From the NCBI GenBank assembly GCA_011109175.1, contig RDEW01000002.1, positions 1,718,111 to 1,782,110 on the forward strand: a stretch of DNA of 64,000 nucleotides, given 5' to 3'. The stretch comes from Dicyema japonicum. Its lineage: Eukaryota > Animalia > Dicyemida. The translations under genes and the position numbers were made by a program. The notes beneath the pieces were generated by a model, which made no database searches, was not told where the DNA came from, and saw nothing but the letters and a program-made list of their open reading frames with translations. Of the stretch, positions 1 to 64,000 are shown one piece after another. Within the stretch, counting starts at the first letter, position 1, and each line of letters begins with the position of its first letter.

Positions 1-870
1 GTTTTTGCATGCAACTATTAAAGTATAACAGTGGGTCAAGTGTAGATGTACAAGTTCAGCAAACGAATGAATATCCCCCCATTGTTATCAAAAGCTGTCC
101 AATCAGTATGGGCTCTCGTATCATTTGGGTACATCTCCATCCCCTACGTCGTCCTCACATTGATTAGTACACTTGAAATCTATTGGTAAGGAATGTCGTT
201 ATTTTAGGTCTGTCGGCTTCTCGTTGCATTTTGTGTCTTTAATTATTATTGTAGTACTCTGACTGGGAATATATTTTTGACGGGGGAATTATTTTATTTT
301 CTTTATATTTCAATTATGTTTGTGAATAAGACTTGTGTCTTACACGAAAATAAGTGGTTGTATCACGTTATTGTCCAACTTCCTTGAATTGAGCCAGTGC
401 ATTGCTCTTTCTACCACTCACTATTGTCCAGCTACTCTTAAATCTATACTGTGGTTCCATTAACTGCTTCATGTTATCTTCTCGCTCAAGACTTTCGTTT
501 GAAATCAATAATAACTTAACCAACATCACTCCCTTGAACATTCTGTGGTCGACTAACATACTTTTAAGAGTCCTCTTGATCGTAACAGATTGAACATATT
601 TTACTTACAATTATTTCAAAATCGGAATTTTCCCACAAGTTTTGAAATGTAGTACCCCCAAATATACGAAAGATACGACGAGTGAGCAAAAGACCTTTCC
701 AGTGTGTGGTATGTGCATTATTATCAAATATATTATAAGTGAATGAGCTAACACGTGGAATCCTATTCTGAAATCATTAATATGAGAAATAACATTCCAT
801 ATCTTCCATGAAGGAAATAAAATCCTACTAAAATATAAAATATGTAGCGAAGAGTTACATTTCGGATCAC

Positions 871-1195
871 ATGGAAGCAAATTATTCTGCATATCAGGAT
901 ATTTATTACATTCACAGAGGGAGACTATTCGATATCTTGGAGAATGTGGTTGACGATGACATTTTCAGAATGATCCGTCTATTACTTGGAATAACGCTGA
1001 TACGTGTACGTTTTGGAAATTTGTCGTCTGTCCCAATCGAGACAATGTACGGGGTACCGCAGAGAGATTCCTTGTCACCGGTTCTTTGTGTGACATATCT
1101 GGAAGCGGCACTCAGAGACTTCAGACTATTAATTGGCGACTTATTTCAAACTGAAGTGATTTATGCAGATGATATCGACTATATATCCAGGAATT
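871..1195 (+). mobile_element. RTE-clade non-LTR retrotransposon, RT fragment
   Basis: Translates GVPQRDSLSPVLCVTYLEAALRD...EVIYADDIDYIS (RT motifs); same family as 17160-19900. Confidence 0.8.
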
Positions 1196-1214
1196 TGCTA
1201 ATTTATACTATATA

Positions 1215-1690
1215 TAGGAATCCTACACGCTTCGGAGTTACGGGTATCAGGTCGGCGCTGAGATCACCTATCCAGAATATGTGTCATCGCTCTCAAGTGG
1301 AAGCCTTTTGATCCAAGATATCCTAAGTTTTCCAACCGGACTTTCTTGGGAAAGTCTTCGACGATGCTCGTCGCGAATGGTGTGAAACTGGTTTGGATAT
1401 GCCGAACGATCCTTCGAGACAACATGACTGGGATGATATCTACTCCAAGAATATCTTCGACGTGCTAAAGTCTGAGGCCAACCAGCATCGTCTTGCATGC
1501 CTCGTGTCCGCCGCCAACCATGGGAGCTGAGCGTGGCTGGATGCACTCCCGTGTTCCTCCCTGGGGATTCTTTTGGACGATGACTGTATTCGGATTGGGA
1601 TCGCACAACGATTGGGACATGAAGTCTGCCAGAAACACAGATGCCGTTGTGGAAGAACAGCTGACACCAATGGACTGCATCCTTTGTCTA
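1215..1690 (+). mobile_element. CRE-clade non-LTR element fragment (post-RT region and zinc knuckle)
   Basis: With frameshifts: PTRFGVTGIRSA...QHDWDDIYSK...HRLACLVSAA..AWLDALPCSSLGILLDDDCIRIGIAQRLGHEVCQKHRCRCGRTADTNGLHPLS, the CRE-type AWL..P / CxCG..D..G.H signature. Part repeated at 42886-43130. Confidence 0.75.
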
Positions 1691-1694
1691 GTCA

Positions 1695-2200
1695 GGAATC
1701 ATCGTAAACAAATTAGCACACAATCACGTGTAAGACTATACAATGCCTTCGTGAAACCGGTCCTAGTGTACAACGCTGCAACCTGGGGGGTCTCACAAGC
1801 GGTAATGGACAAACTAGATGCCTTCCATCGTAAACAGCTCCGACTGTTGCTTTGCATCAACTGGCCAAAAAAATCACAAACAAGAGTCTACACAAATATG
1901 TAATACAAGACCATAGAGTCTGGATATCCTTGAATCAAGATGGCGTCTATTTAGTCACATTCTTCGGATGAGCCAGATGACGCATGCTAAAATAGCAATG
2001 GAGAACTATTACTGCCCAGAAGTGAATACCTCGTTCCGTAAAAAGACCTCGCATAACTTTGCCAGAAATTCTACACAAAAACCTGACCAATGTAAGACGA
2101 AAGCTGAAAACAGGAGATGATTCGGATACGCTCAGAATAATTGCCAGTAACCGTGGAGCATGGGGGAAGTTAGTTAAGAGGATTGTTGAAGAAAGAATAA
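1695..2200 (+). mobile_element. RTE-clade element, C-terminal fragment
   Basis: RVRLYNAFVKPVLVYNAATWG...KLDAFHRKQLR, then ILESRWRLFSHILRM; homologous to 62579-63136. Confidence 0.8.
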
Positions 2201-2294
2201 CCTGAAAAAATACGGCACAAGCGGAACCATAATTAAATTATTTTTTTGGTTTTTCGAAAGTGCCATTAATAATAATAATATAAAAAATCGAAAA

Positions 2295-2420
2295 CCTAAC
2301 CTAAGTCTAATCCCTAACCTAACCTTAATCCATAACCCTAATCTTTATCCTAACCATAATACTTAACCCTAATCCCTAACCCCCAACCATAACCATGACT
2401 CTTAACCATAACCCTATTGT
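2295..2420 (+). repeat. Degenerate (CCCTAA)n telomere-like tract
   Basis: aacctaac ctaagtctaa tccctaacct aacc...acccta...taaccct aatccctaac, about 20 imperfect units. Confidence 0.75.
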
Positions 2421-2641
2421 GGGTGGGCCGAAGTTCATGTATACATATTCCAGTTAAAAAATAATCATTTAAATCGAATATTATTCAAAATCAAAAAATC
2501 GATTTTTGCTTAGTTGTGAGATGTTCAAACTCAAGACTTTGCCCGGTCATTATGGCACAGCCGGACGCGATGGCATGCGACAATTTTTAATATACATATT
2601 TTATTTATAATTTTTTATAAAGTTATATTTTAATATAAATA

Positions 2642-3443
2642 CTCTCAACCCTCGCAAATTGGACAATTTTTAAATTGGCCACATTTTGAAAAAATTTTCT
2701 AAGAAAAAGTCCTATTCGCCATATTAATAGGCCAATTCTCAAACATGTTTCGAAACACAATATCGATAAAACAATAAGTATTCTTTTACTGAAGATGACA
2801 ATATTTTGAAAGATTTGAAAGAGACACGGATTCAGAATGCTCAAGTTAGACGGAGAAATGCGAAAAGATAAATCTGCGACATTGAATTCTTTCATGAAGA
2901 ATTTAAAGAAATTTCAAAAGCATATAAACATGACCAAATCCATAATCTGGATGAAACTGGATTATACTCTTTTTTACAAAAATGGCCTTCAGGACGTGTC
3001 CGAAGAGACGACCAGGAATTGTTTTCAGAGTATTAAAAACTCCAATAACGAAATCCTTGAAATTGATATTAACGAAACAGCAATCAGAAGAACAGACATT
3101 TTGGATCCTCTCGAAGTTGAGGATTTTTTAAATATTGAATACACGGAAAATGGAACATTTATTGAAAATGAAAATTCTTTAGAAGATTCAGAAAATAGTG
3201 AACAAAAATCTTAAAAATAAGACCTGTGGACAAAATGGATATTATTGTTAGATTAACTGCAATAGAGAGGGAACTTTAGCAAATGTTGAGAATGAATTAA
3301 ATTTTAATAAAACTTAAGTTTTTTGTTAATTAACGAATAAAAAAATATTTGTTCATTTTTGTCAAAATTATTGATTTTATTTTTTAAATTGGCCACAAAA
3401 TTCCGTGTGAAACCAAAAATGGCCAAATTGCGAGGGTCGAGTG
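2642..3443 (+). mobile_element. Internally deleted pogo/Tigger-like DNA transposon
   Basis: TIRs CTCTCAACCCTCGCAAATTGG / CCAAATTGCGAGGGTCGAGTG flanked by TA on both sides; internal NLDETGLY (pogo DDE motif). Confidence 0.8.
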
Positions 3444-3689
3444 TACATATTATTTTTTCGCTTCGAGTTTCCTATTATTGTGATGCCAAAATAAAAATGT
3501 CAAACCAAAAAAAATTACAAAAATCATAAGCAAATGTCCCATGGAATCTGACAGGGATTTAATGGGAATAGATATTGTCTAAAATGTCTAGTCAATGTAA
3601 ACTTCAATGTGGATTAACACCGGCAAACAATGAAACACAAGTATTCAGACTTGAGAAATTCTTCTAAAATTCCAAAAAATTATTTCCAC

Positions 3690-4330
3690 ATTTTGAGTTT
3701 TTGAGACCAAACTGGTGGCCTTGAACGATTTATGAACAATTTATCAGACCAATGATGACGTATGCAAGTCCTTCATGGGCAATGCAGATTTCACGATCAT
3801 CCTCATTGAAGCTATTGAAAATTTCTTAATCGAATTACAACGGAAACTCTTAAAGGAGGCTAGTTTACCGAGCTGCCATCTATTCCATACACTATCGAAA
3901 TATCTACATTCATACAGAAATTTTGAGCCGATGACTTGTCCGATGAGAAGAGCTGTTCAGGATTCTCGACCCCCAATCAATAAAAAATGGATTTCCTCCA
4001 CATTCACTTTTCATTGGAGAATTTGGGAATTATTATCTCCATTTAAAAAAATTGTTTTTGATTACAACAATTCGATACACGAGACAACGAAACAAATGTC
4101 ATTCTTCATATTTATGCGATGTAGGTATCCACAGGAAGCAATTCCGGATGATTTGTCGAATTTTCTCTCTATGAAGTAGATGAAGCAAAAGAGGAGGCAC
4201 GAATATATACGCAAGTAGCAGCAAAAAAGATGATTGAAAAAAAAGAAGGTGGAGAAACGACGAAGAAACTTTAAAAGTTAGTCACAAGGGCTTTAAAAGA
4301 AGAGATCATCCAGCTCATCGTACAATAAAA
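3690..4330 (+). mobile_element. Jockey/I-like LINE, 3' fragment
   Basis: LYEQFIRPMMTYASPSW motif, homologous to 51050-51385 and 41954-42190. Confidence 0.6.
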
Positions 4331-4399
4331 CTGTACGATCGAAAACGCTAAGTAATTTAACTAATAAATTTTGTTTAATAATTTGCACCTTTGAGTGTT

Positions 4400-4500
4400 T
4401 AAGGTTAGGGTCAATATTTAGGGTTTTTAGTTAGGGTTAGTGTTTAGGATTTTGGTTAGGATTTAAAGGTTTTGGTTAGGGTTAGTGCTTAGAGTTAAAG
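4400..4500 (+). repeat. Degenerate (TTAGGG)n tract
   Basis: aaggttaggg tcaatattta ggg...ttagggttag tgtttagg...ggttagg gttag. Confidence 0.7.
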
Positions 4501-5249
4501 TTTCATGTATGTGGATGAAAGAACAAGGCTTAAATTAAATATTTTGGTTAATATATGTTTTTTTTTTAGTTGTTATTTAAATAATTAGATTTTATCTATT
4601 TTATATTTTTCAAACAAATTAATTTTTTCTTAGACAAGGATTAAAATTTTTTTGATTAGTGACATTTGGTGGTTTATTTTTTAATTTGGATCTTTCAATT
4701 TTTGCGTTCTACAGAATTTTCAATATCAGATGTAAACTGATTGAGTATATTTAAGTTGATTCTGCTATAGAAAATTTTATAATTTTATTAGCCTTGACCA
4801 TGTGTGGGCCGAGGCATCGTACGGGCATTTAAGAAATTATTAAATTTAAAAATTCAAGTTCTTTTCCAGCATTTCATTTTTCAACACAATCTACTTTCTA
4901 AAGACGAATCACTCAAAACTGAAAAACGAACATTCTTGAACTAAAATTTGAGAATTCTGGACTTTTCTTGATTAATCAATTCAAAGACTCAAATTTTATC
5001 GGATATTTCAATTATACTTTATTTAGGTATAGATTTGATTCTGACGTGATTCGTCAAGAATTTTTGTGTATTGGATGTTTTTTAGTTATACACGCATTTT
5101 AGATGATCGAAGGTTTATTAAATTTTAGTGATTAAAAAATTAAATACAATTTACAAATCTAACAAGTTTACAATGAAACTTAAAGAATATATTAGAAAAA
5201 TAGAAATTAAAAAATTTAATTTATAAAAATTATTTAAATTTCAAAATGT

Positions 5250-5318
5250 TCCTTGTATTATACTAGTTAGTATGCCACGTTGTAATCCGGGTGACCTGGT
5301 TCGATTCCCAACAAGGGA
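5250..5318 (+). pseudogene. tRNA-Asp-derived pseudogene
   Basis: TCCTTGT...GTTAGTAT...GGTTCGATTCCC...ACAAGGGAG aligns by eye to eukaryotic tRNA-Asp; acceptor stem pairs but D arm and anticodon stem are broken and GTC reads GTA. Confidence 0.6.
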
Positions 5319-5359
5319 GATCATTTTTCTTCACTATTATTACTTTAGCGATGGGGATT

Positions 5360-6330
5360 ATTTTATATATATTGAGAATGGACACTGCTGGTCCTCCAAA
5401 TGACATCATACTTTCTAAGTATCGGTCCATTTAGGGGAAGACCACTGACAATCCTTCAACTGACTTTAAACAACGACCTAAAAAATGTCAAAATGTGACT
5501 GAAAAGACGTAGGCGAGTTCCAAAACCGCAATCCCAAGAAGAGCGTGGAAGTGTCGGACTTTAGATTATCCGGGGTGCGGAACACGCGACGTCAATTGAT
5601 TAACTTTCTTGTTGCGAATTGGCATAATAAAATTATATTGTCATGATTAATATTCAAAACAAAGTGATAGATTTTTTATATGGTCGAAGTACTTATAGAT
5701 AGGATTTATCACTCAGATTGAATAACATGGAGGACTATTTGTTAGAAACTGAGATTCTAGTAAGTATGCTGTATTTTATTCACATCTCTCATTTTGATTG
5801 GTCCATTATATAATTATGAATGAGAAATGATTTAACATCCATCAGGATTGTAATATGTTTTCTAGAATTTAGACACTCCTGTAATTTCTCAAATGAGGGG
5901 GCAACGTTGATAATTATGACTTTCAAACACACCGTCTCTATCTCTTGGAGAAGGGTTTTAATCCAAGTTCATTAAGTACGAATCGTCAACGTTTTTCGTC
6001 CAACACAAGCACGTGTGTTCATCAGTTTTGAACTATCTATATAAGGTGGAAAGTTCCTTGACGCATTTTGTAGATGAGGAATATTTTTTAGATTTTTATT
6101 CGTACATGATAATGTCCGCGCTAATCTATCATAGGCACAAATGAATAGATTTTTCTAACGACAGAAGTACTGATTGTCACTATTATGGATATCATTACAA
6201 ATGGGTCATTTATAGACTCTTACATATACACGGTAAGAGGGCTAGTTTTCCTTACTCCATAAGACCATAGCTAAAAAAAGAAGAAACCAAAAAGAAAAAC
6301 GTCTAGTTGAGCCCACTTACATACAAATCT
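5360..6330 (-). CDS. Probable LRR-containing single-pass membrane protein (spliced, fragmentary)
   Basis: LRR N-cap-like FICAYDRLARTLSCTNKNLKNIPHL near 6140-6060; DVACSAP near 5590; hydrophobic ALLGIAVLELAYVFSVTF near 5540-5490; gtaagt...tttttag intron near 6320-6270. Full frame not reconstructed. Confidence 0.35.
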
Positions 6331-6431
6331 TAAAAGAGACGCTACCAGACAGTTAAATTGTCTATCATGAGAATATTGAACAATATCATAAATGTGCTGG
6401 AATTGACAACCATCAATAATAGTTTATATTC

Positions 6432-6475
6432 TGTCACAGGCGCTACGAGTTACCGAGCGCTACGCGCCTGTGACA
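6432..6475. other. Perfect 12-bp GC-rich hairpin
   Basis: TGTCACAGGCGC (6432-6443) / GCGCCTGTGACA (6464-6475), 20-nt loop, in AT-rich flanks. Confidence 0.85.
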
Positions 6476-7049
6476 TATTCAATACTTAATAATTTAATTA
6501 ATTAAATTGAATAGCTGTTAATATAAATATTACTATTTTTTAAATTTATTTAACTCAAGACCACGGTAAACCCAACCAATTATCACGTGATCCAATGCAT
6601 TCTAGCAGAGACCTCATCTTTGCTCTGTGTTCTTCCTTCGTGCACGCGCATATGAACGTACAGGACGGCCTGAGTTTTCAGAGCCACCTTCACGTGATCT
6701 GGAGACAAGCCAAGTTCTTCAATGTCAAGTGAGATTCTTTCGCTGTGCGGAGCATCCACATTTATTATTGTCGTTCGAATGCTTTAAAGACATAAAGCGC
6801 AAGATTGGTAAGCCACCACCTCAACCTTTGTCAGTTTAATTGTCAATTTTGATATTTTTTTGTTTTATCAAATATTTAAAATTTAAAATATAATTATTAA
6901 TAGGTAAAAGAAAATTTACCTGGCAAAATTTCATTATGGCATGGAGTCAGTTTTTATTGTTTCAAACAATTCTCTGCAGAAACAAAAGAATTTAATTCTG
7001 ATGTTACTTGTGACTTTTCGAATGGAAAGTGGCAGATGTGGACTCACGT

Positions 7050-7450
7050 CAGTGGAAGAAGACAACAGGAGCCATTGTATTAAGTCAACCCTCATATAAA
7101 CAAAACAGAGTCCTGGAATTAAGAAAAGAAGGCAATCATTGAGATGAGATGGTTTATATAGTCCTTTACATATGAATGTGAGGGCTTGTTTTTTTCTTAT
7201 AATATTGATCGCATCATCTTGGTCATGGAGGTCAACAACGGAGCAATTAAGTTTATTATCAGAAGAGGCTGGATAGGGTTTTGAATAAAGAAATGAGCCT
7301 TGAGAATCATCCAGTACAAGTTATTGAAAGTAAACTCAAATTTTCGACTAGCGACTACAAGAGGAGTATTAAAGAGTAACGAGAATGTTTTCTAGAGTCC
7401 AAGCAAAGGTTAGACGTAAGAAATAAAAGTAGTGTGCATCATGTCGCGTC
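7050..7450 (+). mobile_element. Possible Ginger/KRBA2-type integrase remnant
   Basis: HHLGHGGQQR resembles the integrase zinc-binding H..GH.G motif; heavily decayed. Confidence 0.3.
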
Positions 7451-7482
7451 ATATTTAACAGTCTCCAGAATTAAATCGATGA

Positions 7483-7700
7483 AAATTAGCTAGTAATGTC
7501 GATAAAAGATGCAGCAGAAAAAAGGATGAAAAACTACCTGAAAAGAGATGCATAATTGACTCGTATGTTGCAGCACAGTATAAACGATAAGAGGAGTCTG
7601 AGACCGCAGAGAAGAGTCCAAGCGTTTGCAGGACTTGCGGCATGAGGCCAAATAACTCCCTCTTTAATTTTTCTTTGCTAATAAAGTTGTTAAAGTAAAA
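7483..7700 (+). mobile_element. 5'-truncated copy of the LINE 3' end at 57090-57305
   Basis: About 215 bp nearly identical to 57090-57305 (gctagtaatgtcgataaaagatgcagcag...ctaataaagttgttaaag). Confidence 0.9.
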
Positions 7701-7999
7701 ACCTAACTTCATAACCATAATCAATATTTGATGGTTATGTTAAATGTAAAATAGTCAACTGGCCAAATGGTCGGTTGATCACGAAACCCAAATGCACATT
7801 AAAGTTAGGTCCATATAAGGAAAAAGGGCCTTTTTTTCAGTGTGAATAATTTCAATTTTTATGGTTCTGTAATACCTTGTTCGTACGTCTGGTTTCATCA
7901 ATGAAGAAGATTTTATCAATCATCACATGAACATTCGCCATGCTTCCTATACGACAATAATTTTTTTGAATAAAAAAAATTTTAAATGCAAAAACTATC

Positions 8000-8520
8000 A
8001 ACTACTGGCTATTTCATAATTGAGAACGCATTTCCCCTGAAGATTTGCAAAGGAAATACACTCAATGGAGCCAACTCCTTTCTCTCCTATCATTTTTCGA
8101 TTTTTTATAGTTGAAAAATGAAACAGTCTCTTTTCTGTGGTCAAGAACTTTATTGATTCGAATAATGATTGATTGTGGTCGGAAGATAATCCATAATGCA
8201 TTGTCCAAGAAGTGTCCGGTGGTAGGTTTGGAGGACAGAAGGTAATGTTTGGGACGTTGATGCTTCGTTTTCATTATAAGGAGTCCTAGTGTGCTTCCTG
8301 AAGTTGTTGAGGATTGTCAGAGAGGTGAGTTGGATGATGGATTAAGTCTGCTTTCTTGAGGTAAAATCAGGTCAATGTTCTGTTCTTTAAAGAAATACCG
8401 TAGTTCGAGAATTTTGTTTTTGATTCTGTTGATGTTGCAGAATTGAGAGTGGAGGGGCCTGGATTAAGTTCAATGTCACCGGCAAGAATTATCAGAAACC
8501 CATTCAGCCGAGGGGATTAA
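8000..8520 (-). mobile_element. APE-type LINE 5' region with 2A-like peptide
   Basis: RLNGFLIILAGDIELNPGP (core 8480-8454), then after a 1-nt shift FCNINRIKNKILELRYFFKEQNIDLILPQESRL (APE N-terminus). Confidence 0.75.
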
Positions 8521-8974
8521 GAAAAAGAAGAGGCCGTCGTCCGAAGAGTCCTTCTTCGGATGGGAGGTAGTTAATGGTCCTTTTCTTGCGGCGCATTAAG
8601 TACACCCTAAGCTCCTCCAGAACTTTCATAACTGGTAGACCACACGACGCCACGTTTTTAATTCGTCTATTTATAAAAATGGCCTGGGAAGATGTATTCC
8701 CTAAAACAATCAAAAATTGCTTTCAAATTTTAAAAAATGTTGATGAGAATTTAATCGATGAATAACTATTTTAAAATTATTTTATTAAATTCTAAAATTT
8801 GTTGCAAAAAATGCTGGAACCAAAAAAGGCAAATTTGTAGAGTTTACTGTAGTTGTAAGTGGAATATCCTAAAGAAGAAAAAGTCTTTGCTTTTTACAAA
8901 CTTCTGGGAGTCTTTTCTCAAAGGGGGGCACAAGGCTGTAATTAGTGGTTTTGGTACAAGTGGTTGGTTGGTGG

Positions 8975-11115
8975 GGAGATTAAGGGCTAGGCGTACCTCT
9001 ATTACGCAAAATATCTACTTAGCTTCATGGTGGATGAACGCCTTGTATTCTCGTGAGCACGTAAGAAGTGACAGACTTAGGAGACATCAGAAACCAAAGA
9101 AGTGTCGGGTGCACAATTCCACATTCTAATCTCTCCCAAATATAGCTCAAAGGAGCATCTATCCGCATCTGCAAGTGATAGTTAATATACGTTGCCAGTA
9201 TCAAGCTTATCAGCTAATTTAGAGTATCTTTATTCCCAAAAGAACAATTATCCAACTTATTAGTACCCATAATCTATCTCGCAGAGCTTTGTGTTTCGAA
9301 TCTGTATATCTGGTATACAATGGATTTCCATTATGTGTTCCTCTGTTTAGTTGGTACTCACCAATGTAGTATTCGTTTATCCAATCGGATTTGATATCTC
9401 AGACATATGCTTGAGAGAAAGTTTAGTTCATATTTTTGATATTCGCTAGTTTCCCCTCATATTTTTCACACTCTTTAAGCCTTCTGGCTAAATGTAACTT
9501 CTGATGACATCGGATCTGAAGGTCGTGGGTTCAAATCCGAACGATAGAGTTTTCAGCGAAGGTCAATTCTTGTCAAACAGATCCCACCCGTGAGGCGACG
9601 AGTCCTTCTGGCACGACACAGTTGTTAAAAGGGATCTTCCTAATTTTCCCCCTGACCAAACCCTCTAATGAAGATTGCATTATGAAAACTATTAGGACGT
9701 GGGACAAAATTGGAAGAGGGCTGACCTACTTCTCCACCTCTCCCCTGAAGCGGAAGCCTGTAATGAAGTATTGGAAAATGGATTTGGTCAGCACAAGCAG
9801 ATGCTCTCCCTTTGGTTCCTTCCTTGGATTAGTTATGACTGTTTGTGCTGGAATTACAATGGTAAGCCTGGGGTTAATAATAATAATAACTCTCGTCTTT
9901 GATCTTCGGAACTTCTCGGTGTTGGCAAAATGAAGAAACACCTTGATCCAATACAATTAGAATGATCTACTTTATGGTGACTCTTACTATTGGATTCGGA
10001 GTCGTTCTAAAATAACCTCAAAAATATTTTGGAGGTAGATTCTGGATATAGTCAGGAGGGTGAGGATCATGTCTACTCTGGATTCTAACATTCAATATGG
10101 GGTAACATTCAATAAGGCAATCATTTTTTGTTATATTCCCATTTCTAATATGTGCACATCCACCGGTGTGACTGGGAAGGTGGTAACATTTATCAGAGTC
10201 GATCAATTCTGAATTGGAGTACTAAATTTACTGGTTACTATTCTCAATGTCAGTGAAGTCCGGAATCTTCAACCGGAGATTCTTGAACAGATTGTGTTCG
10301 CTTTTGCGTGAAAAACCGAGTAGTTGAAAATGGCATAGCATTTCCCCTCACTGCATCTCTGGGGACCTAATTTTACTCAGAAGACAAACGATCATTTATC
10401 ACGTACAAACAGTGCCAGCTTTCTCTGTCAAATTGAACGATTTTTCCTATCGTTTCTATTGAATAATTGTTATTTTGAATTCCAGGACTTTATATAAGAA
10501 CCCACGTTACCCGATAGATGTAAAGACCGGGGACATTATGCATTTTTCGCAACCGGTAACGTGTCCGTATCCAAGCAGGTGGAGCAGTTCGTGGACTAGA
10601 ATAATTGCAGTCTGTTGCAACTCGAGGTTTGTCTAAAATAAGGTCGATTTGTCACTTCATATGACATATATATGACAACTGTCCCATGTGGTATGCAAAC
10701 TGCCTTAACAACGCGTATCCGAGAGTAACAAATCCTGAATCATTCAAAACATGTTGAGATCTACGGATTAGAAAACTACAGTCTACGTGAAAAACACGTA
10801 TGCGTCATAATTCTTTTGTATCTCATTTTGGTCGACTGCCAAAAGACTTGAAGTCTACTTTTCTGCCATCGACTAGGACAATTTCTTTAATAACGACGTT
10901 CATTTCGAACGTTTCAAAATACTTTTAGTTGACTATAAGACTACTTGATGGTTTCATTCACAAAGTCAAATGTCCGCATGACCGTAGTTATCGAAGACTT
11001 CCAAGTATATGCTAAGACGTGATTATACCAGAAGGCGGTTAATATAGGCTTCCTATTCTAAGGTTTTCTTTTGACAGCTTATAAAAGTCAACAAGAAAAT
11101 GAGGAGAGAATTCAT
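8975..11115 (-). CDS. Secreted reprolysin/ADAM-type (M12B) zinc metalloprotease fused to C-type lectin domains; spliced, SINE-interrupted, several frame disruptions
   Basis: ATG 11115 MNSLLIFLLTFISC (signal-like); YDAYVFFT...TLGYA..KAVCIPHG; 23-nt intron 10655-10633; TAIILVHELLHLLGYGHVTGCEKCIMSP (HExxHxxGxxH at 10593-10561 plus Met-turn); CTLD-like CSEGKCYAIFNYSVFHAKANTICSRISG...GGCAHIRNGNITKNDC; second CTLD NCIGSRCFFILPTPRSSEDQRRECEKYEGKLANIKN...DRCSFELYLGEIRMWNC...VCHF. Confidence 0.75.
9475..9888 (+). mobile_element. tRNA-derived SINE
   Basis: A-box-like TGGCTAAATG, B box GGTTCAAATCC, (TAA)n tail, ACTCT target-site duplication at 9470-9474 and 9889-9893. Confidence 0.8.
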
Positions 11116-11539
11116 TAATTTTCTCAGAATATGTTGTTGAAATTTATTGTAAGTTTCTGGTTTTTTAATTAAAAATAAAATTAACTAAAAAACTTCTAAT
11201 TTGCTAGAAAATCATAAAATTTTTAAAAAACAGAAAAAATCTATGAATTATTAGATTTTTATCAATAAAGTCAAAATTTATATGTTCTTTAAAATAGTCT
11301 AAAACTATAAAAATGTGATTTTTAATCAAAATATTATATAAATCAAAAGTTATAAAGTAAAAAGTCAAAATTTTGGAATGTCAAAAAGGTCAAAATTTAA
11401 TTTTTTAGGTCAGTAAAGTCAAAGTTTATTGATTTTTGATTTTTTATTTCTTAGAGTTTTTGAATAAAATACTAGCGTGTCATCAACTGTTATGCCGCAT
11501 TCAAATCAGGAAAGTCGTTGAAAAGATTAAGACTGTTAT

Positions 11540-11960
11540 TAGAAAATATCCTTGTGAATTTTTTATCAACTCTCGAATTTTCACAACAACATCTTTTTAT
11601 TGAGTCTTTTGTCTAAGAAACATTTCAAACTAACGAGTTTATCATTTTTATTAGCATTTCACAAATGCTACTGTAAAAATATTTGATTTCCTCATTCTAT
11701 TCGCTGACTCTACGATCAATGAGGTCACTAGTGCTTAGTCGAATTTGATTTTCCTTGCAATAAGTTGAACAGTAAATTTCACAAAACGTGTTTGAGGATA
11801 CCGTTTCAGTTACTTCTATGTAAAAGTGTAGAAAATTTATGCAAAGGTACTTACCGAAGATATTTTTGAGTTTTTTAAATGCATTTATTATAGATTTAGA
11901 AAAGTTGGTTTGATCTAAGGAATCCATATAAATATATTTGAATACACTAATAAATTTCTT
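11540..11960 (-). repeat. Dispersed unclassified repeat with coding-like remnant (copies at 13740-13920 plus 14663-14750, and 32540-32720)
   Basis: Shared tttccttgcataagttgaacagtaaa and aaaagtgtagaaaatttatgc blocks; minus strand reads SNTFCEIYCSTYCKENQIRLSTSDL. Confidence 0.6.
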
Positions 11961-12049
11961 GCATATTTTTAGTAAAAAACACTCCAGAGAAAACATAAAA
12001 TTAGTTTAGTTTCCCTTGTGCCGTATTCCTAATCATCCTCTACGTCAGC

Positions 12050-12350
12050 CTCGATCATGATCTTCTGTGCTTGTTCTCTTAGGTAATCTAGGTCGTCCTC
12101 CATTTCCATTGTAATGTCAGATGCTGCCTACACTTTTGTAACACAGTGAATAAGGTCCTGATGGAATGCAAATCCGAGACCATAATCTCGGCAGGCCGAT
12201 GAGAGGGTAAAAATGCAATTTTCTAAACAATTCTTTAAATTGTACATTTTTGTATGGTGGTTAACGACGATAGCAGACAATTTCCGGGTTAGGATTTTCC
12301 TTGACACAGAGCCTTTAGTAAATCGATCGAGCAAATGACTGTTTCGAGGT
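12050..12350 (-). mobile_element. RTE APE-domain fragment
   Basis: DYGLGFAFHQDLIHCVTKV, homologous to YNGLGFAVHEDLYDLVTRV at 28159. Confidence 0.6.
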
Positions 12351-12819
12351 AACGAGGAGTTGTGTTAAAGCCTTTCATGATAAATTGTTTGAGGGATGTT
12401 AGGCGAGTAGAAGTTGAATAACCCCTTCTGAATCCATGTTGTGAGAATGAAAAAAGAAGAGACAGGTGGGAAGAAATTTATTAATGTATTCAAAAATATT
12501 TATATGAATTTCTTGGATTCCTTAGATTTCTTATAAGATTAAGAATCAGTTAAAATACCAGGGATAGATTCAGGCCCACGTGAAAGGGAAGAATTCATTA
12601 TTTTCAAACCCTCACTGACATCTGAATGTGAGCTTCGGTGGTCCGGGGAATGGGCTTCAAATCTATGGCTGGCTGGAGTCAGAATGGAAATTGGCCATCC
12701 TCCCAAAATAATTCTGCTCAGAAGGGTTGAATTTATTGTAAAAATTATATTGTCTTGAAATTGTTGAATTTTATTGTAAAAATTTTATTGAGGTAAAAAT
12801 AACTATAATTTTGATGGAA

Positions 12820-13718
12820 ATGGAATTTTAATATAAAGATGCTTGGAAGTAATCAATTAAAATGAAATATGGAGCAATTTACATGTCCATGTTGGTTTAT
12901 AAATTGATAAAGATGACAATGAAAATTTACTTCACAGTAAAGACGCAGCTAGCATATCAAAAAAGATAAAATTACCTCTAAACTGAGTTGAATACGACTT
13001 GGCTAAAAGAAGTCGAGGTGGTATGGGTTTTCTCATACTCGCCTCGAGTGTTTATTCTGGAAGTGATTTGCTTTATTTTTGGATTCCAACAGGTAGTGTG
13101 TATCTAAGTCCTCCTCGAGTTCACTGGAAGTAAGGATATTTCCATACAGTTCCCTAGCTCTCCACCACATTGTATCTTTTAAAATTACATCCTTGTGGTC
13201 ATCCTTTTTCCTAGATCAATATTTGTAAGCATGGAATCTTCTGTTCACCTAGCGATGGATACTTAATAAGGCCCGGAAACCCGCTGTTACGATGAAGGCT
13301 GGGTTGAGTTCATGGACAAAAATGTTGCCAGCCATGCTGTGAGTGACATAAACAATTCGCCTGTTCAGGGAAAGAAAAAGTACGAATGGTAGTGGGTTTG
13401 GGGGTATTTGTAAAAGTGGTGACTTTTGGGCTATGAAGTACCTCCCAAAGTTCAAATGGGCGTACCTCACTGAACAAATGCCTACCAGAAGGCGAAAATT
13501 GACGATATCATGAAGATAGACATGTCTAAGGTCAAACGATAGGCGGCTGACTTTTTTTGATAATTTTGGATAAGCAAAATTCTGAAAAATCCGCAAGGAT
13601 CTGATATTCTGAGGTTTCCCTCAAACAGAGACTTACTGAAGATAAAGTTGTCTCCTCAAAAAAAGCTAGGAGGAAAGCTCCCGTTATTATGTCTCTTTTT
13701 ACTGGAGGATGTTTATAA
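12820..13718 (+). CDS. ABT1: Activator of basal transcription 1 / pre-rRNA processing ESF2 homolog (spliced, with frame disruptions)
   Basis: KRSRGSVYLS after splicing; YDEGWVEFMDKNVASHAVSDINNSPVQGKK...DFWAMKYLPKFKWAYLTEQM.YQKAKIDDIMKIDMSKVKR matches the ABT1/Esf2 EGWVEF...KY...F.W..L.E core. Start position approximate. Confidence 0.8.
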
Positions 13719-13923
13719 TTTTATTTTTATTTATTTATTATTAGAAAATATCCTGGTGAATATTCTTCAACCACTGTAAAAATATCTGATTTTCTCATTA
13801 AAAATATCATTACTACTCTAAAAATAAATGAGGTCACTGATGCTTACTCAAATATGATTTTCCTTGCATAAGTTGAACAGTAAAGTTTACAAAACTTGTT
13901 TGAAGGTATTGGATACTATCCTA

Positions 13924-14660
13924 CCGTATTTGCCGGTGTATAAGTAGACTTTTTTCGATCAAAAATTGACCTAAAAATGACCTCGACTTATACACTGAGT
14001 CATGAAATTCAACTTTGTATTCATCGCTTCGAATGTGATGGTAATTACTACACTCTTCACAAAAATTTCTTGCAAAGATCAATCTAATTATAGAAGTGAA
14101 TGGAATAAAATAATAACCTCGTAAACCCATGTCTAAACGAATGAATTACTCTGCCAAGTTCAAACTGCAAGTTGTAAACTTTGCCAAAGAAACTAACAAC
14201 TGTGCTGCCTAAAGAAAGTTGGCGAAATGAGAAACTAGTAAGAGATTGGAACGCATTGCAACACAGCAGCAGTGATGCCAAGAAACAAATGTGCTAATAG
14301 AGGGAAAAGCTGCCATTGGCCAGCACTTGAACAAGAACTTGTATGCTGGGTCGAGGAGCAACGAAAGTGTGGGTTCGTCGTCACAAGAAATATGATTCGT
14401 CTGCGAGCTTTGGTTTGTGCCAAACAAAGCAAGATTACCGATTTCAAAGAAACTATAAGTTGGTGTTCACGATTTTTAAAGAGAAATGACCTTGTGCACG
14501 ACAAAGAACTAAACTTGCTCAGAAACTCACTCAAAAAAAGTGAGGAAAAGATAACTCTCATTCCAAAAAAAGTGTTCATTGCTGTTAGTCTCTCTCGGCG
14601 CGTAATATCAAGGGTTACAAAGTAAATAGTAGGGGTCGACTTATCCACCGGCAAATGCGG
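13924..14660 (+). mobile_element. Internally deleted pogo (POGK-like) transposon
   Basis: TIRs CCGTATTTGCCGGTGTATAAGT / ACTTATCCACCGGCAAATGCGG with TA TSD; Brinker-like MSKRMNYSAKFKLQVVNFAKE plus CENP-B HTH WPALEQELVCWVEEQR...WCSRFLKRNDL; no DDE domain. Confidence 0.9.
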
Positions 14661-14779
14661 TACTTCTTCCTATGCTTCCCAAAAATTGTAGAAAAACGAT
14701 TTATGCGGAATTAAGAAGTATCTGAAATTTAGATTTTTTAGACACTAACAAATTGCATCGACAGTCTTTATGCTCACCT

Positions 14780-15050
14780 AATTCACCCGGCCTTCTAAAA
14801 ATCTAGAGATACAGCTAATCAGTTCAAGGGAGATTCCTGCTTCAGTGAGGGCTTATCATAGGCCATCATGCAATAGTGAGTCGAACGTTCTCTCCGCATT
14901 AAGGAACAGCACAGTGGTGTACTGTTTCAGCATGACGGTGAATCTGAGAGCCCAACCTCCAGAGGCAGTCAAACAGGATTGCCCTTTATGGAACCCCATC
15001 CTAAGGTCCGAAAGGGTGTTTTTTATTATCAACTTTTTTTAGCCTTGATT
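14780..15050 (-). mobile_element. Jockey-like RT fragment
   Basis: MGFHKGQSC...FLNAERTFDSLLHDGL...ISRFLEGR. Confidence 0.6.
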
Positions 15051-15059
15051 TATCACTTT

Positions 15060-15600
15060 CTGTGTGCGATAAGCCGTACTGAAACAGGTACGTCTAGCTA
15101 GTACACTGTATGATTGGGTCATGAAGTCAAGCATCTTTACAATCTGTTAGTTTTTGGGCAAAGAATGCTCACCTCCATTGGAAGATGGCTACCAAATCCA
15201 CGTTACCCATAGGCGTATGAATACTTGTGCCGTTATACCAGTTTTCTCAGTGCACCTTTCTCGTTGCTTCCACAGTTCATCGAGATCGTCCGCCGTTCTC
15301 AATTTCCCAGCAATAAGAGCCAAAATTCTTTCAGTTTATTGATTCCATAATGAGTGGTCAAATGCTGTTTCATGCATTCTATCTTCATAGTTTGAATTTC
15401 GTCCTGAGCAATAACACGTTTATGAGCCTCATTTGTAAAGAGTTTAGAACCTTCCAACAAGAAAAAATTGGCTTTCTTAATAAACCGAACTTTTTGCATT
15501 CGTGTAAAATTATGGTTGATGATCTTGCATTGTAGATATGAAACAATATCATTGTACTCTTGGCTAGTCCTGATCATTTTTTTAATATGCATTTTTCTAA
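15060..15600 (-). mobile_element. Ginger/KRBA2-type integrase remnant
   Basis: KRVIAQDE...QHLTTHYGINKL zinc-binding region; homologous in style to 31505-31950 and 54650-55300. Confidence 0.55.
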
Positions 15601-16370
15601 CACGGATAATTCGATTTATGAATAAATAGTGAATTAATTGTGGCTAATTGATTTTAGATGTCAATATCCAAAAAAAATCCAAGGTCAAAGTCTAACGCCT
15701 AAAATTGGTGTAACCTGCATGGAGAGCAACAATTGATTTCCTTAAAAATTGAGATATGAAATTCCAGTGAAAGTTACTGTCGAAAGTTGGTATCTTAACA
15801 GTCCCCCAGGTTTTTAGAAACGCGGCCATTATTCACGATGGAGATTAGCTGTCTAGATTTCCCTCCTGGTCCACTAGGTAATTGAATTACACTAATCCGA
15901 TCATTTATCTTCAAAAAACAATGTAATCCGGAAAGTAAATCATCGTGCACAGCGAAACCTGTCTATAGAACTTGCAGTCCGACGGGAGTAGGATTACTCC
16001 ATAGTTTCCAGAACGTTCGTCAAGTTCTCCTTTGACCTATGTCTCTTGGAAACAGCAGACTGAACATTGATACTTAAGGTCCAGACATAGTTAGTGCCTC
16101 ATCTACCAGTTATAAAGTCCCCTGGCATTGAAGGTGAGGATAGAAAACCTAGAATCATTAAAACACGTATTCGACATGAGTGCAAGATTAGGACGTCAAC
16201 CAAAAAATTTTCTCGTGACTTTAAAGATATCTGTAATTAAATAGGTTAAATAAATTTAAAAAATTAAATAATTTAATTTAAATAAAAATAAAATTAACAT
16301 TTCACCCGTTTTTCTGCGCCTTACGTTTTAGTCTAGTTTAATTTTGTATAAATCATAGAGAGTACCGATC

Positions 16371-17045
16371 ATGTACACTCCACTTCCTTTAATTTGTTCC
16401 GAAGACCCCAATGTACTTGAACTAGCATCTAATTTTTAGCTCCGACGTGCTCATCACAATTTGTTGGAGAAAGAACGAAGAAATAATCTAAAAGCCTCCT
16501 TCAATGATCTGAGAGATGTTATCCCTTCACGAAATAGAAAAGTTACCCTTTACTCATGGCAGATGTCCCGGGTTCAGATTTTGACGGCAGCATTGGAATA
16601 TCTTGCATTTATCGAACTTTCCATGGATAAATTGGACGCGTACATGGAGATGGTGGACTCTTATGACAAAGAACTCACTTCTATTCGTACGTCCCCCAAT
16701 AATCTCTTAGAAAAGTTTCCGTCGGATTATTCGGAGTTGAAGGCAATATCTAAATCCGTGGTGGAGAATATAAAAGTCTTTGATATTGATGATTTGGATC
16801 CGATCAAAGGATTTATCAAATATCAGGCAGAAAATGACGTTGGATCACGTAAAAGGAGCTTTGCTGACATGAAAGTAGACACAAGGCCACCTTATGAAAT
16901 GCCACTGGATGGGTCATATTCTGATAATAACTGGATTGATGAGCCTTTTAAGATTTTAGCGTTGAATAACGGGGAGTGCTTGTTTATTGACAATGAACCC
17001 TCTGATAGGGACATTCTCAATAGTATGCTAAAGTTAGAAGATTAG
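16371..17045 (+). CDS. MAX: Max-like bHLH-leucine zipper transcription factor
   Basis: Splicing introns 16413-16439 (27 nt) and 16542-16562 (21 nt) gives MYTPLPLICSEDPNLRRAHHNLLEKERRNNLKASFNDLRDVIPSRNRKMSRVQILTAALEYL; H-E-R E-box residues intact; I-L-V-L heptad zipper. The second intron falls at the position of the K|ASRAQIL junction of vertebrate MAX as I recall it. Confidence 0.8.
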
Positions 17046-17159
17046 TTAGTTGTGACTTAATTTCATTAAATCATTGCCTCTACATTAATTCTGTAGCTCG
17101 TTTCCTGTGTGTTTGCATCTTCGGTTGTTTCCAGACATAAGTACACCGCAAAACAACGT

Positions 17160-19900
17160 TAGTAAAGTCATCTCGCTTGTGCCACCCTCTCCTGGATGCG
17201 TCTTGTTAATCGCTTCCAGTTGCCTCTGTTCCTAAATAGGTCCCTCAGGTGCTCAAGATCACCTGCCAATGGCAACCCTTTCCCAATCGAAGTGTCTTGA
17301 TGTAGAAGGGTTGGTAGACTAATTCGTGGTTTTCCCCGGAAAGTCGATCCCAGATGAGAAGCATAGTGGTGTTCCATCGGGAGATTAGCGGGAGTATTCC
17401 TGTCCATTTTTAAGATGTGACCAAATAAGAGTTGTACACTAAAGCCGGTTTTACAAACATATTGTATAATTTGATTTTTAAAGAGGCAGAAATTTGTTTA
17501 CCTCGTAACCATACGTTGTTTAGATCTTTAAGAGCGAAAGCTGCTAGTGATTTCTTCGTATATGCCTTCTGTATTTCCTAAGAGAGTGCCAAGTTTCTTT
17601 GTATGCCTCCATTTTCTTCGTGTCGTTGTTTGCATCGCCTTACTATAGTATATTCTGTTTTCTCGGTGTTAATTTTTAGGAATGATTTTTCAAATGTTTT
17701 GGCCAATTTGTCGATAATACCTTCTATTGGTGGTCTGTTGCCGTGAGATCATGTCATCTGCGAAGATGACTTCCGTTATATGTCTGGATATATGATTCCT
17801 TGCCTCTCATAGGGTTGCCTCCAGATATGCGATGAATAAGACCGGAGATTGGGCGTCTCCTTGGGGGGGTTGATTGTTCCGAATACTCAGGATTTCTGAT
17901 TTCCGAGCTGGGTAAATAGTTGAGTGGAGAAGAGTAGATAACGAATTATTCTGATGCAATCTTCCTCGAGTAGTGGTGTTAATATTTGTATCATATTGAC
18001 TCTGCTGATTGAGTAAATGCCTTAGATAGGTCGATTCCCATTATGTGGTATTCCTCTTTATATTTTTGGCATGAAGAACTTATCCATTTGTGGCTCCAAA
18101 CGGCATCGGAAGTTGATCTTCCAGAGACAAACCCACTTTGGCTAGCTCCGATAAATTCACGTAGTGGGATTTTTATTATGTCCAGAGCGATTAGTGATAG
18201 AATTTTGCGCAGTGAGTTGAGTATTATGATTGGTCTTAAGCTGTTTAGCTTTCCTTTTTCCTTCCCCGTTTTATTTAAAGGGATTAATTTTCCGATTCCG
18301 ATGTTATTCTGGAGTGTTCCTCAAAAGTTTTGTTCATAATGTGAGTATTAAGTTTTTGAAACTCTTCAGAGCGTATTTTATGAGCTCTGCATTAACATTA
18401 TCTGGGCCTGGAGTTTTTGAGTTGTTTAGTCTGGTCACAGCCTTTTTAACTTCCTAAAGTTATTTCTGGTGATAGCTTTCTGGGACTCCATCAAACGGAT
18501 AAAGCGTTTCTTCGTTTTCAAGATTGTAATATTTTTCGAAGTGATCAGCTATGGTGTCTGTGCGTCCCTGGTTGTTGTAAATGGTTCTTCCGAGTTCATC
18601 ATGAACTGTTGGAATTTCAGATTTCTTCTTTCGCTCTAGCATCTTAACAGATGCTACATTTGCGCTTCGTTTTTATACTTTCCTACTTCATTTGCAAGGT
18701 TTTGTAGCTCCGTTTCGTGGTTTATCTGACATTTTTTTTGATTTCTCGCATAATTTTGTTTTTTTGGATTTTGAACTTGATTGCTTTCACTTGGTTGTGG
18801 GTGTTCATGCATTTGATACGTAGATCCTTTTGTAAATGGGAGAGGTGATCCATATGTGGGTCGTTAATTTCTTTGATGGTTTTGGAAATTGTCCCAATCG
18901 TGTGATTAGCCACTGATTTTATTTTGTTTACGAGTTTATTCCATAAACTTCCAGCAGGTAGATTGATCGGTTCTATGGTTTGTGATATTTTAGCAGAATA
19001 GTTATTTCTGTGGACAGGATTGTTTCTTAAAAGTTCGACTGGGTATCTAACTTCTCTGTGTCTGTTTTTGACTCTGTTAATCAAAATCTTCTATTTAGGA
19101 GAAGTTTGACTACCAATAGTTTATGGTCACTCGATGTTAGCGTTCTTCATATGTTCGGGCATGAGAGTAGGGCTTTCTGCTATTGTCGACACAGAATGTA
19201 ATCAGTTTGGTTATATATTTTGATTACATGTCCATCTGAGTCTCGGCGTTCTCCAGTCCAGGTCGTGATATGCCTTGCAGCGTGCTGGAATGCTGTGCTG
19301 TGAATGAATAATTGTTTATTAATCGCCAAGTTGGTCATAGTTGCTCCAGACATGTTCCTCCAACCTCTCCCATGGGTACCCATAAAGCTCAGTTCTCGGC
19401 CCTTTTTCCAACTTCACGTTCCAATCTCCACTTATGTAAAGTAGATAGCTCGTGGATATTTCCATAAGGGTTGTCGATAGTGAACTGTAAAAGTCATCCA
19501 GGTCCGTTGGGTTTTAGAGACTTTTGGAGATGTAGGTGCATATACATTTTATAATTGTAGATTTAGATCCAGTTTCCAATTGAATTGCGCAAATTCTGTC
19601 ATTCATTTTCCATATTCTTTTTATATATTCCCGGAGTCTGATATCCACGAAAAACCCATTCCGTAGTGGTGACAGTCCGAAGGAAGCAAGATAAGGTCGG
19701 GGTCAGCATTTTGTTCGTTAAGTCCTTCTTTGACTTTGGTCTCTTGCAGGCAGCAGATAGTAATGTTGTATCTTTTCAGATCCTGGCAGAGTGACCTTCT
19801 TTTGACCGACGACTTAGTCCTCGACCGTTGAAGGATGTGAACAGAGAGTTTGAAAAGAATGAAAAAGACATTAGTGCAAATTGAGATGCGTCACCAACGT
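17160..19900 (-). mobile_element. Near full-length degenerate RTE-clade LINE (APE + RT)
   Basis: DLKRYNITICCLQETKV (APE), gvpqgdALSPVLFIAYLEA and VIFADD region near 17870-17760, LFGHILKMDRNTPAN C-terminus; many frameshifts. Confidence 0.85.
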
Positions 19901-20099
19901 CAACCTAAAAAATCGCTTCCAGTTTCCTAAAAAATATGAAATGTCGATTTAGCTAAGAAATTTAATTGTTGACCTAAAAAATATGAAATGTTGACCTAAA
20001 AATTTAATTTTTATTTTTTAAAACACAAAATTAGATAATATTTTACATTTTCTGGTAGGGAATTTATACCTTCAGTTAAATTTTTTTGTGAAGAATCGA

Positions 20100-20620
20100 A
20101 ATGACCTCTCAACTGGGGGGTCCATGTGGCTAAGGAGTTCGTCAGGCTATCATCTGGAGTTGAGGATCGGGACTTTTTTGAATTGGATCTTCGAAAAGCT
20201 TTCAACTCGGTCGGAAGGGATGTCATCATTGACGTTTGCTTGAAAAGAACCCCGTAAATATAACCTTTTGTTGACCTATCGAATTCGAGTTCTTCCCCAT
20301 CGTTTTCGGAGATGAAATTATTCATTCCGTCACAAGAGTACAGCACGGTGACCCACTTGGTCCTCTTCTTTTTTTTAGCGATTGATCATATAGTGCAAGT
20401 TATTCTACTCCCCCAATCTATGGTACCTGGACGATTGTATCCTTGGAGGAAGCCCTGAAGACGTCATTTCAAAGTGACTTCGGTTTCCGAGAATTGTCGC
20501 AAGATTGGTTTTGAGGTAACTCAAAAAAATGAAAAGTGATCAACATGAAGATAAGCGCGGAATCATTTTCCTTCTTCAAAAAACGAATGGAAGACATTGT
20601 CCCAGATGTTCGAACAACAG
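20100..20620 (+). mobile_element. CRE-clade RT fragment
   Basis: LDLRKAFNSVGRD...FGDEIIHSVTRVQHGDPLGPLLF...LWYLDD.ILGGSPED. Confidence 0.75.
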
Positions 20621-20699
20621 ACTTATGGTCTCTTGAATTCCTTGGATTTGGATAGGCATGTGGACTTTTTATGCTTAAAAAACCTGCTTCTCAAGATGC

Positions 20700-21800
20700 A
20701 TTAACTTCCCAAGTTCCCCTTATGAAGAAAAGAATCTCCCATATTTCATTGATGATGAAATTACTCTCAAAGTGATTTTAAGCATACATTTTTGATATTG
20801 ATTTTTATGGGTTTCCTCCTCGTTTAATCCACCGTTCAGTTGGAACATTATTTTTACCCCCTTTATTTGTTTGACCATCTTTTTCAGCTCACACAGACTT
20901 GAACTCTGAATTTTTCACATTGAACTGATTAAGGATTAGGCTCCATCCACCTCTAGGGAACATCCCAAATCTCTGTTTCGCAGAATAAACTATCTCAGAC
21001 ACCCATCCAGCTTCAGAGACACAAGCAACATCTTCGATGATGGCTGAAAGGGACACAAATTGGTTGGGATAGCATGATCCCTAACATTCTGGTTTCGACA
21101 ATAAGATTTCTCGTAACGTCACCCACCCCAGAGACGACTATCCTGCCTCCATCATAATATTTCTGCTATTTGATTTCTAAAGAAGGCCCTTGGATTTTCT
21201 TCATTCTTTCCGCTGAAAAGTACAAGCACAACGTAGAATTATAACATAAGATACAGATAACATGATTTATTCGCAAAACCCCAACTAACTAAACAAGGTA
21301 AGAGCCATTAACTAAAGAGGAAAGCCAAGATTTGGGGTCGTCTATATCGGGGCACTCTCATGAGACACCGTATGTCTCTTCTCCGTAAAAAGCCCCAATT
21401 ACAATGCGAGTTTCCACAAGCAATGTAATAAATCACCGATTCTTCTCGTTTTTCTTTCGTATTCGTCATCAATTTCAGATGCTAAATCCAATCCATGTGC
21501 TTCAATTTAGTTTCGTTTATAATTAGAACTTCCATCTGGATCGTGCTGGCTATAGCAACCAGCACTGAGAGCCATTTCCAAAGAGAACGGGCATTAATCA
21601 GGGTTATCCTGACTACTTCTGGTTATTTTTTTTTTCGTGGCTGCCCTCTCTTCTCTGTATTGAAGCTTCTATATATGTCCTATTCCAGCCAGTTTTAATT
21701 TCTTATTCGTTCCAATTTTGGAAACTTCACTTTCTCCATTATGGGCATTTTCTCGTTTTAGAGATAATTTTCCATTCGATTTTTTTCTTTTTGGTCAAAA
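20700..21800 (-). mobile_element. Degenerate CR1/L2-like LINE endonuclease region
   Basis: RITLINARSLWKWLSVL...EVLIINETKL near 21610-21500; remainder decayed. Confidence 0.45.
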
Positions 21801-22218
21801 AAGCATCTTTCGACACATCTCCATTAAGCCTGAAGTATGTTTCTCAAACTCGTAGTATATTTCTTCGTCTTGTTGCACCAGTGGCACCACTTTTTCACCA
21901 GTGGCACCACTCACAAGTCAAATGAAGGACTGTTACAAGTCTGTTACAACCCATCTGATGCGAATATAATTATAATTATAACATCTGATGCGAATATATG
22001 TTTAAATTTATATGGAAACAGAATTTATACACTATTTTTTGTTTAGGTTATATTTAGACAATTTGTTCCCTTTACTATTTATTATCAAAGAAGTACTGGT
22101 TAATGAATTTAATAATATTTATAAACAGTAGTAACAAATCATGCTCCAGCTCTGACGATGGCCATTTTCAAATTGAGGGCTGAGAGTCTCAGGTAGAACA
22201 TCTTTAGGGTTGGAGAGA

Positions 22219-22700
22219 TCATTCACTGTCATTATCATTTTTCTTATGGCTCCTGATTCCCCTTACGAATAATTTTACTTCTAAAAAAAAGCGCTTTTTA
22301 TAACTCCAATGTGGATAACCAAGTCCTCGATGACTAAACATCCAAAAATCCGTCTCTTCTTCAAAATAATAAATTTTAACATTAAAATCTGGTGAACAAC
22401 CAATATGGAGGCCACTCAAAGAGCCAAACGAAGAAAAACTCACCCGCTTAAGAAGTAATTCGTAAAACAGCGCTTGAATATGCCTTGGCAAGCTTGTTCT
22501 CTTACAAAAGCTCAGATTTGAAAATCGGGATCAAAGTAACTCAAGACTTGGGGTATTAAGGCTCATACGTCCTGAGATCAGTGCCCACGTGATAGGCACT
22601 ACCCATATCTAGTAGTAAAAAGTGGAAATTAAGGATCTCTTGGAGTTGATTTAAGGGCCGTTATTTCTTAGAGTTTCGACAATTCACTTGATCATTTCTA
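22219..22700 (-). CDS. Unidentified probable gene downstream of the CTLD receptor, conserved in both blocks
   Basis: HIQALFYELLLKRV...ETDFWMFSHRGLG...HWSYKK conserved with 35390-35700; no family recognised. Confidence 0.3.
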
Positions 22701-22845
22701 CTTCCATTGAAGCTAACCGTCATTCTATCATCAATCAGCCTCACCAAGTGAGCAGATTCAGAAAGGATTCCCCTTCCTTTAACGAAAACATATAAAATTA
22801 AATCTAAATCTAATTATGTTAGTTGTAAGTTGTCTATCGTAAATA

Positions 22846-25150
22846 TTAGAAGTCATCGTCTACAAAAATTAAAATATACGACCTCTTGGCTGAAGTCGCA
22901 ATAATTTTTGAATGTTGTCGTATTTTTCTAAAATTTGATTAACTAAAATAAAACTTTTTATAAAAAAGAGACCAAGTGAAACAACAACACCAACAATTGC
23001 GAAAAAGATGCCGACGCCCAAAGCAGTGCTCTTTTTAGATGAACCTATACGTCGGGAAAATAAACTACTACCAGGCAATGAAGATGAAGAATACGGAGAA
23101 TCTATGAATATGAAGTAATTAATTTACGATATCCAACACAGACTGCTATGTGTTCTTCTCTACATCTCGTGGCAATCCATGATCCGTTATGAGAGACAGT
23201 AATGCAAACAATTTCATCATCATTATGGTTGGCTCGTTGGGAGCCCATGGAGTACTTTCCTAATAATAAAGATTAAAAACCGGTTTATCCCCAATCCACG
23301 TGAGAGTGGTATCATTCACAAAATTCTATAGTCCATGAAAAACCGTCCATTTTTTATTTCTAGAATAATGATTGTGATCACTTTGATTGAGTTTATTTAC
23401 GATATTCTTATCATCCGTCTTTATCATCGAGAGGCCAAACTGAGAACAGAGTCTTGAAGAATCGTGATAAGATAACGATCTCCCAAACATTGTGTAGATT
23501 TTTGAATATATTTTAATTGAAGCAGTCTTATTTTCCAAGTCTAAAAAGTTACTAACAATTATACGCCAAAAATTATTTGTGCAGTTAATATTGGAGTAAT
23601 TATCTAGAATAAATAAAAAATAAAACAATTATTATCATTTTTGTAACAAATGAATCTAGTCTTGTGACATTTATCGTTAATCCATTTTCCTGAAGCATAT
23701 TGAGCATAAACACATCCATATTTTTGTGGTTCCATGGGATAGCCTCTGTCCCAGTTTGTAAAATTCTATAAATGTATGTAAAAAAACTACTGTTTTGAGC
23801 TTATCTCCTCTCATGAGCACGCCATCAATGTAGATTGATCCAAAGTAAATTCCAATATCAAATTCGACATTCTCTATGACTTAATTTTTATTAAGACCAA
23901 TAACAGCACAGTTTTCCACAGGATTAAACGGAGCATAGAGGACCGCATTTCTCATGGCACAAACACTCACGGCCTCTTCCCGAGTAGACAAGAAGTCAAA
24001 TACATAAAATGAATTGTTCTGGAAATAAAATATCTGAGAAAAATAGTCTAAAATTAATTGTTGGATTATACGGAATTTATTTTTTTCACTACAGTCCTTT
24101 GGAGTTGCCCCATTAATAACAGAATCTATTTTTTGTATTAAAAATACCAGTTTCACAAATAATATGTGCGGATTCTGAACAGTCAATGGTGGAAAATTCT
24201 CCATTAGTGGAATCACGAACGACGCATTCCTTATCAATGAGATTGAGTGAAGTCCACGGTAGGTATGACTAAAATATTTAACTCCTAAAAACCGCTAAAT
24301 AATTTTTTTCTGTCATATAATTATTGCTTTCGTTCGTGTGATCCCGACGAAAGATCGGGAAAATACTAACTCTAAAATGGTTGTATATTAACATATTACC
24401 GTGAATAGCACAGTTTTCTGTTCCATCGTTTGGATGAAAATATATCCGTTGTGATCGTATTTGCAAATTCGTTTTGTTGTCGCATAGTCCTTGGGGAAAT
24501 TATAAATGTAATATGTGTGTCCTCTGAAGGTCACCATACTGTCGTAGGGTACTAAACTTGTAATTTATCGAAAACTGTTGATCTGCTTTCCGTAAGTTAT
24601 ATTGATTCCAGTTGAATGGATATCATCTATTTTGATACTTATTACTACCAGATTCGCAAATCCAGTATTTCAAATCATGTTCATTTGTAATTTTCCACTT
24701 GCCAGAACTTGCTATCATTGTTACTCCCTTCCAATCTTTATGTATTGTAATATCTGAATCAAAATTAAAGTAAGTCTATATAAAATGCAATATTACAATC
24801 AGATTAAAAAATCGAGAATTAACAAATACAGTTGATCCTTCCTTTAGTCTCTCCACTCCAATCGACTTGTCTCTGATAATAAGACCTAAGATTCCATCAA
24901 AGAGTAACTAGCTATTAAGTCATTTTCTTTTTGATCTTGTATGTCGACAGCATAAAATTCACCATTAAATGAAAACATACATTCATAAAATATATCAGAC
25001 ACTTGTTTATACATATCTGAAGAAGTGTATGAATGACCATTCCAATTATATACAGATCCATAAGTAGACACTTTTCCGGAACATTGATTCGTCAGTACAA
25101 GTACTAAATTATATCATAACTTTACTGATTAATGCCCAAAGATCAAACAT
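22846..25150 (-). CDS. Type-I membrane receptor with four C-type lectin-like domains, copy A
   Basis: Spliced: MFDLWALIILVLTNQCSG signal (22-nt intron 25125-25104); CTLD1 ...GKWKITNEHDLKYWICE; CTLD2 ...ECVVRDSTNGEFSTIDCSESAHIICE; CTLD3 FTNWDRGYPMEPQKYGCVYAQYASGKWINDKCHKTRFICY; CTLD4 PWAPNEP..NDDEIVCITVSHNGSWIATRCREEHIAVC; Ser-rich stalk; TM ALGVGIFFAIVGVVVSLGLFFI; short tail. More than 10 introns, nearly all 21-28 nt. At least three 1-nt deletions relative to copy B. Confidence 0.85.
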
Positions 25151-26324
25151 TGACTTGTGCATGTAATTCCCAATTTATAGAAATATTAATGAGGCGGTCA
25201 TTTAATTTATCAAATTTGTTTATTGTGTAAACAAATATTTCTATTAATTGCTTTGAAATTGACGTTGATTTATTATTCGAAAACAGAAAAAAAAGAATAT
25301 TTGTAACGAATCATACTCAACTGGCACAATCAGTATTGTTAAATGCTATGAAAACCATTCACGTTCGAAAGGACAATCCTCCAGATGTCTATAAAACATC
25401 TACGTTTTGTTGACAGTACTTTTACAAATCCCCCAATCACTCCAGGGTCTAGAAAACGTTGAGCAAAACGAAAGCGATCTCTAACCCCTAATGATTTATC
25501 GGTGTTAATCAAGAATCATGTTAAGTTCACATAATATGCTAGTTCTTATTTTTGAAGTCAATAATATAAAAATAATAATTTAAAAAAATGTGATTAATAT
25601 GACAGTAGAACAAAGAGTTACCAAAAACTATTAACATTTTTTAACAAAACACAGTCCTTCCACCAAGGAGTATAGGCCACTCAATATTTCCATTATTTAA
25701 ACCCACCTTAGTCAGAACTAATGCAAATATTGTGAAAATTACTACTTCCGCTTTGTTTTTTTAATTTATGCGGTAACCTCGCCTTGTATATATTTAACAT
25801 TGATTGAGTAAGGCTCAACTATCAAAAACCGTAACTCTCATTCTCATTTTATTCTCATGAGTTGATCGATTTTTGGGAGAAATTAATTTGTTAATTTAAC
25901 ACAGTTAATAACTACTAGAAGTTTCAGTAAGGTTGGGTGCACTCCTCATATTAAAAAATATTTCTCATAACGATCTGAAGGAAATGTGCTCAAAAAGTCA
26001 GCTCTTTTCTTATGTTGAGCTCAAATTCACTTTATGACTAATTTTTTGACCGTTTTTGTATCAAATTTTATATAAAAATCAAAATACAAATGATATAATT
26101 ATTTACGTTTTTAGGTTTAAAATTCAAACCTGACTAATGATTTCCCAATAAAGAAAATCTCCTTTCCTTAGGCAATGGTGTAGAAGGAATTTTGGTCACA
26201 ATGTTGGCAGAATAATTTGGGGTACTTATTAGTTAGGTATTACCAGGGCAAACATTTTTTAACCTTAAAATTTGAAAAAATTTAACCTTAAAGGGTTAAC
26301 TTTATTAACCTCTAAACCAAACTT

Positions 26325-26432
26325 TCACTGCGTGACTGTTCGCTCTCAGAATTGCGAGTGAAATTCGCTCAAACAGCCAGCGGCGTTCGCGAGATCTCAA
26401 GTGCATGAGGTGATGCGGTTTCCAAGACGTCC
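26325..26432. repeat. About 108-bp structured GC-rich repeat, copy 1
   Basis: tcactgcgtgactgttcg...ggtttccaagacgtcc recurs in direct orientation at 27362-27470. Confidence 0.9.
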
Positions 26433-26474
26433 AAAAAACTTGTACACAATAAAAGACAAATGTTGTTTTAAAGA

Positions 26475-26675
26475 CTATTTATTGAAAATGGACATTACGT
26501 AATTTTCCAGATTTCGTGTACAAAAGTTTCTGTTTGTCCTCAAAAAAATCTTGAATTGCGAAAAACATCTTACGACAGACGCCGAGGATGGCTGACAATT
26601 TAGAAAAAACGAATAATCTTCAGGAGAGACATTTTTGCATTCCATATTAATAATTTTAGTTAGGTCACTTTCCAA
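26475..26675 (-). mobile_element. hAT-like transposase C-terminal remnant
   Basis: QPSSASVVRCFSQFKIFLRTNRNF..RNLE resembles the SS..ER.FS dimerisation motif. Confidence 0.55.
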
Positions 26676-27361
26676 ATTTCTTCTCCAAATATTTTGACCC
26701 CTGTTTCATTTTTCCCAAAATCTAATGCACATAGCGTCGAATATGCGTACTCTAGTACACTCGTTACTTTCAAATTGTAATATTTTTATAAGTGAAAAAT
26801 TACTATATAAGAAAAACATGGAATATGTGAATAGTTATGCGAAATAGCGCATAAGTTCTGTACTATTTTTTTCACTTTTCAATGCATTTTTCATAGAAGC
26901 TACTAAAATGCCTTCATCCTCAATTAAGGAATTGATAATTTGTTATCGGAATGTCACATTTATGAAGAGCTTCAAATCCCAGTTTCCAATTTCAGATTCA
27001 TTTAATTTTTGTTGGCTAAATGTTGTCAAACGATCTATCTATATCATCAAAAAATCCTTACCAACGGAAATTTTATGTTTCCTGGACGATCTGTGAAGGT
27101 TAACAAAGTGCTTTTTTGAGCACTTCACTGTCGTTAACCATAGTATACAAAAAAAACTCATGGTTATTATGTAATTAAAATTCTCTTGGAAATTTGTTAA
27201 CGATTAATTTTGCTTTAGACAGAGAAGACGTAGAAATACGTGGCATACAAAAAAACGTGTAAACAACATGCTGTTTAATATTTATTTAATAGTAAAATAA
27301 TAATTTGTTGAAATAATTTTTTTTAAATATTTAAACAATAGAAGTCAGGTAGCTGCCGCCC

Positions 27362-27470
27362 TCACTGCGTGGCTGTTCCCTCTCAAAATTGCGAGCGAAA
27401 TTCGCTCAAATAGCCAGCGGCGTTCACGGAGATCTCCAGTGCATGAGGTGATCCGGTTTCCAAGACGTCC
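27362..27470. repeat. About 108-bp structured GC-rich repeat, copy 2
   Basis: Contains hairpin GAGCGA-AAT-TCGCTC and palindrome GGAGATCTCC. Confidence 0.9.
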
Positions 27471-27599
27471 GAATAATTTAAAAAAGTAAAGTTAAAAAAA
27501 TTTAACCTTACGATTATTTTAAAAATATAAAAGGAGAACGTTTAAAATTAATGAAAAAACAGAATTTGTTAAATTTTAATATTTTATTAAATTCATCAC

Positions 27600-27860
27600 C
27601 TAGTTATTACTCAAGAATCGGCTGATAACTTTGTTGTCTGTTCCTCTTTCCCTTCCTACTAGACTAATATCATGTGATCCACCTCTCTGGTGGGCAATAC
27701 CAGGATGGCACGAAAAAAGATCATTATCTCTCCCCCACTCCACTGGAGAATTTTCCACAGCTGCAATGTGGAATGGAAGTCTTTTAAATTTATTATGGTT
27801 CCCGAAAAACTCTTTTTCTCCGGCAGTGGAAACTGGATACACCTTTGCGGGAATTCCCAG
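27600..27860 (+). mobile_element. SINE-like dispersed repeat, copy 1 of 3
   Basis: tgtctgttcctct...atgtgatccacc...cccactccactggag shared with 39650-39945 and 59668-59975. Confidence 0.8.
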
Positions 27861-28149
27861 TGATGTCTTTTCAATCGTACTCGCAGTCTTTCCACTTATT
27901 CCCTTTTCAATTCCAACTTTCAGCAAGGATGAAAGCTGGACGATAGGTAAAGGGATTAATAGCAACTATCTGGTTAAGGTGGTGACGTCACTCTATGAAA
28001 TATGTCTTTTCACGCTTGATTACCCATTTTCCATTCTCCCTCGGTACTTTCAACATTCAAGATTTGAAGTTTACTGTCAAAAACATCAACTTGGACGTGA
28101 TTTATCAAAACGAAAATTACGGCATCTTCCATTACGAAATTGGATGATT

Positions 28150-29430
28150 ATTATATAATTGTTTCAGACTCTGATTGTCTACAATGGTCTTGGATTTGCA
28201 GTCCACGAAGATCTTTATGACCTTGTGACACGTGTATGGGCTGTCTTGGATCGTATTCAACTCATTCTATTCCAGTTCGGAACAAAACCTAATTCTGTCA
28301 TATCTATCATCAATGATATGCTCCTACCGCTGTCCGGTTGATGCGACCCTGAAGAGCTTGGTGTGTTCTACTCACTGGGACATGAATCACTTTCTTCATT
28401 ATTTCTGACATTCAATTATGGTGACTGGATTCCTAGAATTGGCAAAGTGAGGAACGAGGAGACCTGTATTAGATCACATGCTCAAATCCGCCGAAATTCC
28501 TCTGATGTTTCATTACTCTATTTCTGCGAATCCTCAACTTATTTTACGAATACTGCTTTGATCATCCAGCAAGACACAAAACTACTTGGGTTGGTTCAAG
28601 AAGGGATAAAAGAGGGAAGCTGATCAAAATACACAACCAAGTCGACTATATCTTGTGTTGAAGTAACAGAAACCTTATGTGGAACTAGAGATTCTATGAT
28701 GGCCTCGGAACTTCCAGTGACCACAAACTAGTGATGAAAGAGTACGGCGAAAACTCAGAGAGGAGATAATTAAGATAGATGCGGACAATAACGCAAGTAT
28801 TTGTGGAGTGGCGTTGAAGTCGCATTGAAGAATGATTTTGGTCACTCCTCATAAAAATAGTTCGTAGCACTATTTTGACGAAAATCAAAAAACTTCAATA
28901 ATATCAAGTAAAAGGGACGCGGACAAACAGATTGAGGAACTCGAGCGGTAAAAAGATGGAATCTGATATCCCTAACAGTTATGGATCGACGTTAAATATC
29001 ATAAACACCAAAACACCCCCTGGATTGCCGTATAAGTGTCTCGTAAACTCTTAAAGGATAGCTAAACTGCAGGAAAGTGGCTCTAAACACTGATGATGTT
29101 AGAATGATATCCATACTTTTAGAAGATAGTCATCTACAGTCGAATTGGGGAATTCTGCCTCTAATTTTTTTAAAACCACTCGGGGAGTTCCACAATGAGA
29201 CTCTTTGTCCCTTTTTTACATCATTTACTTTGAGGCTTCGTTGAGAGACTTCAGATCGTCTATCGATGAGTTGATTTACTCGGATGATCTAGACTTTGAG
29301 CGTGGAGATGCTAAATTTCTCAATTACCTACGCGATTATCTAGCACATAAACCAAATCGACGGAAATCCGGCGATCGAGATGGCGACGACTGCTAAGACG
29401 CATTTTGGACGTATCAGTAGATCGTGTGAT
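28150..29430 (+). mobile_element. RTE-clade LINE fragments (APE to RT)
   Basis: YNGLGFAVHEDL, SDHKLV at about 28720, FIIYFEASLRDFR...IYSDDLDF. Confidence 0.7.
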
Positions 29431-29869
29431 GAGGAATATTTCTTGTAAGAAAGAAGATTATTTTGAGGAAAGGCCAGGAAACTTTAAATCTGTGCTAAAT
29501 GAGGACTTTAAGACGTCGACTGAAAATTAACAACGATCTTGATGAACTAAGAGAACTTGAGAAAAAAGGGGACCTTGGATGAGAATGGTACAAACGATGG
29601 CTGGCGCGGCACAAGGAAACCTTAATTGACTTTTTTGTGTTCTCAGCGGTGCCGATAATAATTGAGCAACCGTTTCTGTGGAACGCCTTTATTCGTCAAC
29701 AAGCTGGACTATTGACCGAACTACTAAAGAAATTACTCAACAGTTATGGAGTCAGTCGAGCCTCAATTTGATGTGAAATACGTATTCTACTGTCTTTCTC
29801 CAACGCTTATGTGTTAGTTCTTGCTTCATTGAGAAAATTCCTGCCGAAAACTACTCTAAAGTTTAAATT

Positions 29870-30110
29870 TTGAATGAAGATCGATTAGCATCATCATTTC
29901 TACTAACATCTTTTTTACATGATCTGAAACTTTTCTTAAATAACGAAGAGGTTATTGATGAAATGAAGGATAACGTGAACTTTTATTTCAAAGCTATTGG
30001 CTTTGAAAATAAATTGAAAAAGTCAGTCACCAATTCAGATTATCTAAAGAAGATGGGTGTTGATGGAATTGAGGGATATAAATATCTGGGCATACCGGAG
30101 AGTCCTAGCG
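29870..30110 (+). mobile_element. R4/NeSL-like RT fragment
   Basis: FLHDLKLF...AIGFENKLKKSVTN...GYKYLGIPE, homologous to 53794-54100. Confidence 0.7.
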
Positions 30111-30780
30111 GTCAGATTAAAAAGGCCGCAAATTATCGTAAAAACCATTCATTGGGACGTTTTATCGTGGATACCTTCTCTGGGGCCAGATGGCTGACGG
30201 CGACATACTCACCTAAAGACGTGGAACACAAGGCGGAGATCTGGAAAAGCCGAATGTACGAAGAGTCGTGGGAGCGAATACGGACGCATTTATTTCCAGT
30301 ATCGGACGCAGGGTTTTTCGGAGAGATACATGTTCAGCGAAGGATTGCAAAAGGAACAGAGGACATCTTTTATATCATCAAGTACTACGGTAGAAAGGGA
30401 TGGTCCCAGATTTGCAGGTTGTTCCTGAGAAGGGAGGATTTTGATTAGTCGATTGGAGAAGGGGAAGGTGTAGTATTTCGCTATAATCTGACCTTCGATG
30501 GTTCTCGAGGAAACAAAATCGCGTATCTGTTTCAAACGACCCCGATCATCGGGGCTGGGAGGGATTGAGGATAACATTCGAGACATGTTTCGGGTAGTCA
30601 CAATAATTTTTTTTGAAGATTGCATAGAGTGATGGGGATATTCTGGCGTTTAGGCTTGGGAGAGGAACTTCAGAGCTTCATTTCCAGATAGATCGTATTA
30701 AACTAATTAGGTGATTCCGGCCGCCTCCATCAGGTCTCTCATCTTTTTCCGGTGGACCTTCAGAGATCCTGGATTTTTGA
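30110..30780 (-). mobile_element. Jockey-like LINE fragments ending in the family 3' end
   Basis: 30700-30775 almost identical to 50898-50965 (aactaattaggtga...ggtggaccttcagagatcc). Confidence 0.7.
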
Positions 30781-31504
30781 TTCCCAGTGGAATTGATCAA
30801 TAAACGGTGATTGGGTCGGGAAAGGAACAGATCAATTATTGTATTCACTACTTCAGTAATTACTTTAAAATATTTAATAGAATTTATATAATTATTCTAA
30901 AAAACTAATTTCCCCATCTTGGTTTCTTCATTCCGTCATTACTGTAAAATCCAATTCCAGAAAGAATCAAATGGATCATTTGATTTTCCTTATTACTTTG
31001 GATTATTCCTTGAAGATTTCTACAACTGTGCGTATGGACTGATTTTTGTGTTTAATGGACATGTCTTTTCCGGTTCTTGGATGTTTTTGAATGCACAAAA
31101 TTGATTGTTAACAGCAACTTCTTTATCGGTATATCCTGGGCTAATGAATTGATGAGTAAGTCCTACGAAGTGTTAATGTGATTTCTTAGTGATTATTTTA
31201 AAATCTTTCAATTTTTTATATTTAATTATTATTATATCATTCACAAGTTTTAAATAAAAAATAATGAACCAAGTTAAACAACAGTAAGTTTAAATTAAAT
31301 TATAATGTCAACTAAAACCCATCCATTAATGTTACTTCCACGAGCAACGGACGATGTACTAAATTTTCGGGCATGGGTGCTTACTATCAAATTAGTATTA
31401 ATTGTTAACATATGCTCAGATCTTCACATAAAAATAATGTAAATTGATTAAATATGGAATTAAAATATTTTACCTTCAGTTGTAGTAGAAGTTTCGTTGA
31501 TCAA

Positions 31505-31950
31505 CTAAATCAAAAATATACCTCTGATAGGTGTTATAGTTGGTCGAGTGTTCATAAGCCGTCTTGCCAAACATTGTGAACAAGACCTGAGAACAACCAT
31601 AACTTCATCTCTGCAAAATCCATAGACTAGATTCTTTAGAAGAGAAAGTAGTCCATCACGACCAGGATGTCCATTTTTGAGGTGAACATTTTCAATAAAT
31701 ATCCTCTTCTGTTCATCTTCTTCCACAGAGAACACATGCAATAAAATTCCACTTTTTTAGAAAAAAAATAGCTGAGCCGGCAATGAGTCTTTTAGTCTGA
31801 GTAATGACGCAGTTCTTATGAAATTTCGTTTCTCCTTCAGCAAATTGGATGGTATAATTTGGTATCTCAGATAGGTCATTATTTCTTGCTTTTGTAGCAG
31901 AGTAAAATAGGCAACCTTCATAACAAAAAACAAAAACAAGCGTGAGCAAA
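31505..31950 (-). mobile_element. Ginger/KRBA2-type integrase remnant
   Basis: HLKNGHPGRDGLLSLLKNLVYGFCRDEVMVVLRSCSQC (H2C2 zinc-binding domain). Confidence 0.75.
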
Positions 31951-32269
31951 AATTTATTACTATTCTATCTGATGTTAGCCGTTAAGAAAATGAAAATTTG
32001 TGAGAAATTTAAATATTAAAATTACTAATCATTATAAAGATAGGAATTAATTTATTTATTGATTTATTTTTCATTAAAAAATTATTATAACGTCTTTAAC
32101 GGCTCGTATTCAACCGGTCACAATTAATACTATCGGTTATTTTTAACTTTTAAATTTTTTCCAAAAATATAATGTAGAAACTATTACCATCATTCTCATA
32201 TTCAATGTTTGAGTTGTTAAAATTAAAAACCTGAATCTACTATTATCATATTCACTTGCATCTCTAAGT

Positions 32270-32510
32270 CTCAACGTATTTGAGCACGCTGGCGCCTTTT
32301 TGGACATAATCTACGGATGGGTGAACAGACATCATGCAATGCCGCCATGGAAGAATTTTCAGCCATACTGACACTCGCGGAGGATTACGGAATGATCGGG
32401 GGCCAACTGATGGATGCAGACGATCTGGACGAAATCAGGATACGAGGACGACAACGATCGGATGGAGAAGACTAACTGAAAGGATAATCGAAAAAAACGC
32501 ACAAGCGAAA
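32270..32510 (+). mobile_element. RTE 3' fragment
   Basis: FLDIIYGW/GHILRMG-like region and DADDLDEIR.RG.QRSDW C-terminal RTE pattern. Confidence 0.5.
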
Positions 32511-33721
32511 TTATCAACAGTGTTTACTGGTAACGCGAATGTGCTTTTTTGTCAAATCCGCATATTCCCTTGCATAAGTTAAACAGTAAAGCTAATGAGA
32601 CTTGTTTGAGAGTATTGGACTTAATCTTCCTTCTACTTATGCTTGCCGAAAAAGTGTAGAAAATTTATGCCAGAAGCAGATTCACAGGTTTTATTTTCAT
32701 TCATTATATGACGATGTTTTAAAAAATTTTGCGAGACGCGGTAGAACACATTCAGAACTTGCATTTCGGGGACGATTTATGTGAATCAGGAAGTACTGGA
32801 ATCGAGATTATCTGTCAATCAATTACTTTCTATTAAAAAATGGAAAAACAACATACTTCTCCATATGTACACAACTATCTGAAAAAGTGTCCTTCCATAT
32901 CAGAGAAATTTTTCTTAATTGCCATACTCCAAGGGAACTCGTTCGCAATCCACGCAGCAGGCTTCCTCAACTGACATTTGTTTAATTGTTAAAAAAATTT
33001 TTGTTGAGAGAAATTTTTTTATTAGAAAAATTACTATCTAAAGACCGAAATTTTAAAACCGAAAACGTTTTGAATTAGATTGTTCTGTATTTTAATAAAA
33101 ATTTTGATTAGTTTTTCTTTATATTAAAAAAATCATTTTTTGTAGATAAATTTATCATAAAGTCAAAAAAGGTCAAAATTTTGAAATTTAAAGTCAATTT
33201 TTAGGTCAAAATTTCCGATTTATAAAGTCAAAATAAAAATCGCCCTACTAATCAGATATACCCGAGGGCTGAGATCTTCAAATTAATAGAAGCGACAATT
33301 TTGACAGACCAGGTAAAGGGAGAGATACCATTAATTTTAGATGAGATCCCTTTCTAGAACACAAATTTAGTAAAAACCAAATTCGAGAGATCAAAGAAGC
33401 ATAGAACATAAATCTTGAATTATGTAATAACGTGTGTAGACGATTAATAAGCCAGACTATTAATTCATTTCAGTTACTCCAAGTTATCTGTTCAATATTT
33501 TATTGTTTACAAAACTTTAAAACGAAATAAGACATTAAAGAAAAAATAATTACAAAGCACGATCCTCAGACTTTTCTCAACAGGCGTTCATTGAGAGTCC
33601 TAAAAAGTAATAAGAAACAAAACAAAGTTTAACGAAAGATTTCAAAACTGTTTTTTACTATTTAATCCGTTCACAGTAAAGGCTTCTGCACCCCATTTTC
33701 CCTTTCGAGGATCATTTAGAT

Positions 33722-35373
33722 CAGTGGTTCTCAACGAAGGGCGATGGTCCTCGAGGAGCTCATTGTCATGTGAAAAATTAAAGACGATAAATAATCGAGT
33801 GAATATTAGTTATTGGTTAAGACATGTTTTTTGGCTAAAATAATAATAATATAATATCCAAAATAAACAAATTCTCGCCTCCTCTCGGCCTCCCTCAACA
33901 GTTTTCGCATCTTTCTCGGTGTTCAGACTGCGTTCCTGCGCATTTCCGATATGGGCGGGGTCCACATACTCGAGTACTTCGCAGGGGTACTGTTCCAGTC
34001 GCCTCTATCATATTTTCATGGTTTCTGGGCAGAATTTCCATACGGGAAGACTTCCTTAGTAGGTTTGCTGCCTTCACTTGAATGTTGCAGATCTTGTCCA
34101 ATTTCGTTGCAGCAAGGTTAGATTGTGTCCTATTGTAGACTCGCTAAACTGTTTGTATATGACATCCAGTTTTGGTTCAATAATAATACTAAATTATTAG
34201 CGTGATTTCTAGTACTTCGTGATGACTCCTGTTCAAAAAAAGTTAGAATCTATAAAGAGGAATATATTTTTTTTGGATTCATTAAAAATCCTCAGGATCT
34301 TCATAAACCTTTGTTTGCAATGTGGTACAGTGTTTTCCAATGAGGCAATGTAGCCATCGCGCTTAATCGAACATTTAAAGCGTAAACACCACAACTCAAT
34401 TGGAAAAAAACAGAAATTTTTAAAATTAAAAAAATTATGAAAGAAAAACACTTTAACTTCTCGTTTTAATAAAGAACAGGTTTTACGATTTGTAAAAATA
34501 TACGATTCCATCGTTGATTTTTTTAAATTGATAGCATCAATGTTCGGTAAAGAAATATCCAGAAACTTCTGAATCCAAGACTTTGGATTGCTTTCGTTGA
34601 TTCCCCGTCATGGATATTTTGATGCGGGATGGAGTATCCTCAATTTAGACCTATGAAGTCATTATAACTAAGAAATAAAGTCATCATATCGGATAGGACG
34701 ATGGCTTCGAGGATATACTTAATTCTACAAATACTGTTGATAAACACTGACGAAAATATAATTGGATAACATGACGCAAGTCTTGTGGAACGGGAAAAGA
34801 TAAGAACAGATAAAAAACAGAAATTGCCTCTTTTGGTCATGTATATTTTTTGTCACATTATTTTCTAATTTTTGAACGTGCAAGATTGATCAAAGTTTTA
34901 TCAAATAAATCCTTGACTAATCAATTCATTACGTAGCTTTTAGTCATAAAGAAATTATGTGAATGCCAAATTTATTATTATATTTTTCAATTTACTTTCA
35001 TATTTTGGAGTTTCACTGAGAATTATTGATTTTACGAACAATTGCATATTCTTCATTAATGAAGTCGGAAGACAAGTAGAAATAGTCACAAGGTCTAACT
35101 TTTCACCTTTGAGAATGGGAAAAAATGTCATCGGAAAAAACGAAACAAAATAAATGTACAAGAGGAGATATAAGGATTGCACTTACGAAAAGAAAGGAAA
35201 TTTAGAGAATCTTGTGAATACTCATAAACCACAGATCTCATAAAACTAATGATTTTTAAATAAAAAAATAATTCTTAAATAATTTCTGTATGTGGTAGTA
35301 ACTTTTTACTTGTGAAATAAGGGGCGAAAAAAAATTTGCGGGGGCGATTAAATAAAAAGGTCGAGAACCAGTG
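33722..35373 (+). mobile_element. Internally deleted Charlie-type hAT transposon
   Basis: TIRs CAGTGGTTCTCAAC / GTCGAGAACCAGTG; perfect 8-bp TSD ATTTAGAT (33714-33721, 35374-35381); zf-BED remnant CLQCGTVFSNEAM.PSRLIEHLKRKH; C-terminal DIRIALTK...NTHKPQISH. Confidence 0.9.
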
Positions 35374-35381
35374 ATTTAGAT

Positions 35382-38300
35382 CATTTTTCTTGTGGCTCCT
35401 GCTTCTCCCCTACGAATAATTTCACTTCTAACAAAGGAGCGTCTTTTTATAACTCCATGTGGATCATCATCCAAGTCCTCTTAGACTAACCATCCAAAAA
35501 TCCGTCTCTGTTGAAGTCTGGCGAGAACGAATATGCAAACCTCCCAAAAGGCCAATCTAAAGAATATCTCACCTCCTTAATAAATAATTCATGAAAAAAC
35601 TCTTTAATATGATTCCTCAGATTGTCCTGCTATAAAAGCCAGATTTAATAATCTGGACCAAAAGAACTCAAGAAAAATGTATTAGGGATCAGACCTATTG
35701 AGATGAGTGCCCGTGTGATGGAAATCACAAATCTCTCGTCGTGAAAGAAAGTTTTGAAACACATACTTTATAATATGGAAACTGAGGATCTCTTGTAGTT
35801 GATTTTAGGCGTTCATCAATAAGACTTGTTCTCGATAAGACTCATCAGCCCCACCAAGTGAGAAATTCAGATTACCCTATCTTTAACGAAAACATATAAA
35901 ATTAAATCTATCTAATTATGTTAGTTGTATGTTGTTTATTGTAAAGTTTAGAAGAATCATCGGCTACAAAAATTAAAATATTCAACCTCTTGTTTAAAGT
36001 CGCAAATAATGTCTTAATGTTGAATTCTGTGAGATTTTTTCTAAAATTAATTTTAACTGAGTAAACTTTTTATAAATAAAAAGGCCAAGAGCAGCAGCAA
36101 TGGCAACAACAATTGCGAAAAAGATGCCGAATCCTATAGCCATGCTCTTTTTGGATGAACCTATACGTTTCTAAAATAAACTCTTACCTAACATTGAAGA
36201 TGCAGAATACGGAGAATCTACGAATAAGAAGTGATTAATTTACGATATCCAACACAGACTGCTATGTGTTCTTCTCTACATCTCGTGGCAATCCATGATC
36301 CATTATGAGCGACAGTAATGCAAACAATTTCATCATCATTATAGGTTGGCTCGTTGGGAGCCCATGGAGTACTTTCCTAATAATACAGAGTTTTACAAAA
36401 CCGGTTTATCCCCAATCCACGTGAGAGTGGTATCATTCCAAAAAATTCTATAGTCCATGAAAAATCTTTGATGTTTTATTTCTAGAATAATGATTGTGAT
36501 CACTTTGATTGAGTTTATTTACGATATTCTTATCATCCGTCTTTATCATCGAGAGACCAAACTGAGAACAGAGTCTTGAAGAATCGTGATAAGATAACGA
36601 TCTCCCAAACATTGTGTAGATTTTTGAATATATTTTAATTGAAGCAGTCTCATTTTCCAAGTCTAAAAAGTTACTGACAATTATACGCCAAAAATTATTT
36701 GTGCAGTTAATATTGGAGTAATTATCTAGAATAAATAAAAAATAAAACAATTATTATCATTTTTATAACAAATGAATCTAGTCTTGTGACATTTATCGTT
36801 AATCCATTTTCCTGAAGCATATTGAGCATAAACACATCCATATTTTTGTGGTTCCATGGATAGCCCTGTCCCAGTTAGTAAAACTCTATAAATGTAAGTA
36901 AAAAAACTGTTTTAGCATCTCCTCTCATGAGCACGCCATCAATGTAGATTGATCCAAAGTAAATTCCAATATTAATTCGACATTCTCTATGACTTAATTT
37001 TTATTAAGACCAAAAACAGCACAGTTATCCATAGGATTAAACGGAGAATAGAGAACCGCATTTCTCATAGCACAAACAGTCACGGCCTCTTCCCGAGTAG
37101 ACAAGAAGTCAAATACATAAAACGAATTCTGGAAATAAAATATCTGAGAAAAATAGTCTAAAATTAATTGTTGGATTATACGGAATTTATTTTTTTCACT
37201 ACAAATCTTTGAAGTTGCCCCATTAATAACAGAATCTATTTTTTGTATTAAAAATACCAGTTTCACAAATAATATGTGCAGATTCTGAACAGTCAATGGT
37301 GGAAAATTCTCCATTAGTAAAATCACGAACGACGCATTCTTTATCAATGAGATTGAGTGAAGTCCACGGTAGGTATGACTAAAATATTGAACTCTTAAAA
37401 ACCGCTAAATAATTTTTTTCTGTCATATAGTTATTTTTTCCCTGTCGTGGTATCCCGACGAAAGATCTGAAAAATATTAACTCTAAAATGGTTTATATTA
37501 ACACAGATTACCGTGAATAGCACAGTTTTCTGTTCCATCGTTTGGGATGAAAATATATCCGTTGTGATCGTATTTGCAAATACGTTTTGTTGTCGCATAG
37601 TCTTTGACGACATTATAAATGTAATATGTGTGTCCTCTGAAGGTCACCATACTGTCGTAGGGTACTAAACTTATAATTTATCGAAAACTGTTGATCTGCT
37701 TTCCGTAAGTTATATTGATTGCATTTGAACGGATGTATCTATTTTGATACTTATTACTACCAGATTCGCAAATCCAATAATTCAAATCATTTTCATTTGT
37801 AACTTTCCATTTGCCAGAACTTGCTATCATTGTTACTCCCTTCCAATCGTCATGTATTGGAAAATCTGATCAAAATTGGAGTAAGTCTATATAAAATGCA
37901 ATATTACAATCGTTCATTAATCGTGAATTTACAAATATCTGATCCTATAGCTTTAGTCTTTCAACTCCAATCGTCCTGTCTTTGATAATAAGACCTAAGA
38001 TTCCATTAAAGTAACCAGCTATTAAGTCATTTTCTTTTTGATCTTGTATGTCGACAGCATATATCCAAAATAACATTGACCTTGTACATCATGCATTCAG
38101 ATTGACATCTGAAAAATAGTATGCATGACCATTGGAATTATATATAGGTCCTATAGTACCCAGTGTTCCAGAACATTCGTCAGTACAAGTACTAAATTAT
38201 ATCATAACTTTACTGAGTAATGCCCAAAGATCAAACATTGACTTGTGTGTGTAATTCCCAATTTATAGAAATATTAATGAGGCGGTCATTTAATTTATCA

Positions 38301-39020
38301 AATTTGTTTATTGTGTAAACAAATATTTCTATTAATTGCTTTGAAATTGACGTTGATTTATTATTCGAAAACAGAAAAAAAGAATATTAGTAACGAATCA
38401 CACTCAACTGGTACTATCGATATTGTTAAGTGGTTATTCTCAATGCTTGAATACCATCTACGTTCGCAAAGGCATCACATTCAGATTTCGTTGACACCAC
38501 TTTTACTTAATCCCCGTCCCACTTCGGAGGTTTAGGAAAAACGAAAGCTGTCTCTAAACCCTAATCATTTTTATGTGTTAATTCAATATTATAGAAATAA
38601 TAAGTATAAAAAATGTCATTTATAAAACATTAGAACAAAGAGTTGACCGAAACTATTAATATTTTTTAACAAAACACTGCCCTTCCATAAAGGAGTAGGT
38701 TTGTTTCCATTATTTAAACCCATTTTAGGCAGAACTAATGTAAATATTGTGAAAATTACTACTTCCGTTCTGTTAGTTTAAATTTATGTGGTAACCTCGC
38801 CTTGTATATTTTTAACATTGATTGAGTAAGACTCAACTATCAAAAACTGTAACTCTCATTTTCATTTTATTTTCATGAGTGGGTCGATTTTTGGAAGAAA
38901 TAGCTTATTAATTAAACGCAGTTAACAACTATCAGAAGTTTCAGTCAAGGTTACTGCAAAACAATTTACTTGAGGATCTGAAGGAAATGCGCACCAATAA
39001 GTCAGCTGCTTTCTTATTTG
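35382..39020. repeat. Segmental duplication block B
   Basis: Collinear paralog of 22150-26040. Confidence 0.95.
35908..38238 (-). CDS. Four-CTLD type-I membrane receptor, copy B
   Basis: ATG 38238, same micro-intron layout as copy A; intact APNEPTYNDDEIVCITVAHNGSWIATRC and IFIPNDGTENCAIH where copy A is shifted, but has its own indels (e.g. near 36855-36870). 3' end approximate. Confidence 0.85.
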
Positions 39021-39029
39021 AACTTTATG

Positions 39030-39332
39030 ACAAAATTTTAGCAAATACCCCATGGAATTTTGGAGGGATTTTAATGGGAATTTATATTGTTTAAATGTTT
39101 TTGATAAAAATTTAACGTGGAACAATACCCGCAAACAATAAAAAACAAGTGTTCAGATTTGAGAAATAATCTAAATTTGAATTTTACCTACCATCCAATT
39201 ATTCTGGAAATAAGAAAATGCCAAGATAATTTTTACCATTTGGAAGCAATTAAATTTATAGATTCAGGCAAATTTGAACACGGTCTGTGTGATTTCAATT
39301 TATATCCTAAAAAAGCAATTAAATGCCATTAA
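39030..39332 (+). CDS. CTLD-like exon(s) of a gene divergent from copy B
   Basis: KYPMEFWRDFNGNLYCLNVFDKNLTWNNTRKQ and DSGKFEHGLCDFNLYPKKAIKC resemble CTLD start and end; upstream exons unresolved. Confidence 0.4.
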
Positions 39333-39649
39333 AAGATGTTAAAAATGCAAAATTAAAAATTTTTGTCCACAATTTTTTGCTAACTTATGTAATGTCCTGG
39401 AACAACTATTTTGGTAGAAAGAAGTTTTTCCGTATTAAAAAAAATTCTCGAAAAAATGAAAACTGAAAATTTAAAGATTATTGATGCTATATTTCAATAA
39501 ATTTTGATAAAATTAAGTTAAAAACATTAACTATGCGAAATTAATAAGCTCATATTTAATTTTTAAGGTCTTAAAATATTTATATTTGAAAGTTATACTT
39601 CAATCATTTTAGTCATATTTGTGGTTGCCCTAGTTATTGCTGGAGATCG

Positions 39650-39945
39650 GCCGCGTAGCTACATTGGCTATTGGTCGAATATTTCTGTTTGTTTTGTCTG
39701 TTCCTCTTCTTCCCTCTCCTACTACAGTGGCGTGATGTGATCCACCAGTCTCTGGTGGCGCAGTGACAGACTGGCAAAAAAAGGATCATTTGCTCCATCC
39801 CACTCCACTGGAGGTGTTTCCATAACTGCAAAGAATGGACGTATTTCAACTGTATGAAAGTTCCGGATTGACTTGTGTGACTTTAAAGGAGTCTTTCTGT
39901 AAGTATGGGTAATGGATACACTTAATTAGTTGTTTACTGTTAACT
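39650..39945 (+). mobile_element. SINE-like repeat, copy 2 of 3
   Basis: Same body as 27600 and 59668; ends gatacacttaattagttgtttac. Confidence 0.8.
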
Positions 39946-40059
39946 TCTTTTTCGACTTTATAGTATAACTGCTATGATGCTATAATTTTTTTAATAAATG
40001 CTATAACTGCTATTTATTTATTTAAAACGAGGAATTACAGACAAAATAAAGGAAATAAG

Positions 40060-42190
40060 CCATCAGCTGACCAAAAACACTATTCTTTTATCGTATGCGG
40101 ATGATCTCGTGGTCGCAGTGAAACATCGAAGAATCGAGGGGTCCTTGCAAGATCTACTAAACCTGATGGGTCTTTGGTTCCTGAAGAACCGTTTGAATAT
40201 ATCACTATGAAAGTCACGTGTAAGGTTCCCATTCAAAATGGCCTCTTTCAAAATGGCCTCCAATTAATTTTTTCAGGTTTTTAGATAAGTTCAATAAACA
40301 TTACGAGATATTTACAATGTGTTTGCCATCTTTAGGTAAAAAAGTCATCTTTTTTAAATCTTATAAAAATTGATTTTAAGGGGTCCTATGGGTAAGTGGA
40401 ACATTTAACCAAGGTCCTCGACATCTTTAGGTAAAAAAGTCATCTTTTTTACAAATCTATGGTTAATTTAAATCACATTTTCCTATTTATATCTTCATTA
40501 TTTATGTCGTTGAATATTCTAATTCTAATATTTTTTATCAATATTTTGTCATTGATGGAAAATTCTGCAATTTATCCGTGTGTTTGGAAATGACTTTTGA
40601 GACGAGTTTATTGCTCTTTTTTTAAAATCTGAGACAATAACTCTTGGTTCTAAATCCAGAATGAGACGTTTAATTGTTAGAAGCATGTGTCATATTCATT
40701 TTCAGTTTTTGATGTTAAAAACAGAATATTATCGGAATTATCACCGATATTGTGAATAACTGCTTCAAAGGAAGAGGGCAGACAGAAAAGTCCCATCAAT
40801 AGACCATATTTTATGATTTTTAATGGTGTTGTCATTTCTGAATTAAAAAATAACCATATTTGTCTCAACTTCTGAAAAGTTTAATCATTAATATACCAAT
40901 ATTTTGGCAAAAACTGTGTCCATACTGATAGAATCTATGTCCCACAACTATAGTTCTCGATGGACTTGTGTGCTAAGAAGACCCGTCATCAGTGTCCGTG
41001 ACATAGGGAATTGAATACACTTAATTATTTGTTTATTGATAACTTTACTCTCGGTTTATTAGGAGTTGATAAAAATTTGGTTAGTAGACACATTATAAAT
41101 ATTAATAGAAAGTTATTTTGGAAATGGCAGGCTGGCTGATTGCAAGTTCAGTTCGGCAGGCTATAATAGAACTTTTATGGACAAATTAATCATATTTTTA
41201 GTGAATATAATTGTAAAAAACAATCAATAATGTAATTAAATTAACACAGGCAACCATCCAAAGTGGACCCCGCTGACATTATCGACGTTGCGTTGCCTTT
41301 CACGATTGCAACAGAGATCAACTGGAGAAGCCACAGGGTCTCACTTATCGTGGCTTTTTAGTGTAGCTAGGCGTTCAAGTTTCTTTAGAAAGCGAAGCGA
41401 TTTTCCACTTATTCCTCCAGTTGTCTCAACCATAAAAAACCAACGTATTCATAATTTCTTCCATTTTGTTTCACTTACCCATAGGACCATTTTAAATCAA
41501 TATTTATAAGATTTAAAAAGATGACTTTTTTACCTAAAGATGTCGAGGACCTTGGTATAATGTCCCATTTACTTATAGGACCCGTTTAAATTAATTTTTA
41601 TAAGATTTAAAAAGATGACTTTTTTACCTAAAGATGTCGAGGACCTTGGTATAATGTCCCATTTACTTATAGGACCCGTTTAAATTAATTTTTATAAGAT
41701 TTAAAAAGATGACTTTTTTACCTAAAGATGTCGTTTCGCTAAAATTTCGTGATGTTTATTGATAACTTATCCAAAACCTGAAAAAATTAATTGGAGGCCA
41801 TTTTGAAAGAGGCCATTTTGAATGGAAACGCACGTGTAATGACGTTTACCTCAGCAAGAAATGAAATACGGCCAACTTGTATGACTCCCCGCTTCCCCTA
41901 AGGAGAACCCTTTCAATCCTTGGAGTCATACTCTCCTCACATTCACTCATCAAGTGGACCTGGTAACCGCGAGGATCCAAAAGAAAATTAAAATTCTCAA
42001 CGCTTTTACTCACTCTCCAATATCTTCCAGCTTATCGTTGGAGCCTCTATATAAACAATTTGTTCTACCGAGTATCGAGTACGCCTGTGCTGCATGGATT
42101 GCCTCGTTATCACAGATCAAATGGAAGTTTTACAAAGAGGTTGACGACTTCATCCAATGTATTTATGAGGGATGCTGTATCTATAAATGA
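40060..42190 (+). mobile_element. Jockey-like RT fragment split by a MULE-like MITE
   Basis: YADDLVVAVKHRRIEGSLQDLL (40085-40200) resumes after 41840 as LYKQFVLPSIEYACAAW. Confidence 0.7.
40224..41830. mobile_element. Mutator-like (MULE) non-autonomous element with long TIRs
   Basis: Long TIRs starting ttcccattcaaaatggcctctttcaaaatggcctcc, extended by 94-95-bp subterminal tandem units; 9-bp TSD CACGTGTAA at 40215-40223 and 41831-41839. Confidence 0.85.
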
Positions 42191-42489
42191 ATTTTCCGTT
42201 GAATCATTATTTACATTCTAAATTGTTATGTTTCTGTAATATTTTCAAATCGGTTCCAATCACAAAAATCATTTGTTTTAGATTCACATTCTGCAGACTT
42301 ATCAACTTCCTTGAAAGTCATCGTAAAATTGCCTTTAGGACACCCGTATCAAAGGGATGTATTAAGACAGTCGTATCTTTGAGTTGATTAAATTGTTGTC
42401 AAAACTATGTTAAAGTGGAAGCGATAAGATGTATAAATTCATTCTAACAAGTTCACTTCAATTCGACCACTTTACTAAGAAATTATTAA

Positions 42490-42755
42490 TAAGAGGAGAG
42501 TACGAGGACATTTCGCTAGAAGGAAGAATCGTAAAACACAGATTGGCGTTCTTTGGGCATGTTGTCCTCTCTGACTCCCTGGAAAGAACCATTATGCTGA
42601 GCAATATTACTGGGAAGAGAAGGCCTGGTCGACCGAGGACTCGCTGGCTATCCACGGTGAATGCCAATATCAAGGCTACTCCAAATTGCGACAGATTGGG
42701 GAGAGTGGAGGAAACTTGTTCATGAGATCTCCACGGGTCGGACACGACATATAAC
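42490..42755 (+). mobile_element. BovB-like RTE 3' end (second copy 60072-60282)
   Basis: RLAFFGHVVLSDSLERTIMLSNITGKRRPGRPRTRWL; terminus gggtcggacacgac. Confidence 0.8.
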
Positions 42756-42885
42756 ACTATTTTCGAGTGATTCTATTCGGGGATCTCTCATTTTCTACAA
42801 TAAGGGTCATACACTATCTGTCATAAAAAATTGGATTTTAAAAAATTGGAATTTTATTAAAAAATTAATATTTTTAATTTAAATT

Positions 42886-43130
42886 ATTTTCGACGAAGCT
42901 CGTCGCGAATGGTATAAAACTGGGTTGGATCTCCTAACGATCTTGGAGGCAACGTGATTGGGATGAGATCTACTCTAAGAATATCTTCGACGTGCTAAAG
43001 TCTGAGGCAAACCAGCATCGTCTTGCATGCCTCGTGTCGCCACCAACCATGGGAGCGGAGCGTGGCTGGATGCATTTCCGTGTTCCTCCCAGGGGACCAT
43101 TTTGGACGATGACTGTATTCGGATTGGGTG
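42886..43130 (+). mobile_element. CRE fragment, copy of 1348-1595
   Basis: High nucleotide identity to 1348-1595. Confidence 0.85.
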
Positions 43131-43226
43131 TGTCCATTACTCAAATGGATCTGGAAGTGGGTAATGTGTTTAAAAATCAGAAATATCACACTACAAAGAT
43201 GTTATAGATGAGCTATACTTCCAAAT

Positions 43227-44090
43227 ATGTCAAGTGAGGTTTTCTCTAGCGATGGTAGGAAGCCTACGAAGAAAGTGCCGTACCAACTTCCTAGAAAGGA
43301 GATTTTAATTGCTATTAACGCCGCAATCAATAAGTCATCTCCACCAACTAATATAAACGATATCACGGATATTGTCTATGTTGGAAAGCGGGCGTACGAG
43401 GCTCTCGCACAGTGTGCCCGAAAGAAGAGCGATTGGATCCACCATATGGAAGCTAAGTTTATAAGACTGAAAAAGCAGCTTGAACAGATAACAGAGAATA
43501 CTGGAATGAGAGGAAACCAAAGATACGTCAATGAAACGAGGGATTTGCTTTGTCAATATGGATTCGAAAGTCAAAGAAAGCTGAAGTAGGGAGAATCAGC
43601 GCTTCCATCAAGGATAACATAAAGAGTGTGGGGAAAAGACTTAGAATACATGAATATAGAAAGGAATTCAGAAGACATAATTGGTGTTTCGAACTCAACT
43701 AAAGATATTTTTATCGTGGCTTAGACGAGGAACAGGAGAAGTTCAATTTTTATTCAACGAAAGCCAGTGTCTTTTATTTTGGGAGAACATTTGGAAAGAA
43801 CAGCCGAGCAATGAAAACACATTTTCGATGAAAATACGAGTGACTGAGCAGAAGACACATTTTCAGACTTCAGCAAAGAAAGCATCCTGGAATTAATTAA
43901 ACATCTCCCGAACTGGAGACAAGTGGATGTGTTGGAGTGTTCAACTTTTTCAAAAAATTCACATCAATTTATGACCACCTTTGTGAAGAGGTCTCAAAGT
44001 TAATTCACGGGAAGTATAAACCAGATCCGTGGTTCTTCACTGGAATCACATATCTTACCCCGAAGAAAGACGTGTGCCATACCCAATCTA
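43227..44090 (+). mobile_element. R4/NeSL-like element, pre-RT region
   Basis: HLPNW...FNFFKKFTSIY...WFFTGITYLTPK, homologous to 52844-53383. Confidence 0.75.
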
Positions 44091-44134
44091 TACAAGTTGG
44101 TTTTTTTACTCCAAGATCACCGGATTAGAAAAAG

Positions 44135-45600
44135 TTAACTACTAACTAAGTGATCCCGGTTTTCCGGGTTCTCGTTTGGAGTCCTCGAAGATCCAACAGA
44201 ATTGGTAAAAAATGGGGACGGTCTCATTCTCCATAGATTTCCCGCATTTTCTAGATAGTCAGATATAGAGAGTAAAGCGGACATTGCCCACTGTAGAAAT
44301 GACTTCACTCTCCACCTTAGGTGTTCTTTAACATTCAATACGTTATCCACAGTTTTCTTATTTATTATTTTCAAGGCAGCAAGTTCTGCGGCTTCTAATT
44401 CTTGAGACGACAATTCAGAAATCATCGAGCTCCAGGAAGGACATGTGTATTCGATTACTAGCAGTATGTGTTGTCTGTAAATTTTCTGTAGTAAGAAGGT
44501 GTTGCGCCCGAATGGTGATTGGGACAAAATTTTCAATATGTTGGTCCTCCTCCTGACTTTGGTAATAACGTCATTGACGTGTTGGCCGAATGTCAGGAGA
44601 GTATCCAACTTTAGTCCTAGTATTGTTGGAGACTTATTCATAGGAATTTCATATCTAAGCAATTTGATTTTGGGAGAGTATGATGATCTTCTATATGTAG
44701 AGAAATTTGTTATAAACGACTTTCCTGTAGAAACTTCCAGTCGATTTGATATGAGCCAATGTTCCAACATACCAATATAACTTTGAAGTTTCATCCCTGC
44801 CTTCTTATCGTTAGTCTCTCGTCGCAAGAACAATGTCATCTGCGTATGAGAGTATCAATGTATCGGGATCGTCATTGGTGGGAAGGTCATTGGTGTACAG
44901 GTTGAAGAGCAGGGGAGAGAGGTGAACCTTGAGGGACACCATTCGGCAATAAACGGGATTTAGATTTTCTGTTGTCTGACATCACTTGTCCTCTTCTTCC
45001 ATTTAAAAAGTTCGACAGCCATTTTTTAATGTTTGGATTTATAAGAGTGTCAGAAATGTTTTCTATAAGCAGCGTCCGGGACACGGAGTCGAATGCTTTC
45101 TTCAAGTCTATTGAAGCCATTATGGTCCCTTTATGTGGGTTTGGATAGGAGGATCCATCAGAAATATATTGAGTTAATTTTGTTAGGTGAGTCGTAGTAG
45201 AATGATTTTCACGGAATCCATGCTGGAATACTCGATTTGGTACAATATCTTTGATTTGTGTTAAGATTAATTTTTCTAAAATTCGGGACATCGCACATAG
45301 GATTGCAATTGGACAATAAGAAGAGGGGTCGTTTGCAGATTTGTTTGGCTTCCAAATTGGCAGAATTATTGATTTTCTCTATATAGAAGGTATCATATTA
45401 TTGTTCACAGATAGAGTATAAACGTATGATAGGAATTCGGTTGCTTTTTCACCAAGGTGTTTCAGTTCCATCATCGAGACATTGTCAGCACTTCGGGACC
45501 GGGAGTTTTTGGCATCCATGATTGCGTTTCGAACTTCTTACGGAGTAAAGACAATCAAATCATATGATGGATACAACTTCTTCTTGTAAACTCTGTGTAA
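44135..45600 (-). mobile_element. Jockey-like LINE RT and 3' end
   Basis: QHGFRENHST, IDLKKAFDSV, GVPQGSPLSP, ILGLKLDTLLTF; ends ccgggatcacttagttag. Confidence 0.85.
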
Positions 45601-46508
45601 CCTCGAGTACTATCTGTTAGAGGACAACGACCGGAGCTGAGAATTCTGGGTTCGTGTGTACGAGATCCACTACTTTGGTTTCAACTTCGTACACTCCTAT
45701 GGAAACAAACTCCTCAATATAATGATAATATATTGCTAGCTGTTTCTGGACAGACCCATTCTCGGGAATGTCGCACAAACTGAAATGCAAATATTACTTT
45801 GTCCTAAAAATAGAAATTATATTTTGTACAAATTTTTTACCTTTCTTTCTCATGGATTCTGCACGAAGGCATACTTTGGTAGCTGCAAAAAAATGCGAAA
45901 GAAAAGATGAAAATGATGAAGAATCGTTGAATGTAGAGACAGAATCATTCTACGAATGACTGTGATTACAATCAAACAACAACAAAAAGTCCATTATATG
46001 AGCACTTGGAGTAAATATGGTTAGATTTTTTGGGATTAAGGTTAGGGTTTAAGTTTTATGTCTGAGTAGGAGTTTTAACGCTATGGAACTTATTCTACAT
46101 AGTAACAGAAAGGTCTACAAAAAATAAATTTTTAATATTAAAAGTTAATTTTCGCATAGTTTTTTTTAATTTTTAATAAATTTTCCTACATTAATTTTAT
46201 TCTCGCCGAATAAAAATAACTAAATAAGCCACATGCAGTATGAATTGTCGCATTAATGTCGTATATATGATTAAAGTCGTGGAGCGACACGATGACTCTC
46301 CAGAACATTGGAGTCGACGATGAATGTCTCAATTCAGCTCATGGCCACAAGTTATAGATAATTGGAGCCACTAGTAACTCCCAAATTTAATAACCCGTTA
46401 AATAAGAGAGTTGCACTTAGCAAAATTAAAATGAAATGAAAAAAAGTAAAAGACAGCGATAACCCTAATTAACTAAACAAGTGATCCCGGCAAGACCCGA
46501 AAGAGACA

Positions 46509-47616
46509 TCACACAAAGGAGACAACAACTGCAGTCATGTCGTCTCTGTAGCTCCGAGATGTCCCACGTGGAAATGATAAAAGTTTTTCATGCATCGAGT
46601 CGTCTTTGAGATTCCCACGAAGAGCAGTTTCAAAAAGCTTAGTAACGACATTAGGAGAACAACCACCATATTGTGAAATATGCGATCCAACAATTTCAGC
46701 CACGTGTTCATCATCTAAAAAATCAATAATTCCTTTGGTTGCCATAACAATACAAATATCCTCAGGCCTGATTGAATGAGACATAACTTCTGGGTAAGCT
46801 TTGAGGTATGGGGGAGATTTATAATTCAGGAAGCATAATATTTCCCTCCATGCCATTAGAAGTCATTAATTTCTTCACTTCAGCGAGGTATTTACGAGGC
46901 CACTTGAACTGGAAGTTTCCGAATGCTCGAAGAGGCATAGATATACCACAAAGTCCACCATTAACAAAGATTTCTTTCCGTTCTTCCTCAGGGACCGAGT
47001 TTTTAATTCTCTCGACTTCGTTCGAATTCTCAAAAGTATGTGGATTAGTGAGTTTAACTGCCTTGAATTTCCCATTATCTGCAGAAACAACGAATGCGGA
47101 ACAATCCCCAATATTAGCGACATAAATTATCCCTTCATTGATGTATGCAAGGCAGGCACATGCTCCGGAAAGAGCTGTCAAGAAAGACTGATGGATAAAT
47201 CAAAGAAAGTAACCTCAATATTTAGGTCGGTAGAATATTTAGAGCTAATGATCTTATCGAAGTATGTGAACGCCGACGATATCGACTCGGCTATTTTTGG
47301 GGTTACTTTTGAATTAGTGGTATTAAGGTGGGAGATCTACAGTTTTAGTCATATTTACATCAATTGGTTCGTAAATGAAAGAGCTAGTTACGCTGGGTAG
47401 TAACTGCGAGCATAATTTACCACAGTGATGTCCTCCGTAACCGTCAACAACGCCAATGATGAAATCATTTTTATTGCGGATCTTATTTTGGACGATAAAG
47501 TCTTCACATATAGTATTGGACGGAAGCTGATTTGAAATAATCGATTTGACAAAAGGAGTGAAACATCTCATAAAATGCTCGTTCTCTGTTAAGAGTTTCA
47601 AACTCATTAAATTCAT
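46509..47616 (-). CDS. PDP1: Pyruvate dehydrogenase phosphatase-like PP2C (PPM family)
   Basis: SNQLPSNTICED, GVVDGYGG, introns 47358-47337 (22 nt) and 47213-47188 (26 nt) give EPID|ISHL and NIE|SFLTALSGACAC; ANIGDC, LRAFGNFQFKW, NYKSPPYLKAYPEV, RSYRDDMTAVVV. One unexplained 1-nt shift near 46828. Confidence 0.85.
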
Positions 47617-47837
47617 AATTTATTTAAATTAATTATTATTAGGACAACCGACTGATATAAAATGCTTTTTAATAAGAATTCATAAACATATTGATGGATT
47701 TGCATTTAATGATTATTTCAGTTATATTTTTTTGAAATAAGACTTCAATTTTGAGCTATATTTAAGACATTGTTATTTTATTTATTCACAATTATAAAAA
47801 TTAATAATAATTTTTATTAAAAAAGTACATATATCAT

Positions 47838-48166
47838 GGGGTGGCGTAGTGGTTAGGTGTCGGGTTTAAGTGGCTTAGGCTACGGGTTCGAATCTCGCTG
47901 CTGTTCACCTGGTGGAAGGTTCCACGCATCTACGATGCAGAAATGGTTTGACGAGTGACGCCGTCATCAGTGAATACTCACTGCGGAACTGGATTTGTCT
48001 AGAAAGGACACTCACACAAAAAAAAAGAAAAAAGAAGTGAGATCATTCCTTGGTTCTACGATTAGTTAAAATTAACTGTTCTTTACTTAAATAAAGTGTG
48101 TGTCCTGCCTATGCGGAGCTATAAAACACTATGGCTCTCGTGAAAAGGCTTTATATTATTATTATT
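47838..48166 (+). mobile_element. tRNA-derived SINE
   Basis: A box TGGCGTAGTGG, B box GGTTCGAATC, (TAT)n tail, TSD-like agtacatat(at)cat at 47824-47837 and 48167-48178. Confidence 0.8.
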
Positions 48167-50031
48167 AGTACATATCATAGTTGTTCAATAAGATCACGTT
48201 CACAGAAAGCTCATTTTTACTCTAGAAATATTCGGAGTTTGTTTTGAACTTTGATGAAGAACTATTTTTTGGAAGTGTGTTTCACATTTGCTACAAAATT
48301 GTGTAATGAAGATAAGATTTTATGTTGAATTAATTTTACCATCTAAATTACGTCTAAAGGAAACTATATGTGGAAAACATCTTGTTGACTTAGAGAGGTT
48401 GCATCGACTCTGGAATGTGTAACAGCTTTGTTAATTGTTTTTGCATGATTTCACTCTCAAATCTCTCAGATACTTATTTCCTTGTTATTAGTTTATCATA
48501 GTTGCATTTGTTCACTAAAAGCTTCCAATCATAGGGATAAAAAACACTTCGCATATTCAATCAGATTTAAGCCGAAGAGATTCAATCTGCAACTTTTTCC
48601 TTAGATCAACCTGTCCTTAGATTACTCCGGCAACCTCAGTATTTCCTATGTTTTTTTTAATCTTATTCTGCTCAAGTTTTGGAAATTTCAATTTGAGTGG
48701 GAGAATTCTTAAAACAGACATGTTAGCTATATTTTACTTGTCTGGTGAATTTCTTATTTTAAAGGCTAAATATTGGATTATAAGTTCATTTAATTTTTGT
48801 TTTTTGACATAAATAGTTGACCTCATTTAAATTGAAGTTACTAGAAGTTGTTTTTATCTTAATTCAGTCCATTTCTTAATTTTTTCAGTCTACTCAAGGT
48901 TTTTACTATTTTCTTATGAGAATGTCTCAGTGGTCTCGGTGTAGGTTCATTTTTTACCATTCGCTTGTAAACATCAAGACTCATAGGAAGCAGATCACTG
49001 AACCTGTGAACCGGATAGGATCGCTTATCGCAACATGAAAACGAAAAAGTAATAAGCAGCTGGCTTACTGAGTGCATTTCTTATAGATTGGAAGGAGGAA
49101 TTCGCTGCAAACTAATTGGTTTTATTAATTAATTTTCTCATTTCTTATAATTTAAGACAATTAGCGAAATTCAATCACCTTCCGCGGAAAGCATTCAACC
49201 TATACCCATCTGACTAAGTAACTGACTAGATTGCAGGTGGATCCAACAATCACAAACAGCTACTCACTATTTTCCTTCCTTCCATTGACGTTTCTAAGGC
49301 CTTAGACAGGACTTTCGTCAAGTTATTTGCAAACAAGATAAACGCAACGATTATCCTTCCATTATACACAGATGGCTAAAATCATTACTGTCTGGTTGAC
49401 TGGGACGTACCTTAATTATGTTAAAGAAATCTAGTTCAGCTAGGAAGTGTATTTCTCTGCGTTCACGAAAGTTCCCAGTTAGGAATTAAAATTCAGGAAA
49501 CTATTGACCCATCTATCAGGGTTTTGTGTATTTGCATAAGGATACGCTCATTTAGTATGACTACTCCATACAGTTTACGGCCGAATTTATCATGGTAGTA
49601 TGTTTTTATTTAAGTTTTACGCGGATCATAACATCAATCTCATCATACTTTTTGGGCTCAAACACCACACACTTATGTAGTAGCTGGTTACTTGATTGAG
49701 GATTTCTCCTACTTCCTTTTGGTAGCGTAAATCAGATCTACTTTACTTAGGAGATGACCAACACTATCAGGGATTCAAAATGATCCATTTAGACTATTTG
49801 GCTCCCTAACGATGAGTTCTGGCCTCGACCTTAACTTCACGGACAATGATCCATGGACCACTTGTGTTTTGATGAGGGATCTACTGAAAGAGTCAAGATC
49901 TCTGGATTAGTTATTTAGATTTTATGCAATTAATTTTAATTCAAATATTTACGTTGTATGTTAATTTCTGCATGTTCTAAGTATTCAGCTTTGGTGGACT
50001 ATCATTGTTTGAGAGTTACCACCATCTATGT

Positions 50032-51795
50032 CCGTGGTCGGCAACCTTTTAAGCCAAAGAACCAATTTTTTCGTTTTTTGGCAAGTTTAAAAAGCCAATT
50101 TTTAAATACTAAAACATAACAATTATATTTAATTGACCCTGCATTTCCTTCGTCAATAGTGTTATGTCTGAGTCGTAATTTGACTCCTTAATTTCGATTT
50201 GATCAAATTCATATGTGAAACCGCTTGCTCACAAATATAAATATACCCGAATATCCTGAGGACAATATGATATGAATCTGAATTCCATGCATTCAAGTAT
50301 GGCACCAGCAATTTCTTTTCCACCAGTTTGACCCTTTAGCGGAAATAAAGCCGAAAGTTCCTCTCTAAGAAAGTCTCAAAAAAACATAAACTCACATGAC
50401 TCATCTACTCTGATCGAAATTGCAAAAGCTATTTTAAGGTCATCACATTGATTTAAAATTTCTGTTTATTCTTAAAATTTTGGAATAGTTGTTGACAATT
50501 TTAGAAAACATTATTTGATGTATTCACCATCTGTGAACGGTTTCCCCATTTTTGCAATCTCATGACTGACGACGAAGCTTCAATATTAGTAGTCCTGGCA
50601 GACTGCTTCCAATAATGTTGAAATTTCACTTTAATATTTTTTGGAGATCACAGCTAGTTTTACTATTAGTCAACAACCATCCAGAGGAGTTCCCCCTGGA
50701 CGGCATTTCCTTTGAAGACTGCTGAGGGAGTCCGGAATAACCTGAATTTTTTCATTCTGGCTTTGACGGTGTTTTTTGTTCAATAGATATAAATTTATAG
50801 AGCTAGTTGAAGAACCACTAACAGAATTTACGATTAAGCGAGTAAGATATTTATTATTATTTAACCCAAGAACACCAATAGTTAATTTAATTGTATTAAA
50901 CTAATTAGGTGATCCCGGCCGCCTCCATCAGGTCTCTCATCTTTTTCCGGTGGACCTTCAGAGATCCAACACAGCTACTCTGAGGACGGGAGGGTTTTGA
51001 TAGGAATACAAGAGGGGTGATGTAAAGTCTTCTAGTAAGACTCAATCCATTAGAGCATTGTAGGAAGTTGGATTTTCGGTACAGAGCGGCGAATCCTTTC
51101 CCATTTTCTCCGATAAGGTCTTCCAGAGAGGTGGGTGTGAGACTGACTGTCACTGATTTTCTGTTTGTTCGTCCAGGATAGGTTAATTCCCCAAGACGCA
51201 CAGGCGTAGCTGATATATGGCTTAATGAATTGTTTATGTAGTAGTTTCAATGCTGGGAAAGGGGTTCTGATGCCATCAAAAATAGATTTGATCAAACTAA
51301 GCTTTCTTGAGCAGGTTCCGGAGATATATTCGACATGAGGGGAGAAGGTCATGTGCGTGTCAAAGGCGACTCCTAAGATTTTCAATTTCTTTGTAAAAGG
51401 TATTTTAGTTTGGTTGATAAATAAAGCAAGTCATTCTTCAAGACGTTTGTCTGAGGTAAATAGGGATGTGGAGGACTTCTCAGGAGATATATCAAGTCTG
51501 TTGGAGATTAACCAATTTTGAATCACGTGTAGTTGTTTTCGAACTCTTTCTGAGGCTTTTAGGGGATCCTGGTCACGGGATCCAATTAGTAAGATATTTA
51601 AAATTAAAATATGAAAAAATATGTAAGAATTTAAATAAAAATAACAATTTAATATAAAATAGCATCTAAATATATACATAAAAAAATTTTGGAAGAAAAC
51701 TATTTTAAAAATGTTTTTTTTGAAGAGTAAGTAATCTTTGCGATAATTGAGAGAGCCACATAAAAAACTCAAAGAGCCACGGTTGCCAACTATTG
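50032..51795 (-). mobile_element. GTF2IRD2/SPIN-like hAT transposon remnant with nested LINE
   Basis: Imperfect TIRs CCGTGGTCGGCAAC / GTTGCCAACTATTG; HEIAKMGKPFTDGEYIK, VDESCE, LFPLKGQTGGKEI. Confidence 0.7.
50900..51560 (-). mobile_element. Jockey-like LINE 3' fragment
   Basis: KILGVAFDTHMTFSPHV...LHKQFIKPYISYACASW; 3' tail ccgggatcacctaattag. Confidence 0.8.
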
Positions 51796-52064
51796 ATTGT
51801 ATGTGAACCTTAAATATCCACTATTCGATAAATTATGTGTCCAAGTACTGACATAAACTATTTTTTATCGTTGGCAGATTCTTCATTTAAAAGCGGGGAG
51901 TTGTCAAACGGTGTGCCGCGAGACAATATCTAGTGTGCCGCCTGCCGAATACAAATTTGAATAAATTTATATACATTTTTTGACCTAATTAATTTAAAAA
52001 GATAAACAAATTAAAATAATTACTAAAATTAAAATAATCATTTTTTTATTATATATTTGTAAAC

Positions 52065-54235
52065 ATGCAACGTGCGTTCGATTCGGTGGCGTTAAAACTC
52101 TCTCGAGTTGGCAAAAATGTTGAAAGGAAAAAAGGAGAAGGGTCACTTGCGTTACCTGATGGTATGAATGTAATTCTTGCCATATCCGAGAGCGTTGTGG
52201 CAGATGACCCAAAAGAATGGGCGAGGCAGGTAGTCCTGCAGGTACGTAGCAGGCTATCTCGAATGCCCTGGAATGGATGGCCATACTTGGCGGAGCTCTG
52301 CAGTGGCAGATTCAGTACTGCTATATCTGTGAGTGAACTCAAGAAGATGGCTGTAGGCAAAGAGGGTACTGGTCTAAAGGGGCGGGGACCAGGTGACCAC
52401 AACTGTCAAAGAGAGCACGAGCACCAGAGCTGTGATACGTTGCAGCTCAAGCATGTTTATGAGGTCTTTGCGCGGAATCTCGCTGCAGCGGCAGATGTCC
52501 CACTTGAGGACCGTAGATTTACCCGCAAGATTCCTCATTGTAAGGTTAACGGTGTAGTGTTAACCTGCATCAATAAGGCTGTGGCTTATGCGGTGGAGGC
52601 TAAGCCAGTAGGGTCATTGGGTGACATCTCCCTAGTGCTGTATGCAGCACAGATCACCTATGAGGAATTGACGGACAAGCCCAGACCACCCAGTAAATGG
52701 AGGGAGCAGATCTGTGCCAAGATTGCTTGGAGACAGACTGAGCTGGAAGCACTGGAGGGGCACATAAGTAGTGTGGCGAGAGGGGTTAGAGGAAAAGCAC
52801 CGGCTATAGTAAAGGGGCTAATTAGTAAACTCCGTGTTCCCAAATGGGACCTCAAAGAGTTGAGGAGGGCAAAGGTGGAGTTAGAGGGGCAATAATGGTG
52901 TATAAGAGGAAACTCTATACACATGAAAGTCGGTGTAAGAGAAGGAGAGAAAATAATCTGTTTGAGTTTAATCGCAGATTGTTTTACCGTCGCCTACACG
53001 AAAATGGCCATAGTGTATGTTCCCAGGAGGACGCGGAAATGCTTTCCACATGGGGTAGTATGTGGGAGGCTAAACCACGCAAAGGAAATGCGTGGAATGT
53101 CCCGTACAGCGCCGCTCTTTTCTTGGCGGAATTTTCGAATTTTCGCAAGAAATTTGAGGCTGTAGTGAGACATCTCCCATATTGGAAAACGACCGGGGTC
53201 GATAAAGTGTATAATTTCTTTATTAAAAGATGCACTTCATTGCACGAGTCTATGTGTCGTGTATTACAGAAAAGCATCACTAACCCGGAAACGATTCCTG
53301 ATTGGGCATGCACAGGGATAACTTATTTGATCCCAAAGCTGAATAACCCCCAGTCTGCGGCAGATTATCGACCGATAACCTGATGACCAAATTGGTGGCT
53401 AATGAGGTCAGGAGTTTTGTAGAAGCAAATGGGATTCTTTCCGAGAATCATTTGGCTACTGTGCGAAATTGTCAGAGGGCAAAAGAGCAGGCTTTGATCA
53501 GCAAATGCCTTTCTGTGTCTCACGGAAACTCACTTTTGTCTATGTGGGTTGATGTGAAAGAAGGCTTACGATTCAGTTATCATTCTACTTTGTCGAGTGC
53601 CTACACAGTCCTGTGTATGCCTGTGTGGTTCATCAGCTTTGTAGTGGCTGTGATGAATAGGTGGAGTATTCATCTGAACTATAATAGCTGGCACCGGATA
53701 GGCGAGGTAAAACTCAAGAGGGGATCCTTCAGGGGATAGGCATGTCTCCGTTACTCTTTGTTCTCTGTTTGGAGCCATTGAGTCGCCGCCTCAATGACCG
53801 GTTTGAGCAAATACCAGTTCATTGTGAAGGGGTCTGTTTCAGTACAAATCACCTTTCTTTTTATCGATGACCTGAAGATGTATGCTCGAACAGCCGAGGA
53901 GCTCTACTCCATGGGGGTCTGTGCCAGGGAATTCTTTGAGAGTATAGGGCTAGATTTGAATTATTTCAAAGTCTGCGACTTAACACGCAAGTATGTAGCG
54001 AGTTAGTAAGAGTCCTAGAGGAACACGAAGGATATAAGTATCTGGGTGTTACCGAAACTCCAAAGTCCCTTATAATGCCTGAGACAAAGCGACAAATTAC
54101 TGAAGGCATCCGTAAAAGAGCAGCGTTATTGTGTAAGACGTCTCTAAATGCAAGGAATTTGTTCCTAGCATTAAATGAGTATGCTGTCTCGCTGCTAAAC
54201 TACTACATAGGTGTTGTGGAGTTTGAGCCCTACGC
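52065..54235 (+). mobile_element. R4/NeSL-like non-LTR retrotransposon, largest copy
   Basis: HLPYWKTTGVDKVYNFFIK, GITYLIPK...DYRPIT, KRGSFRGDRxSPLLF, FLFIDDLKMYA, YKYLGVTE, LNARNLFLALNEYAVS; frameshifted. Confidence 0.85.
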
Positions 54236-54649
54236 TACTAAGTGGGGTGTTTTTATTATATATTAAATAATATTTACATTGGTTAACCATTATTTATTAA
54301 TTTTTTAATAACGTGCGCATCAACGTGCTTATGGGTGAATCAGTTGGTCGTTTTTATCAAGATTCTTATTTGTCATTTGGCAAAGCTAAAAATAAACTAC
54401 CCTAATGTCTAATTTGCATGGAAGTCTTAGCAAATGATGCTATGGTTCCTAGCAAATCCGAAAAATCTGTGGATTATTTTATCCATTTGAAAAAACAACA
54501 CAAGTATTATGTCGCGAGCGCACATATCGTATTTTTTAAAAATTTATATATATTTCTAATCTCTCGAAGATTTGGAAATTTTTTTATTAATTAATTATAA
54601 TATTTGTAATTAATTAATTTTATATACGGATAACCGCAATTAAATAAAT

Positions 54650-55300
54650 TATTTACATGCATCATCCTCGTGTTATGTTTAGTTCAGTGAATCATCCTAA
54701 ATGCTACATTAAAGACGTCTCTGCTTATAACCAAATTAAAAATATTCTTGAAGGTATATTGAGATATATAAAGGAAGGCAAAGAGCTTAATGACATTGAT
54801 CGCTTTAAAAAACGAAGACTCAGCAAAAAGCAGAATTATTTATATTATCGATGGATCCTTATATCTTAAGTACCAATTTAATAGCTACAAGCTGGTTATA
54901 GCGTTTGATAATGATGCTCTTATGACTTTGCTTGCAGAAGACTTACATCGGCAAGGCGATTGTGGACAAAACATTTTGGAAAAGTTATGTCGCGACGTTT
55001 CTTCGTGATAAAGCGTGAGATAGTTAGAGGTGTGGTCCAAAATTGTGAAGTCTGCTTATTTTTGTCAACTCTGAAACAATCTGATGAGATTTGTCATATT
55101 TTTTCTAACTCCCCGAATGAAAGATTGCAAGAGATTTTATCGACTTAAAAAGGTATAAAAAAGGGTATTTTGTAGATTTAAAAGCCGTAATGATTCATTT
55201 TCTTGGTTACTCAGTGTTATTGACGTGTATTCAAAATTCTCTAATAATCTTGTTATCGTGGAACAGGAGGATAGATCAGAATATAAAGTTCATAAATAAT
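54650..55300 (+). mobile_element. Ginger/KRBA2-type integrase remnant
   Basis: LHRQG.CG...RFFVIKREIVRGVVQNCEVC...WLLSVIDVYSKF (H2C2 plus rve start). Confidence 0.7.
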
Positions 55301-55309
55301 TTTATCGGT

Positions 55310-57305
55310 ATCATCTGAAGACAAGGAATCCCAGAATTGTTTCATCAATTTGTTGTGAGTTTGTCGCCATTGATGTTCGTTGTGTCGACGGATGGTTCGC
55401 AATTGGCGGTATGTATTCCAAATCCTTGAGGGAATGCACCGAAGATATCTCCCAGTTTTTCAACGAAAACCCGATGGCCATACTGGGAGGTGATCTCAAC
55501 TCCAAGAGCACTTCCTTTGGCTGCAAGAAGAGTAACAAGGATGGCTTGACCCACAGGACCGCTTAGCCTTGTCTTACAAAAATTGGCGAACTACAAAAGC
55601 AGTTGTCGGAAAAATTCAAAAGTTGGAATGAGAATAAGTGGAACTCTCAACTACGGAAGCTAAACAAACACAATCCTTCTTTCTGGAAGTTATACCGAAG
55701 AGTGAGGAACCCAGAGTCAATCGCAAACAAGATTGTGCTCAAGAAACCGGATGGCACCTACTATGCTGAAGACGAAATACCTCAAGTTTTTGAGACACAG
55801 CTTAAAAAGATATTTGATGTGGACGATGATGTCATAGCAAAGAAGACTTGTTACAAACCATTGTCAGAGAAAACAGCATTTATAGAGATCTCTCTAGAAG
55901 AGCTGAAGATAGCAATAAGAGCTGTCAAGAATAAAGCTCCGGGCAGTGATTTCATCAAAGCTAGAATGTTCAAAGAAGGCCCGGAAATTTTATTCGAAGT
56001 CCTAAAGATATGTTCAACGCATGCATAAAATTGGCCATGTTCCGCAGGAATGGAAGAAGACCATTGTACGGATGGTGGCGAAGACAGGAAGATCGAAAAA
56101 TGATCCTGATAGCTACCGTCCGATCAGCCTGATTAGGTCGATCTCAAAAGTCATGGAAAAAATTATTTTCTGGAGGCTTACAACTCAGCTGGAAAAAGAA
56201 GATTACTTCAGAAATGATCAATTTGGTTCTCGCCAGGACGGTCATGCGGTGATTGCTTATTTCATCCCAACTCCGAGTTATGCAAAGCTAGAGAATCCAA
56301 ATGTCTCTTGAATGTCATATGTCTCGACATATCAAAAGCACTTAACAGTGTTAACCACAGAGCCATAATCGATCAGTTATCTCGGACGGGGAGCCCAAAG
56401 GAACTAGTGAATTGGGTGAAAGTATACCTAGAAGGAAGAAAATCCTATGTTAGATGCGGACGCTATTTTTCAAATATGATATTATTGAAGAGAGGAGTCC
56501 CACAAGGATCAATTTTGAGCCCTATATTGTTTAATGTTCTAATGGCCGGTTTCCCGTCTCCGTCTACACCGAGTACGAGATCTCTGATATACGCAGACGA
56601 CGTGCTACTGTCTGATATGTCGAGATCGAGCACGATCTCAGAGAAGAGACTCAATATGTACATGGAAGAGATAAAAGACTGGTGGTCTTCATGGGTTAAA
56701 ACTGTCAGAAGAAAAATCTAGTGCAATAATGTTCCTTAGTCGGAATGGTAAAGTAAATCAGAAAGATTCAATATGCGGAATCAACATTGTGAGCTCCCTG
56801 AAGTATCTCGAAACAGCTTTTGAGAAATCTGGGAGCACATTGTGCGATTTTAAACTGAAAAGGAAGAAAGCCCACTATGCGTTATTGTGTATGATGAAAT
56901 TGAGACTGGAAACGGATATGTTTTTATTTATTTTTTCACGTACGATAATTCCATCATTCCTTTGTGGACTGGAAGTATGGTATTACACTGCATACAAAAA
57001 GCGTTTTATCTTGCTTTTTGAAAAATCGAGGAGAGCAGGGATCAAGATAGCCTTACACAAAAGGCTCGACGAGAAGCTAGATGAAGATGAAAATTTGCTA
57101 GTAATGTCGATAAAAGATGCAGCAGAAAGAAGGATGGAAAACTACCTGAAAAGAGTTGCCATCATTGACTCGAATGTTGCAGCACAAATAAACGATAAGA
57201 GGGATCTGAGAGCGCAGAGAAGATTCCAAGCGTCTGCAGGACTTGCGGCATGAGGCCAAATAACTCCCTCTTTAATTTTTCCTTGCTAATAAAGTTGTTA
57301 AAGTT
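55310..57305 (+). mobile_element. Jockey-like LINE (APE remnant, RT, 3' end)
   Basis: GGDLNSKSTSFG, YRPISLIRSISKVMEK, DISKALNSV, GVPQGSILSPILF, YADD; 3' end duplicated at 7483-7700. Confidence 0.9.
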
Positions 57306-57329
57306 AAAAGTATTGTTTGTTGTTCTTGG

Positions 57330-58990
<1,661 letters not shown>

Positions 58991-59039
58991 TTTTATTACG
59001 CACTTATTCTGCACCAAGCAAAGTATGTCTTTGAGCAGA

Positions 59040-59500
59040 ATGCATTGACAACAATAAGTCTTCATTTTCTTCACACTGTAGTAAGCGATTATCCGAAATT
59101 TGTGCCGGATGATCAACCCCATTAAAAATCTTGAATGGAGATGTTTTGTTGATTGATGATTGGAATATTTTAACTGAATACGAATATCACCAAGACTAGA
59201 TTGATGTTTTCATAGAGTTACTTCAGTAGCTGAAACGGATGATAACCACTTTTAGAGATTGGTTTAATCTATAAGTTTAACAGACAAAACTTTTATAATC
59301 AATCGTTGTTTCAGCTCTGATTCTTCCTAAAAAATCGCTAAAAAATATTATTGCCTTTATCCTATTATATTAAATTACTGTAATAGATTTATCATCCTCA
59401 AAACTAGCAATGGGGAAGTCTCCAAATAAGCTGTTAAGGAAAGTGACGCATCAAGAAACCCTTTTTCAGATTCTCTAATAGCTAGCGCAACTCATCATTA
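59040..59500 (-). CDS. Possible unidentified micro-intron gene fragment
   Basis: Candidate GT-AG introns gttttgtctgttaaacttatag (22 nt) and gtaactctatgaaaacatcaatctag (26 nt) separating open stretches; no family recognised. Confidence 0.25.
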
Positions 59501-59667
59501 TTATTATTATTATTAACTCATCTGAAGCTTAAAACCGAAATAAAATATTTTTTAACTTTAAATATTAATGAATTTTTTTGTTAATTAAAAAAATAAAAAT
59601 GATTAAAATTTCATTCGATTAATCTGAGTGACTTTTGTTATTTTATGATTTCAAAATATTAAAAAAA

Positions 59668-59975
59668 TTAGCCGCGTGGCGACATGTGGTGCTGCGTGGT
59701 TATTTGATTGAAGTTTTCTGCTTGCTTGTCTGTTCCTCTTTTCTCTTCCTATTAGAGTGGCGTCATGTGATCCACCTGTCTAGGTGACGCCCAGTGCCAG
59801 GCCGGCACGAAAAAGGATCATTTGCTCTTCCCCACTCCACTGGAGGGTTTCAACAACTGCATGTAATGGACGTCCTACCCTTTATGCTGATTCCGGATGG
59901 ACTCTGTTTCTGTAGAAGTGGAAACTGGATGCACTTAATTAGTTGTTTACTTTAACCTCTTTCTCGGTGTATCCG
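59668..59975 (+). mobile_element. SINE-like repeat, copy 3 of 3 (most complete)
   Basis: Starts gccgcgtggcgacatgtgg, ends gatgcacttaattagttgtttac. Confidence 0.8.
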
Positions 59976-60071
59976 GGGTTATAAAATTAAAATATTAACG
60001 ATTTTAACTAAAAATTACACCATTCAGCTCAGAAAACTCTGAATTATCCTACAGTGGTAATTTTTATTTTG

Positions 60072-60282
60072 CAGATTGGCGTTCTTTGGGCATGCTGTCC
60101 GCTCTGACTCCCTGGAAAGAACCATTATTTGAGCAATATTACTGGGAAGAGAAGACCTGGTCGACAGAGGACTCGGTGGCTATCCACGGTGGAAGACGTC
60201 ACGAAAATGCCTATATCAAGGCTACTCCAAATTGCGACGGATCGGGGAGAGTGGAGGAAACTTGTTCATGAGATCTCCATCG
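60072..60282 (+). mobile_element. BovB-like RTE 3' fragment
   Basis: Near-identical to 42540-42732. Confidence 0.85.
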
Positions 60283-60540
60283 TTGTGGAGGGATCGTCGA
60301 TGCCAAAGGGCTGCACCCGTTTTCGAGCAAAAGGAGTGCGGGCAGAGCACCCCGTCACGCTGCTATGAACAACATTGTCATGCGTGCTCTTGAAGTTGCA
60401 GGCTTTCCGGCAGTGCTGGAACCCATGGAATTAACCGCGAAGACGAGAAAAGACCGGATGGGTTAACAATCTAAGCGTTCACTGAGTGGAAATCGCTCTT
60501 ATGGGACTGCAATGTTGTGGATTCTTTCTCGAACTCGATG
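60283..60540 (+). mobile_element. CRE restriction-like endonuclease fragment
   Basis: CGGIVDAKGLHPFS...RHAAMNNIVMRALEVAGFPAVLEP...RPDGLTI...LLWDCNVVDS. Confidence 0.8.
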
Positions 60541-60689
60541 ATACTCAATCAAAAAATCGAAATTTATTTGTTAGGTCATAAAGTAAAAAATTATTATTGA
60601 TTTTGATTTTTTTAATTTTTTGAGTTTTTGAATAAAATGAAACATAACTGGAATGTCCTGGCCATACAAGATCTAGCAGAAAGGATTAT

Positions 60690-60950
60690 ACAATATGTGT
60701 GACTGTACACCATTAAGTCTCGAGATCATTAGCTCTCATTGAAGATTCTTTGGACACGTCCGAATATCGCCATGGAAGATTACTACTCCTCCAATGTATA
60801 ACGCTTACGTGGAAGACCAAGAACAACCCTCCCGATCGTTTTACAAAACGATTTGAAAGGCGTAAAGAAAACATTGGCATGTGGTGACGACCTGGACACA
60901 CTGAGGGATCTGGCTAAAAACAGAGAAGCCTGGAACAAGCTAACTCTTTC
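60690..60950 (+). mobile_element. RTE 3' fragment
   Basis: SLELISSLIESRWRIFGH / RYRGRPRTTLPIVLQNDLK pattern, homologous to 62579-62780. Confidence 0.7.
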
Positions 60951-61599
60951 TCTTATTTTTTGCTGCATATGCGGGGCTCTCGTGAAAGTGCTAGTAATAA
61001 TAAAATACTATTATGAGCTATTTAGTAAAATAATATACTAGTACATGTCTGAACATACAAAAAGAACACTTAGAAGGTCCCGAAGTCTAAGAATAATAAA
61101 TGATGTTTTGTCTTACATTTAAAGTAATGGATTACTCAGGATAGTTGTTTGTTGTCGCATTCCTTTACTGTGGTAAATAAGGTCAGTCAGGTCCGCGGGT
61201 TTCCATCTTCCTCACAGACGCGAAGAAATCCGGAGCCACGACTACGGATCTTAGCTTCCATGAGTAGTGAATCAACTGTGGATCCATTACGTGGGTAGAG
61301 CATACTGATTGTTTTCTGGTGTATTGAGTTGACTCTTTGGACCATAGACTCCGATAGTGCGAATCTCCATCGTAATAAACACGCTCATTATGCTAGCAGT
61401 CAGTAACTTCTAATTTTTGTCTTTATTGGCTTACTAAATTGTTCTATCAAAACGACAAAATCCTTTCCACATTGACTCAAGAACACAATGTTGCCATCCC
61501 GGTTTCACAAAATTGACCAAACTTATTTCGGATAAATATGCTTGAATAAAACGCGATATATGCAATTGATAATAAAGCATTTAATTTGATTTAAGTTTT

Positions 61600-61860
61600 C
61601 CGCCATTTAAAAAGAGTGGAAAATTTCCTACGGACCTTCCTGTGAATGAACCGGATGGAAAAAACAATGAGAACGCAGGTGGAGTGGTCCGAGGGCGTTT
61701 CGGAGTACAAGAAATAGATCCAAATTCTCTACCGAAGAGCCGATCTCTCCAGACGATTATCGACCAGGTGAATAAGGAGGACAAATTTGAGTGGGTTATG
61801 AAGTTTTCCGAGTATCCAAGGCAACATTTGAAAGATTACCTCAAGGACGATGGCCTTTGA
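61600..61860 (+). CDS. Orphan terminal exon-like ORF
   Basis: FKKSGKFPTDLPVNEPDG...GRFGVQEIDPNSLPKSRSLQTIIDQVNKEDKFEWVMKFSEYPRQHLKDYLKDDGL*; protein-like composition, family not recognised. Confidence 0.35.
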   Translation, partial: PPFKKSGKFPTDLPVNEPDGKNNENAGGVVRGRFGVQEIDPNSLPKSRSLQTIIDQVNKEDKFEWVMKFSEYPRQHLKDYLKDDGL

Positions 61861-61864
61861 TAAC

Positions 61865-62395
61865 GAAAACCTTCAATGATAATTGCATTTTTGAAGGACA
61901 TGGCCATTTTCCCGATAAACAATTTGCCGTTTGTTGTTACTAAAGACGTTTAACATAATTCGTCCGAGAAAATGATTTTTTCCATGTGTCATCAACATGC
62001 TGAGAAGTTTTTTGCATGTACCCATTTCGATTTTACATTTTGTAATGTCAACAGTGGTTTTCTTTTACAACTCGTGCATAGAGACCATCTCACTTCAAAA
62101 TTCGACCAATTGTTAGTGGAGAAATGTCACTATTGATAGCGGACAAGTACAGCAGATATTGACTGGGCATTCCTCGACATCAAACATAACTCATTTGTTT
62201 GGTCGTTTCTCAACATAGGTAGACGTTCTGATCAAATTTTCCTTTTGATAGATCCCGTATTTGCATATTTTGTAGTAACAAATCCAGCAGAAGATCTCGG
62301 AATATTCACTAGTGTTGAGATCTCATATTGTTTTCCCAGCAGAATAGTGACTCCTTTGAATTCTCTAAATTGAGGCTTCGAAAGCATGTCCATAT
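61865..62395 (-). mobile_element. Tc1-like transposase remnant
   Basis: FKGVTIL..QYEISTLVNIPRSS (HTH), TIGRILK.DGLYARV..KPLLT, KIIFSDE (first DDE Asp). Confidence 0.7.
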
Positions 62396-62469
62396 TTTTG
62401 TTAATTCAACTAAAACAAAAAGTCCAAGTATTAATTATTATTATTTAAGCACTTCACGAGAGCCATACT

Positions 62470-63136
62470 AATTATAGCCCCGCATGTGCAGCAAAAGAAA
62501 CAAGGTTAGATGTCATCCTTTTCCATGCTCCCCTGTTCCTAGCCAAGGCTCTCATGTTGTCCAGGTCGTCGGCATTTATTAGATTTTTTTGATATTGACC
62601 AGGTCTTTTTGTAAGACTATTGGCAGTGTTGTTCTAGGTCTTCCACGATAGCGGCCTTCTTGACTAACATAGTATGTTTCCATAGATATGTTCGGTGGGG
62701 ATGTTAATTCCATCCTCAGCACGTGTCCGAAGAGCTTCCATCGGGATTCCAGTACTTCTAAGCTGATAGGTCTAGTGCTGCATCTCTTATATAAAGCATT
62801 CCTCGATATTCTCGTAGGCCAAGTAGTTCCTGTTATTTTTCTCAGCTGACCTCTGTGGAACGAGTCTAGTTTTTCCATATCCGCTGATGAGGTCGCCCAA
62901 GTTCCAGCGTTATATAAAAGTACGGGTTTTATGAATGAGTCGCATAATAGGATTCTCATTTTCGTGTCGATGCCTTTTTGATTGAACCATAGATTCTTTA
63001 GTTTATATAACGCAGCATTGGCTAGAGTTTTCCTACGTAAAATATCTTCGCTATCTCCCAAAAGTATTAATGTCAGGTCAATAAAAACCCCAATTTTTTC
63101 AAATCTAATTTTTTTAATGCAGGTACTGTAGAACAC
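62470..63136 (-). mobile_element. RTE 3' fragment
   Basis: FIKPVLLYNAGTW...WKLFGHVLRM...GRPRTTLP. Confidence 0.85.
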
Positions 63137-63299
63137 TAAACTATCGATTACGAACTGGGGATAATCTAGCTTCCTAGTGGATAGCTGTGAAGGAATCCTA
63201 CGAGTTGATACATTCTGTAGACTCCAGTAGAATGGATTGTCGTCAATACCAGAAGTTTGGAATATAATACCAATGTCTTGATGGGTATCTGAGGATTAA

Positions 63300-63650
63300 T
63301 AATCAGTGTAATGCAAAACTCAACCACGTTATTGAATCACGTTCTATCTATCAGACTGATCAATTGTATTATGGAGATAGTAAAGATATTTTTGTAAAAC
63401 TACTACAAGTTGTCTTTGACTATGGGTTTGATTTGAAGAAGTTTGTATGTTTGGGTACCCATGGTGCTTCGAATATGGTTGGACGACATGCTGGTTTTGC
63501 TACCAAATTGCGAGCTGAAATAGAAAAGTTAAATCCCGGGTGATCATTTGTTCACTTTCATTGTATTATTTATCAGCAAAATTTGTGCTCAAAGATTTTA
63601 AAAATGAAAAATACGATTAGTTTGGTTACGAAGACAGTAAGGAAATAATT
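63300..63650 (+). mobile_element. GTF2IRD2-like hAT remnant
   Basis: LGTHGASNMVGRHAGF...FHCIIYQQNLCSK. Confidence 0.7.
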
Positions 63651-63829
63651 TTATTTAGAAAAAAAGCAGATAAAAGCTCGCAATTATAACGATCTCATAA
63701 TGAGAGTTTTTTTAGGTTATCTTTTATCTTTTTTTCATTTATTTACGACTTAAGTATTTGAATGATAGACAGGTTTTTGCTATCAAATTTAACAAGTTCG
63801 ATATTTGCTTTCAGACAACAGAAGTGAAG

Positions 63830-64000
63830 AAAGCCCCACCAAGTGAGCAGATTCAGAGAGGATTCCCATTCATTTAACGAAAACATATAAAATCTAAATC
63901 TAATTATGTTAGTTGTATTTGTTTATTGTAAAGTTTAGAAGAATCATCGGCTACAAAAATTAAAATATTCAACCTCTTGTTTAAAGTCGCAAATAATGTC
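63830..64000 (-). CDS. 3' end of a third CTLD receptor copy, running off the window
   Basis: Nearly identical to 35845-36012, including the last micro-intron gttgaatattttaatttttgtag. Confidence 0.8.

Follow-up and report, generated by a model that had tools for sequence, protein, structure and literature searches.

A probable decayed copy of a Dicyema-specific gene joining a prodomain-less M12B protease to lectin-like units

Introduction

The ADAM, adamalysin and SVMP proteins (MEROPS M12B, PF01421) are characterized by an HExxHxxGxxH zinc site, continued by Asp in the consensus (HExxHxxGxxHD), and by a downstream Met-turn; a prodomain of ~200 aa with a cysteine switch and the disintegrin and Cys-rich domains belong to the described architecture (PMC4885070). 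In the P-IIId SVMPs (RVV-X, multactivase) the M12B protease is accompanied by C-type-lectin-like modules, which serve as a substrate-recognition exosite and not as sugar binders (PMC4885070). The closest relatives of the gene described here are found in its own genome, that of Dicyema japonicum, where minimal reprolysins of ~235-253 aa occupy at least 35 loci and consist of a signal peptide, a catalytic domain, an acidic linker and a hydrophobic C-terminal tail.

D. japonicum is a parasite of octopus, and its introns are ~20-26 nt long. The published assembly, built with PacBio scaffolding and gap closing, comprises 67.5 Mb in 377 scaffolds at a heterozygosity of 1.24% (PMC6736024); the assembly analysed here holds 67,542,437 bases in 377 contigs. 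The window, that is the whole stretch of DNA analysed (64,000 nucleotides of contig RDEW01000002.1), contains a locus that is very probably a dead copy of a once-translated, diversifying, Dicyema-specific protease-lectin-like gene, since decayed.

Organization of the locus

The gene copy is located on the minus strand at 11115-9214. Its ATG (11115-11113) opens a hydrophobic start, signal-peptide-like by inspection (MNSLLIFLLTFISC), which is directly followed by the catalytic core and, downstream of the protease, by two units that contain Cys and whose N-terminal pattern is CTLD-like. The stop codon of the family aligns at ~9214 of the window, so the membership of 9213-8975 in the gene is unsupported. 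The exon map was drawn from the conserved 20-26 nt family introns and by comparing each exon with intact natural counterparts from the paralogs; it is tentative for the linker (exons 9-10). The features are as follows.

11029..11115, minus strand: exon 1, with the ATG, the signal-peptide-like start and the first catalytic-domain strand; nonsense codon TAG at 11055-11053
11005..11028, minus strand: micro-intron 1, 24 nt in paralogs; 3' splice site changed from AG to AC at 11006-11005
10945..11004, minus strand: exon 2; deletions of 8 nt (~10983) and 1 nt (~10949) relative to the intact exon of paralog C322
10944-10922, minus strand: conserved intron between exons 2 and 3, 23 nt
10787..10921, minus strand: exon 3; 14-nt deletion at ~10836 causing a frameshift
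10786-10761, minus strand: intron between exons 3 and 4, 26 nt, placed and phased like its counterpart in the minimal paralogs
10656..10760, minus strand: exon 4; 1-nt deletion at ~10710
10511..10632, minus strand: exon 5 (active site), intact, a single open exon with zinc motif and Met-turn
10593-10561, minus strand: HELLHLLGYGH zinc motif, in exon 5
10542-10534, minus strand: CIM Met-turn, in exon 5
10377..10487, minus strand: exon 6, intact, end of the catalytic domain, with a W-H-C-L-Y segment common to the minimal paralogs
10376-10357, minus strand: conserved intron between exons 6 and 7, 20 nt, the in-frame junction of protease and lectin-like part
10232..10356, minus strand: exon 7, N-terminal half of CTLD-like unit 1; TGA and deletions of 1 nt and 5 nt (~10263, ~10247)
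10098..10208, minus strand: exon 8, C-terminal half of CTLD-like unit 1; terminal deletion
10028..10084, minus strand: exon 9, linker; 1-nt deletion at ~10081
9214..10006, minus strand: exons 10-11, CTLD-like unit 2 and the family stop codon, split by a repeat insertion
9475..9888, plus strand: SINE-like interspersed repeat, 414 bp, inside unit 2; absent from 6 of 6 paralogs

Altogether, the window copy carries two nonsense codons, 12 or more deletions that shift the frame (exons 2, 3, 4, 7, 8, 9 and 10-11), lost or mutated splice sites and the 414-bp insertion. Codon 21 is TAG where the paralogs have Leu, and translation from the ATG would halt after 20 codons; in exon 7 the TGA (10271-10269) takes the place of a conserved Trp. 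The deletion at the end of exon 8 covers 10 nt of exon (19 alignment columns in total), and removes the final Cys codon together with the 5' splice site that follows it; exons 10-11 contain deletions of 1, 4, 5 and 2 nt at ~9987, ~9430, ~9393 and ~9285, respectively. Removal of the conserved introns did not yield a continuous coding sequence in the window copy. Since the stops, frameshifts, splice-site losses and insertion remain after this step, the continuous protein of the initial annotation is a conceptual repair. The signal-peptide-like start, the HELLHLLGYGH motif and the CIM turn of the secreted protease proposed there are real features of a broken copy. Judged by its sequence, the locus is a decayed pseudogene and not a secreted enzyme, and its expression is presumably absent.

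Read-derived contigs are available for part of the locus. One is identical to the assembly over 10572-10782 and spans the 1-nt deletion in exon 4, another is identical over 9364-9502 and spans the 4- and 5-nt deletions together with the repeat junction, and a third spans 9239-9379 gap-free; exact-match contigs cover part of the lesion set and not each lesion. Because several indels recur in read-derived contigs, they are not assembly errors, contrary to the earlier suggestion that reads would correct the frameshifts. The contig over 10018-10429 disagrees with the assembly at 6 letters and 8 gap positions; exons 7-9 have a second haplotype, in which the set of indels differs.

Three ways of reading the DNA were tried and discarded. 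A prokaryote-style ORF reading of the window copy gave short pieces only, owing to the micro-introns and the real lesions. An alternative genetic code had been considered for in-frame stops at one conserved place in the paralogs; these stops sit within introns of 24-26 nt with GT..AG borders. Automatic models of the type 'longest ORF, any GT..AG intron' over-fitted the broken copies with invented introns and were used solely for the intact minimal paralogs, the exon-by-exon comparison replacing them elsewhere.

Protease domain

The motif HELLHLLGYGH of the window copy agrees with the HExxHxxGxxH consensus and, with the downstream Met-turn, resembles the site of ADAM, adamalysin and SVMP proteins. 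The residue after the third His is Val, not the consensus Asp, in the seven-copy subfamily as well as in the minimal paralogs. CIM lies 9 residues past the third His, whereas the C-L-M of the minimal paralogs is at +14, the Met-turn loop of the seven-copy family being 5 residues shorter. Exon 5 alone scored 12.8 bits against Pfam Reprolysin (cut-off 20.8), and a six-frame genome search with PF01421 missed the window locus. The Pfam check proposed in the initial annotation placed the minimal paralogs above the Reprolysin cut-off and the window exon below it, and gave no Lectin_C match to the two units.

The relationship was traced through the genome itself. In a genome-wide search the window exon matched its paralogs, with E values as low as 1.5e-19, and matched Pfam-positive minimal reprolysins with E values of ~1e-3. 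The spliced protein of C322 aligns with minimal paralogs from end to end of the catalytic domain (E 7e-11 to 4e-15 by phmmer, against a set of five sequences). The two groups are 28-31% identical over aligned catalytic stretches and have in common the position and phase of the intron after a D-A-x-V-F-F segment and a W-x-C-L segment downstream of the Met-turn. The protease is, on these grounds, classified as a very divergent M12B enzyme homologous to the at least 35 minimal reprolysin loci of D. japonicum. Sequence divergence from ADAM and SVMP proteins is extreme: among 1.84 billion proteins, phmmer with a paralog gave 2 matches at E < 1e-3, both weak and both ADAM-type proteins with Reprolysin, Disintegrin and ADAM_CR domains, and a homologous-protein search with a paralog ORF gave no match.

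The absence of a prodomain, already noted from the letters of the sequence, was confirmed. The first catalytic strand lies within ~15 residues of the signal peptide, and no candidate exon occurs in the 140 nt that separate the ATG (11115) from the edge of the upstream repeat (11254). The family thus lacks the ~200-aa prodomain and cysteine switch of ADAM and SVMP proteins, a feature shared with the minimal reprolysins. The disintegrin and Cys-rich domains are missing as well, as stated earlier, there being no Pfam match to Disintegrin or ADAM_CR in any piece.

Lectin-like units

In the place of the hydrophobic tail of the minimal reprolysins, the family has two compact CTLD-like modules. Their in-frame connection to the protease through the conserved 20-nt intron is supported for the ancestral family by comparison of the copies, and the proposed M12B-CTLD fusion may be retained in that sense; it does not apply to the window copy, which is apparently a pseudogene. 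To our knowledge, M12B and lectin-like domains are otherwise combined only as separate chains, in the P-IIId snake-venom enzymes.

The identity of the two units as CTLDs is moderately supported. Pfam Lectin_C (PF00059) did not match any exon or ORF of the family at E values up to 10, and a genome-wide six-frame Lectin_C search returned 74 matches, with none at the seven family loci and none in the window. The hhalign comparison with seven CTLDs of the same genome gave a probability of 81.8% (E 1.1e-5) for unit 2 and 36.5% (E 3.7e-4) for unit 1. In these alignments the pattern C-x-G-x-C-Y/F ... C ... L-A-x-I-E is in register, and both units finish in I-C-Q, as does the final CTLD strand. Lectin_C was the family of 91 of the 100 matches listed with protein-language features (score 0.91). 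The best PDB profile match of the lectin-like part, the macrophage mannose receptor, was not significant (E = 1.1). AlphaFold2 gave a pLDDT of 38 from the single sequence, and with an alignment including real CTLDs a low-confidence model (pLDDT 53, pTM 0.50), that alignment biasing the model toward the CTLD fold; with this biased model, all 50 of the Foldseek matches listed were CTLDs, at E 0.014 or weaker. The tandem CTLDs of the initial annotation therefore hold as a CTLD-like pattern with hhalign probabilities of 82% and 37%, and not as Lectin_C domains.

The units differ from Lectin_C CTLDs in their compactness. By inspection of the alignment with CTLDs of the same genome, the whole long-loop region, which contains the Ca2+/sugar site, is missing, and no EPN/QPD or WND motif was seen in either unit. 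Compact CTLD forms that lack the long-loop region exist, for instance the Link-type modules. Because the long-loop region and these motifs are absent, sugar targeting by the units appears unlikely, and so does the description as a glycan-targeted protease. The suggested pairing with CTLD receptors in the window found no link either. In functional terms the ancestral protein is best compared with the P-IIId SVMPs, which also combine M12B with lectin-like modules. Their modules are separate gene products on an M-D-C heavy chain, whereas those of the family stand in cis directly after the catalytic domain and are compact, without the long-loop region, and the window locus is dead.

The seven-copy family and past selection

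Seven dispersed copies (the window copy and six paralogs) were found, with 75-88% DNA identity. All six paralogs are broken, each by its own stops and frameshifts, and some lesions are common to subgroups of copies; several minimal paralogs, by contrast, look intact. C322 is the sole copy with an intact protease ORF: its exons 1-6 splice to 216 aa and end before the lectin-like part. The search for intact paralogs thus failed, none of the assembled copies keeping the full architecture of protease and two units. C124b and C335 are without 5' exons. The paralog introns are GT..AG and 24-26 nt long. In a genome-wide search the lectin-like exons matched the seven family copies only.

For the lectin-like exons, omega was 2.71 (against omega = 1, LRT 19.2, p = 1.2e-5), with broken codons treated as missing and pairwise tests sharing branches. 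Between C57 and C69 there are 38.5 nonsynonymous and 0.5 synonymous changes, off-frame controls for this pair giving 0.5-1.0, and exons have diverged 2-2.5 times as much as introns and 5' flank. The excess of nonsynonymous change and the fast exons indicate that the family was translated and diversifying before its decay. The introns between these variable exons are nearly identical among copies.

The ancestral product would have consisted of a signal peptide, a highly divergent reprolysin-type (M12B) zinc protease without prodomain, and two compact CTLD-like modules where the minimal reprolysins carry their tail. The gene was probably translated, with its lectin-like tail under diversifying selection, which would fit a secreted protein at the host interface; the tail may have acted as a protein-recognition exosite for the protease. 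The window copy would then have gained nonsense codons, frameshifts, splice-site losses and the repeat insertion, after which the protein could no longer be made.

Alternative explanations

That the gene is intact and functional, its stops and frameshifts being assembly errors or haplotype chimeras, is quite improbable. Repeated copies at 80-90% identity are a setting in which assemblers err, scaffolding with PacBio reads and gap closing was applied to a heterozygous genome (1.24%), indels are frequent relative to substitutions among close copies, and the contig over 10018-10429 shows 8 gap positions against the assembly. However, two lesions are substitutions to stop codons and one is a splice-acceptor substitution, the 414-bp repeat lies within an exon with its junction in an exact read-derived contig, and three further contigs recover four indels. 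The six paralogs are also broken, each in its own way, with subgroup-shared lesions as expected of inherited mutations. An origin of the motif and ORF pieces by chance resemblance in repeat-rich DNA can be considered negligible: it would agree with the score of the window exon below the Pfam cut-off (12.8 against 20.8 bits) and with the failure of the six-frame PF01421 search at this locus, but not with E values of 1.5e-19 against paralogs and ~1e-3 against minimal reprolysins, the alignment of spliced C322 over the full catalytic domain, the intron position and phase in common with minimal paralogs, or a selection signal specific to the assigned frame.

A different origin of the seven copies deserves more weight, although it too is rather unlikely. 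They may have been dead on arrival. In this view each would be a snapshot of a single, rapidly evolving master gene, the functional master being C322 or a copy that the assembly lacks, and would have been duplicated along with the repeats around it, through transduction by a transposon or segmental duplication driven by repeats. This reading concerns origin and is compatible with the pseudogene explanation. The same flanking repeats at all copies with differing upstream starts, the lack of 5' exons in C124b and C335, and the location of C322 15-30 kb from other reprolysin loci would suit it, and nonsynonymous-only differences beside near-identical introns fit the sampling of a selected master gene. 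All micro-introns are kept, which argues against an RNA intermediate, reverse transcriptase and endonuclease in the flanking ORFs are unconfirmed by Pfam, and the apparent common 3' end reflects only the point at which the window copy itself diverges. Very improbable is the proposal that the broken copies are silent donor cassettes from which gene conversion introduces variation into an expressed protease-lectin gene, as in antigenic variation. Exons that vary while the micro-introns and flanks around them hardly do, differences that almost all change amino acids, and many broken copies beside at most one partly intact copy would be expected from it; yet the assembly contains no full-length recipient gene, and large deletions and repeat insertions are those of plain decay. 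An archive of hyper-diversified lectin-like cassettes that feed, by gene conversion, an expressed protease-lectin surface gene at the octopus-kidney interface, or in a milder form intact full-length M12B-CTLD alleles segregating in the species and missing from the reference, is a similarly improbable extension.

Significance

For the window locus the result is a correction: a pseudogene should be neither annotated nor pursued as an effector. For Dicyema it reveals that M12B proteases without a prodomain form a large set of extreme divergence, with at least 35 loci in a genome of 5,012 predicted genes; this set is not mentioned in the main text and text supplements of the D. japonicum genome paper. 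In one offshoot the protease was apparently fused in cis to two compact CTLD-like modules; the lectin-like part shows strong signs of diversifying selection, and wholesale decay came afterwards, a birth-and-death pattern. Such a pattern is typical of host-interface genes, and almost no host-interaction molecules of dicyemids are known to us.

Repeats and flanking sequences

The repeat at 9475-9888 has an (AAT)n end, its candidate copies number more than 1000 across the genome, and the read depth over it is 35 to 200 times that of its flanks. It appeared tRNA-like by eye, without a tRNA match in Rfam or ARAGORN, which also gave no RNA gene in the window. A 'common 3' end of all copies' was considered as a mark of retrotransposition and rejected, as it merely reflects where the window query copy itself diverges. 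Neither a motif at 12477-12292 that resembles reverse transcriptase by eye nor a downstream endonuclease-like piece was confirmed by Pfam. Flanking repeats common to all copies comprise ~700 bp upstream (11254-11965 in the window), with start points that differ among copies, and downstream repeat remnants. Among the flanking ORFs, the sole Pfam match is HTH_Tnp_Tc5, at 14272-14625.

Gene layout and lesions of the window copy

The feature at 8975-11115 runs on the minus strand of an AT-rich window in which the open reading frames are all short. Exons 1-6 encode the protease and the lectin-like part, made up of two units, begins at exon 7. Lesions were called by comparing each exon with a natural intact paralog exon, without joining or mending; a broken codon counted as missing.

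Features and lesions of the window copy
11115-11113, minus: ATG of a signal-peptide-like hydrophobic start
11055-11053: exon 1, TAG at codon 21
11006-11005: intron 1, AC in place of the acceptor AG
exon 2: two deletions (8 nt, 1 nt)
exon 3: deletion of 14 nt
exon 4: deletion of 1 nt
10632-10511, minus: active-site exon, HELLHLLGYGH, then C-I-M nine residues on
10271-10269: exon 7, TGA in place of a conserved Trp; further deletions of 1 nt and 5 nt in this exon
end of exon 8: deletion of 10 nt of the exon (19 alignment columns altogether), which takes away the last Cys codon and the donor site that follows
exons 9-11: deletions of 1, 1, 4, 5 and 2 nt
9475-9888: 414-bp insertion in unit 2, present in none of the paralogs

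Exons 5 and 6 are the sole undamaged exons, which is why the motif drew attention in the initial annotation. In exons 1-3, checked manually in the sequence, no alternative splice choice rescues the frame. The locus is unable to encode the protein and is very probably a pseudogene. The initial description is partly confirmed, as to motif and layout but not as an intact gene; the proposed protease-lectin fusion is supported for the ancestor, but not for this probable pseudogene.

Introns of less than 30 bp occur in few animals, among them D. japonicum (PMC13644364). An apparent pair of in-frame stops in the distant paralogs falls within a 24-nt GT..CTAAT..AG intron, so that frame changes in this genome may be micro-introns and have to be told from true damage. 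Alignment of the seven close copies revealed conserved micro-introns of 20-26 nt with GT/AG ends, one of them at the same position and phase as an intron in the distant paralogs.

The published assembly, built on short reads, comprises 67.5 Mb in 377 scaffolds, with 36.7% GC, 49% repeats and 1.24% heterozygosity (PMC6736024). Contigs were rebuilt from public runs, the source of which is probably the sample behind that assembly. One read-derived contig is identical to 10572-10782, spanning the 1-nt deletion of exon 4; another is identical to 9364-9502, spanning the junction of the repeat as well as the 4-nt and 5-nt deletions, and a further one spans 9239-9379 gap-free. The listed variants include no indel within the gene. 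Assembly error does not explain the damage. At 10018-10429 a 420-nt read-derived contig, present in two runs, shows 6 letter differences and 8 gap positions relative to the assembly, and therefore represents either another haplotype for exons 7-9 or a very close unassembled copy.

Other copies of the family

A search of the genome (67,542,437 bases, 377 contigs) with the active-site exon matched six close copies, on contigs C322, C57, C69, C335 and twice on C124 (C124a, C124b), and many more-distant metalloprotease loci. Amino-acid identity is 59-88% for the four close copies retaining this exon. All six paralogs are broken, with lesions that differ copy by copy.

State of the paralogs
C57: stop in exon 2, frameshifts in exons 3-5, lectin-like exons nearly intact
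C69 and C124a: common TAA in exon 1 and common 2-nt deletion in exon 3
C69, C124a, C124b and C335: common TAA between the lectin-like units
C124b and C335: without 5' exons
C322: exons 1-6 intact, lectin-like part decayed

Exons 1-6 of C322 join through canonical splice sites into a 216-aa ORF without interruption, which covers signal peptide and protease and is located at about 3170-2400 on the minus strand of L015, the excised stretch around this copy (G000:C322:383500-389500). The ORF stops after exon 6 because the donor there is CT, not GT. Other reprolysin loci lie 15-30 kb away. This paralog is possibly the lone functional survivor, as a protease-only protein. The lectin-like exons have no genome match beyond the seven close copies; they are confined to broken copies, and the full architecture is therefore found in no assembled gene. 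It is an unusual M12B variant, known here from broken copies only. In the C335 copy the protease exons are split by an insertion with long ORFs and, by eye, a YADD-type reverse-transcriptase motif (about 1667-2429 of the excised stretch L005, G000:C335:205626-208736).

Protease domain

The active-site exon of the window alone scores 12.8 bits against Pfam Reprolysin (cut-off 20.8); distant paralogs exceed the cut-off. The spliced C322 protein aligns with these over the entire catalytic domain with 28-31% identity and, by phmmer in a five-sequence set, E of 7e-11 to 4e-15. A paralog search of 1.84 billion proteins yielded just two matches outside the genome, both ADAM-type, at E about 6e-4. The family carries Val, not Asp, after the third His, and its Met-turn loop is short. 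Because of the Pfam-positive paralogs, the C322 alignment and the ADAM-type outside matches, the family is classified by sequence comparison as M12B, though extremely divergent.

The distant reprolysins of this genome include minimal paralogs of about 235-253 aa, which in the modelled members consist of a signal peptide, the catalytic domain, an acidic linker and a hydrophobic tail, possibly an anchor of the membrane or GPI type. They likewise have no prodomain, and its absence, noted initially for the window gene, is true of the whole family. The genome-wide six-frame search with Pfam Reprolysin gave at least 35 matches, 34 of them above the cut-off.

Clusters of Reprolysin matches
C329:177-260 kb
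C322:73-371 kb
C327:80-242 kb
C312:608-700 kb
C212:444-505 kb
C7:17-49 kb
C246:175-182 kb

The D. japonicum genome has 5,012 predicted genes; metalloproteases are mentioned neither in the main text of the genome paper nor in its supplementary files in text form.

Lectin-like units

Pfam Lectin_C does not match the lectin-like units at E up to 10. In a six-frame search the same profile hit 74 places genome-wide. The seven loci were not among them and neither, at E up to 1, was any part of the window, including 22846-25150, where copies of a 'four-CTLD receptor' had been annotated. Remote tests for a C-type lectin domain (CTLD) are positive but weak. Compared with seven real CTLDs of this genome by hhalign, unit 2 reached a probability of 81.8% and unit 1 one of 36.5%, the register being the same; with language-model features, 91 of 100 matches were Lectin_C clusters, and in a PDB profile search the mannose receptor was best (E = 1.1). 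AlphaFold2 models are of low confidence, with pLDDT 38 from the single sequence and 53 from an alignment including real CTLDs. All 50 Foldseek matches listed for the second model are CTLDs (E 0.014 or weaker), a result biased by the real CTLDs in its alignment. Both units are compact in alignment, keeping both helices and the closing I-C-Q strand, and the long-loop region for Ca2+/sugar binding is absent. Unit 2 is probably a CTLD relative, the same assignment is somewhat favored for unit 1, and sugar binding is unlikely. The initial reading of an M12B protease with two lectin domains stands as to the divergent protease and the ancestral frame that joins the parts, but the window copy is broken and the CTLD identity is moderately supported.

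D. japonicum, a dicyemid, lives as a parasite in octopus kidneys. The ancestral product would have been secreted and its enzyme active without a prodomain latch, and the lectin-like modules may have been an exosite that recognised proteins of the host or its urine, in parallel to P-IIId snake-venom enzymes, whose lectin-like chains serve likewise (PMC4885070).

Selection before decay

In the assigned frame the differences between copies are nearly all amino-acid-changing. In the lectin-like exons, nonsynonymous changes between C57 and C69 number 38.5 and synonymous ones 0.5 (p = 1.7e-4); read in the two other frames, these columns yield ratios of 0.5-0.7. Between C57 and C335 all 36 changed codons are nonsynonymous, and the intervening introns differ at 1 of 86 positions. 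Under a codon model the lectin-like region has omega = 2.71 (LRT 19.2 against omega = 1, p = 1.2e-5) and the protease region omega = 1.53 (p = 0.058). Among the window copy, C322 and C57, exon divergence is 2-2.5 times that of introns plus 5' flank (p 1e-3 to 3e-7). The frame-specific nonsynonymous excess shows a genuine frame and past translation of the genes. The ancestral frame joined the protease to the lectin-like units, and selection acted on it. The family shows diversifying selection, whose target was the lectin-like tail prior to the decay of the copies. In an alternative reading, they would have been sampled at different times from one selected master gene.

Flanking repeats and dispersal

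Flanking repeats are common to all gene copies, with varying upstream start points. Dispersal via an RNA intermediate is made less likely by the introns, which the copies keep, and by Pfam, which confirmed no transposon enzymes in the flanks.

The insertion at 9475-9888 is a high-copy interspersed repeat, with first-look candidates that number more than 1000 genome-wide, full-length copies of 80-89% identity and a read depth 35 to 200 times that of its flanks. It is about 0.42 kb long, has an (AAT)n end and contains a stretch that resembles a tRNA T-arm by eye; neither Rfam nor ARAGORN found a tRNA match in it. Directly upstream of the gene, 11254-11965 is a dispersed repeat about 700 bp long, which lies beside most gene copies and occurs in at least 30 other genomic places at 78-88% identity. 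Further upstream, 12477-12292 (minus strand) carries a reverse-transcriptase-like motif by eye, unconfirmed by Pfam. An ORF at 14272-14625 (plus strand) encodes HTH_Tnp_Tc5, the Tc5-transposase DNA-binding domain (E = 2.5e-11), and is a pogo/Tigger-type transposon remnant.

Follow-up and report, generated by a model that had tools for sequence, protein, structure and literature searches.

The mannose receptor family (MRC1, PLA2R1, LY75/DEC-205 and MRC2/Endo180) consists of type I membrane proteins with tandem CTLDs, mostly without sugar-binding residues. The protein encoded by the Dicyema japonicum genes considered here is apparently built on the same plan, but it lacks the N-terminal Cys-rich (ricin-type) and FNII domains, and its tail, as tentatively spliced, has no motif in common with that family. 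No exon lies upstream of the signal-peptide exon within the conserved gene unit, and CTLD1 comes directly after the signal peptide. A preliminary description of the locus had likened the product to a shortened mannose receptor; it was right as to the missing ricin and FNII domains, but with four CTLDs against 8-10 the resemblance is one of analogy and not of family membership.

A second point of comparison is offered by the NK-complex receptors (Ly49, KLR, CLEC) and the nematode clec genes, which form lineage-specific clusters with gene conversion, many pseudogenes and birth-and-death turnover, and which change fast in the ligand-contact part of a CTLD that does not bind sugar. The NK receptors are type II proteins with a single CTLD, and the nematode clec products are mostly secreted. 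The Dicyema genes likewise form a lineage-specific multigene cluster, but their predicted product is a type I protein with four CTLDs, of which the distal one alone is variable.

The closest described pattern is the accelerated evolution and "ASSET" of snake toxin genes (PMC2474615, PMC2711939), and more generally venom gene families have short exon segments far more divergent than their introns, with pN>pS (PMC2474615, PMC2711939, PMC6062510). The Dicyema genes resemble these in having patches that differ by 31-36% against introns that differ by 2-3% in recent duplicates (copies A, B and C). They differ in that the product is a predicted membrane receptor, not a secreted toxin, in that the synonymous sites of the patches are not raised, and in that no donors were found.

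Dicyemids are extremely reduced, 30-cell parasites of cephalopod kidneys, and we know of nothing that has been described about the molecules at their interface with the host. Lectins go unmentioned in the D. japonicum genome paper (PMC6736024), and dicyemid C-type lectins are the subject of no paper that we found. A family of four-CTLD membrane proteins that is specific to this lineage and has 20 or more members would be a concrete candidate for the dicyemid-host interface, the more so as the distal domain of this candidate carries patches that appear to be under selection for change. The reading we favour, with reasonable though by no means full confidence, is that the locus holds a cluster of 2.6-kb paralogues of a Dicyema-specific surface receptor, the distal CTLD1 patches of which have been diversified by selection. 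The patch-level pN/pS analysis and the HSP70 control for assembly error that bear on this reading are new in the present analysis.

Gene structure and predicted product

The window, by which we mean the whole 64-kb stretch of DNA analysed, contains short open reading frames in alternating minus-strand frames, which join into a single gene through tiny introns. The gene model was set by alignment of four close copies, A to D, and for copy A is as follows.

22846 to 25150, minus strand: copy A, complete from start to stop codon, 20 exons
25150-25126, 25103-24909, 24885-24797, 24775-24649, 24626-24576 and 24551-24400, minus strand: exons 1 to 6
24371-24293, 24268-24148, 24125-24072, 24047-23898, 23873-23791 and 23765-23627, minus strand: exons 7 to 12
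23603-23565, 23540-23382, 23359-23281, 23259-23128, 23101-23072 and 23044-22955, minus strand: exons 13 to 18
22927-22883 and 22859-22846, minus strand: tail exons, tentative
23101-23072, minus strand: exon 17, Ser-rich stalk, N-terminal to the membrane helix
22959 to 23024, minus strand: transmembrane helix, 22 hydrophobic residues and then Lys, from the translation
25151 to 25327, minus strand: conserved 5' flank, 2-3% difference among A, B and C

The start codon (25150-25148) and the TAA stop (22848-22846) agree with the coordinates and strand that had been given for the gene, though in copy A this TAA can be reached solely by way of the last two introns of the model, which are small and tentative. 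The 17 introns before the membrane anchor are 21-29 nt long and have GT..TAG borders in all four copies. Among A to D the splice-site columns are variable in 2 of 85 cases against 53 of 325 for the other intron columns (P 1.6e-4), and both of the variable splice-site columns are an alignment artefact in copy B.

The conceptual product begins with a hydrophobic leader, and only about 15 residues separate the start codon from the beginning of CTLD1. CTLD1 is followed by a linker with N-x-T sites, CTLD2, CTLD3 and CTLD4, and then by the Ser-rich stalk, a 22-residue hydrophobic helix, lysines and a short tail. The translation shows the hydrophobic helix with its Lys-rich stop-transfer, and a type I topology and a location at the cell surface may be predicted; the earlier view of a receptor with four CTLDs in tandem is supported. 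The tail, as tentatively spliced, is unlike between A and B, C and D; a Y-x-x-I tetrapeptide present in A is not conserved.

The conserved stretch at 25151 to 25327 is probably the promoter and 5'UTR of copy A. A 17-nt inverted repeat lies within this flank (25171-25187 and 25234-25250), and the same repeat is found in the 5' flank of copy B (38259-38275 and 38322-38338). In both copies its arms are 94% complementary and 46 nt apart, and it lies 20-100 nt ahead of the ATG; a role as a promoter element is possible.

Identity of the four domains

The domains of copy A occupy the following positions.

24649 to 25103, minus strand: CTLD1, exons 2-4, open frame
24148 to 24551, minus strand: CTLD2, exons 6-8
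23627 to 24125, minus strand: CTLD3, exons 9-12, in frame, with EPQ...WIND
23128 to 23603, minus strand: CTLD4, exons 13-16, with the motif EPT

Searches for Pfam families, homologues and structures were run exon by exon, each exon being half a domain, and the use of joined models, in which X marks each break, was confined to local alignments, counts of substitutions and comparisons of profile with profile. The raw open reading frames gave no Pfam match, owing to the shortness of the exons. The C-terminal half of CTLD3 of copy A scores 18.5 bits (E 0.003) against Pfam Lectin_C (PF00059), and that of CTLD4 scores 14.5 bits in copy A and 16.3 bits in copy B (E 0.017-0.06); all are under the cut-off of 22.6 bits, as each exon carries only half a domain. 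In the 76%-identical paralogues E to H, where a six-frame search reads through one small intron, CTLD3 reaches 26.6-27 bits, above the Pfam cut-off.

Structure searches point the same way. Fifteen of the 18 weak PDB matches to the C-terminal half of CTLD3 are C-type lectins, among them DEC-205 (LY75) and Endo180 (MRC2). Nearly all matches to the C-terminal half of CTLD4, and every one of those at E 0.001-0.01, are CD23, SP-D and MBP-A, with alignments that fall at the C-terminal end of the CRD. At E 0.1-0.5 the matches of these two exons include selectin, DEC-205, Endo180 and DC-SIGN. The N-terminal half of CTLD4 has a single match among 1.84 billion proteins, a canonical 5xCTLD protein (E 2.3e-4), and no other relative in that set; the CTLD4 profile is similar to the canonical repeats of protein P0001 over 101 columns (P 3.3e-5). 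The proposal of four CTLDs is thus borne out exon by exon for CTLD3 and CTLD4 by Pfam and PDB, while CTLD1 and CTLD2 are more weakly assigned to the fold by internal profile similarity (CTLD1 to CTLD2, P 1.6e-4; CTLD2 to CTLD3, P 2.4e-5).

CTLD2, CTLD3 and CTLD4 have all four framework cysteines (C1-C4 and C2-C3) where a CTLD should have them. CTLD1 has the outer pair, C1 and C4, without the inner Cys pair, and keeps a "YYFS"-type strand. Compared with Lectin_C (PF00059), the Dicyema domains share this YYFS-like strand, the framework Cys pairs of CTLD2-4 and a C-terminal half of the form W...C...C, but they are very divergent, and in place of EPN/QPD with WND they have EPQ/WIND in CTLD3 and EPT/WIAT in CTLD4. 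The EPQ and EPT motifs, and the absence of EPN and QPD, are as previously noted. None of the four CTLDs has the full set of residues of a Ca2+ sugar site (EPN/QPD, WND and an extra Glu): in CTLD3 EPQ...WIND is present but the Glu ahead of C2 is missing, CTLD4 has EPT...WIAT, and CTLD1 and CTLD2 have none of them. Since paralogues E to H have KDS at the place of EPQ, a conserved Ca2+/sugar site in the family seems unlikely.

Copies in the window and in the genome

Two whole genes lie within the window, together with the tail of a third.

about 35957 to 38238, minus strand: copy B, whole gene
63826 to 64000, minus strand: 3' end of copy C, from the final part of exon 19 through the last intron and exon into the 3' flank
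G000:C112:1781942-1784532 (locus L032): body of copy C, beyond the end of the window

Copies A and B are 90% identical over 2.6 kb, introns included. The three copies in 64 kb that had been reported are therefore A and B, which are complete, and a third of which only the last ~170 nt of the gene fall within the window; besides A, B and the tail of C, the 64-kb window contains no further copies. Copy D is located 150 kb upstream of the window copies on the opposite strand, and five more copies align at 69-76%. An exon-peptide search of the whole assembly found 21-24 family loci with the same exon spacing, so that a multi-copy family of at least 21 loci is supported. Paralogues E to H (L035-L038, on C223, C235 and C112 at 2.23-2.26 Mb) form a second clade of the family; they are 0-3% divergent within the gene and cannot be aligned outside it. 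About 6 kb past copy C there is an isolated fragment of 49-77 nt (L042, G000:C112:1790020-1790068), a gene relic that matches the last part of exon 4 (CTLD1) at 86-88% identity.

It is very improbable that the copies are uncollapsed haplotypes, or that their variable patches are a mis-assembled consensus of mixed paralogue reads, although the assembly does contain indel errors and was made from pooled animals with a reported heterozygosity of 1.24% (PMC6736024). A, B and C lie on a single contig free of Ns, with spacings of 13 and 28 kb, and they differ overall by ~10% against that 1.24%. The homology between copies runs from ~230 nt ahead of the ATG to ~130 nt past the stop, with unrelated flanks beyond; given that it stops at the gene borders, the copies are not haplotypes. 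As to mis-assembly, in A and D the frame stays open through the patches and the framework cysteines are retained, and the same pattern recurs in another clade on other contigs.

An origin of the 2.6-kb unit as a transposon was also considered and is unsupported, as no terminal inverted repeats flank the unit.

Hypervariable patches in CTLD1

The variation among copies is concentrated in three short patches of CTLD1, given here by their positions in copy A.

24954 to 25029, minus strand: HV1, alpha-1 helix region of CTLD1
24799 to 24869, minus strand: HV2, after the WIGL-like strand, at the start of the long-loop region
24732 to 24764, minus strand: HV3, at the place taken in canonical CTLDs by the EPN loop

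Among A, B and C the nucleotide divergence is 15-23% in the CTLD1 exons, 1-3% in the introns between them and 2-7% in CTLD2-4, and these counts per segment confirm the strong divergence of CTLD1 against the weak divergence of CTLD3-4 that had been noticed by eye. In HV1-HV3 the same copies show 31-36% mismatch, with indels, against 2-3% in the 5' flank and introns 1-4; the contrast between patches and non-coding sequence has P values of 1e-16 to 1e-21, for patch borders that were drawn after seeing the data. Relaxed constraint alone is insufficient to account for this, because neutral decay cannot exceed the local non-coding rate.

Within the patches pN is 0.38 and pS 0.08 for the pair A-C (ratio 4.8, P <0.001), 0.34 and 0.06 for A-D (ratio 6.0, P <0.001) and 0.28 and 0.08 for C-D (ratio 3.4, P 0.009), in a comparison of only four sequences (A-D) and on synonymous counts that are tiny (2-2.5 changes). 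The patch pS of 0.06-0.08 in these pairs equals that of the rest of the gene, and the excess is for this reason specific to amino-acid-changing sites. In pairs with copy B the patch pN/pS is ~1, but synonymous counts there are meaningless because the frame of B is scrambled in the patches. Over the whole of CTLD1 pN/pS is 1.0-2.5 and NG86 dN/dS exceeds 1 in every pair, the excess being significant only for A-C (P 0.017, uncorrected), and taken alone this whole-domain ratio does not prove selection. In the E-H clade the most variable stretches (up to 22%) are again CTLD1 exons beside near-identical introns. The idea of a diversifying membrane-distal tip, for which dN/dS by domain had been proposed as a check, is thus supported both by the patch pN/pS and by its recurrence in E-H, the ratios being 3.4-6.0 in the patches, 1.0-2.5 in CTLD1 and 0.27-0.35 in CTLD2-4.

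It has to be asked whether the patches have been replaced wholesale, either by an ASSET-like exchange of exon segments or by gene conversion, with lost or unassembled paralogues as the source, in which case the signal would reflect a mutational mechanism plus selection and not stepwise positive selection. The indels and dense substitutions of the patches, their sharp borders beside near-identical introns and the evident recombination between copies are all in keeping with such replacement, and ASSET has the same kind of contrast of exon against intron (PMC2474615, PMC2711939). We nevertheless think it improbable: the patches of A or B are matched nowhere else in the 67.5-Mb assembly, and patch synonymous divergence is at background in the A-C, A-D and C-D pairs, where imported old sequence would raise it. 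Slightly more doubtful still is the suggestion that the patches are targets of dedicated diversification, by exon-segment replacement or focused hypermutation, which spares the 21-24-nt introns. If it were true, a 30-cell animal without known immunity would possess a variable repertoire of surface receptors, and the frame-broken copies would be raw material rather than simple debris.

In the whole 67.5-Mb assembly the CTLD1 segments of A and of B match only A-D. With no donor archive for the patches, the antigenic variation that the preliminary description had offered as one possible role finds no support; host recognition, the other candidate role, would be plausible.

Selection and recombination in the gene body

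The rest of the gene behaves quite differently from the patches. The pN/pS of CTLD2-4 is 0.27-0.35 in all six pairs of A-D (P<5e-4). Changes on the terminal branches of A, B and C in these domains number 16 synonymous and 16 nonsynonymous when pooled, so that the changes private to these copies are ~1:1, as against the ~1:4 expected if they were neutral. Together with the near-invariant splice sites, these signals argue for function: A, B and C were subject to selection up to a very recent time and perhaps still are. Recombination between the copies is evident from the distribution of shared sites: those that group A with B and C with D are concentrated in exons 3 and 11, and the odd copy out is D in the 5' part and A from intron 15 onwards.

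Under selective diversification of CTLD1, the reading we prefer, the protein would consist of a signal peptide, four divergent CTLDs without a canonical Ca2+/sugar site, the Ser-rich stalk, a transmembrane helix and a short tail. In a concerted evolution of the gene body, recombination or gene conversion would keep the gene bodies alike, together with the 21-29-nt introns and a promoter of ~200 nt, and purifying selection would also keep CTLD2-4 alike, while selection for amino-acid change would drive the three CTLD1 patches apart. One patch belongs to the alpha-1 region and the other two to the long-loop region, the usual place of ligand binding in CTLDs, and the patches would presumably contact a ligand. 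The likely function would be to bind, on the outside of the parasite, a variable ligand, probably one that is non-canonical or not a sugar, for which the host renal epithelium, components of the host fluid and other dicyemids are candidates.

Integrity of the copies and a control for assembly error

Integrity was judged by projecting the conserved introns onto each copy and reading the exons singly. Intactness as given by an automatic spliced-ORF path finder was rejected, since the program "rescued" every copy via invented small introns in coding sequence; its value is limited to showing that copy F is open with regular introns. As assembled, A, B and C are each interrupted by frameshifts or stops, a point missed by the preliminary description, and the "expanding" family of which it spoke is not shown at this locus. 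The lesions are these.

Copy A: four 1-nt deletions relative to the other copies, in CTLD2 (between 24434/24433 and between 24334/24333) and CTLD4 (between 23318/23317 and between 23227/23226); CTLD1 and CTLD3 open
Copy B: at least nine frame-breaking lesions in CTLD1, the linker and CTLD3, with in-frame stops at 38091-38089, 37947-37945, 37872-37870 and 36927-36925 and indels at 38178, 38101, 38067, 37916, 37869, 37737, 36976 and 36864; CTLD2 and CTLD4 in frame
Copy C: at least seven lesions
Copy D: one 1-nt deletion near the 5' end

Most of the lesions in A-D are 1-nt deletions, often in short homopolymers. The CTLD1 peptides that had been quoted for A and B are indeed present, the interruption marked in that of B being an in-frame TGA (38091-38089). 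Copy F (on C235) is open through all exons, and E, G and H are frame-broken, mostly in CTLD1.

The D. japonicum assembly (67.5 Mb in 377 scaffolds, GC 36.7%, with very small introns) combines a Platanus assembly of Illumina reads with a Falcon assembly of PacBio RS II reads, and no polishing of it is described (PMC6736024). Genes of the HSP70 family in the same assembly served as a control for its errors.

G000:C73:24200-26400 (L052): one frameshift
G000:C57:749300-751200 (L053): one frameshift
G000:C46:605000-607100 (L054): four frameshifts

These six frameshifts, in about 5.7 kb, all fall inside invariant contiguous motifs, the two halves of which are in different frames with -1 to +8 nt between them, as where GIPPAP is followed by RGVPQIEV; one of the six is in a C-run. 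A spacing of -1 to +8 nt leaves no room for an intron. Since three HSP70 genes cannot all be dead, the assembly must carry ~1 small indel per kb, and locally more, and apparent pseudogenes in it need confirmation at the level of reads. With 2.2 and 0.55 lesions per kb, copies A and D fall inside the range of this control; B and C are above it. Assembly error is thus a live explanation for the broken frames, and many of the A-D frameshifts are probably assembly errors rather than gene death; the lesions of B and C may be partly real, because they lie above the control range and include multi-base events; the longer indels and in-frame stops of these two copies are harder to put down to consensus error.

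A reading that deserves weight, though we think it rather unlikely, is that birth-and-death turnover has left A, B and C (D perhaps as well) as genuine pseudogenes, in which the CTLD1 differences are relics of selection in the time before gene death, and that the working members are elsewhere (intact copy F on C235 being an example). It would account for the lesions that run from one in D to at least nine in B, with stops and indels of 2-13 nt, for the excess of B and C over the ~1 per kb of the HSP70 control, and for the open frame of F through all its exons. Dead genes would not, however, be expected to show the constraint still seen in the terminal-branch changes of CTLD2-4, nor to have retained all of their splice sites, and the mostly single-nucleotide deletions, with their frequent position in short homopolymers, are like those that break the essential HSP70 genes of the same assembly.

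Other features of the window

The window is AT-rich, with a GC content of 0.30-0.46; the upper value belongs to a jump at 52001-54000, against 0.30-0.40 elsewhere. No Pfam family matches the two overlapping plus-strand open reading frames of that region (52065-52895 and 52844-53383). In the interval from copy B to copy C, an open reading frame on the minus strand (44135-45291) encodes a reverse-transcriptase domain (RVT_1, E 1.6e-15) and adjoins one of 234 aa without a family match, the two forming a retroelement remnant. At 16461-17045, on the plus strand, a 194-aa open reading frame contains a helix-loop-helix DNA-binding domain (E 7e-7).
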